Source: Acetohalobium arabaticum DSM 5501 (GTDB lineage: Bacteria > Bacillota > Halanaerobiia > Halobacteroidales > Acetohalobiaceae). From it: 32,000 nucleotides of DNA. Both the position numbers and the translations under genes were made by a program. Positions 1 through 32,000 of the stretch are shown here, in pieces. Below the pieces are notes generated by a model. The model saw only the letters and a program-made list of their open reading frames with translations, was not told the origin of the DNA and did no database searches. The stretch lies in assembly GCF_000144695.1 (NCBI RefSeq), contig NC_014378.1:1335833-1367832 (forward strand), in the 5' to 3' direction. Every line of letters starts with the position of its first letter. Positions within the stretch are counted from its first letter, which is position 1.

Positions 1-495
1 GCAGCTATTGATGAATTCTGCAGCAATAAAATTAGAGAACTGAAAGAGATAAAAAAACAACTAATAGAAAATATGCCCCAGCGCCAGGAAGAAGATGGAG
101 GATATATTACTATCAAGGGCAGAAAGAATATATTAAATAAGATAAAGAATATGATTAAACAAGCCGAAAAGCGGATCTATATTTCCTCTTCTGATGATAT
201 ATTAAAGACAGTACTACCCTATCTAGAGGATGCCCTTGCAAGAGAGCTTAAAGTTGTAATCATAACCCAACTACCGCTTGAGCTTAATGATGCAGTAATC
301 TATCAGACTGAAAGGAAAGAAGACCAGATAAGATTAATTGTTGACTCAGTCGAAGTACTGACAGGAGAAATCATAAATGAAAATAACTCTACCTGTCTTT
401 ACTCTAAAAAAGAGAATCTAGTAAATCTATTCAAAGAATCATTAAGGAATGAAATAAAGCTAATTAAATTAACTGAAGGAGATGATTTAGAATGA
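1..495 (+). CDS. TrmB-like transcriptional regulator, C-terminal part (5' end cut by window edge)
   Basis: Frame 1 is open from base 1 (AAIDEFCSNKIRELKEIKKQLIEN precedes the M at 73) to TGA at 493-495. The stop overlaps the next start (ATGA). Family assignment rests on remembered resemblance of ITIKGRKNILNKIKNMIKQAEKRIYISS to TrmB C-terminal domains. Confidence 0.45.
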   Translation, partial: AAIDEFCSNKIRELKEIKKQLIENMPQRQEEDGGYITIKGRKNILNKIKNMIKQAEKRIYISSSDDILKTVLPYLEDALARELKVVIITQLPLELNDAVIYQTERKEDQIRLIVDSVEVLTGEIINENNSTCLYSKKENLVNLFKESLRNEIKLIKLTEGDDLE

Positions 496-1730
496 AGAAG
501 CCATTTGTAAGTCTAGAAGAATTAAAAGAGATAACTGAAGAATATCCTACTCCTTTCCATCTATACGATGAACAAGGGATCAGAGAAAATGCACGCAAAC
601 TGAACGAAGCCTTTGCCTGGAATGATGGATTTAAGGAATACTTTGCTGTCAAGGCTACACCCAATCCAACAATCTTGAAGATATTACAGGAAGAAGGCTG
701 CGGTGTTGACTGTTCTTCACTTACTGAACTTATGATGTCAGATAAGGTTGGTTTTAGCGGCGATGATATCATGTTTTCTTCAAATGTTACTCCAAAAGAG
801 GATTATGAACTGGCTAGTAAGCTCGATGCTATTATCAATCTCGATGATATAACACATATTGACTTTTTAGAAGAAGTAGCAGGCATTCCAGAAAGAATTA
901 GCTGCCGCTATAATCCAGGTAATAACTTCAAAAGTGATAATGATATTATGGATAATCCTGCCGAAGCAAAGTACGGGTTTACCTATCCACAGTTAGTAGA
1001 AGGATTTAAAAAGCTGCAGGATAAAGGTGCCAAAGAGTTTGGGCTCCATGCCTTCTTGGCCAGTAATACAACAGCCGATGAATACTATCCTGCCCTAGCG
1101 AGAATATTATTTGAAACTGCTGTTAAATTAAATAAAGAGACAGGTGCCGAGATTGGATTTATCAATCTCTCAGGTGGAATTGGTATTCCTTATCGACCAG
1201 AGGAAGAGCCTGCTGATATAATGGCTATCGGCGAAGGAGTACGCGAGGCATATGAAGAGATACTCGTCCCGGCTGGCCTGGATGATGTAGCTATCTTTAC
1301 TGAATTAGGTAGATTTATGTTGGGTCCTTACGGCTGCCTGGTTACTACTGCTATCCATAAAAAGCATATCTATAAAGATTATGTCGGGTTGGATGCCTGT
1401 GCTGCTGATCTGATGCGCCCTGCTATGTACGGTGCCTATCACCATATTTCAGTAATGGGTAAAGAAGATCAACCACATGATCATAAGTATGATGTTACTG
1501 GTGGTTTATGTGAGAATAACGATAAATTTGCAATAGATCGAATGCTGCCCAAGGTAGATAAAGGTGATCTACTTGTCATTCATGATACTGGTGCTCACGG
1601 CTATGCCATGGGCTATAATTATAACGGTAAACTCCGTTCTGCCGAAGTTCTCTTACAAGAAGATGGATCAACTAAACTTATCCGCCGGGCAGAAACACCT
1701 GACGATTATTTTGCAACATTAGATATATAA
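492..1730 (+). CDS. lysA: PLP-dependent Orn/DAP/Arg-type decarboxylase, most likely diaminopimelate decarboxylase
   Basis: 412 aa with ATG start and a GAAGGAG Shine-Dalgarno upstream. Motifs present: YFAVKATPN (PLP-lysine), SGGIGIPY glycine loop, GGLCENNDKF (CExxD substrate motif). Followed by a strong terminator. Confidence 0.75.
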   Translation: MKKPFVSLEELKEITEEYPTPFHLYDEQGIRENARKLNEAFAWNDGFKEYFAVKATPNPTILKILQEEGCGVDCSSLTELMMSDKVGFSGDDIMFSSNVTPKEDYELASKLDAIINLDDITHIDFLEEVAGIPERISCRYNPGNNFKSDNDIMDNPAEAKYGFTYPQLVEGFKKLQDKGAKEFGLHAFLASNTTADEYYPALARILFETAVKLNKETGAEIGFINLSGGIGIPYRPEEEPADIMAIGEGVREAYEEILVPAGLDDVAIFTELGRFMLGPYGCLVTTAIHKKHIYKDYVGLDACAADLMRPAMYGAYHHISVMGKEDQPHDHKYDVTGGLCENNDKFAIDRMLPKVDKGDLLVIHDTGAHGYAMGYNYNGKLRSAEVLLQEDGSTKLIRRAETPDDYFATLDI

Positions 1731-1740
1731 ATATTAATGA

Positions 1741-1767
1741 GAGGGCTTTTAAAAGCCCTCTTTTTTC
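1741..1767 (+). terminator. Rho-independent terminator after the decarboxylase gene
   Basis: GAGGGCTTTTAAAAGCCCTC perfect hairpin followed by TTTTTT. Confidence 0.85.
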
Positions 1768-1796
1768 AATCTCATATTTTAAGCTTTATTCTTTGT

Positions 1797-3968
1797 CTAC
1801 AGATCATAAATATCGGCAAATTCTACATCTATACGGTCAATAATCTCTTGAGAATTATATCTATCATTGGTCTGAAAACTGCTTCCTTCAGCCAATTTCC
1901 TATCTGACAGTTCTATAATAAATTCACTTCCTACACCTTCCTCACTCTCTACACTTATCTGGCCATTATGGAGTTCAACAATTGATTTTACAATAGATAA
2001 TCCGATTCCAGTTCCTTCATTACTTCTAGTAAACGATTTATCGGCTTGACCAAATCGTTTAAAGATTAGCTCCTGCTTTTCTTGAGAAATACCAATGCCC
2101 GTATCTTTAACGGAAATTAACACTTTGCCTTCTTCAGTATAAATATTAACTGATACTTTATCACCAATATCTGTAAACTTCACAGCATTAGAAAGTAAAT
2201 TTAAGATAACTCGTTCAATATTAAAAGGATCACAGGCTATTATCTTTTCCTCAATTTCAGAATCAAATTCAAATTCCAATTCCTTATATTCAATATGCTC
2301 TGCCACCGAACAAGCAACTTTTCTAACCAGACTTACTATATTACAATTCTCTAATTCAAGTTCAAAAGAACCAGAATCCATCTTAGTAATATCAATTAAA
2401 TTATTGGCTAATCTGAGGAGCCGACGACCATTCTGTTTAATGATTGTTGTATATTTTCCCATCTTACTGCTCTGTTCCGGCTCTAATTTCTTTTGATACA
2501 TCTCTAACATCTGTTGAGCAGAAAAAATCAAATTTAACGGCGTTCTGAATTCATGTGAGATATTAGCAAAAAACTCCATTTTTAGTTTATTGTAGGCTAC
2601 TTTTTCTTTTAATGATTCCACTTCTGTAATATCTATTCCCGTACTTAAAATTTTATTCATCTGACTCTGTTCATCCTTCAGTACAGCATTATGCCATAAA
2701 ATTTTTCTTTCCTCTCCAGATTTAGTGATAATCCTATTCTTATCATTAATTATTTCTCCCTCTAGTAAGGAATTAATTATTTGCTTAGTCTCCGCAGAAT
2801 CTTCTTCTTTTACAAAGTTTTCGGTCCAATCATGTCCTAATACTTCTTCTTCCTTCACTCCTAAAATTTCACAGCCTTTTCTATTGAGTAATTCCACCTT
2901 ACCAGTTCGATCTAAATTAACAACAATTACTTCTGTGATATCAAAATACTTTTGAAGCTTATCTCTTTCTTCTTTAACTTTCTCTTCAGCTTCTTTGCGG
3001 GCAGTAATATCTTCAACAAAACCCAGCAACCGATTTTCAGATGCTTTTACCGCATTGATATTAGCATGAAATTTACTGCCATCCTTTTTAAGAAGCATAA
3101 TTTCAAGACTTAATTCACCAACTTCTAACAGCTGAACTAAATGTCTTTTAGCTTTCTGCCTATCTACAGTCACATCTTCAATAGACATATTCAAAAGTTC
3201 TTCTTTAGAATAACCGCTAAGTTCACAAGCAGCTTCATTTACTTCAATATATTCCCCTCGACTATTAATTACAAATACTCCATAGGGGGCATTATCAATA
3301 TAACTTCTAAACTTTGCTTCACTCTCCTTAAGTGTCTGTTCCGTTTTCTTTCTCTCAGTTATATCACGGTCAAATGATACGAAAATTGGTTCTTCTAAAT
3401 CATCAATATAAGTAGTACTCACCTCAACATCTATAACTTCACCATTCTTACAGCTACATTTGGTTTCAAAACGATCCTGTTCATCTGTCATGATTCTTTC
3501 CATATGATCCTTCACTTCTTCTTTATTTTTAGTAATATCGATATCATCTATAGTCATCTCCAATAATTCTTCCCGTGAATAACCTATCATCTCTTGATAA
3601 CTTTTATTAGCCTCAATAATTTCTCCTTCAGTATTTAAAATTAAAAAACCGTCCATAGTTGTATATAATATTTTATTAAGTTTATCCTTTTCCATAGTTA
3701 ATTCTAAACTTTGTTCTTTCAATCTTTCCCTAAGATAGGATTGATACTTAAATAAAGCTCCAAAGACTAACCCCTGACTTAACAGAAAAGCTGCCACAAT
3801 CCCGCCCTTTAAATGGCCAAAATAAGCTCCTAATCCTACTAAAATCATACAACTAATCCCCTGTAGACTCAGTGACAGATAAGGAGCAATAAAAAATATA
3901 CTTAGACCAAAGATAATTACAAGGTACTTTAATTTACTGATATCTGATTCTACATTCAACTTCTTCAT
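1797..3968 (-). CDS. Membrane-anchored multi-PAS sensor histidine kinase (orphan, no response regulator nearby)
   Basis: 723 aa. N-terminal hydrophobic helices, several PAS-like repeats (GYSREELL, GYSKEELL), H-box FFANISHEFRTPLN, and HATPase N/G boxes (LLSNAVKFT, DTGIGI, GTGIGLSIV). Stop codon is TAG (plus cta 1797-1799). Confidence 0.9.
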   Translation of the reverse strand: MKKLNVESDISKLKYLVIIFGLSIFFIAPYLSLSLQGISCMILVGLGAYFGHLKGGIVAAFLLSQGLVFGALFKYQSYLRERLKEQSLELTMEKDKLNKILYTTMDGFLILNTEGEIIEANKSYQEMIGYSREELLEMTIDDIDITKNKEEVKDHMERIMTDEQDRFETKCSCKNGEVIDVEVSTTYIDDLEEPIFVSFDRDITERKKTEQTLKESEAKFRSYIDNAPYGVFVINSRGEYIEVNEAACELSGYSKEELLNMSIEDVTVDRQKAKRHLVQLLEVGELSLEIMLLKKDGSKFHANINAVKASENRLLGFVEDITARKEAEEKVKEERDKLQKYFDITEVIVVNLDRTGKVELLNRKGCEILGVKEEEVLGHDWTENFVKEEDSAETKQIINSLLEGEIINDKNRIITKSGEERKILWHNAVLKDEQSQMNKILSTGIDITEVESLKEKVAYNKLKMEFFANISHEFRTPLNLIFSAQQMLEMYQKKLEPEQSSKMGKYTTIIKQNGRRLLRLANNLIDITKMDSGSFELELENCNIVSLVRKVACSVAEHIEYKELEFEFDSEIEEKIIACDPFNIERVILNLLSNAVKFTDIGDKVSVNIYTEEGKVLISVKDTGIGISQEKQELIFKRFGQADKSFTRSNEGTGIGLSIVKSIVELHNGQISVESEEGVGSEFIIELSDRKLAEGSSFQTNDRYNSQEIIDRIDVEFADIYDL

Positions 3969-4130
3969 TTATCTGATTATCATTCCCTCATCTAATTTAT
4001 TTTTCATTTAATAACCTTAATATTAAATTTTCTTCTAAATATAACAAATTTCCCGTATTAAAGGTTAAATTAATAATAACAGAAGCATTTAATATCCTAA
4101 ATCTTCTTCAACTATGATAACTTTAATTCT

Positions 4131-4327
4131 GTAGGTACATGGTTTTCGGAGCTCAATACCATTCACCACTAGCAAACTAATCCAATCGATTCTACCTTGC
4201 TAACTTTCTGTCTACGCTTAAAAGATTACGTTACTTAACCTCTCCAAGACTCGATACAGAGCTGGTGGCTAACCTTTACCCTGATGGGATTTACACCCAC
4301 TAGAACATACGTCCTGCCAGGACGCAC
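4131..4327 (-). mobile_element. Mini group II intron relic (element C): 5' GUGCG end plus domain-I-like start, ends in ...GUACCUAC
   Basis: Minus strand reads GUGCGUCCUGGCAGGACGUAUGUUCUAGUGGGUGUAAAUCCCAUCAGGG from 4327. This is the same architecture as the 5' ends of elements A and B (GGUG-NAA-GUCC hairpin about 30 nt in). No domain V or ORF. Its 3' end resembles the ...CCCUAC ends of A and B. Confidence 0.45.
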
Positions 4328-4347
4328 CGCTAAGCCTCTGTTAGGCG
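4328..4347 (-). other. Small bulged hairpin immediately 5' of element C (related copy at 8405-8422)
   Basis: Plus cgctaa-gcctctg-ttaGgcg. The copy at 8405-8422 is gctaac-cctat-gttaTgc. Both have a 6-bp stem with a one-base bulge on the same side. Confidence 0.4.
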
Positions 4348-4389
4348 ATCGTAGGGACCTATTCAAAAGCCAAAATTAATTCAAAACAA

Positions 4390-5403
4390 TTAAGACTTTG
4401 CTTTATCTATAAACCATTTTTTAAATTTTCCATATTCATCAGAATTATAAATTTTACAAGCATCAAAAGTATAAAAATATCCATATCTTGAAAAATAAAT
4501 ACCTGCTTTATTAATAGAAAATTTATTTTGAAAATCAATTAAAGTTAAATATCCAACTAATTGTCGCCACTGTTTAGCAGTCAAGTTTAAATTTTTAGTT
4601 GTCTTTACATCAATTAAAGTATCATTAATTATCAAATCAGCATCTGCTCCATTTACTAATTTCGATCCCTTACCAAATGTAGGGTTCAGGTATACTTTAT
4701 TTGCTAGATTATTTTGTTCTGGAATCGCATGATATAAATTTTTTAAATCCTCAATATATTCTTTTTTGTATTCACCTAAAGTTTCATTGAACTTTCTTCC
4801 TCGGAGATAATCATCTATTTTAGCTAAATCAATAATAGCTTTAATTACTTCTTCATTCATTTTCCCATCTTTTACATATTTATTGTATACTTTTTCTGCA
4901 TTAAAAATTGCATTAAATGTTCTTCTAAATTGCTTTTCAATTTTAGATGAACAGGTTAATTCTCCACCCTCCATAATGTATTTAACTATTTTATCAAAAT
5001 CAATCTTATCATATTCTATATTATCATATATAATAAATCCACCATGATTTTCTACTCCTGGTACTTCTTCGAATCCTTCCATATCTGGTATTACTATACC
5101 CATTTCTTTCAAAAAATTTTGCGGGAATAAAATATCTATATTCGAAATTTTATTAGATAGAAGGTACAATGAAGTATGAGCAATCCAATGAGAATCCTTT
5201 GCATTATCTTTATATTCATGCTTTAAATAAAACCTAAACAAATAATCAAAAGCAGTTCCGATTAACATATAATCTTTACCACTATATGCTTTTGGCGGTT
5301 TTACTTTCATTTCTATATTACTTTGCGAAAAAGAAGGTTTATTAAAAGTTTTATCAATATTTTTTCTTATGTCAGCTTTTTTTATAAAACTAGTTAAAGA
5401 CAT
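4390..5403 (-). CDS. PD-(D/E)XK (RecB/Cas4-like fold) nuclease-family hypothetical protein, 337 aa (ORF-Y)
   Basis: I place the start at ATG 5401-5403, preceded by AAGGGGGTGA 8 nt upstream. The 41 extra codons in the ORF track translate intron domain V RNA. Motifs: GADADLIINDTLIDVKTTK (D...D-x-K) and QWRQLVGY (QxxxY). No Cys cluster. TAA stop. Confidence 0.6.
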   Translation of the reverse strand: MSLTSFIKKADIRKNIDKTFNKPSFSQSNIEMKVKPPKAYSGKDYMLIGTAFDYLFRFYLKHEYKDNAKDSHWIAHTSLYLLSNKISNIDILFPQNFLKEMGIVIPDMEGFEEVPGVENHGGFIIYDNIEYDKIDFDKIVKYIMEGGELTCSSKIEKQFRRTFNAIFNAEKVYNKYVKDGKMNEEVIKAIIDLAKIDDYLRGRKFNETLGEYKKEYIEDLKNLYHAIPEQNNLANKVYLNPTFGKGSKLVNGADADLIINDTLIDVKTTKNLNLTAKQWRQLVGYLTLIDFQNKFSINKAGIYFSRYGYFYTFDACKIYNSDEYGKFKKWFIDKAKS

Positions 5404-5503
5404 TATTTTCTCACCCCCTTCGTGTCCTTTAAAATATTTATTTAGGTCCCTATGTGTAGAGCAGAAAACAAGTTTGATATTATCTCCCCAGCCTCCCCTC
5501 GCC

Positions 5504-6289
5504 AATTCCGTAAGTAGAGTTTTCATCTATACGGCTTTCCATTGCACTTCTTCCTGTAGCCTTCAGTTAATATAGACATTAACTTTTACTCTCTCAGGTA
5601 TAGTTTCCTCCGAAGTTGTTAAGCTTTTACAATGGTGTAGTTAGCCTGTTTGGCATTCACTCACTCTTACCTCCCTTAGAAACTTGTACAAAGTAGAGTT
5701 CCTTTCCTCCAATATGGTTCTGTTGTCCATATCATCATCAGTACTATGAACTCATCCGATTCCCTTTCTGCAGTTTGTACTTTCACCATCACAGTTTATG
5801 TACTCACTCTTTACAGAATTCTCTGTGCAGACTAGGGTCTCACCAGTTCCTGATCATTACTTTCACTACATGTCGCTTCCTATACACCGAGAGGTTCTTC
5901 AATGCTGCTTACTCAGTTCTTCACACCTTCTATAGCCTTCTTCCTTACACGTAAGAATCAGCTCCTCTTTGGTCCCTCTTCGTCGAGGGGGAACTGACGA
6001 TGCAGCAGAATTCGCTTTATGCTACAACATAGCCAGCATACAGACCAATACTGGCTATGGGAGTAACTTATTGAGCAGAAAGATAGTATTATTGCTCTAA
6101 GTTACAAGGCTAGGAGCAAGGATTTATAATCCTGCGGATCTGTAGTTTTAATCGCCACACTTTGGTGACTTTGTCACAGTTACAAAATAGGAATTTCTCC
6201 CTACCAAGTCTGTCAACTACCGAGCTACTGAGTTATTACTCGGATTGGACTTTCACCAACTAGCAATGATAGGATTACCTGGTCGCGCC
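5504..6289 (-). mobile_element. Group II intron derivative B: domains I-V with the RT ORF deleted
   Basis: Collinear similarity to intron A, for example GGAACUGGUGAGACCCUA and GGAUGAGUUCAUAGUA versus GGAACUGGAGAAACCCUA and GGAUGGGUUCAUAGUA. It retains the RT ribosome-binding region (GGGAGGUAAGAGUGAGUGAAUG), then only 9 codons. Domain-V-like AAGCCGUAUAGAUGAAAACUCUACUUACGGAAUU lies at 5504-5537, with mismatches at the base of the helix. The 5' end is near 6288/6289 (GGCGCGACC). The 3' limit is uncertain (see findings). Confidence 0.6.
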
Positions 6290-6293
6290 GTTT

Positions 6294-8318
6294 GTAGGGT
6301 CGAAGTCTGGTGCCTTAACTTAGGTTGATGTTTGTGTTCTCCGTTTGCTCACCCTTTCGTCTGTGAGTGCCACAATATCTCATCCTTATCACATTTCCAA
6401 ACCCCGCCTCATCAAACCGTACGTACGGTTCTCCCGTATACGGCTTTCCTATTTAACTTCTTCTTAAATCTTATAAGTTTAAGCTGGTTTAACTTTCGTT
6501 ATAACGAGCTAATTTATAATTATCAAATAAACCTATCTCATTATATAACCAATCGCTACTCCATCTCTTCCAGCCATATCCCTTTTTACCTCGTTGCTTC
6601 ATGAGATACCTTCTTACTTTATTTTCTACATAATCCTTTACATAAGAAAAGCAGTTCTCTGAATTACCTATTGAAAAGTAATTTACCCAACCTCTTAATA
6701 TAGTGTTTAATTCTGTTATCATTAGCTCAAAGATTCCTGTTGTTCTATGCCTTTTGATTACTTCCTTTATTTTCTGCAACAATGCTGTTCTTTTCTTCAT
6801 TTGAGGTACCGTTAGAACACCCCATTTTCCACTGAAAGTCTTTCGCCTTTTCAAAGTAAATCCTAGAAAACTTATTCTTTCTCCTTTTTCTAGATTTACT
6901 ACTTTAGTCTTTTCCTTGTTTACTTTTACCTTTATTTTATCTAGTTCTTCTTTCAGTCTTTGTATCACTTTTGAAAGTAACCAATTCATACTTGGATGGC
7001 TTGATACTGCTATTACGATATCATCTGCAAAACGAGCATATTCTAGTTCTGTATACTTACCTTTACTTTTTGTTACCTCTTTTGCTCTCTCAAGCATTCT
7101 ATCTACTTCATTTAAATATAAATTAGCAAATAGTGGTGAAATTACTCCACCTTGTGGTACACCTTCTTTTCCACTAGCCTTAAGCATCAGTTTAATCAAA
7201 TGCATTACTTCTTTATCGATTACTCTTTTAGCAATCTTAGCTAACAATATATGATGCTTTACTGTATCGAAGTAGCTCGATAAGTCAAGATCTATCACTT
7301 TTCTTTTTCCACTTACTATTGCTTTTTCTATTTTCTTTACTGCTTGATGAGCTGTTCGTTTTGGTCGATATCCATAAGAACTTTCTTGAAAATCTGCTTC
7401 AAATATTGGCTCTAATATTAACTTTAATGCTCCCTGTACTATTCTATCTTTGATGGTTGGTATACCTAATACCCTTACTTTTCCATTTCCTTTAGGTATC
7501 TCTTGTTTTCGGTTTTCCTGCGGCTTGTATGTCTCATTTACCAGTTCTTCTCTTATCTTTTTAAGATATTTCAATACTCCTATCCCTTCAATATCTTCAA
7601 AAGTTATTCCATCTACACCTGAAGAACCATTCTTCTTTCTTGCAATTCTATAAGCTTTTAGCAACGTATCTAGCTTACATACATGAACATACAATCCCCA
7701 GAATTTATGAGATTCTTCCTTCTTAGATTTAAGATATATTCTCTTCCTCAAGTCTTGTAAACTTATGGGCGCTTTTATCATTTCACCCTTACCTCCTGTC
7801 TTGTCCGAGAAATTATCAATAGTAGGGTCCCTTTGCTATATGAAGTTATATTTACTTCGTAATCTTGGCTACTATGAACCCATCCGCCACCCTCTCCTTT
7901 TTCAATTCATTTCCTGGTTCTCAGTTATAGAATCTACATTTCTCAAGTAATTTTTCACAGGAAGGAATAGGGTTTCTCCAGTTCCAGACATATCCTTATA
8001 TACATACCACCGCTAATACTCCGTTGGTGTACATAAATGTATCAGTCAATTTTCATTCATGCATTCTGTCTTCACTCAGACGTTAAAAGTTCGACCACCA
8101 AATTTACCCCTTTCGAAGCTACTATGCGTTCACTGGTGTTATGGTCTGCATACTTGCTCGATACCCTATAGGTACCTTTGTTAATGGACTTCAATGTCCA
8201 AAGTTTCCTATCAACATTGCCATTCAGCTATAGAGTTTTGACTTTTACTCTAATAGGACTTACACCCATTGGATATGTCCAGCTTCGCTGGACATACAAC
8301 GTCCCTAGGGTTCGCGAC
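6294..8318 (-). mobile_element. Full-length group II intron A with intron-encoded RT/maturase
   Basis: - RT ORF lies in domain IV.
- Canonical domain V AAGCCGUAUACGGGAGAACCGUACGUACGGUUU sits at 6414-6446, directly after the ORF.
- A domain VI-like helix forms between GGGGUUUGG and CCAGACUUC, with a bulged A 7 nt before ...CCCUAC ending at 6294.
- The 5' end is near 8318 (GUCGCGAACC, a non-consensus GUGYG), so boundaries are good to only a few nt. Confidence 0.8.
6489..7781 (-). CDS. Group II intron reverse transcriptase/maturase (no endonuclease domain)
   Basis: 430 aa. RT blocks: GVDGITFEDI, VRVLGIPTIKDRIVQ, SYGYRPKRTAHQA, IDLDLSSYFDTV, GVPQGGVISPLFANLYL, and RFADDIVI (FADD rather than YADD). 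Maturase X motif RGWVNYF. The protein ends soon after, so there is no HNH domain. SD GGAGGTAAGGGTGAA precedes the ATG. Confidence 0.92.
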   Translation of the reverse strand: MIKAPISLQDLRKRIYLKSKKEESHKFWGLYVHVCKLDTLLKAYRIARKKNGSSGVDGITFEDIEGIGVLKYLKKIREELVNETYKPQENRKQEIPKGNGKVRVLGIPTIKDRIVQGALKLILEPIFEADFQESSYGYRPKRTAHQAVKKIEKAIVSGKRKVIDLDLSSYFDTVKHHILLAKIAKRVIDKEVMHLIKLMLKASGKEGVPQGGVISPLFANLYLNEVDRMLERAKEVTKSKGKYTELEYARFADDIVIAVSSHPSMNWLLSKVIQRLKEELDKIKVKVNKEKTKVVNLEKGERISFLGFTLKRRKTFSGKWGVLTVPQMKKRTALLQKIKEVIKRHRTTGIFELMITELNTILRGWVNYFSIGNSENCFSYVKDYVENKVRRYLMKQRGKKGYGWKRWSSDWLYNEIGLFDNYKLARYNES

Positions 8319-8435
8319 ATCTAGCTCAACCCTCCTATAACTTGTCCATTTTCTAAAACTTTCATATGTAATCCCTAACTTTGCTTATTCTCCTAGCCTA
8401 GATGTTGCTAACCCTATGTTATGCGATGGACTAAT

Positions 8436-9572
8436 TTAAGTTTTATTTAAATCTCCAATTGAAATGACCATATCTTTATTAATTAATAATTTGTTATTAG
8501 CTATGCTCTCTAAACTTTTTACTTTAGGAATCTTTTTATTATTATAGTGAGTATAATATTTAATTTCACCAATTTCTTTATTTGAGTTATCAAACTCAAA
8601 ATCATATATCCCTTCATCATTACAACAAGTAAAAAATAATCTTTCTCTATTTTTGCTTACAAAACAATCCACAAAATTTTGTATAAAAGAAGGAGCATAA
8701 GCTACAAAATGTTTGTCTTCAGATTTAATATAGCCATATAGTGGTTCCATAACATATGAATACCAAATCAAATCATCGATTTCTAATTTTTTATGCAATT
8801 CATTTTCATATTTTGGTTTACCATTATAGTATTTCAAATTTACAAATCCATTTCTTTTCTTACCATTCATCTCATGCCACTTATAATGAGCAAACTTTTT
8901 ATCTTCTAAGTCTACAATTCTCTTTTTAAGAAATCCATACTTTTTAGCTGTTTTTTCAATAGCTTTACCAATTTGAGTATTAAGTTTAAAGTTTGTTTTA
9001 ACTGTAGGAGAATATGAACTTGATAATGAATTATAATCTTGATACTCTTCTACTTTGTATAATTTATCCTTTTTCATACTATATATATTTAATTTTCTAA
9101 TCCAAGAACCGGTACCAGAACCATGTTCAATAAAAACAATTTCTTCTTCTCCATCATTATCAATATCCTCAACATTTAAACTCTCTATTAGAAATGAAGA
9201 CTTTTTCTGCCAAACAGAAGTATAATTTTCACCCAATTTTCTTAAAATGCAAATTTTATGATCATATCCATTATTACTTTTATTAACTTGAGTAAATACT
9301 GCAATAAACTCATTTAAATTGATATTTTTATACGGTACAGCTTTTAAAATTTTAGATGATAATATAGAATATGCTATATTTTTTGCTTCTTTATCCTTAA
9401 TTTGTGAATTGCAAATGAGATTTTTATTGAATAAAAAAAGCCTTAATTTATGTTTACATTTATTTAGTTTCCCATAGATTTTACCTAAATTAGATACAAT
9501 AAAATCCAAAATTATTCCTAAGATATTAAAGCACCTCCACAAATTAGTCTTTCGCATAACTTTAATCTTCAC
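8436..9572 (-). CDS. Hypothetical protein with N-terminal hydrophobic anchor and one FG-GAP/VCBS-like loop (ORF-X)
   Basis: Long open frame of 378 aa with a GTG start at 9572 (alternative ATG at 9557). Hydrophobic segment LWRCFNILGIILDFIVSNL. VEDIDNDGEEEIVFIEHGSG resembles a calcium-binding FG-GAP loop. I recognise no other family. Lys/Asn-rich, even more AT-rich than its neighbours. Confidence 0.5.
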   Translation of the reverse strand: MKIKVMRKTNLWRCFNILGIILDFIVSNLGKIYGKLNKCKHKLRLFLFNKNLICNSQIKDKEAKNIAYSILSSKILKAVPYKNINLNEFIAVFTQVNKSNNGYDHKICILRKLGENYTSVWQKKSSFLIESLNVEDIDNDGEEEIVFIEHGSGTGSWIRKLNIYSMKKDKLYKVEEYQDYNSLSSSYSPTVKTNFKLNTQIGKAIEKTAKKYGFLKKRIVDLEDKKFAHYKWHEMNGKKRNGFVNLKYYNGKPKYENELHKKLEIDDLIWYSYVMEPLYGYIKSEDKHFVAYAPSFIQNFVDCFVSKNRERLFFTCCNDEGIYDFEFDNSNKEIGEIKYYTHYNNKKIPKVKSLESIANNKLLINKDMVISIGDLNKT

Positions 9573-9584
9573 GACACTACTCTA

Positions 9585-9673
9585 TGTCGCAAATACTCCA
9601 TATTAAGATATATCATGAAACAGTATCGCAAACACTCACTATACCTCAGTATTTACGTCTGTCGCAAATACTC
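9585..9673. repeat. Three direct copies of TRTCGCAAAYACTC spaced 36-39 bp
   Basis: Copies are tgtcgcaaatactc at 9585-9598, tatcgcaaacactc at 9624-9637 and tgtcgcaaatactc at 9660-9673. They lie just upstream of the ORF-X start on the minus strand. Confidence 0.7.
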
Positions 9674-9768
9674 ATTATCTATAACTACTATCCTATTTCC
9701 AGACAAACCCATTAATTCCCTCTCTAAAACAAAAAATCCATCATTTCTATCCACTTAACCTATTATAA

Positions 9769-10245
9769 AAGCCTCCCCACAGTAATAAACATTACGAAGT
9801 CCTCCAGCAGAATAAAGTGAAAATCCCCGATAACTTCGACTCCTTCATACTTGATGGTATCGAAATCTATGCCGTCCCTGACTTAATCTATAAGAATCAA
9901 GCCGGCAGAACCATCATCGTCGACTGGAAGACCGGCAATCCCAAATTAAAAGAGGATATGAAGCAGCTAGAGATCTATGCCTACTACTGTTTTCATAATT
10001 TCAATTCCAGCCAGCCGATTACCGCCCGGCTGGAATATCTCAAAACAGGTAAAAAACATGAGAAAGTGGTATTTCCAGAAGAGAAAGAACGAATTGCAAG
10101 TGAGATATTAGACAGCGCAGCCAGAATGAAGGCCTATCTAGCCGACAAAAAAGAGAATATCCCACTACCAAAAGAAAAATTTATCCCGCAGTGTCAAGAA
10201 AGAAAGTATACTAACTGCAAATTCCGAGGATTCTGTCCTGGCTAA
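9769..10245 (+). pseudogene. 5'-truncated Cas4/RecB-family PD-(D/E)XK nuclease with C-terminal Cys cluster
   Basis: The frame is open only from 9769 (after TAA 9766-9768). The ORF track starts it at GTG 9817. It retains motif II-III (AVPDLIYKNQAGRTIIVDWKTG), QLEIYAYY, and C-x8-C-x5-C (CQERKYTNCKFRGFC). The N-terminal part normally carrying the first Cys and motif I is missing. Confidence 0.55.
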
Positions 10246-10246
10246 T

Positions 10247-11446
10247 TCAACAATATATATCCGAAAACTCCATATCTATCTTATTTATTATACTATCATG
10301 AATTTCTATCTTTTTTCTTTCAGCATCTTCCTGTGCTAATTTCTGAGCAGGAAGCTTTATGATAAACTCGCTTCCGCTACCGTACTCACTGTGAAGATCT
10401 ATTTCACCATCATGTCGTTCTATAATCAAGTTCACAAGAGATAATCCTATACCGCTTCCTTCATTATTCCTGGTAAAAGATTTATCTACCTGTCCAAATC
10501 TTTCAAATATTATCTCCTGTTTATCCTTTGGAATCCCGATACCCGTATCCTTCACAGAAATAGAGATATTATCTCCTTCATCGGATAAATACATAGATAT
10601 TTTATCTCCCTTATCAGTAAACTTTATAGCATTAGAAAATAAATTTAACATAACCCTTTCCATATTAAAAGAATCACAAGCAATTACTTTTTCCTCTATT
10701 TCAGAATCAAATTCTAATTCCCTTTTTTTATTTTCAGCATACTCCTTAACCGAAAAGAATACTTTTTCTACAAGTGAAACAATATCACAGTTTTGAAACG
10801 ATAAATCATAAGACCTAGAATCTAATTTATTAATATCAACTAAATTTTCAACTAATTTTAGTAACCTATTAGTATTCCGTTTTATAGTATTGAGATATTC
10901 CATATATTTATCTTCATCTTCATTCTTTTCAAGATTTAATTTTAACAATTGCATTCCAGAAAACATCAAATTCAATGGAGTTTTAAGCTCATGGGATAAA
11001 TTAGCAAACAGCTCAGTTCTTAATCTATTCTGTTCAAGACGTTCCTTCAATGCTCTGCGTTTAGTAATATTTAAAGAAATTCTAATAATCCCCTTAATTT
11101 CTTTTTCCTTATTTTTAACAGGATATACCCGTACCAAATATAAATTTCCATTAGGATTTATTTTCTCTCTTTCTACAATCTCTCCTGTCGCTTCAGCTTT
11201 TTCTACCAAACAATCTTCGCATAGCTGACTACTGTCATGTACTAATTCATAACAGTGCCGTTCTTTTATTTCATCAAAAGGTTCATTAAATTCTTCTATA
11301 GCTGTTTCATTTGCCCAGAGTATTTCTCTCTCTAAATTTTGATAAATTACAATATCATGTAGATTATCTAAAACATTTGTCAATGTTTCCTCAATATCTA
11401 CGCCTTCTTCTTCAAAATTCTTCTTTAATAACTCCTTTAATTCCAT
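10247..11446 (-). CDS. Cytoplasmic PAS sensor histidine kinase, paralog of 1797..3968
   Basis: 399 aa. H-box LFANLSHELKTPLN. The catalytic core and C-terminal tail are collinear with the first kinase (ELEFDSEIEEKVIACDSFNMERVMLNLFSNAIKFTD, ...IDMEFSDIY). The PAS region carries HCYELVHDSSQLCEDC. Confidence 0.9.
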   Translation of the reverse strand: MELKELLKKNFEEEGVDIEETLTNVLDNLHDIVIYQNLEREILWANETAIEEFNEPFDEIKERHCYELVHDSSQLCEDCLVEKAEATGEIVEREKINPNGNLYLVRVYPVKNKEKEIKGIIRISLNITKRRALKERLEQNRLRTELFANLSHELKTPLNLMFSGMQLLKLNLEKNEDEDKYMEYLNTIKRNTNRLLKLVENLVDINKLDSRSYDLSFQNCDIVSLVEKVFFSVKEYAENKKRELEFDSEIEEKVIACDSFNMERVMLNLFSNAIKFTDKGDKISMYLSDEGDNISISVKDTGIGIPKDKQEIIFERFGQVDKSFTRNNEGSGIGLSLVNLIIERHDGEIDLHSEYGSGSEFIIKLPAQKLAQEDAERKKIEIHDSIINKIDMEFSDIYC

Positions 11447-11600
11447 ACTATTAACCCCTTTTATGAAATAAATTCATGATAATCCATTACTTTACTCCAT
11501 AAAATAAATTCATGATAAATATATTATTTCCTTTTTGAATATAGAGTTTTGTTATTATTTTGTAGTCATAAATGACTAAGTAATAAGTAAACATAATCCA

Positions 11601-11643
11601 TAAAAAAGATCTCCGGAATCCCTCCGAAGACCTTGAAGATCTT
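11601..11643 (-). terminator. Probable terminator downstream of the Lon-like protease gene
   Basis: On the minus strand, AAGATCT...AGATCTT forms a stem enclosing an inner GC-rich stem (CUUCGGAGGGAUUCCGGAG), followed by UUUUUU. Confidence 0.55.
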
Positions 11644-11658
11644 AAATTATATATTTTA

Positions 11659-14046
11659 TTATTTATCTTCCTTATCAACAAATTCAGTAGCCTTATTGGC
11701 CATCTGTTTTAACTCTTCTTCTACCTGGCTGTGTACTTTCTCAGCTTCTACGCCCATCATAAGCTCAATTGCTTCATCAATCTCTTCTACTGAATAAATA
11801 TTGAACTCACCACTGCTGACAGCTTCAACAATCTCCGGCTTCAGCATTAAGTTATCTTCATTCTGTTTAGGAATTACTACTCCCTGACTGCCGGTTAAAC
11901 CTTTAAGCTTACATACCTTATAGAACCCTTCAATCTTTTCATTAACTCCGCCGATCGGCTGAACCATACCTTTCTGATTCATCGAGCCAGTAATAGCCAA
12001 ATCCTGCTTTACAGGAATATCAGCAATAGCAGACAGTAGAGCAATCAATTCAGCACAGGAAGCACTATCGCCGTCAATACCGCCGTAATTCTGTTCAAAG
12101 GTAAGAGAAGCTGATAAGCTAAGAGGCTGTTTTTGAGCATACTTACCGCCTAAAAAGCCGGATAGAATCATGACACCTTTATTATGAATCTTACCGCTCA
12201 TATCAACTTCCCGCTCAATATTGACTACCCCTTTCTGGCCTAAAAAGGTTCGAGCAGTAATTCTAGTCGGCCGTCCAAAAGAATACTGTCCGGTTTGATA
12301 GACTGATAAACCATTAATCTGCCCTACTTCCTTGTCTTCCACATCAACCAAAATATGACCGCGGTCAATCATTTCCTGAATTTTCTCTTCTGTTAGATTA
12401 TATCTATATTCTTTCTCCTCAATAGCTTTAATCACATCATTTCTATTAATATACTCATCATCATTCTCCATCTCCGCCCAGGCGTTTGCTTCAAAAAGCA
12501 GTTCTAAAATTTCATTAAACTGCGTCGACAGCTTCTCTCTATCGTCTGTCAGCCGGCTGCTGTACTCAATAATCCTACTCACTGCTCCAACAGTAAAATG
12601 TCTAATATCTTCACTGTCACTGATTGAAGATATAAAAGAAGCAAACTTTTCCATATTCTCTTCACTTCTCTCCATCTGAACATCAAAATCAGCCTTAACT
12701 TTAAATAATTTTTTAAACTCTTCATCATAATTATAAAGCAGCTGATAAATATAGGGATTACCAATCATAATTATTTTAATATCAACAGGAATAGCCTCCG
12801 GCTTGAGAGTAGTGATTGGCATACTTCTATACTGCTCACCAATATTTTCCACTACAATCTCTTGATTGAGTAGGATTCTCTTCATAGTCTCCCAGGCTAA
12901 AGCATTTGTCAATACATCCTTAGCCTTAACAATTAAGTACCCGCCGTTTGCCTCATGAACAGCTCCTTTTTTAATCATAGTAAAATCAGTAGTAATCGTA
13001 CCTAACTGGCTCTTTCCTTCAATCTTTCCAAATAAATTATAATAAGTGGGATTCGGCTCATAAACTACTGGTGCGCCCTCTAAATTAGAATTATCAACTA
13101 ATAAGTTTACTTTATAGCGGGTAAAGAATGACTCATCCTCCTTCTGCATTTGAGTTAGAGAAATTGTAGGTGTAGTATTATCTTTCTGTTTATTCCTAAA
13201 TTGATCTAAATTCTCCGTTATATCCTTCTGCACCTCTTTTAAGTACTCAATAACCTGCGGATAATCTTCATATTCATCCTTTAAACTGGCTATAATAGGC
13301 TGAATCACCGACAGAGCAATCTTCTTTTCCTTATTCTTTAATTCCTTTTTAGCTTCAGACTTCAAATTATTAATCTTGCGCATTACCTGTTCCATCTCAT
13401 CCTGTATCTGCTGACTCTTCTCCCGTAGATTGCTTCTCTTTTCCTCATCTAACTGCTGGAATTCATTCTGTTCAATCGGCTCTTCTTCTTCATTAAGCGG
13501 CACTGGTACCAGATTATCTCCCGTATTCTGGAGAGTAAATCCCCGTTCCTTAACATCCTTCTCAAAATCCTCCATAATCTGATTCGACTTCTGACGGTAC
13601 TCATTCATTATCTCATTCTTTTCTTGTTTATACTCTTCCCCGGCAAAAACCTGCGGAATCTCAGTCTTTAATTCTTCAATTAATTTATCCATATCTTCTT
13701 GTAAGTTAGCTCCCTGACCAGACGGTAAATTTAAAGCACGCGGCTTTTCCGAATCAAAGAAGTTATATACATAACAAATATCATCAGGCACTTCAGCATC
13801 CTTAGACTTTCCCCGAGCCAACGTCTTAGCATAAGTAGTCTTACCAGTACCAGGAATTCCAGAAATAAATATGTTATACCCTTCCTGCTCAACTTTTAAT
13901 CCTAAATCCATTGCCTTAACAGCCCTATTTTGCCCAATAAGCTCACCAGTAATTGGTTCTAATTCATCTGTAGTCTCGAAATCAAATCTTTCCGGCTTAC
14001 AATTACACTTTAATTGAACAGCAGTTAACCTCTTATCATCTACCAT
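11659..14046 (-). CDS. Lon-like ATP-dependent protease (AAA+ domain with long helical insertion plus Lon Ser-Lys protease domain)
   Basis: 795 aa. Walker A GIPGTGKTT. Charged coiled-coil insert. C-terminal Lon protease domain with GGIDGDSASCAE (catalytic Ser) and GGVNEKIEGF (Lys). Confidence 0.85.
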   Translation of the reverse strand: MVDDKRLTAVQLKCNCKPERFDFETTDELEPITGELIGQNRAVKAMDLGLKVEQEGYNIFISGIPGTGKTTYAKTLARGKSKDAEVPDDICYVYNFFDSEKPRALNLPSGQGANLQEDMDKLIEELKTEIPQVFAGEEYKQEKNEIMNEYRQKSNQIMEDFEKDVKERGFTLQNTGDNLVPVPLNEEEEPIEQNEFQQLDEEKRSNLREKSQQIQDEMEQVMRKINNLKSEAKKELKNKEKKIALSVIQPIIASLKDEYEDYPQVIEYLKEVQKDITENLDQFRNKQKDNTTPTISLTQMQKEDESFFTRYKVNLLVDNSNLEGAPVVYEPNPTYYNLFGKIEGKSQLGTITTDFTMIKKGAVHEANGGYLIVKAKDVLTNALAWETMKRILLNQEIVVENIGEQYRSMPITTLKPEAIPVDIKIIMIGNPYIYQLLYNYDEEFKKLFKVKADFDVQMERSEENMEKFASFISSISDSEDIRHFTVGAVSRIIEYSSRLTDDREKLSTQFNEILELLFEANAWAEMENDDEYINRNDVIKAIEEKEYRYNLTEEKIQEMIDRGHILVDVEDKEVGQINGLSVYQTGQYSFGRPTRITARTFLGQKGVVNIEREVDMSGKIHNKGVMILSGFLGGKYAQKQPLSLSASLTFEQNYGGIDGDSASCAELIALLSAIADIPVKQDLAITGSMNQKGMVQPIGGVNEKIEGFYKVCKLKGLTGSQGVVIPKQNEDNLMLKPEIVEAVSSGEFNIYSVEEIDEAIELMMGVEAEKVHSQVEEELKQMANKATEFVDKEDK

Positions 14047-14120
14047 ATATTTACTCCTCCTCTTTTTTAAAACATCCTTACTTTAATATTACTACAAAAA
14101 AGATTATTTTCCTCTAAAGT

Positions 14121-14149
14121 AAAAAAGCATATTCCAGGCCGGAATATGC
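14121..14149 (-). terminator. Rho-independent terminator after the M23 peptidase gene
   Basis: GCATATTCC-ggcct-GGAATATGC hairpin followed by TTTTTT on the minus strand. Confidence 0.8.
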
Positions 14150-14199
14150 TTAAGTATATTTTAATAATTAATTGCAGAATCCAATTTAAAATTTACCTT

Positions 14200-15162
14200 T
14201 TACTCTTTAATATAATCCATAGGATTTACAGGTTTACCGTTAACTTGAATTTCATAATGTAAATGTGGACCAGAACTACGCCCAGTATTACCGCTATAAG
14301 CAATTAAATCACCGCGTTCAATTTCATCTCCTACTCTGACATTTACTCTGCGGTTATGTCCATATAATGTTCTAAATCCGTAGCCGTGATCAATCATTAC
14401 CAATTTACCATAACCATTCTTCCATCCAGCATGGATTACTTTACCAGCTCCTGTTGCATAAATTTCTGTTCCGTACCAAACGCCGATATCTACTCCTTCA
14501 TGCATAATCCGTCTATTTAATATAGGATGAAGGCGATAACCAAAATCAGAAGTAATACGTTTCTTTTCCGTTTTTACCGGCCAACCGACAGGTTTAGAAG
14601 CTAAATAATCTTTATATTCAACTACTGAAATTTTTAATTGTTTTAATTCTTTTTTCTTTTTAGGAAATACATTCTTTAGTTTTTGCAATCTATCTTCAGT
14701 ATTATTAACTAAATTACTGGTATATCCGCTAGCTAAACTGGCTTCTGTTGTATCTTCGCCAAAATTAATTTCTTGATTAGTAATATGTATTAGAGTTTCA
14801 CTATTATCTGCTTGACTGTTAGCTTTCTCATACCCAATTATATTCTTGATTTCAGAATCAATGGCTTCAAGTTCATTAAATTTAGCCTGCAATTCTTGAG
14901 TTTCCGCTGATAAATCATTTAATTTATTCCTTAATTCTATATTTTCCTTCTTTACATGATGCAGCTTATCTATTGTCTGTTGCAATTTAAGATTTCTACT
15001 ATAATAGATAGTTAATCCAAGACTACTACCTACTATACTCAATATTATAAAGCTAATAATTATCTTAAGTAATTTTTTAGAAATTTTAAAACTAACTAAC
15101 TTTCCTGTTGAGTGAGGAATAATCTGGATAGTTACTACCTTCTTTTGTTCCTCATAAGACAT
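14200..15162 (-). CDS. M23/LytM-family peptidoglycan metalloendopeptidase with N-terminal TM and coiled coil
   Basis: 320 aa. TM segment IISFIILSIVGSSLGLTIYY and a coiled coil. M23 motifs HEGVDI and GPHLHYEI. Confidence 0.9.
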   Translation of the reverse strand: MSYEEQKKVVTIQIIPHSTGKLVSFKISKKLLKIIISFIILSIVGSSLGLTIYYSRNLKLQQTIDKLHHVKKENIELRNKLNDLSAETQELQAKFNELEAIDSEIKNIIGYEKANSQADNSETLIHITNQEINFGEDTTEASLASGYTSNLVNNTEDRLQKLKNVFPKKKKELKQLKISVVEYKDYLASKPVGWPVKTEKKRITSDFGYRLHPILNRRIMHEGVDIGVWYGTEIYATGAGKVIHAGWKNGYGKLVMIDHGYGFRTLYGHNRRVNVRVGDEIERGDLIAYSGNTGRSSGPHLHYEIQVNGKPVNPMDYIKE

Positions 15163-15474
15163 ACCTTAATCCTCCTTAACAATACATAAATAAATCCCTA
15201 CCCCTCTTAAATTATGATCCTAAAATACTAAAGGAATAGGAATAAGGATACAAAAAGGAAAACATTAAATTTTAATTTATATTATTTTATTCATTATATT
15301 AATTAAATATCAGAATGACAAATTCCTGCATCTTAACCAAAAAAAATTAAAAATAATAAATTAAGATCTCATATCCAAATTTAATTACTCTTTTAACCAT
15401 AATTTACAGATTGAGTATATAGCTGACTTATGTTATGATTGATTTAGAATTTTATTTTAAGGAGGCCTTATCCA

Positions 15475-16431
15475 ATGTCAAGTACTAAAAAAAACTTAAT
15501 AACACTTCTGTTAATCTTCATCATTATTTCTACTGTCTGTATAACCAGTTATGCAGCAAGTAATTACACTATTCAATCAGGAGATTCACTATTTTCAATT
15601 TCACGCAAATATAATACTAATGTTTCCACTTTGGCTAAAGCAAATAAGATCAAAAATCCTAATTTAATTTATAGTGGATCGACCTTACAGGTTCCTGATG
15701 CTGTTGAAACTAAAAGTACAAAAGATGATTCCAATACTTATACCTCCGATAATTGGCTATCAGGAAATGGTATGATTTCAATTTCAGACAGCAAAGATCG
15801 CTCGAAAAAAATCTATCGCAGAACTAAAGCAGACAGTATGCAGATAGCTTTAACCTTCGATGACGGGCCAGATAAGATATATACACCACAAATACTAAAA
15901 ATATTGAAAAAATATGATATTAAAGCTACCTTCTTTTTATTAGGTAAAGAAGTACAGAAATATCCGCAGATTACTAAACAAATTATCGAAGAAGGACACT
16001 TAATTGGAAACCATTCCTGGTCCCATCCTGACTTAACTAAGTTAGATAAAGAAGAATTAAAAAAGGAAGTCTTAACTACAGAAGAAAAGATTAAAGAAGT
16101 TACCGGACGTGCTCCAGCATTAATTCGTCCGCCTTATGGAGCAGTATCGGATGAAATAGTGGATCAACTTAAAGAAATGAATTATAAAATAATCCATTGG
16201 TCAGTAGATTCATTAGACTGGAATTCCGATACTAAAGAAGAAATTTTGGATAGAGTACTTCCTAGATTAAAACCCGGTGTCATTATTTTATTCCACTCCT
16301 CTATTGGCAAAAGTCGAAATTTAACTCCTACAGTTCAAGCTCTTCCGGCTATCATCGAAGAGCTACAGAAAAGAAATATTGAGTTAGTTACTGTCGATAA
16401 ATTGTTATCCTTAGCCTCATATAAATCATAA
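15475..16431 (+). CDS. Secreted LysM-domain polysaccharide/peptidoglycan deacetylase (NodB fold)
   Basis: 318 aa. Signal peptide, then LysM (YTIQSGDSLFSISRKYNTNVSTLAKANKIKNPNLIYSGSTLQVP). NodB motifs TFDDGP and HSWSHP. SD AAGGAGG. Confidence 0.9.
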   Translation: MSSTKKNLITLLLIFIIISTVCITSYAASNYTIQSGDSLFSISRKYNTNVSTLAKANKIKNPNLIYSGSTLQVPDAVETKSTKDDSNTYTSDNWLSGNGMISISDSKDRSKKIYRRTKADSMQIALTFDDGPDKIYTPQILKILKKYDIKATFFLLGKEVQKYPQITKQIIEEGHLIGNHSWSHPDLTKLDKEELKKEVLTTEEKIKEVTGRAPALIRPPYGAVSDEIVDQLKEMNYKIIHWSVDSLDWNSDTKEEILDRVLPRLKPGVIILFHSSIGKSRNLTPTVQALPAIIEELQKRNIELVTVDKLLSLASYKS

Positions 16432-16458
16432 AACCAAACCCAAGTTGGGTTTGGTTTT
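16431..16458. terminator. Bidirectional terminator between convergent cell-wall genes
   Basis: AAACCAAACCC-aagtt-GGGTTTGGTTT perfect hairpin flanked by A and T runs. Confidence 0.8.
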
Positions 16459-16464
16459 ATATAT

Positions 16465-17502
16465 TTAATTATAATAATATCGCTTGATTCCTGCTACAAC
16501 TCCCTCGACAATCTTCTGTTGAAAGGCAGGCGTAGTCAGTAAATATTCTTCTTTCGGATTGGACAAAAAAGCAGTTTCAACTAAAATGGCAGGTACATTG
16601 TTCCCCCTTAAAACAGCAAAATTAGCAGCTTTTAATCCGTTGCTATCTGTTCCTGTTCTTTTGACTATCTCATCCTGTACATACCAGGCTAAAGCCCAAT
16701 TATTCTTAGAAGCATTCCAGTGAGCATAAGTAGTTGTTCCCGTAATCCATGATCTATAATTATAATCAGCATGAATACTAATGAACATATCCGCCGGCCA
16801 ATCATTAGATATTGCAGACCGCTGTAAAAGTGGAAGGTCTTGACCTTGTTCTCTAGTTAAAATAACCTGAAAACCTTCCTCTTTTAGCTGCTGATAGACC
16901 CTAGAAGCAATCTGATAATTTACTCTCTTTTCTTCAACTCCTGAATGACCAATTGCTCCCGGACTTTCCCCTCCATGGCCTGGATCTATAACTATCCTTT
17001 TGCTCTTCTTCCAATGATAATTTTCAGAATTACTAGTTAAAGAAGAAGCCATTACCCCACTTATATTAGTTATTCGGTTAGAATGATAATAAATCGTTTT
17101 AGTACTTCCCTTCCAAGCTAAATTACCGCCATAAATTTTAGGTAAGAATCTTAAAGGAACCAATACTTTCCCATTTGATACTCTAACTTTAGTCTGCAGC
17201 GGAACCGTTATTGAATTAACTACTGCTTGATTACTACCTACCGTCAATTTAGCAGTTAAATTCTTACTATCGATTCTTAACTCTTGTCTTCTGCTATCCC
17301 AATTCAACTTAGCCCCAAAATGTTTAGAAATCACCTCTGCAGGTACTAAAGTTCTACCGTTAATAATAATTAAATTAGTCTTTATTCTCTGACCGTCAAT
17401 GATTAATTTTGCTTCTTTGGCTTCTACTGAAAAAGAAAAGAGAATAATTATTGCCAATAAGATTACCAATACTTTATATTTTATAGTCAATTTTTGCAGC
17501 AC
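16465..17502 (-). CDS. N-acetylmuramoyl-L-alanine amidase (Amidase_3) with copper-amine-oxidase-like N-terminal domain
   Basis: 345 aa. Signal peptide. Stalk domain (GRTLVPAEVISKHFGAKLNWD, GKVLVPLRFL). Amidase_3 core (IVIDPGHGG..., FISIHAD, ILVETAFLSN). The track start is GTG 17502. TTG at 17490 is better spaced from AAGAGGTG. Confidence 0.85.
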   Translation of the reverse strand: MLQKLTIKYKVLVILLAIIILFSFSVEAKEAKLIIDGQRIKTNLIIINGRTLVPAEVISKHFGAKLNWDSRRQELRIDSKNLTAKLTVGSNQAVVNSITVPLQTKVRVSNGKVLVPLRFLPKIYGGNLAWKGSTKTIYYHSNRITNISGVMASSLTSNSENYHWKKSKRIVIDPGHGGESPGAIGHSGVEEKRVNYQIASRVYQQLKEEGFQVILTREQGQDLPLLQRSAISNDWPADMFISIHADYNYRSWITGTTTYAHWNASKNNWALAWYVQDEIVKRTGTDSNGLKAANFAVLRGNNVPAILVETAFLSNPKEEYLLTTPAFQQKIVEGVVAGIKRYYYN

Positions 17503-17613
17503 CTCTTTTGGAATATGTATTGCTGTGATTTAGGCTCTCTTCTTAAATTAGTTCCAGATTAATAACCGAAATCCTCTTATCAAAATATAGTATGATTGGT
17601 ATTCATTTGTTAA

Positions 17614-17833
17614 TTGGGAATAGCTATCTGTTATGATTTACGCTTTCCTGAATTAATGCGGATGATGGTTGATAAAGGAGCAGAAATGATTATAATTCCC
17701 GGTGCCTTCAATACAGCTTATAGAAGCAGATAGCAGAGAAGAATTACTACTTTATGAAATTGACTTGGAAAAGATTAGTAAGATACGTAGAGAACTTCCG
17801 TTATTGGAACACCGCCGGTTTGATCTCTATTAG
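17614..17833 (+). pseudogene. Remnant of a carbon-nitrogen hydrolase (nitrilase superfamily) gene
   Basis: Frame 1 (17617-17730) reads [38 protein letters not shown], then TAG. This includes the catalytic Cys motif. Frame 2 (17738-17830) reads EELLLYEIDLEKISKIRRELPLLEHRRFDLY, then TAG, a typical C-terminus. There is no N-terminal half, the middle is missing, and there is a frame shift. Confidence 0.7.
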
Positions 17834-17865
17834 TCATAAGTAACTAATTAGTAAGTGAACTGTAT

Positions 17866-17899
17866 AAAAAATAAAAAGAGGGCTAAATGCCCCCTTTTT
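17866..17899 (-). terminator. Terminator at the end of the methyltransferase operon
   Basis: On the minus strand, GGGGGC-auuua-GCCCUC hairpin followed by UUUUUAUUUUUU. Confidence 0.75.
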
Positions 17900-17904
17900 A
17901 ACAA

Positions 17905-18702
17905 TTACACATCCAATTCTCCATTTTGAACAGCCTGAATATAATTACTACAGTGTTTATCATTTCCTAATAAGGTATTTGCAGTAGTTATTAAAGCCAT
18001 AATCTTTGGATCTAATGGATCTATAATAGCACTATCCATGCCTTTAGCCATGGCCAAAGTTACAAAGGTTCTATTAAGCAATTTTCTCTGCGGCAGTCCA
18101 TGAGAAATATTACTTAATCCACAAGTAATATGTACATCTTCATACTCACTCGTAATTTCATCGATTGCCTCAAGAATATGCTGTCCTACCTCTTGGTCGG
18201 TTCCAATAGGCTGAATAATCGGATCAACATAAATATCATCCATATCCATTCCAGCATCAGTTAAATCTTCAATTAACTTCTTTCCCACTCTAGTTCTATC
18301 TTCAATACCATCAGGCATTCCACCATCATCCATTACCAAGGCAACCACTTGAGCATCATGTTTTTGAATTATTTCTAGTGTCTCGTTAAATCTTTCTTCT
18401 TCAGCAGTAATAGAATTGACTAAAGCCTTTCCATCATGAGCAGCTAAGGCTCTATCCATAGCTTTAGGATCAGGAGTATCTATACATAATGGTACATCAA
18501 CTACCTCTTGTACCGTATTTACTAACCATTCTAATGCTTCTTGCTCTTCATCAATTAGAGTTCCGCAGTTAACATCAATATAATCTGCTCCTGCTTCTTC
18601 CTGTTTTTTAGCTAAATCTTGAATAAACTCTGTATCTCTATCCTTAACAGCCGGCTCAATTCCCTCTCTACTTGTATTAATTAATTCACCAACAATTATC
18701 AT
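17905..18702 (-). CDS. Methylcorrinoid:tetrahydrofolate methyltransferase (pterin-binding, MeTr/AcsE/MtgA-like)
   Basis: 265 aa. It is collinear, as I recall it, with Moorella MeTr: IIGE-IN start, D-NCG, PLCIDT, NSI, GLSN-S, NRTF, D-AI-D. SD GGAGGG. Confidence 0.85.
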   Translation of the reverse strand: MIIVGELINTSREGIEPAVKDRDTEFIQDLAKKQEEAGADYIDVNCGTLIDEEQEALEWLVNTVQEVVDVPLCIDTPDPKAMDRALAAHDGKALVNSITAEEERFNETLEIIQKHDAQVVALVMDDGGMPDGIEDRTRVGKKLIEDLTDAGMDMDDIYVDPIIQPIGTDQEVGQHILEAIDEITSEYEDVHITCGLSNISHGLPQRKLLNRTFVTLAMAKGMDSAIIDPLDPKIMALITTANTLLGNDKHCSNYIQAVQNGELDV

Positions 18703-18748
18703 TTTTTTCCCTCCTAATAAATTTTAAAATTAAGTTATTTTATGTAAT

Positions 18749-18786
18749 GGATAGTATCAATGCCGAGGTCGGCATTGATACTATCC
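18749..18786 (-). promoter_or_regulatory. Perfect 18-bp-stem hairpin in the mtbC-methyltransferase intercistronic spacer
   Basis: GGATAGTATCAATGCCGA-gg-TCGGCATTGATACTATCC. No U-tract follows on the coding (minus) strand. Confidence 0.6.
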
Positions 18787-18802
18787 TAATCCTTTATTTA
18801 TC

Positions 18803-19447
18803 TTAATCTGCTAATTCTTTAATTTTATTAACTGCTTCATTTGCATCTTCTGCATAACCATCTGCTCCGATTTTTTCTGCAAATCTTTTTGTAACCGGTC
18901 CACCACCAACTACTAAGTCAAACTCATCACGTAAGTTTTCTTCCTCTAAAATCTCTAATAATTCTTCATTTGCTCCCATAGTAGTAGTTAATAATGCACT
19001 AGTTCCTATAATATCAGCATCAACTTCTTTAGCCTTAGTAATAAAATCTTCAATAGGAACATCTGTTCCTAAATCAAAAACTTCAATTCCATTTGCCTCT
19101 AAAATTGAAGCTACAATTCCTTTTCCAATATCATGAACATCACCTTGTACTGTACCTAAAACAATCTTGATACTTTCTCCAGCTGCTGCATCTTCTTTTG
19201 CTGCAGCTTCTTGTAAAATTCCACTAGCTTTTTTCATTGCTTCAGCACAGCCCATTAGCTGAGGTAAGAATAACTCACCTCTATCAAATAATCTACCAAC
19301 TTCCTTAATTCCTGCAGTATAACCTTTCTCTATCATCTTTAACGGATCAATTCCTTCATCAAGTGCAGTTTGAGCAATCTCCTCAGCTTTATCTACGTCA
19401 GCATCACAAATAGCTTCAGCCGCTTTTTCAAAAAGTTCATCACTCAT
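18803..19447 (-). CDS. mtbC: Methylamine-specific corrinoid protein (B12-binding domain)
   Basis: 214 aa. N-terminal helical cap plus Rossmann B12 domain with DxHxxG motif (GDVHDIGKGIV). SD GGAGG 8 nt upstream. It starts 22 nt after the MtbB stop. Confidence 0.85.
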   Translation of the reverse strand: MSDELFEKAAEAICDADVDKAEEIAQTALDEGIDPLKMIEKGYTAGIKEVGRLFDRGELFLPQLMGCAEAMKKASGILQEAAAKEDAAAGESIKIVLGTVQGDVHDIGKGIVASILEANGIEVFDLGTDVPIEDFITKAKEVDADIIGTSALLTTTMGANEELLEILEEENLRDEFDLVVGGGPVTKRFAEKIGADGYAEDANEAVNKIKELAD

Positions 19448-19468
19448 CAGAACAACCTCCTAACATCA

Positions 19469-20845
19469 TTAAGATGTTTTATTTTTAAACTTCTCTACAG
19501 AATTAATTCTAATATCAAGCAATTCAGAAATGTTAAACTTAGCTTCTACGCCTTTAGCCTCTCCAGCTTCAGGCTGAACTCGCCCGATATTCAATTCATT
19601 TCGTACCTCATCCATAATCACAGGATCAGTCAATTCTCCTACTTCAACCCCTAATTTATCAGCAACATATTCTTTCGCTTCATCTAGACGCATATTTTCG
19701 GACATTTGCATGCGCGCTACCAGGTCTCCGGCAGTACGTACTCCGCCCATGCCCGAAGCTAATGCGTGACTGATGACCATTCCATTAGGGTCACCTACAC
19801 CTACCTACAACCCATCTTGTTTACCAATCTCAGCCAGAGCAGCAGAAGCTCTACTTAAAGAATCTGCTGGCGGAGTTTCAACTATTGGTACACCGCCTAC
19901 ACCCATACCTACATTTGCATGTACAGGAATATCAGCCGCTTCAGCACAAGCTTTCATCATAGTTACAGTTCTACCTATATTCCAAGGAATAGTCTCACTA
20001 CTATTGATGTTAACTACCGGGCCAAAGACATCAACTCCAGCCTCTTCAGCTAACTTCACCTGCTCATGCGGATATAATCCTGCTAAACCAACTCCATTAT
20101 ACTCTAAATCTCCATGCATTCCTAAAACAAATTCTCCAGCCATTCCCATCTCAATACTGATATTAGGATACTTTTCCTTTAATTCTTCCGTTGCTTTCAA
20201 TGTAGCCAAGAAATCAGGTTCCCCTGCTGAACCAGTTGTATCAAAATTAATTCCATCTGCTCCAGCTTCATACATCTTACTTCCTACAAAAACCATATCT
20301 TTAATTGCATGTTCCATCATACCTTCATAAGCTTCTTGCGCTTCTTTAACTTTCCCCTTTGGCAACAATTCTGCTGGATTAGGAAATGCCCCATCTGGTT
20401 GACTGTATAATGATAGATTAGGCATTGCTCCGTAATATAGAGGTAAGACCGTACTCAACAGAGCCTGTTCCATCTCTATTTGCTCTTCAGCTACAATTGG
20501 CTTTACGGGCTTAAAACTGTAATCAATATGAGCCAATTCTGCAGTATCAGAGCAAAAAACTCTTTCATAAATCTGCAAATCAGGAATTCTACCGATTGAA
20601 ACAGCCAAACGCTTTAATTTTACTGATCCTTCATCAAAAGTTAAAACTAACTCATTTCCCGTTTCAACACTTACAAATTTACTCGGTCTTGTATAAATAT
20701 CTGTTAATTTTTCTATTTCCTCCTCAGGAAGGGAATCAACCTCTGCTCGGTCAACAGCATCTTCAATTCCTCTTTCTATATCTGCTCTAATTTCATCTTC
20801 AGTCATTTCTATTGTCGAGCCGTCTCCTAGCCTTGTCTGTACCAT
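19469..20845 (-). CDS. mtbB: Dimethylamine:corrinoid methyltransferase with in-frame UAG (predicted pyrrolysine) at 19805-19807
   Basis: - Track ORFs 19805..20866 and 19469..19780 are in the same frame.
- They are separated only by TAG plus 8 open codons (VGVGDPNG).
- The joined product from ATG 20843-20845 (AAGGAG SD 8 nt upstream) is 458 codons with UAG at codon 347.
- Remembered MtbB motifs lie on both sides: HIDYSFKPVKP, GMGVGG before; GDLVARM, AKEYVADKLGV, LLDIRINS after. Confidence 0.85.
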
Positions 20846-21335
20846 ATTTTTCACTCCTTTATTCAATTAAATTTTAATTTAAATTCAGTCCCACACTTAA
20901 CCAGAAATTAAATCTTCCATTGTCAGATTTTACTTATCACCTCCTTTTCATATTCTTTGCTATTTTGTTAAAATATTAATAATTTTATAAAGATTCTGAT
21001 GTCTCTGTAAAGGATAGATATATCGCATCTCTTTTCAAAAATTAAAATTATAAAAATTATATTAAATGAAGATAATGGTATTTGATAGATTACAATAGGT
21101 ATGAAAGGTAGAAATAAATGATATATTATTCCTTAATAAACTTATATCATTGTATTAGGTTGTATTATAATATTTCCATATTAACTATTTAATCCCTTTT
21201 ATTCTTATATTGTAATTAGTTATAACATTCATAAGTTATAAATTATTTAGACAATATAAAAGCTTGTCCATCTCTTAATCTCCTATTTATATAAGCAAAT
21301 AATTATATGATTTCAATAAAATATTAGTTATTTTT

Positions 21336-22166
21336 TTATTCTTTGATCCTTATCTGCTTCGGTTCTTCGATAATTATTTCTGGAGATTCTTCATAGTCCT
21401 TAACTCTTCCTCTTATTCTAACCTCTTTATGCAGATAATGCTGCGCCGGATTATTTGAAAATTTATATAGATTACTAGCAAATATAACAGCACTAAAGGT
21501 ATTCCAGTACTCTTCAGCAAAATTTAAAAATACAGCTTTACCGGAATCATACGTATCTATTACTTCACCCTCAACAATAACCTTCGTACCAATATATTCA
21601 TCAGCTTTCTGCCAGGAGATAACCGGAAGCTGGCTAGCTTCTTCCTCTTCTTTCTTCCAAAGTCCCCTATTATTCCCTCTAGCCTCTCTTACTAAATCCT
21701 TAAACAATTCAACATACTTTAAATTAGGCGGAATTGTCAATAATTCAGCATAACCTGCCACCAATAACTTAGCATTAAAGAAAGTCCCATCTTCCATAAA
21801 GATATAAGCTAAAGTACGTTTATACTTATCCTTCTTCTCCACACCATACTCCAGATATACCTTCTTATCTTCAAGCTTATTTTTTGTGAATTTACTTGCT
21901 TCCTTTCCATAATACTCTACTGACTTTTCCGGATGTTTAGTTTCAGGAGTATCAACACCGATAAAACGTATCTTTTCACCACCAGTTGTCTTAATAGTAT
22001 CGCCATCAATAACTTTAGCTACATAAACTTTAGCTAAATTATCTAATTTATCCTGATTAATCTTTAATTCTTCATTCACCTTCAAAGCTGATCCTGCAAT
22101 ACCAAAGCTTAATAGAATCATTACTAACAAAAGTAAACTTAAAACTCTACGTTTTATCAACAACAT
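21336..22166 (-). CDS. Secreted/membrane-anchored thermonuclease (SNase-like) with C-terminal OB-like extension
   Basis: About 276 aa. N-terminal hydrophobic segment. SNase motifs VIDGDTIK, RFIGVDTPE, YGKEA. ATG at 22166 (TTG at 22169 in the track). Confidence 0.8.
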   Translation of the reverse strand: MLLIKRRVLSLLLLVMILLSFGIAGSALKVNEELKINQDKLDNLAKVYVAKVIDGDTIKTTGGEKIRFIGVDTPETKHPEKSVEYYGKEASKFTKNKLEDKKVYLEYGVEKKDKYKRTLAYIFMEDGTFFNAKLLVAGYAELLTIPPNLKYVELFKDLVREARGNNRGLWKKEEEEASQLPVISWQKADEYIGTKVIVEGEVIDTYDSGKAVFLNFAEEYWNTFSAVIFASNLYKFSNNPAQHYLHKEVRIRGRVKDYEESPEIIIEEPKQIRIKE

Positions 22167-22235
22167 CAACCACCTCCGGATTTATAATATTCATTATCAT
22201 ATGAACTAATCCCTTCCAGGCTATTAAAATAAAAA

Positions 22236-22710
22236 AATTGATATATTGTTGCAGTTTAGAGTTGATATCTTGCAAACGCTCCAGAAATCAGTCCTAGTCA
22301 CTCAGCAGTAAATAAATCTTAGTGTTATGATTTAAAGATTCCGCTTTATATGTTAACTATTCTCTCTTATGGGACTGCTTTAAAGTCGCTTTTTGCAAGA
22401 TATCAACTAAATTGTGCAAAATTATCTGAGGGAAAGCGCTAAAACCCAAACCAATGAAATTTCTGTTCTGTAATACCATAAATAGTCAATATATACTTGA
22501 AATAACTCTCATTGGTGATAATCACAGCAATATATTTTATTATCAATAGTCAATATGTGTCCAGAGCGACTCTTAAAACTGGCCCGGAATCACGGACGAT
22601 GGAGGGCCAGTTTTTGATAGTGATCGAAACAGGACGTTGAGCGAACGACAAGCGGCGGATACATTTTGACTATCCCTGCAATATCTTGAAAGTGCAACAT
22701 TATATCAATT
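22236..22710. repeat. MITE-like element bounded by roughly 35-bp imperfect inverted repeats, with a third internal copy
   Basis: Left copy is aattgatatattgttgcagtttagagttgatatcttgcaaa (22236-22276). The reverse complement of the right copy (22677-22710) is aattgatataatgttgcactttcaagatattgca. An internal inverted copy lies at 22392-22419. No ORF inside. Confidence 0.5.
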
Positions 22711-22729
22711 AAATTCTACATTTACAATT

Positions 22730-22764
22730 AAAAAAGCCCCTAGCCTCATAAAGAGACTAGGAGC
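22730..22764 (-). terminator. Terminator after the Hsp20 gene
   Basis: On the minus strand, GCUCCUAGUCUC-uuuau-GAGGCUAGGGGC (10 of 12 bp) followed by UUUUUU. Confidence 0.7.
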
Positions 22765-22788
22765 TTAAAGTCATTCAACTACTTTTTA

Positions 22789-23418
22789 TTACTCTCCTAC
22801 ATTCACCTGTAGCTGTTGACGATTACTTGTTCCTTCCTTTTTCGGCATTCTTACCTCTAAAATACCATTGGAATAATTAGCATCAATTGCTTCAGCTCTA
22901 ACTGTTGTTGATAGCGGAACAGTCCTATGTATACCACTGGACTGATTCCCAGCAAAGGCTTGAGCAGAAATAGAAAGTGAATTCTCTGTTGCAGTTAAAT
23001 TCAAGTTATTAACATTTACATTGGGAAGGTTACAGGCTACAATTATATCATTCTTAGTTTCAGAAATATCTACACTAGGGCTGATAATTCCCGTCGATAA
23101 CTGCTGAGACATCATAGCATTGCTAGTTGCAGCATAACCTGCTTGAGCATTCTGCCCAAACTGGCTTCCCTGCTGTTGAATAGCTCCCGGCTGCTGCTGA
23201 ATAGTTCCAGTAGTCATATTATTGAAATTACCAGCATTAGAAGCTGGCTGTAGACGGTACGACCAGGCATTAGTTCTTGGTGCATAACCACTTACTGCTC
23301 CCATTGACTGTAGATTCTGACCTGACTGTAAGTTTTGACCAGCAAAGGCTTGCTGCTGCGGCATACCAAAAGCATTCTGTGCTAAAAATGGACTTTGAGT
23401 AAACTGATTAGTTAACAT
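22789..23418 (-). CDS. Hsp20/alpha-crystallin family protein with long Q/N/G-rich N-terminal region
   Basis: 209 aa. The C-terminal 90 aa is an alpha-crystallin domain (SPSVDISETKNDIIVACNLPNV...NGILEVRMPKK). The N-terminal roughly 110 aa is low complexity and includes GQNLQSGQNLQS. Confidence 0.8.
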   Translation of the reverse strand: MLTNQFTQSPFLAQNAFGMPQQQAFAGQNLQSGQNLQSMGAVSGYAPRTNAWSYRLQPASNAGNFNNMTTGTIQQQPGAIQQQGSQFGQNAQAGYAATSNAMMSQQLSTGIISPSVDISETKNDIIVACNLPNVNVNNLNLTATENSLSISAQAFAGNQSSGIHRTVPLSTTVRAEAIDANYSNGILEVRMPKKEGTSNRQQLQVNVGE

Positions 23419-23497
23419 TAACTGATCCCTCCTGGAATCTGTTTATTTTATTGATTTATCTTCAATTGCTAGTATAAACTGCTGGCTGAAAAAAATA

Positions 23498-23869
23498 CTA
23501 GAAATTATTGGTTTTGGGAAAGGTAACTTTTAACAAGCCATGTGTAAAGTTGGCTTCAGCATTATTATTATCAACATTTGTCGGCAGCGACATCTTACGA
23601 AAAAAGGCCCCTTTTCTTCGTTCCTGATGCAGAAAGTTCATCTGATTTTGAACTGCAGAATCAATATTTGCTTCAATAAAGATACTTTCTTGGGATAATT
23701 CAACATTCAAACTCTCCAGATTAACACCAGGCAGTTCATAAATATAATGTACCGCTCTATCATCTTCTACTACATCTACCTGAGGAGAAACATAATTCGG
23801 CTGATTATAGTTAGCAATTCCCGTTGAATGATTCCCCTGTCTATTCTGGAGATTAAAATTATTAGCCAT
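23498..23869 (-). CDS. Hsp20/alpha-crystallin family small heat-shock protein
   Basis: 123 aa. Contains PQVDVVEDDRAVHYIYELPGV...HGLLKVTFPK. SD AAGGAGGG. Stop codon is TAG (plus cta 23498-23500). Confidence 0.8.
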   Translation of the reverse strand: MANNFNLQNRQGNHSTGIANYNQPNYVSPQVDVVEDDRAVHYIYELPGVNLESLNVELSQESIFIEANIDSAVQNQMNFLHQERRKGAFFRKMSLPTNVDNNNAEANFTHGLLKVTFPKTNNF

Positions 23870-23970
23870 TAAAATCCCTCCTTATCCCTATTAGTATTTA
23901 GCTGCTAACACATAATTATTATTAACTTTTAGAATAATATAAGTAAAGTCTTTATTAAAGGAGGAATTCG

Positions 23971-24951
23971 GTGAGTAGAGAAGATAGATTACAGATTATA
24001 GAAGAAATTAGCAATCGACGTAACTCAGAAGTCATCTGTTACTTTACTGGTGATCGCAAAAATATCAGTACTCGCATTGCCCCTGACGCAGTTAAAGTTA
24101 TTTATCAACATTTAAGACAAATAAATCCTGATAATAAAATCGATCTCTTCATTTATACGCGGGGAGGAGATGTACTAACTCCCTGGCGGTTGGTTAATTT
24201 AATTCGTGAATACTGCGACTACTTTAGCGTATTAGTTCCGTTTCGCGCTTATAGCGCCGGTACCTTAATCTGTCTTGGAGCCAATGAAATTGTAATGGGC
24301 AAAATGGGAGAATTAGGTCCTATCGACCCTACAGTAGCCAATGCCTTTAATCCGCAAAATCCTAATAACCCCGAAGCAAAGATTCCTATCAGTGTAGAAG
24401 ATGTCAGCGCTTATCTTGATCTAGCCCAGGAGAGATTCAAGGTTCAGAGTGAAGATAATCTAATTAATGCTCTCTCCTATTTAGTAGACCAGGTACATCC
24501 ATTAGCTTTAGGTAATGTCCGGCGCAATTACCTACTAATTAGATCAACAGCTAAAAAATTATTATCATTACATTCACTGGTAGAAAATGAAGCAGTAGTT
24601 CAAAATATTATTGATTATTTAACCGAAAAACTCTATGCCCATAACTATATGATTCCGCGTAAAGAAGCAGCTGATATCAAATTGCCAGTAAAGTATCCTG
24701 ATCCAGAATTAGAAGACTTACTTTGGCGTTTATATGAAAATTACGAAGAAGAATTAGAATTAAAAAAGCCGTTTCAACCGTTGGATTATTTGGATCATGC
24801 TAATAATGAATTTCAAGTCTGCGGGGGTTATATTGAAAGCAAACCTGCCCTTGATAAGTTTATCTTTACTGGTCAGGTGCAGCAGGACGAGATGATGAAT
24901 GAACCAGAAGTAAATATCACCGAACAGAAATGGGTTCCAGCCATCAAATAA
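23971..24951 (+). CDS. SDH-family (serine dehydrogenase proteinase) Clp-fold serine protease
   Basis: 326 aa. GTG start 7 nt after AAGGAGG. Contains IDLFIYTRGGDVLTPWRLVNLIREY and RAYSAGTLICLGANEIVMGKMGELGPIDP, typical of the ClpP/SppA-like SDH family. Confidence 0.7.
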   Translation: MSREDRLQIIEEISNRRNSEVICYFTGDRKNISTRIAPDAVKVIYQHLRQINPDNKIDLFIYTRGGDVLTPWRLVNLIREYCDYFSVLVPFRAYSAGTLICLGANEIVMGKMGELGPIDPTVANAFNPQNPNNPEAKIPISVEDVSAYLDLAQERFKVQSEDNLINALSYLVDQVHPLALGNVRRNYLLIRSTAKKLLSLHSLVENEAVVQNIIDYLTEKLYAHNYMIPRKEAADIKLPVKYPDPELEDLLWRLYENYEEELELKKPFQPLDYLDHANNEFQVCGGYIESKPALDKFIFTGQVQQDEMMNEPEVNITEQKWVPAIK

Positions 24952-24981
24952 ATATCTTTTAATCTATAAAGGAGTGATACT

Positions 24982-25158
24982 ATGGTAGATATCAACCCCA
25001 ATCATGATATAGCTACACCAGAAGAAACTGAAACTTACTATATTATTGATGATAATTCCGGGTCAGCTTCAGCTAACTATCTATCTCGAAACCTAATCAA
25101 AAAAGATGGAATTATAATTGCTTCGGAAGAAAATAATACCAGTGCTGACTTAAACTAA
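24982..25158 (+). CDS. Small acidic hypothetical protein (58 aa), not in the ORF track
   Basis: ATG lies 8 nt after AAGGAG and 30 nt downstream of the protease stop. Sequence is MVDINPNHDIATPEETETYYIIDDNSGSASANYLSRNLIKKDGIIIASEENNTSADLN. A strong hairpin follows. Confidence 0.45.
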   Translation: MVDINPNHDIATPEETETYYIIDDNSGSASANYLSRNLIKKDGIIIASEENNTSADLN

Positions 25159-25159
25159 T

Positions 25160-25196
25160 AACAGCTCCTAATTTCGTTGAGAAATTAGGAGCTGTT
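25160..25196. terminator. 16-bp-stem hairpin between convergent genes
   Basis: AACAGCTCCTAATTTC-gttga-GAAATTAGGAGCTGTT. The flanking U-tracts are weak on both strands. Confidence 0.6.
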
Positions 25197-25222
25197 AAGA
25201 AATTAAAAACTATTGCTTAGAT

Positions 25223-26101
25223 TTAATCTATAACTTTACACCAGAGGTTCATATCCTCTAATTTACCACCAATATGACAATTTTTAATCATCTTTCCTGT
25301 GTATTCATAACCGGCTTGCTTAAATACTTTATTCATGCTATAAGAAATTGATCGAGCAATAGTATAAAGGCTTTGATAATTCCGCTCAGCTAATTCCTCT
25401 TCTAATTCCATAAGTAGATAACTAGCAGCCCCTTGACCTCTTGCTTCAGGAGCAGTAGCAAAGTCAGTCATTTCAGCATTCTTTAACTCAGGATCTGTAT
25501 CTGCAGAAGCTGTAGCCACTAAATTATTATTATTGTCGTAAATCAGACCGTAAACTAAATTTTCCTGCATAGTTTTATACAGATATTCTGGATCAAAAAT
25601 TGGATTAGGATAAGAATCAAATACCTGCTTATATAATTGAGCCATTTCATCTAGATCAGAAGATTCAGCAAGCTTAAAGTTCCAGCCGTCATTTAGCTCC
25701 GGCCTTTTATTTTTTGGTTCAAGATTAGTTATCTTTTCTATAATTTCTTCTGCTTTTTCTTTATTAAAATGGAGGCTGCGTTTTTCATTCACATAATAAC
25801 TCATTATTATAGCATCTTCAGTACGATAAAAATTTGGAATTTCAGCTTCAGATTTAAATCCTAATCTAATAAATTTATTCTTATCAGAAGTCTTTGCTTT
25901 GACCCAAATTTTACCATAATTCTTCCGCTTAGCTTCTGATTTTAATCTTTTACCTAAACTGAATACATTCTTTCCCCAATAAGACTTAACAGTAATTCTT
26001 TGATTGAAGTCTGAATACTTAACCTTAGCTGCATAATTTCGCCCTCTAATAATCTTAAAATTCCCATGCTCATTCTCCAATTTTAATGAAGAAATACTCA
26101 T
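25223..26101 (-). CDS. ablB: Beta-lysine N6-acetyltransferase (GNAT, AblB-type)
   Basis: 292 aa. C-terminal GNAT with acetyl-CoA motif ARGQGAASYLL. It sits 26 nt downstream of a lysine 2,3-aminomutase gene, the canonical ablA-ablB arrangement. Confidence 0.7.
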   Translation of the reverse strand: MSISSLKLENEHGNFKIIRGRNYAAKVKYSDFNQRITVKSYWGKNVFSLGKRLKSEAKRKNYGKIWVKAKTSDKNKFIRLGFKSEAEIPNFYRTEDAIIMSYYVNEKRSLHFNKEKAEEIIEKITNLEPKNKRPELNDGWNFKLAESSDLDEMAQLYKQVFDSYPNPIFDPEYLYKTMQENLVYGLIYDNNNNLVATASADTDPELKNAEMTDFATAPEARGQGAASYLLMELEEELAERNYQSLYTIARSISYSMNKVFKQAGYEYTGKMIKNCHIGGKLEDMNLWCKVID

Positions 26102-26127
26102 TTTGAAAGTAATTACCTCCTTAATTC

Positions 26128-32000: not shown

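Follow-up and report, generated by a model that had tools for sequence, protein, structure and literature searches.

Three retroelements derived from group II introns (A, B and C) occur in a row on one strand of the window, the whole 32-kb stretch of Acetohalobium arabaticum DNA that was analysed, and the question is what brought them together. The Rfam covariance scan detected group II intron domains above the gathering score in A, B and C, and not in A alone, all on the minus strand; the array of three elements described in the first-pass annotation is thus real. Its head-to-tail arrangement holds for A and B, which are separated by 5 nt, but not for B and C, which are split by a 1.1-kb cassette gene. 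The description of a graveyard with one live element agrees with our results, as A is intact with an EBS1-matched 5' exon, B is decayed and C is a stump. Our analysis suggests that the three retroelements probably lie in a row because each of them entered the same kind of short attC-like hairpin site, and not one another. The region 9572-4100 is likely to be a small two-cassette island, one cassette with a 378-aa ORF and the other with a 337-aa PD-(D/E)XK-like ORF, in which an attC-like imperfect hairpin of ~135 nt with RYYYAAC and GTTRRRY boxes would stand 3' of each cassette. Three different group II intron lineages would have retrohomed into these sites in sense orientation. All features of the window given below are on the minus strand.

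Intron A, a group II intron, is complete and spans 2004 nt (6294..8297), with GUAUG at its 5' end. Rfam matches were found for its D1 (D1D4-4, 8271-8134, 97.5 bits) and its DV-DVI region (6448-6361, 40.9 bits). The intron contains EBS1 AACGUC (8084-8079), an intact ORF for a 430-aa RT/maturase with RVT_1 and GIIM (7781-6489), a canonical DV (6445-6415) and a DVI with its bulged A at 6300, and it ends in ...CGACCCUAC at 6294. The RT/maturase, DV, bulged A and 3' end had been identified correctly, but the 5' end had been placed at 8318. The true start is 8297, and the 21 nt in between, GUCGCGAACCCUAGGGACGUU, are 5' exon; they comprise the L' box of the target site together with the beginning of its R' box, and include IBS1 of A. 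The atypical 5' end proposed to be common to A and B is a coincidence, since GUCGCG belongs to the target site and B begins with a mutated GUGCG.

Comparison with 17 relatives revealed that these begin with GUG(Y)GUCCAGCGAAGGCUGG and finish with CGACCCUAC. In 16 of them, the EBS1 column and the 5' exon covary, whereas L002 fits only partly; EBS1 is AACGUC in all close A copies and AACGUU in Natroniella. In A itself, EBS1 forms six of six Watson-Crick pairs with the 5' exon GACGUU; EBS2 and EBS3 of this intron were not located. Both ends of the A-type mobile unit are fixed by a tandem junction in Halobacteroides halobius, where ...CGACCCTAC is joined directly to GTATGTCC. The 3' end of A also coincides, to within 1 nt, with the ends of a Natroniella contig and two Logan contigs. 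Splicing and mobility are probably retained in A. A domain search of the 430-aa protein found no endonuclease domain; nascent DNA priming at replication forks is the established model for introns with an RT of this kind, and A therefore presumably primes in this way.

The 5' flank of A is an attC-like site (site 1; portion 5' of the intron, 8298..8428), which begins 8 nt past the stop codon of the cassette-like 378-aa ORF (8436..9572 in the ORF list); a Pfam search of this ORF gave nothing significant. The site comprises R'' CGCAUAAC (8425-8418), L'' (8417-8404), L' GUCGCGAACCCUAG (8318-8305) followed by the spacer GGAC, and R' GUU (8300-8298). IBS1 of A (GACGUU, 8303-8298) lies at the end of the ~135-nt imperfect hairpin. 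The remainder of the R' box (GTT^AAAC) is found on the other side of A as AAACG (6289..6293), which represents the 3' exon of A (IBS3 = A) plus the last nucleotides of the 5' exon of B. In-silico removal of A and B restores GTT-AAACG-ACATAGG, in agreement with GTT-ANNNGACAT from other sites; GTT-AAACG-ACAT is the conserved cassette start.

Three genomes together contain seven sites with the ~135-nt flank, of which one is empty and six are occupied, with or without a neighbouring intron: the window copy, four sites in H. halobius, a copy in Sporohalobacter salinus and the empty site. Five intron copies, including one tandem pair, occupy the four H. halobius sites, and the hairpin flanks every close A copy examined in H. 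halobius and S. salinus. A covariance model of the target hairpin (R1) scored 110.9 bits at 8428-8286. Paired cells make up 87.8% in the R/L-box hairpin but no more than 53% in slid registers; compensatory change is seen in seven pairs, and none of 500 shuffles reached the observed score. The boxes fit RYYYAAC/GTTRRRY and R'' is complementary to R'. The hairpin resembles an integron attC site.

Intron B (5456..6288, 833 nt), with the 5' end GCGCG, is a group II intron that has decayed and lacks an ORF. Its D1 matches D1D4-4 at 50.6 bits against a cut-off of 49 (6262-6130), and its EBS1 loop is ACGUGUA (5952-5946), in which CGUGUA pairs with the flank UAAACG at five of six positions. The D4 remnant retains a Shine-Dalgarno site and a 9-codon ORF (5656-5627). 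The DV-like hairpin (5536-5506) has A.A and G.A at its base, breaking two basal pairs, and a degenerate DVI without a bulged A ends in CUGCUCUAC at 5456. The alignment, in which B is also collinear with the 17 relatives, confirmed the collinearity with A over D1-D4, the ribosome-binding site with its 9-codon stub and the damaged basal helix of DV noted earlier; the start is at 6288 and the spacer is AAACG (5 nt), instead of 6289 and AAAC (4 nt). The 3' end at 5456 was deduced from the weak DVI and the restored flank. No Rfam DV match was obtained for B, even at E <= 1; its fold is no more stable than shuffles (z = -0.5), and the search for relatives of B found no other copies. With the ORF lost, the 5' end mutated, DV damaged and the branch A missing, B is probably dead and would at best be helped in trans by the maturase of A.

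Homing into or next to earlier introns, as suggested in the first-pass annotation, is seen in the wider clade but is unlikely to have produced this locus. Resident copies would then have received new introns by tandem re-integration at a retained 5' exon or by twintron formation. Of the 52 distinct 5' junctions in the RT clade at large, 22 lie directly against a complete domain V belonging to a different intron. In H. halobius, two full copies adjoin with no spacer, and in a Rhodothermales MAG, ORF-less units of 888 nt form a perfect tandem, the last unit of which contains a nested full intron. Tandem integration via the retained IBS1/2 and an EBS3(U)-G wobble pair, which has been demonstrated experimentally (PMC12584367), also counts for this explanation. 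Introns come to lie head to tail in that process because the 5' exon (IBS1/2) outlives the first insertion, and the H. halobius c1 and c2 copies and the Rhodothermales tandems show its diagnostic zero-nt junction, in which G has become the new +1. In the window, by contrast, A and B belong to separate lineages whose similarity is confined to ~79% identity across 47 nt of DV; they lie 5 nt apart and have IBS1 sequences that overlap but are distinct. IBS1 and IBS3 of A are wholly within attC-like sequence, 5 nt outside B; A-type copies occupy five other sites with the same target and no B-type intron, although at one of the five (L084 d2) a 12-nt B-like start is present 8 nt downstream; and C lies 1.1 kb from B, in another site.

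It is quite improbable that the landing pad is a REP/MITE-like repeat or the terminal hairpin region of a rolling-circle transposon of the IS91 family, in which case the introns would target another mobile element, a habit common among bacterial introns. The only empty copy seen (S. salinus, L087 5653-5797) immediately precedes an IS91-family transposase gene (NF033538, 393 bits), and its L' box CGCGAAGC also pairs with the downstream GCTTCGCG. However, a second copy is present 3' of the same transposase gene (L087 7242-7390), which places the gene between two sites in a cassette-like manner, and no such transposase occurs at the other six sites. The match of the boxes to the attC consensus and the complementarity of R'' and R' also stand against a transposon end, as do the integron-integrase-like genes adjacent in two genomes. 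In Selenihalanaerobacter shriftii, such a gene adjoins the homolog of the 337-aa ORF, and a further hairpin copy is found two ORFs past it; in H. halobius, the array adjoins a split gene of this kind. The S. shriftii protein scored 242 bits with NF040815, above the cut-off of 220, and the integrase-like proteins of the relatives fall just under the TIGR02249 cut-off (251 bits, the S. shriftii score, vs 265). The window itself contains no integrase within its 32 kb and only one complete hairpin copy; with no integrase, the island appears CALIN-like, that is, an attC cluster without an integrase.

Cassette 2 (4390..5455) consists of a leader and the 337-aa ORF (5403-4390) and is outside any intron; the ORF, which the first-pass annotation had included in B by ending that intron at 4351, is an independent gene. 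Its product matches a hypothetical protein of A. arabaticum with 100% identity. The DNA homology of the cassette to S. shriftii is limited to 5439-4392 (71% aa, 79% nt). A 1.9-kb intron B (6289-4351) with this nuclease-like ORF in DVI in place of the RT, as a homing-endonuclease-like passenger, would account for the ...GGUCCCUAC motif at 4359-4351, the PD-(D/E)XK-like motif and the overlap of the longest ATG with the DV-like hairpin of B, but is hardly credible, as the ORF comes with a Shine-Dalgarno site and an ATG of its own (5418-5401), family members occur widely as stand-alone genes, no intron sequence was found around the S. shriftii homolog, and deleting 6288-5456, with its DVI-like end, restores the conserved cassette start. 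The GGUCCCUAC motif (4351..4359) belongs to the cassette 2 3' UTR just upstream of site 2; Rfam found neither DV nor DVI upstream of it, which gives no support for an intron end there, and CCCTAC occurs five times per strand in the window.

Only the R''-L'' half of attC-like site 2, CGCCUAACAGAGGCUUAGCG, is present (4328..4347), cut by C right after L''. This half had been described as a 23-nt hairpin; alone it folds weakly (-5 kcal/mol, z = -1.0). Element C (4102..4327) is a 5' fragment, part of domain I, from another subfamily. Its start with GUGCG at 4327 was as annotated, but its end was not at 4131: the Rfam alignment (D1D4-6, 66.1 bits, 4293-4102) crosses that position, and GUACCUAC is not an intron end. 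Recognisable similarity fades at ~4135-4102, so that C runs to about 4100; Rfam found no DV or DVI in it. Over its first 86 nt, C shares 88% identity with a C-like start from Halonatronum, where the junction of GCTTAGCG with GTGCG is also identical (L086 8150-8166, then GTGCG). The site 2 motif is uninterrupted in S. salinus (L087 5659-5675, then ACATCC), representing an empty site. We infer that C is inert.

The entry of separate lineages into attC-like sites would have proceeded as follows. B may have inserted first, behind GUUAAACG, where the R' box of site 1 has its 3' edge, and then lost its ORF and decayed. A would have followed 5 nt upstream of B, at GUU^A, guided by EBS1 and with IBS3 = A; this order is suggested by one extra base pair and the decay of B. 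C would have entered after L'' of site 2, a later deletion removing the rest of C and of the site.

The pile-up is informative, yet it is a mobile-DNA phenomenon of essentially known kind. Like A, B and C, the IIC-attC introns (S.ma.I2, Serratia marcescens integrons) home to attC hairpins and build up in cassette arrays and CALINs (PMC3001079, PMC7923331). Those introns belong to class C, and their entry point is TTGT/T of R'' on the bottom strand, in antisense orientation relative to the cassettes, whereas A and B, whose domain I is large (Rfam D1D4-4) and whose EBS1-IBS1 pairing spans 6 bp, lie on the top strand, in cassette sense, at or just past GTT^RRRY of R', with C after L''. Sense-oriented IIB introns beside attC sites have been described in halophile integrons and CALINs (Sonbol & Siam 2021, PMC7923331). 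Of these, UHB.I2 and H.ha.F1/F2 resemble the window in being non-IIC, in some cases truncated, in cassette sense, just past attC-like hairpins and in halophiles. Exon conservation was reported absent for UHB.I2, and PMC7923331 mentions neither Acetohalobium, Halobacteroides nor any Halanaerob- name. What sets the window apart is a conserved family of attC-like targets that is used repeatedly in three genomes, an EBS1-IBS1 match that can be demonstrated, and the occupation of three positions by three lineages. According to the summary in PMC4424553, nested introns of Methanosarcina acetivorans home into intron ORFs (Dai & Zimmerly 2003) and, as in the window, ORF-containing and ORF-less introns cluster at a "perpetual homing site" with no host gene interrupted. 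The relatives of A likewise nest after domain V of other introns, whereas the elements of the window are juxtaposed and their common site is a non-intron hairpin.

Analysis of the minus strand with Rfam covariance models revealed three group II intron-derived elements, A (8297-6294), B (6288-5456) and C (from 4327), all scoring above the gathering score. The first-pass annotation, which had proposed three such elements in a row, was correct in this respect: detection was not limited to A, and B and C are intron-derived as well. Its description of a graveyard with one live element holds in that A is intact, B is decayed and C is a stump, but several of its boundaries were wrong. It also proposed homing into or next to earlier copies, which is not what is found at this locus, where the insertion sites are attC-like hairpins. 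The explanation that best fits the array is that three intron lineages retrohomed independently into attC-like hairpins at two adjacent cassette boundaries, with A and B in site 1 and C in site 2. The organising principle of the array would then be the target and not the introns, which corrects the anatomy of the supposed intron graveyard.

The target was recognized from a segment of 21 nt, GUCGCGAACCCUAGGGACGUU, which the first-pass annotation had counted as the start of A and which recurs 5' of every close A-type copy in Halobacteroides halobius (four sites, five copies) and Sporohalobacter salinus and is also present at one empty site. Similarity around this segment reaches about 135 nt upstream. 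The layout of this landing pad is R'' (CACCTAAC), L'' (AGCAGCTTAGCGAC), then L' (GTCGCGAAGCTGCG), GGAC and R' (GTT^AGGTG); the boxes read, for example, CACCTAAC...GTT^AGGTG in S. salinus and CGCATAAC...GTT^AAACG in the window. The architecture of attC sites is defined by boxes RYYYAAC/GTTRRRY (PMC7923331). In the landing pad, R'' (RYYYAAC) pairs with R' (GTTRRRY), L'' and L' form a helix, and the imperfect hairpin is about 135 nt long, within the 57-141 nt taken for attC sites. Comparison of seven reconstituted sites over 20 predicted pairs showed that 87.8% of cells were paired, compared with at most 53% when the partners were slid. Compensatory change on both sides was observed at seven of the 20 pairs, and the six variable nucleotides of L' (CCCUAG, UCCCAG, GCUGCG or UCUGCG) covaried with L''; none of 500 shuffles reached the observed level of covariation.

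A covariance model of the landing pad identified one complete copy in the window (8428-8286). The model also matched Selenihalanaerobacter shriftii, in which the copy lies downstream of an integron-integrase-like gene, at a distance of two ORFs, and S. salinus, in which an IS91-family transposase gene has a copy to either side. On the landing pad, Rfam models applied at a permissive threshold gave noise and no match. The landing pad is placed after unrelated small ORFs, and in H. halobius and S. shriftii the arrays have integron-integrase-like genes next to them. For these integrase-like proteins the best family is 'integron integrase' (TIGR02249, 251 bits), below the cut-off of 265, and NF040815 was passed; protein-domain searches found no integrase gene in the 32-kb window. 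Because of the scores under the cut-off and the window without an integrase, the hairpin is called attC-like and the island CALIN-like.

Several observations concern the wider setting of these sites. The two S. salinus copies (5653-5797 and 7242-7390 of the locus) flank the transposase gene at 5848-7017; in the upstream copy the A-type and C-type sites are both empty and the +1 nucleotide is G, not A. The H. halobius loci (CP003359; L085 2986-6907 and L084 1346-1890, 2986-4946 and 6795-7347) are contiguous and make up a 16-kb array, in which all four detectable attC-like copies are occupied by A-type introns: one by a perfect tandem of two full copies, one by a single full copy and two by internally deleted ORF-less copies. 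Beside this array is a split integron-integrase-like gene (L085 619-1355), and the cassette-like genes of the array include Fic/MazE and GrpB. A plus-strand ORF of 142 amino acids in the window (9817-10245) matches only the C-terminal half (121-247) of a PDDEXK_1/Cas4-like profile and directly adjoins a histidine-kinase gene that runs on the other strand; it probably represents a gene fragment bordering the cassette island.

Element A was matched by Rfam D1D4-4 at 8271-8134 (97.5 bits) and by the domain V-VI model RF00029 at 6448-6361 (40.9 bits; cut-off 40). Its domain IV contains an intact RT/maturase ORF of 430 amino acids (7781-6489), the ORFs of its relatives having 429. This ORF matched RVT_1 (134 bits), GIIM (58.6 bits) and TIGR04416 (381 bits; cut-off 300), and the domain search found no endonuclease domain in it. 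Folding gave a domain V hairpin with the AGC triad and 2-nt bulge, and a domain VI whose bulged A, at 6300, lies seven nucleotides before the 3' end and thus within the 7-8 nt expected of a branch A; a compensatory change in domain V was seen in Natroniella. The non-ORF RNA is about 710 nt, and A and B both match Rfam subfamily D1D4-4. The PDB matches of the RT of A are marginally nearer to IIC RTs (1e-50) than to T.el4h or LtrA, a hint of class that is not decisive. Domain VI of A (6413-6306, minus strand) is extended at its apex by about 70 nt relative to the Halonatronum copy. Conservation of these inserted nucleotides with Natroniella and S. salinus is high and exceeds that of the ORF, pointing to a structured add-on.

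A spans 8297-6294 (2004 nt). Its 5' terminus GUAUG is a variant of the GUGYG consensus common to the H. halobius copies, and its 3' terminus is ...CUAC. The relatives of A start with GUG(Y)GUCCAGCGAAGGCUGGUGUGUUCAGCAGGAG, and the ungapped alignment of A to these starts from 8297 reads GUAUGUCCAGCGAAGCUGGACAUAUCCAAUGGGUG. In 16 of 17 relatives the EBS1 loop covaries with the last six nucleotides of the 5' exon, L002 giving only a partial fit; examples of EBS1/exon pairs are AACCGU/ACGGUU, AUCCGU/ACGGAU, AAUCUA/UAGAUU, UGUCUC/GAGACA, CGUCGU/ACGACG and ACGAAA/UUUCGU. In A itself, EBS1 AACGUC (8084-8079) pairs with IBS1 GACGUU (8303-8298) at six of six positions. The alignment with relatives rules out 8318, where A had first been started, and together with the EBS1-IBS1 pairing it moves the start to 8297; a search for EBS-like complements to the exon ending at 8318 was uninformative. 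The 3' end at 6294 had been placed correctly and is secure by comparison. A multi-copy family in a proteobacterial MAG ends in ...CUCGACCCUAC with unrelated flanks, a Natroniella contig with 85% identity to A over 1909 nt stops one base past the 3' motif of A, and Logan assemblies concur. In a perfect tandem of two A-type copies in H. halobius the junction is ...CGACCCTAC|GTATGTCC..., so that both ends of the mobile unit are directly visible. Close A-type copies occupy differing loci in the relatives, an indirect sign of splicing and retrohoming activity; no further identical RT copy was found in A. arabaticum, where the RT is single-copy and present at this locus only. The two independent short-read Logan assemblies of this A. 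arabaticum locus (L082 and L083) both break within 1 nt of the 3' end of A (6294-6295), which hints either that other parts of the genome hold further copies of this terminus, for instance within ORF-less derivatives, or that the culture is not uniform at the A|B junction.

Element B was matched by RF02003 (D1D4-4) at 6262-6130 (50.6 bits; cut-off 49) and is collinear with 17 relatives from domain I through D4a. By the clade consensus its start lies at 6288 (GCGCGACCAGG...), with GCGCG corresponding to GUGCG in which U2 has changed to C. The features that had been noted for its interior were all seen. A Shine-Dalgarno region and a stub of nine codons remain (5656-5627), and the domain V-like hairpin (5536-5506) keeps the AGC triad with AA in place of UU as partners, so that two basal pairs (A.A and G.A) are broken. 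The next 50 nt after this hairpin form a domain VI-like segment (GAG...CUC-UAC) that ends at 5456; it has G at the branch-A position and no bulged A, and its stability is not above that of shuffles. A permissive Rfam rescan (E <= 1) found no domain V for B or C, and B does not show the GUGYG 5' end, intact domain V and bulged branch A of a catalytic core. Five of the six positions in EBS1 of B, CGUGUA (in the loop 5952-5946), form pairs with UAAACG. Excision of A and of 6288-5456 leaves GTT-AAACG-ACATAGG, in agreement with the conserved GTT-ANNNGACAT after other copies of the landing pad. On these features B is read as a decayed ORF-less intron of 833 nt.

The first-pass annotation had extended B to 4351, across an ORF of 337 amino acids (ORF337, 5403-4390). 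Nucleotide similarity of this ORF to a cassette of S. shriftii spans 5439 to the stop codon at 4392, and the S. shriftii homolog has no surrounding intron and adjoins the integron-integrase-like gene. On these homology limits and this context the extension was rejected, and B is taken to end at 5456. The ORF337 family is PD-(D/E)XK-like, widespread and stand-alone, and ORF337 is by comparison a separate cassette gene. Its product has 100% identity to a hypothetical protein of A. arabaticum, and the RT of A is likewise recorded for that species. Beyond the domain V region (79% identity over 47 nt), direct BLAST of A against B and C gave only short collinear seeds; this meagre similarity argues against B and C being recent copies of A. 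No B-type relatives were found in the Halanaerobiales loci examined, except for a 12-nt B-like start, GTGCGACCAGCC, 8 nt past one H. halobius copy.

Element C was matched by RF02005 (D1D4-6) at 4293-4102 (66.1 bits), which represents the 5' part of domain I only. Its first bases are GUGCG at 4327, as had been annotated, directly after CGCCUAACAGAGGCUUAGCG (4347-4328), the R''-L'' half of the second attC-like site. In Halonatronum saccharophilum a C-like intron (88% identity over 86 nt) starts at the identical junction, GCTTAGCG|GTGCG, and in S. salinus the site is uninterrupted, GCTTAGCG|ACATCC. The end of C at 4131 did not stand: the Rfam alignment continues past the motif GUACCUAC at this position. 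No domain V or VI was found downstream of C, where a histidine-kinase gene starts at 3968, and the remainder of C and of site 2 was presumably deleted. Two other candidates in this region were rejected. The motif GGUCCCUAC (4359-4351) is not supported as an intron 3' end, since no domain V or VI lies ahead of it and it falls within the cassette gene's 3' UTR; the 23-nt segment ahead of C, read as a local terminator-like hairpin, folds weakly and is half of a longer hairpin.

In the proposed scheme, A would enter at GTT^A of R' of site 1, B would enter five nucleotides beyond this point, and C would enter after L'' of the next site. All three elements are sense to the cassette ORFs. An arrival of B before A is slightly favoured, since the U of the IBS1 of B would lie across the insertion point of A and since B is decayed. 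At +1, every close A-type copy has A, and the H. halobius tandem has G. An EBS3 uridine has been demonstrated by experiment in tandem integration of another IIB intron (PMC12584367), and the A/G pattern would fit an EBS3 uridine in A-type introns. Introns without endonuclease are known to use replication-fork primers (review PMC4424553), and by analogy A may prime from replication forks, as its RT has no endonuclease domain. [quoted passage not shown] Insertion 2 nt past the integrase crossover G^TT would then place the intron at the head of the downstream cassette, and IntI would move or shuffle both, coupling retrohoming with integron recombination. The same proposal holds the 3' foot of a hairpin to be an ancestral target re-used on attC, as suggested by insertion of the wider clade at the 3' base of domain V.

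The kind of behaviour is already known, namely group II introns that exploit attC-type hairpins, and clustered or ORF-less remnants. IIC-attC introns are class C introns that target the bottom strand of attC (PMC3001079), inserting at TTGT/T antisense to the cassettes (PMC3001079, PMC7923331). The present elements, at attC-like sites, differ from them in strand and site: A, B and C lie on the cassette strand, and A lies in the top strand at GTT^A of R'. Sense-oriented IIB introns beside attC hairpins have been described in integrons and CALINs of halophiles (PMC7923331); that paper mentions neither Acetohalobium, Halobacteroides nor any Halanaerob- name, and it reported the exons not to be conserved. 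In Methanosarcina, introns are known to be nested and clustered (PMC4424553). The window itself contains no intron inside an intron, since A ends 5 nt ahead of the first nucleotide of B, and no intron sequence was found in the window 5' of A; twintrons are present in relatives, e.g. L006, L011, L016 and L041.

In the wider RT clade of A, a complete domain V from a different intron immediately precedes 22 of the 52 distinct 5' junctions (loci L002, L006, L009-L013, L015-L017, L020, L037, L039-L042, L045, L050-L052 and L067; RT 54-63% identical to that of A). The junction reads ..CGUACGGUU|GUGUG, near 2485-2491 in most loci, and the host domain VI (UGAUGAGGGG...) resumes past the 3' end. Judged by these junctions, nesting between domains V and VI is a clade-wide habit. 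In a Rhodothermales MAG (L041, OZ253559, 1-4588), three ORF-less introns of 888 nt form a perfect head-to-tail tandem with junctions ...CGCCGACCCTAC|GTGCGCC at 827|828 and 1714|1715, and the third unit carries a full-length intron (2490-4478) nested after domain V. The literature searched gave no description of nesting at the domain V/VI junction or of tandem ORF-less units. In proteobacterial MAGs (CAVYRH, CAWJKT; L028, L031, L032, L034 and L070, flanks of 2488-4428), a conserved palindrome carries the introns in its loop, TTGTCCACGACG|intron|GGGACCTGTCGTGGACAA, and is another hairpin-type target within the clade. Another dense intron array is present in H. saccharophilum (KI912097.1, 2773-8257), where a foreign domain V-VI ends at 2848, directly abutting a 5'-truncated A-type copy (to 4891), followed by domain V-VI hits at 6457-6541 and 6671-6756, a domain I hit at 6845-6974 and the C-like intron start at 8167.

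If the attC reading is true, the array is a well-defined example that follows a base-pairing rule and recurs in three genomes, and it enlarges a still small literature on integron-borne non-IIC introns. It would also suggest that sense-strand introns may ride the 5' edge of cassettes, which bears on cassette expression and on retroelement-integron co-evolution. The main interest is a clear pairing rule for top-strand attC targeting, together with the idea that introns may travel with cassettes. A and its relatives, with EBS1 AACGUC, perfect tandems and ORF-less derivatives, are possible material for studies of homing on structured DNA.

An unrelated observation concerns a PYLIS_2 (mtbB) element on the minus strand at 19708-19807 (75.9 bits), which coincides with the in-frame stop in a gene for dimethylamine methyltransferase (Dimeth_Pyl, 570 bits). 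The minus-strand ORFs here are 19805-20866, 18803-19447 and 17905-18702, and after the methyltransferase gene come those of a corrinoid (B12-binding) protein and a pterin-binding methyltransferase. By these matches the region is a pyrrolysine-dependent methylamine operon in a bacterium, in keeping with A. arabaticum as a Pyl-using organism.

Follow-up and report, generated by a model that had tools for sequence, protein, structure and literature searches.

Described pyrrolysine-dependent methylamine systems

Pyrrolysine (Pyl) is established as the catalytic residue of the methylamine methyltransferases, as stated in PMC9842639. Among the archaeal enzymes, the MtbB1-3 proteins of Methanosarcina barkeri were described as dimethylamine methyltransferases with read-through amber codons by Paul, Ferguson and Krzycki in 2000 (as cited in PMC7593587). 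The use of pyrrolysine by the bacterium Acetohalobium arabaticum has been published since 2010-2012, and its mtbB gene with Pyl is already known. All five of its pyl genes were noted in 2010 (according to PMC2933860), tRNA-Pyl and pylS were assigned to NC_014378.1 (Table 1 of PMC3639795), and Pyl decoding induced by trimethylamine (TMA) was described by Prat et al., in 2012 (as summarised in PMC11467909, PMC4153887, PMC8211752 and PMC3941956). The same work is cited for a list of the mono-, di- and trimethylamine methyltransferases of this organism (via PMC11467909, PMC4153887 and PMC5209957); no protein-level mass spectrometry detail for MtbB was found in the reviews citing it. Because A. arabaticum is a published Pyl-decoding bacterium, the reading of mtbB presented here is not a new prediction.

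In the archaeal host of MtbB1-3, Pyl decoding is constitutive. A further point of comparison is the MtgB-MtgC-MtgA system of Desulfitobacterium hafniense, a bacterial corrinoid system that passes methyl groups to tetrahydrofolate; its MtgB is an MttB-superfamily protein without Pyl.

The mtbB gene and its operon

The window analysed here is a stretch of 32,000 nucleotides from A. arabaticum DSM 5501, and twelve of the proteins it encodes are identical to database entries of this strain. We are highly confident that the gene at 19469..20845 on its minus strand is mtbB, encoding a dimethylamine:corrinoid methyltransferase of 458 residues with pyrrolysine at position 347, where the reading frame has a UAG. 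The original prediction had described a Shine-Dalgarno-supported ATG at 20845, a TAG at 19805-19807 forming codon 347, a total of 458 codons and eight stop-free codons (VGVGDPNG) that lead from the TAG into the ATG at 19780 and on to a TAA, and every one of these elements is present at those positions. By direct reading of the sequence, the Shine-Dalgarno motif is AGGAG (20854..20858, minus strand), 8 nt 5' of the ATG, and the TAA stop occupies 19469-19471 on the minus strand, in frame with the ATG at 20845. The original prediction had also proposed aligning the read-through protein to the MtbB profile, and this alignment gives a full-length match: residues 3-456 of 458 are matched to positions 4-463 of the 463 in Pfam PF09505 (Dimeth_Pyl), with an E-value of 3.6e-233 and a score of 774.6 bits (cutoff 25). 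The NCBIfam equivalog model TIGR02368 scores the same product at 523.8 bits, over a cutoff of 369.1, and full-length membership of the MtbB family above curated cutoffs is therefore confirmed.

The gene is the first of a three-gene operon that ends in a terminator. The second gene (18803..19447, minus strand) starts 21 nt after the mtbB stop and encodes the cognate corrinoid protein, putatively MtbC-type and identical to ADL12786.1, with the Pfam domains B12-binding_2 and B12-binding; it scores 224.6 bits against TIGR02370 (pyl_corrinoid, cutoff 215.3) and falls under the cutoff of the MtbC equivalog (212.8 against 350). The third gene (17905..18702, minus strand) encodes a pterin-binding methyltransferase of the methyl-corrinoid:tetrahydrofolate type, which is identical to ADL12785.1, carries the Pfam domain Pterin_bind and reaches 349.8 bits against NCBIfam NF005719 (cutoff 259). 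Starting 5 nt past the stop of this last gene is a terminator-like hairpin with a T-run (17872..17900, minus strand), composed of a 12-pair stem and then TTTTTTAT. Matches in a promoter scan 5' of mtbB were no commoner than in shuffled sequence, and for this reason no promoter is claimed. No gene for a RamA-type reductive activase was seen in the window.

The locus belongs to the system described by Prat et al., with which it shares organism and machinery. It resembles M. barkeri MtbB1-3 in its membership of PF09505 and TIGR02368, in having one UAG at the homologous column and in the adjacent cognate corrinoid protein, and differs in its downstream partner, here not a coenzyme M methylase but the pterin-binding methyltransferase of the tetrahydrofolate type. 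Identity to the archaeal-type MtbB is about 50%, and the host here is a bacterium. The succession of a substrate methyltransferase, a corrinoid protein and a pterin-binding methyltransferase is also that of the D. hafniense Mtg system, whereas the first component here is the Pyl-dependent MtbB.

Our literature search found no bacterial MtbB with a biochemical characterisation, so the MtbB activity proposed for this protein, the dimethylamine-dependent methylation of a Co(I) corrinoid, is assigned by homology alone. A sequence search for relatives of MtbB in the PDB found none. An AlphaFold2 model built from a 12-sequence alignment, which is shallow past the UAG because the database homologues are truncated there, has a pLDDT of 66.9 and a pTM of 0.73, with residues 347-370 below 50. 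A Foldseek search of this model against the PDB gave nothing significant, the best E-value being 0.017 and the TM-scores at most 0.27, all for generic TIM-barrel enzymes. With a mediocre model and a non-significant fold search, placement of the active site is without structural support.

The UAG codon across relatives

The in-frame UAG at codon 347 (19805..19807, minus strand) stands in the context EIGKQDGL-O-VGVGDPNGMVISH. Its column was checked 101 times (85 + 16) over the 84 related loci listed, representing 97 distinct gene sequences, and it coincides with the conserved Pyl column: TAG was present in 101 of 101 checks and a sense codon in none among the loci listed. Together with the full-length profile match, this places the arrangement well outside what chance would produce. 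One of these loci, the archaeal-type copy L003, has 468 codons with TAG as codon 356 (context 'DGI*IGVGDP'), which fits the length of about 467 residues and the Pyl near residue 356 that the original prediction had given for archaeal MtbB. Among the matches listed, UAG-bearing mtbB genes occur in Desulfobacterales, Dehalococcoidia, Spirochaetota, Halanaerobiales and others. Two full-length proteins with Q at the Pyl column, P0011 and P0034, were considered as non-Pyl glutamine variants and rejected, the DNA being TAG in both.

The eight bridging codons that join the UAG to the next ATG (GTA GGT GTA GGT GAC CCT AAT GGA; 19781..19804, minus strand) carry a coding signature. Across 98 sequences no amino-acid change occurs at Gly349, Gly351 or Asp352, and the third positions of the bridging Val, Gly and Pro codons are free to vary, with entropies of 1.5-1.9 bits; this combination means that the codons are translated and hence that read-through is needed. 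The whole segment after the UAG, 111 codons and the stop (19469..19804, minus strand), is part of the Pfam match and is under purifying selection, with a dN/dS of 0.11-0.14 against four orthologues at an amino-acid identity of 79-88%. Of the 23 further ORFs tallied in the window, 2 end in TAG as an ordinary stop, and UAG is therefore ambiguous in A. arabaticum.

The pyl genes

As the original prediction had said, pylT and pylSBCD are absent from the window: ARAGORN found no tRNA in it, tblastn found no PylS, and the ORFs covered by the profile scans matched no pyl families. A lysine 2,3-aminomutase-like radical SAM gene at 26128-27333 was considered as pylB and rejected, since it is an AblA equivalog paired with ablB.

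The search of the rest of the genome that had been proposed located pylT(CUA), pylSn, pylSc, pylB, pylC and pylD in a cassette elsewhere, which adjoins mttB-mttC and whose neighbouring mttB has an in-frame stop too. The tRNA-Pyl(cta) was detected by ARAGORN at L087:297-368 and at L088:26-97, the latter from run SRR059979, which is also the run of L002, a sequence 100% identical to the window. All of the proteins exceed their NCBIfam equivalog cutoffs: PylSn (TIGR03912, 115.7 bits, cutoff 51.15), PylSc (TIGR02367, 303 bits, cutoff 178.15), PylB (TIGR03910, 474 bits, cutoff 348.2), PylC (TIGR03909, 409 bits, cutoff 248.3) and PylD (TIGR03911, 262.1 bits, cutoff 150.05). The PylSc entry, P0142, is labelled [Acetohalobium arabaticum]. 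In Natroniella sulfidigena, the nearest relative among the matches listed, the pyl cassette leads straight into mtbB, mtbC and the methyltransferase gene. The conserved Pyl column and the presence of these genes both support the predicted decoding of this UAG as Pyl, and we infer from them that Pyl is inserted at codon 347 of mtbB.

Proposed mechanism and alternative readings

When the cassette is expressed, PylBCD would build pyrrolysine from lysine and PylSn and PylSc would load it onto tRNA-Pyl(CUA). At the UAG of mtbB, competition of this tRNA with release factor 1 would then give the full-length enzyme. Dimethylamine would be demethylated by this enzyme, with the Co(I) form of the corrinoid protein encoded directly downstream as acceptor; from there the pterin-binding methyltransferase would pass the methyl group to tetrahydrofolate and into acetogenesis. 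According to the literature, the pyl cassette is on with TMA and off on pyruvate, and UAG terminates in pyruvate-grown cells (PMC11467909 and PMC8211752). With the cassette off, only a fragment of 346 residues would be expected, devoid of the conserved VGVGDP motif and of the C-terminal 111 residues.

This switch is also what could be cited for a role of the fragment itself, such that one gene would have two products, the shorter being functional when methylamines are absent; termination on pyruvate would indeed yield a truncated product if mtbB is transcribed then. Such a fragment would, however, be devoid of an invariant motif and of a strongly conserved C-terminal segment, and we regard this reading as very improbable.

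Near-cognate tRNAs read through UAG at a low level in bacteria, and a canonical amino acid could in principle be inserted at codon 347 in this way, or by a suppressor tRNA, in place of pyrrolysine, the residue mass of which is about 237 Da. Nothing specific to this gene speaks for such an insertion. Against it stand the dedicated tRNA(CUA) and the genes for Pyl synthesis and charging in the genome, and the absence of a sense codon at the Pyl column in all 101 checks argues against any canonical substitute. In many genomes, moreover, mtbB adjoins pylT or pylS: among the loci listed, 19 of 60 have a tRNA-Pyl at most 10 kb from mtbB, and PylS was found in 18 loci. Insertion of a canonical residue accordingly appears extremely improbable.

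Termination at the UAG followed by a restart at the ATG at 19780 would leave the enzyme in two chains, one of 346 residues and one of 103. There is an SD-like GGTGA 10 nt 5' of this ATG, and in 95 of 98 sequences an ATG is found here, preceded by a GGNGA motif. The GGNGA is merely the Gly-Asp codons, however, and the family's most conserved motif is encoded in the stretch from UAG to ATG, with the signature of translation described above, which indicates read-through; Pyl is, in addition, itself catalytic in these enzymes (PMC9842639). We give this explanation, too, hardly any credence.

The remaining possibility, that a nonsense mutation has made mtbB a pseudogene and left the downstream ORF as a decaying remnant, has in its favour that the standard bacterial code stops at codon 347 and that automated callers return fragments of 346 and 103 residues, but it is effectively refuted by the conservation data, namely a TAG fixed at one column in several phyla and an undisrupted frame under purifying selection, and is further opposed by the full-length match above the TIGR02368 equivalog cutoff and by the UAG-decoding machinery encoded in the genome. 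Decoding of the UAG as pyrrolysine is thus the reading that we retain.

An RNA hairpin downstream of the UAG

The mRNA of mtbB matches the Rfam family RF02509, PYLIS_2 ('Pyrrolysine insertion sequence mtbB'), which derives from PMC3639795. The match (19708..19807, minus strand) starts at the UAG and covers positions 1-100 of the 100 in the model, reaching 75.9 bits where the gathering cutoff is 36. Helix 1 of the model (positions 7-38) was neither consistently formed nor conserved, with 69.4% of cells paired in 98 mostly bacterial sequences; in the window it has four non-standard pairs, and positions 12-33, 14-31 and 17-27 fail to pair in 61-83 of the 98 sequences. Helix 2 (positions 73-92) forms with covariation, 87.3% of cells being paired in 98 sequences, and is the core of a longer hairpin of 10 bp with a 4-nt loop (19714..19737, minus strand; 70-93 nt past the U of the UAG), which attains this length through pairs 71-94, 72-93 and 78-87 that are absent from the Rfam model. 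Nine of its ten pairs form in the window, where the local fold is -13.1 kcal/mol. Over the 98 sequences 88.4% of cells in the extended hairpin are paired, compared with 27-46% when the partners are slid, and the covariation score is 0.21, compared with 0.05-0.10 in the slid controls; pairs 72-93 and 75-90, at wobble positions, covary.

The same region includes the sole stretch of frozen synonymous sites in mtbB, at residues 364-375 (19721..19756, minus strand). Synonymous constraint was assessed over 96 conserved four-fold codon columns with a mean third-position entropy of 1.75 bits, among which only five columns, those of residues 364, 367, 372, 373 and 375, are below 0.9 bits.

That the covarying hairpin and the frozen sites, 50-93 nt past the UAG, act in cis as a functional RNA element that is specific to mtbB, mainly in bacteria, is a tentative idea that we consider unlikely to be correct. 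Such an element may raise the efficiency of Pyl insertion, or it may couple expression of the downstream corrinoid protein and methyltransferase to read-through, for example against transcriptional polarity upon termination at the UAG. As the core of the hairpin is already helix 2 of PYLIS_2, novelty would be limited to its function. According to the literature (PMC8211752), Pyl decoding requires no cis element, and a cis element in mtbB, if true, would oppose the current view of Pyl decoding without an mRNA signal.

Annotation of UAG-containing genes

The original prediction had expected automated annotation to split the gene or to call it a pseudogene. The first of these is borne out by the automated gene calls in Logan and metagenome data, which divide mtbB into 346 and 103 residues, and nearly all of the best 120 database homologues end at 341-350 residues. 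GenBank does not follow this pattern, in that exactly one protein accession, by elimination from the accession numbering probably ADL12787.1 with the UniProt entry D9QQJ6, lies between the two genes that neighbour mtbB. No exact match to a 346-residue, a 353-residue or a full-length form of MtbB (with X or K at 347) was found in NCBI sources.

Implications

The locus serves as a practical reminder that UAG-containing genes are still being split or cut short by standard gene callers and that some pipelines mistranslate the codon as Gln. The scan shows mtbB genes with a UAG to be widespread in bacterial genomes by now, in contrast to a statement of 2014 that placed such genes almost entirely within the Methanosarcinales. 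Among bacteria that enlarge their genetic code by pyrrolysine, A. arabaticum is the textbook example, and descriptions of its methylamine methyltransferase genes, mtbB among them, date back over ten years.

The mtbB reading frame and its operon

The dimethylamine:corrinoid methyltransferase gene mtbB occupies 19469–20845 on the minus strand, and its frame is laid out as the original prediction had described it. A Shine–Dalgarno motif, AGGAG (20854–20858), lies 8 nt 5′ of the ATG at 20845, from which 346 open codons lead to an in-frame TAG as codon 347 (19805–19807); directly 3′ of this, eight bridging codons (GTA GGT GTA GGT GAC CCT AAT GGA, VGVGDPNG) carry the frame through the ATG at 19780 to a TAA at 19469–19471, giving 458 codons in all. 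With X at the UAG, the read-through product matches Pfam Dimeth_Pyl (PF09505) with E = 3.6e-233, residues 3–456 aligning to positions 4–463 of the 463 in the profile, and it passes the NCBIfam equivalog TIGR02368 (523.8 bits; cutoff 369.1). No sequence relative of MtbB was found among solved structures.

Two genes follow on the same strand: that of a corrinoid protein (18803–19447; TIGR02370, 224.6 bits against 215.3), 21 nt after mtbB, and 100 nt further on that of a pterin-binding methyltransferase (17905–18702; NF005719, 349.8 bits against 259), the operon being closed by a terminator-like 12-pair hairpin with a T-run (17900–17872). Judging by homology, MtbB would transfer a methyl group from dimethylamine to the Co(I)-corrinoid, and the third-gene product would pass it from the methyl-corrinoid to tetrahydrofolate and then into the acetogenic pathway. 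No activase gene was seen within the window. About 8 kb from the operon, on the plus strand, lies an Rh50-type ammonia/methylamine permease (28530–29681; E = 1e-54 to solved Rh50 structures), for which horizontal transfer tied to methylotrophic methanogens has already been published (PMC5209957).

Conservation of the UAG among homologues

Nearly all of the 120 top-ranking database homologues stop at 341–350 residues, which is the same truncation point. The expectation that annotation splits the gene is borne out in these entries but not in GenBank for this genome: the two neighbouring products, the corrinoid protein and a nuclease, bear the accessions ADL12786.1 and ADL12788.1, which leaves exactly one protein accession for mtbB, unsplit. 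Two full-length database matches of 468 aa (P0011 and P0034) have glutamine at the pyrrolysine (Pyl) column; they are ruled out as non-Pyl MtbB variants, since the underlying DNA has TAG, translated there under an alternative genetic code. Public 'full-length' MtbB and MttB entries of this kind, with Gln at the Pyl position (loci L003–L006), are easily mistaken for such variants. In the archaeal-type mtbB among these loci (L003), which adjoins mttB and corrinoid genes, TAG is codon 356 of 468, in agreement with the archaeal protein size and Pyl position on which the prediction had drawn.

A scan with one genome per species gave at least 584 confirmed mtbB stretches, of which the best 80 loci were retained. 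A strict motif search yielded 85 mtbB copies, each with TAG at the column, and each of the 16 loci outside the strict motif had one in-frame TAG, which lay at the aligned position. The UAG therefore coincides with the conserved Pyl column, as had been proposed: TAG was found in 101/101 checks, representing 97 distinct gene sequences from Halanaerobiales, Desulfobacterales, Dehalococcoidia, Spirochaetota, Syntrophomonadaceae and others, and a sense codon in none. The best 80 of the at least 584 loci are all bacterial and span at least six phyla, many genomes having two or three mtbB copies per locus. UAG-containing mtbB is thus widespread in bacteria, a distribution that updates a 2014 statement that the gene is almost exclusive to Methanosarcinales (PMC3941956).

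Translation beyond the UAG

Two other explanations of the interrupted frame are a decaying pseudogene and a pair of separately initiated polypeptides. In comparisons with four equally long orthologues, the 111 codons 3′ of the UAG have a dN/dS of 0.11–0.14 and an amino-acid identity of 79–88%, the part 5′ of it having a dN/dS of 0.04–0.08 for the comparisons that were computable; the 3′ part is thus no decayed fragment, as the prediction had held. The eight bridging codons before the next ATG carry a clear coding signature, in that Gly349, Gly351 and Asp352 are invariant at the amino-acid level, while Val, Gly and Pro codons are free to differ at their third positions (1.5–1.9 bits). Purifying selection after the UAG, together with this signature in a stretch ahead of the second ATG, excludes both the pseudogene and the two-polypeptide explanation.

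Pyl machinery in A. arabaticum and its relatives

A. arabaticum belongs to the Halobacteroidaceae (Halanaerobiales, Bacillota), and the window has a GC content of 34%. Twelve of the proteins encoded in it are identical to entries of strain DSM 5501 (ADL127xx / WP_0132782xx). As predicted, pylT and the other pyl genes are absent from it: there is no tRNA gene, no pyl family was found among the ORFs scanned by profile, and tblastn with the catalytic domain of PylRS was negative. They are present elsewhere. In Natroniella sulfidigena, the closest relative among the matches listed (92% identical along its best-aligned segment), pylT, pylSn, pylSc, pylB, pylC and pylD are followed directly by mtbB, mtbC and the methyltransferase gene. 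When its PylSc was used as query, the third-best match was 'pyrrolysine--tRNA(Pyl) ligase large subunit [Acetohalobium arabaticum]', and the A. arabaticum contigs encoding that protein (L087 and L088) carry a tRNA-Pyl with anticodon CUA, PylSn, PylSc, PylB, PylC and PylD, each protein above its NCBIfam equivalog cutoff, as well as an mttB with an in-frame stop and a corrinoid protein. L088 comes from run SRR059979, which also gave a contig 100% identical to the window. The genome therefore does not lack pyl genes. Conditional on expression of the cassette, Pyl-tRNA(CUA) would suppress the in-frame UAG of the methylamine methyltransferase by the standard mechanism.

Whereas the cassette of N. 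sulfidigena runs into the mtbB operon, that of A. arabaticum stands with mttB–mttC and the mtbB operon lies elsewhere, with a nuclease gene on one side and a cell-wall amidase gene on the other. Across the scan, tRNA-Pyl was found within 10 kb of mtbB in 19/60 loci, and PylS in 18 of the other mtbB loci. An ATPase of about 655 aa, resembling hydantoinase/oxoprolinase, is encoded inside the A. arabaticum pyl cluster between pylB and pylC (L087:5164–7128) and recurs at six further loci, where it adjoins mtbB or mttC (L007 at 7903–9873, L009, L010, L054, L056 and L003), deltaproteobacterial as well as archaeal-type contigs among them; its NCBIfam matches included no RamA-type model.

An RNA element downstream of the UAG

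Starting at the UAG, the minus strand matches the Rfam family PYLIS_2 (RF02509, 'Pyrrolysine insertion sequence mtbB'; 19708–19807), scoring 75.9 bits where the gathering threshold is 36. As this match lies inside conserved coding sequence, it was tested on a gap-free alignment of 98 distinct mtbB sequences. Helix 1 is poorly supported in these mostly bacterial sequences: pairing occurs in only 69% of cells, three of the pairs fail to form in 61–83 of the 98 sequences, and the window itself has four non-standard pairs. Helix 2 is genuine and longer than in the Rfam model, forming a hairpin with a 10-bp stem and a 4-nt loop (19737–19714, minus strand; alignment columns 71–94, 70–93 nt past the UAG). 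Its stem is paired in 88.4% of cells, compared with 27–46% when partners are slid by 1–3 columns, and has a covariation score of 0.21 against 0.05–0.10; two pairs built wholly of codon third positions exchange among CG, GC, AU and UA. In the window 9/10 pairs form, with a local fold of −13.1 kcal/mol.

The hairpin falls in the sole part of mtbB whose synonymous sites are frozen, residues 364–375 (19721–19756, minus strand); the two together cover 19714–19756. Over 96 conserved four-fold codon columns of the whole gene the mean third-position entropy is 1.75 ± 0.32 bits, and just five columns fall under 0.9 bits, those of residues 364, 367, 372, 373 and 375, with GGA at 373 in 95/97 sequences and CTG at 375 in 92/96. 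Starting 70 nt past the UAG, the hairpin is too far away to be reached by a ribosome decoding it, and, according to the literature, Pyl insertion requires no cis element (PMC8211752).

Other features of the window

The minus strand also encodes ablB and ablA (25223–27333), identified by NCBIfam models as beta-lysine N-acetyltransferase (TIGR03827, 297 bits against 205.1) and lysine 2,3-aminomutase (TIGR03820, 610.5 bits against 525.4). This pair, here in a halophilic bacterium, makes the osmolyte N-epsilon-acetyl-beta-lysine, best known from halophilic methanogens. A group II intron region (4102–8271, minus strand) contains a reverse transcriptase/maturase ORF (6489–7781), Rfam D1–D4 matches at 8134–8271, 6130–6262 and 4102–4293, and a domain V/VI match at 6361–6448, a pattern suggestive of multiple intron copies, one or more of them lacking an ORF. 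It is flanked by two minus-strand ORFs of exactly 378 aa each (4390–5526 and 8436–9572), mutually unrelated and with no Pfam or NCBIfam match.

Prior record and significance

The observation of a single mtbB frame interrupted by UAG is confirmed, and its interpretation as Pyl is supported on every point testable in silico. The abstract of Prat et al. (2012) is reported to describe two methylamine methyltransferases in which mass spectrometry revealed Pyl. According to several papers that cite the study, both the expression of pylTSBCD and the reading of UAG as Pyl are confined in A. arabaticum to growth on trimethylamine (PMC11467909, PMC4153887, PMC8211752, PMC3941956). A 2010 review had listed all five pyl genes for this organism, with pylSn before pylSc and an mttB homologue interspersed in the cluster (PMC2933860), exactly the layout of L087. 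In 2013 tRNA-Pyl and pylS were verified in NC_014378.1, the same genome being used to define mtbB clusters and the downstream RNA structure (PMC3639795). The reading of A. arabaticum mtbB as a Pyl-decoded gene is correct but already known and no new finding; the residual novelty of the locus is confined to the downstream RNA element, the core of which is already in Rfam.

Pyl-decoding bacteria retain TAG as a common stop and regulate the cassette instead (PMC4153887). With the two mtbB fragments left out, TAG ends 2/23 ORFs in the window (the whole tally holding 20 TAA and 2 TGA), which is consistent with that picture. These two ordinary genes, encoding a PAS histidine kinase (TAG at 1797–1799) and an Hsp20 (23498–23500), both on the minus strand, would be expected to undergo read-through extension whenever the Pyl cassette is on.
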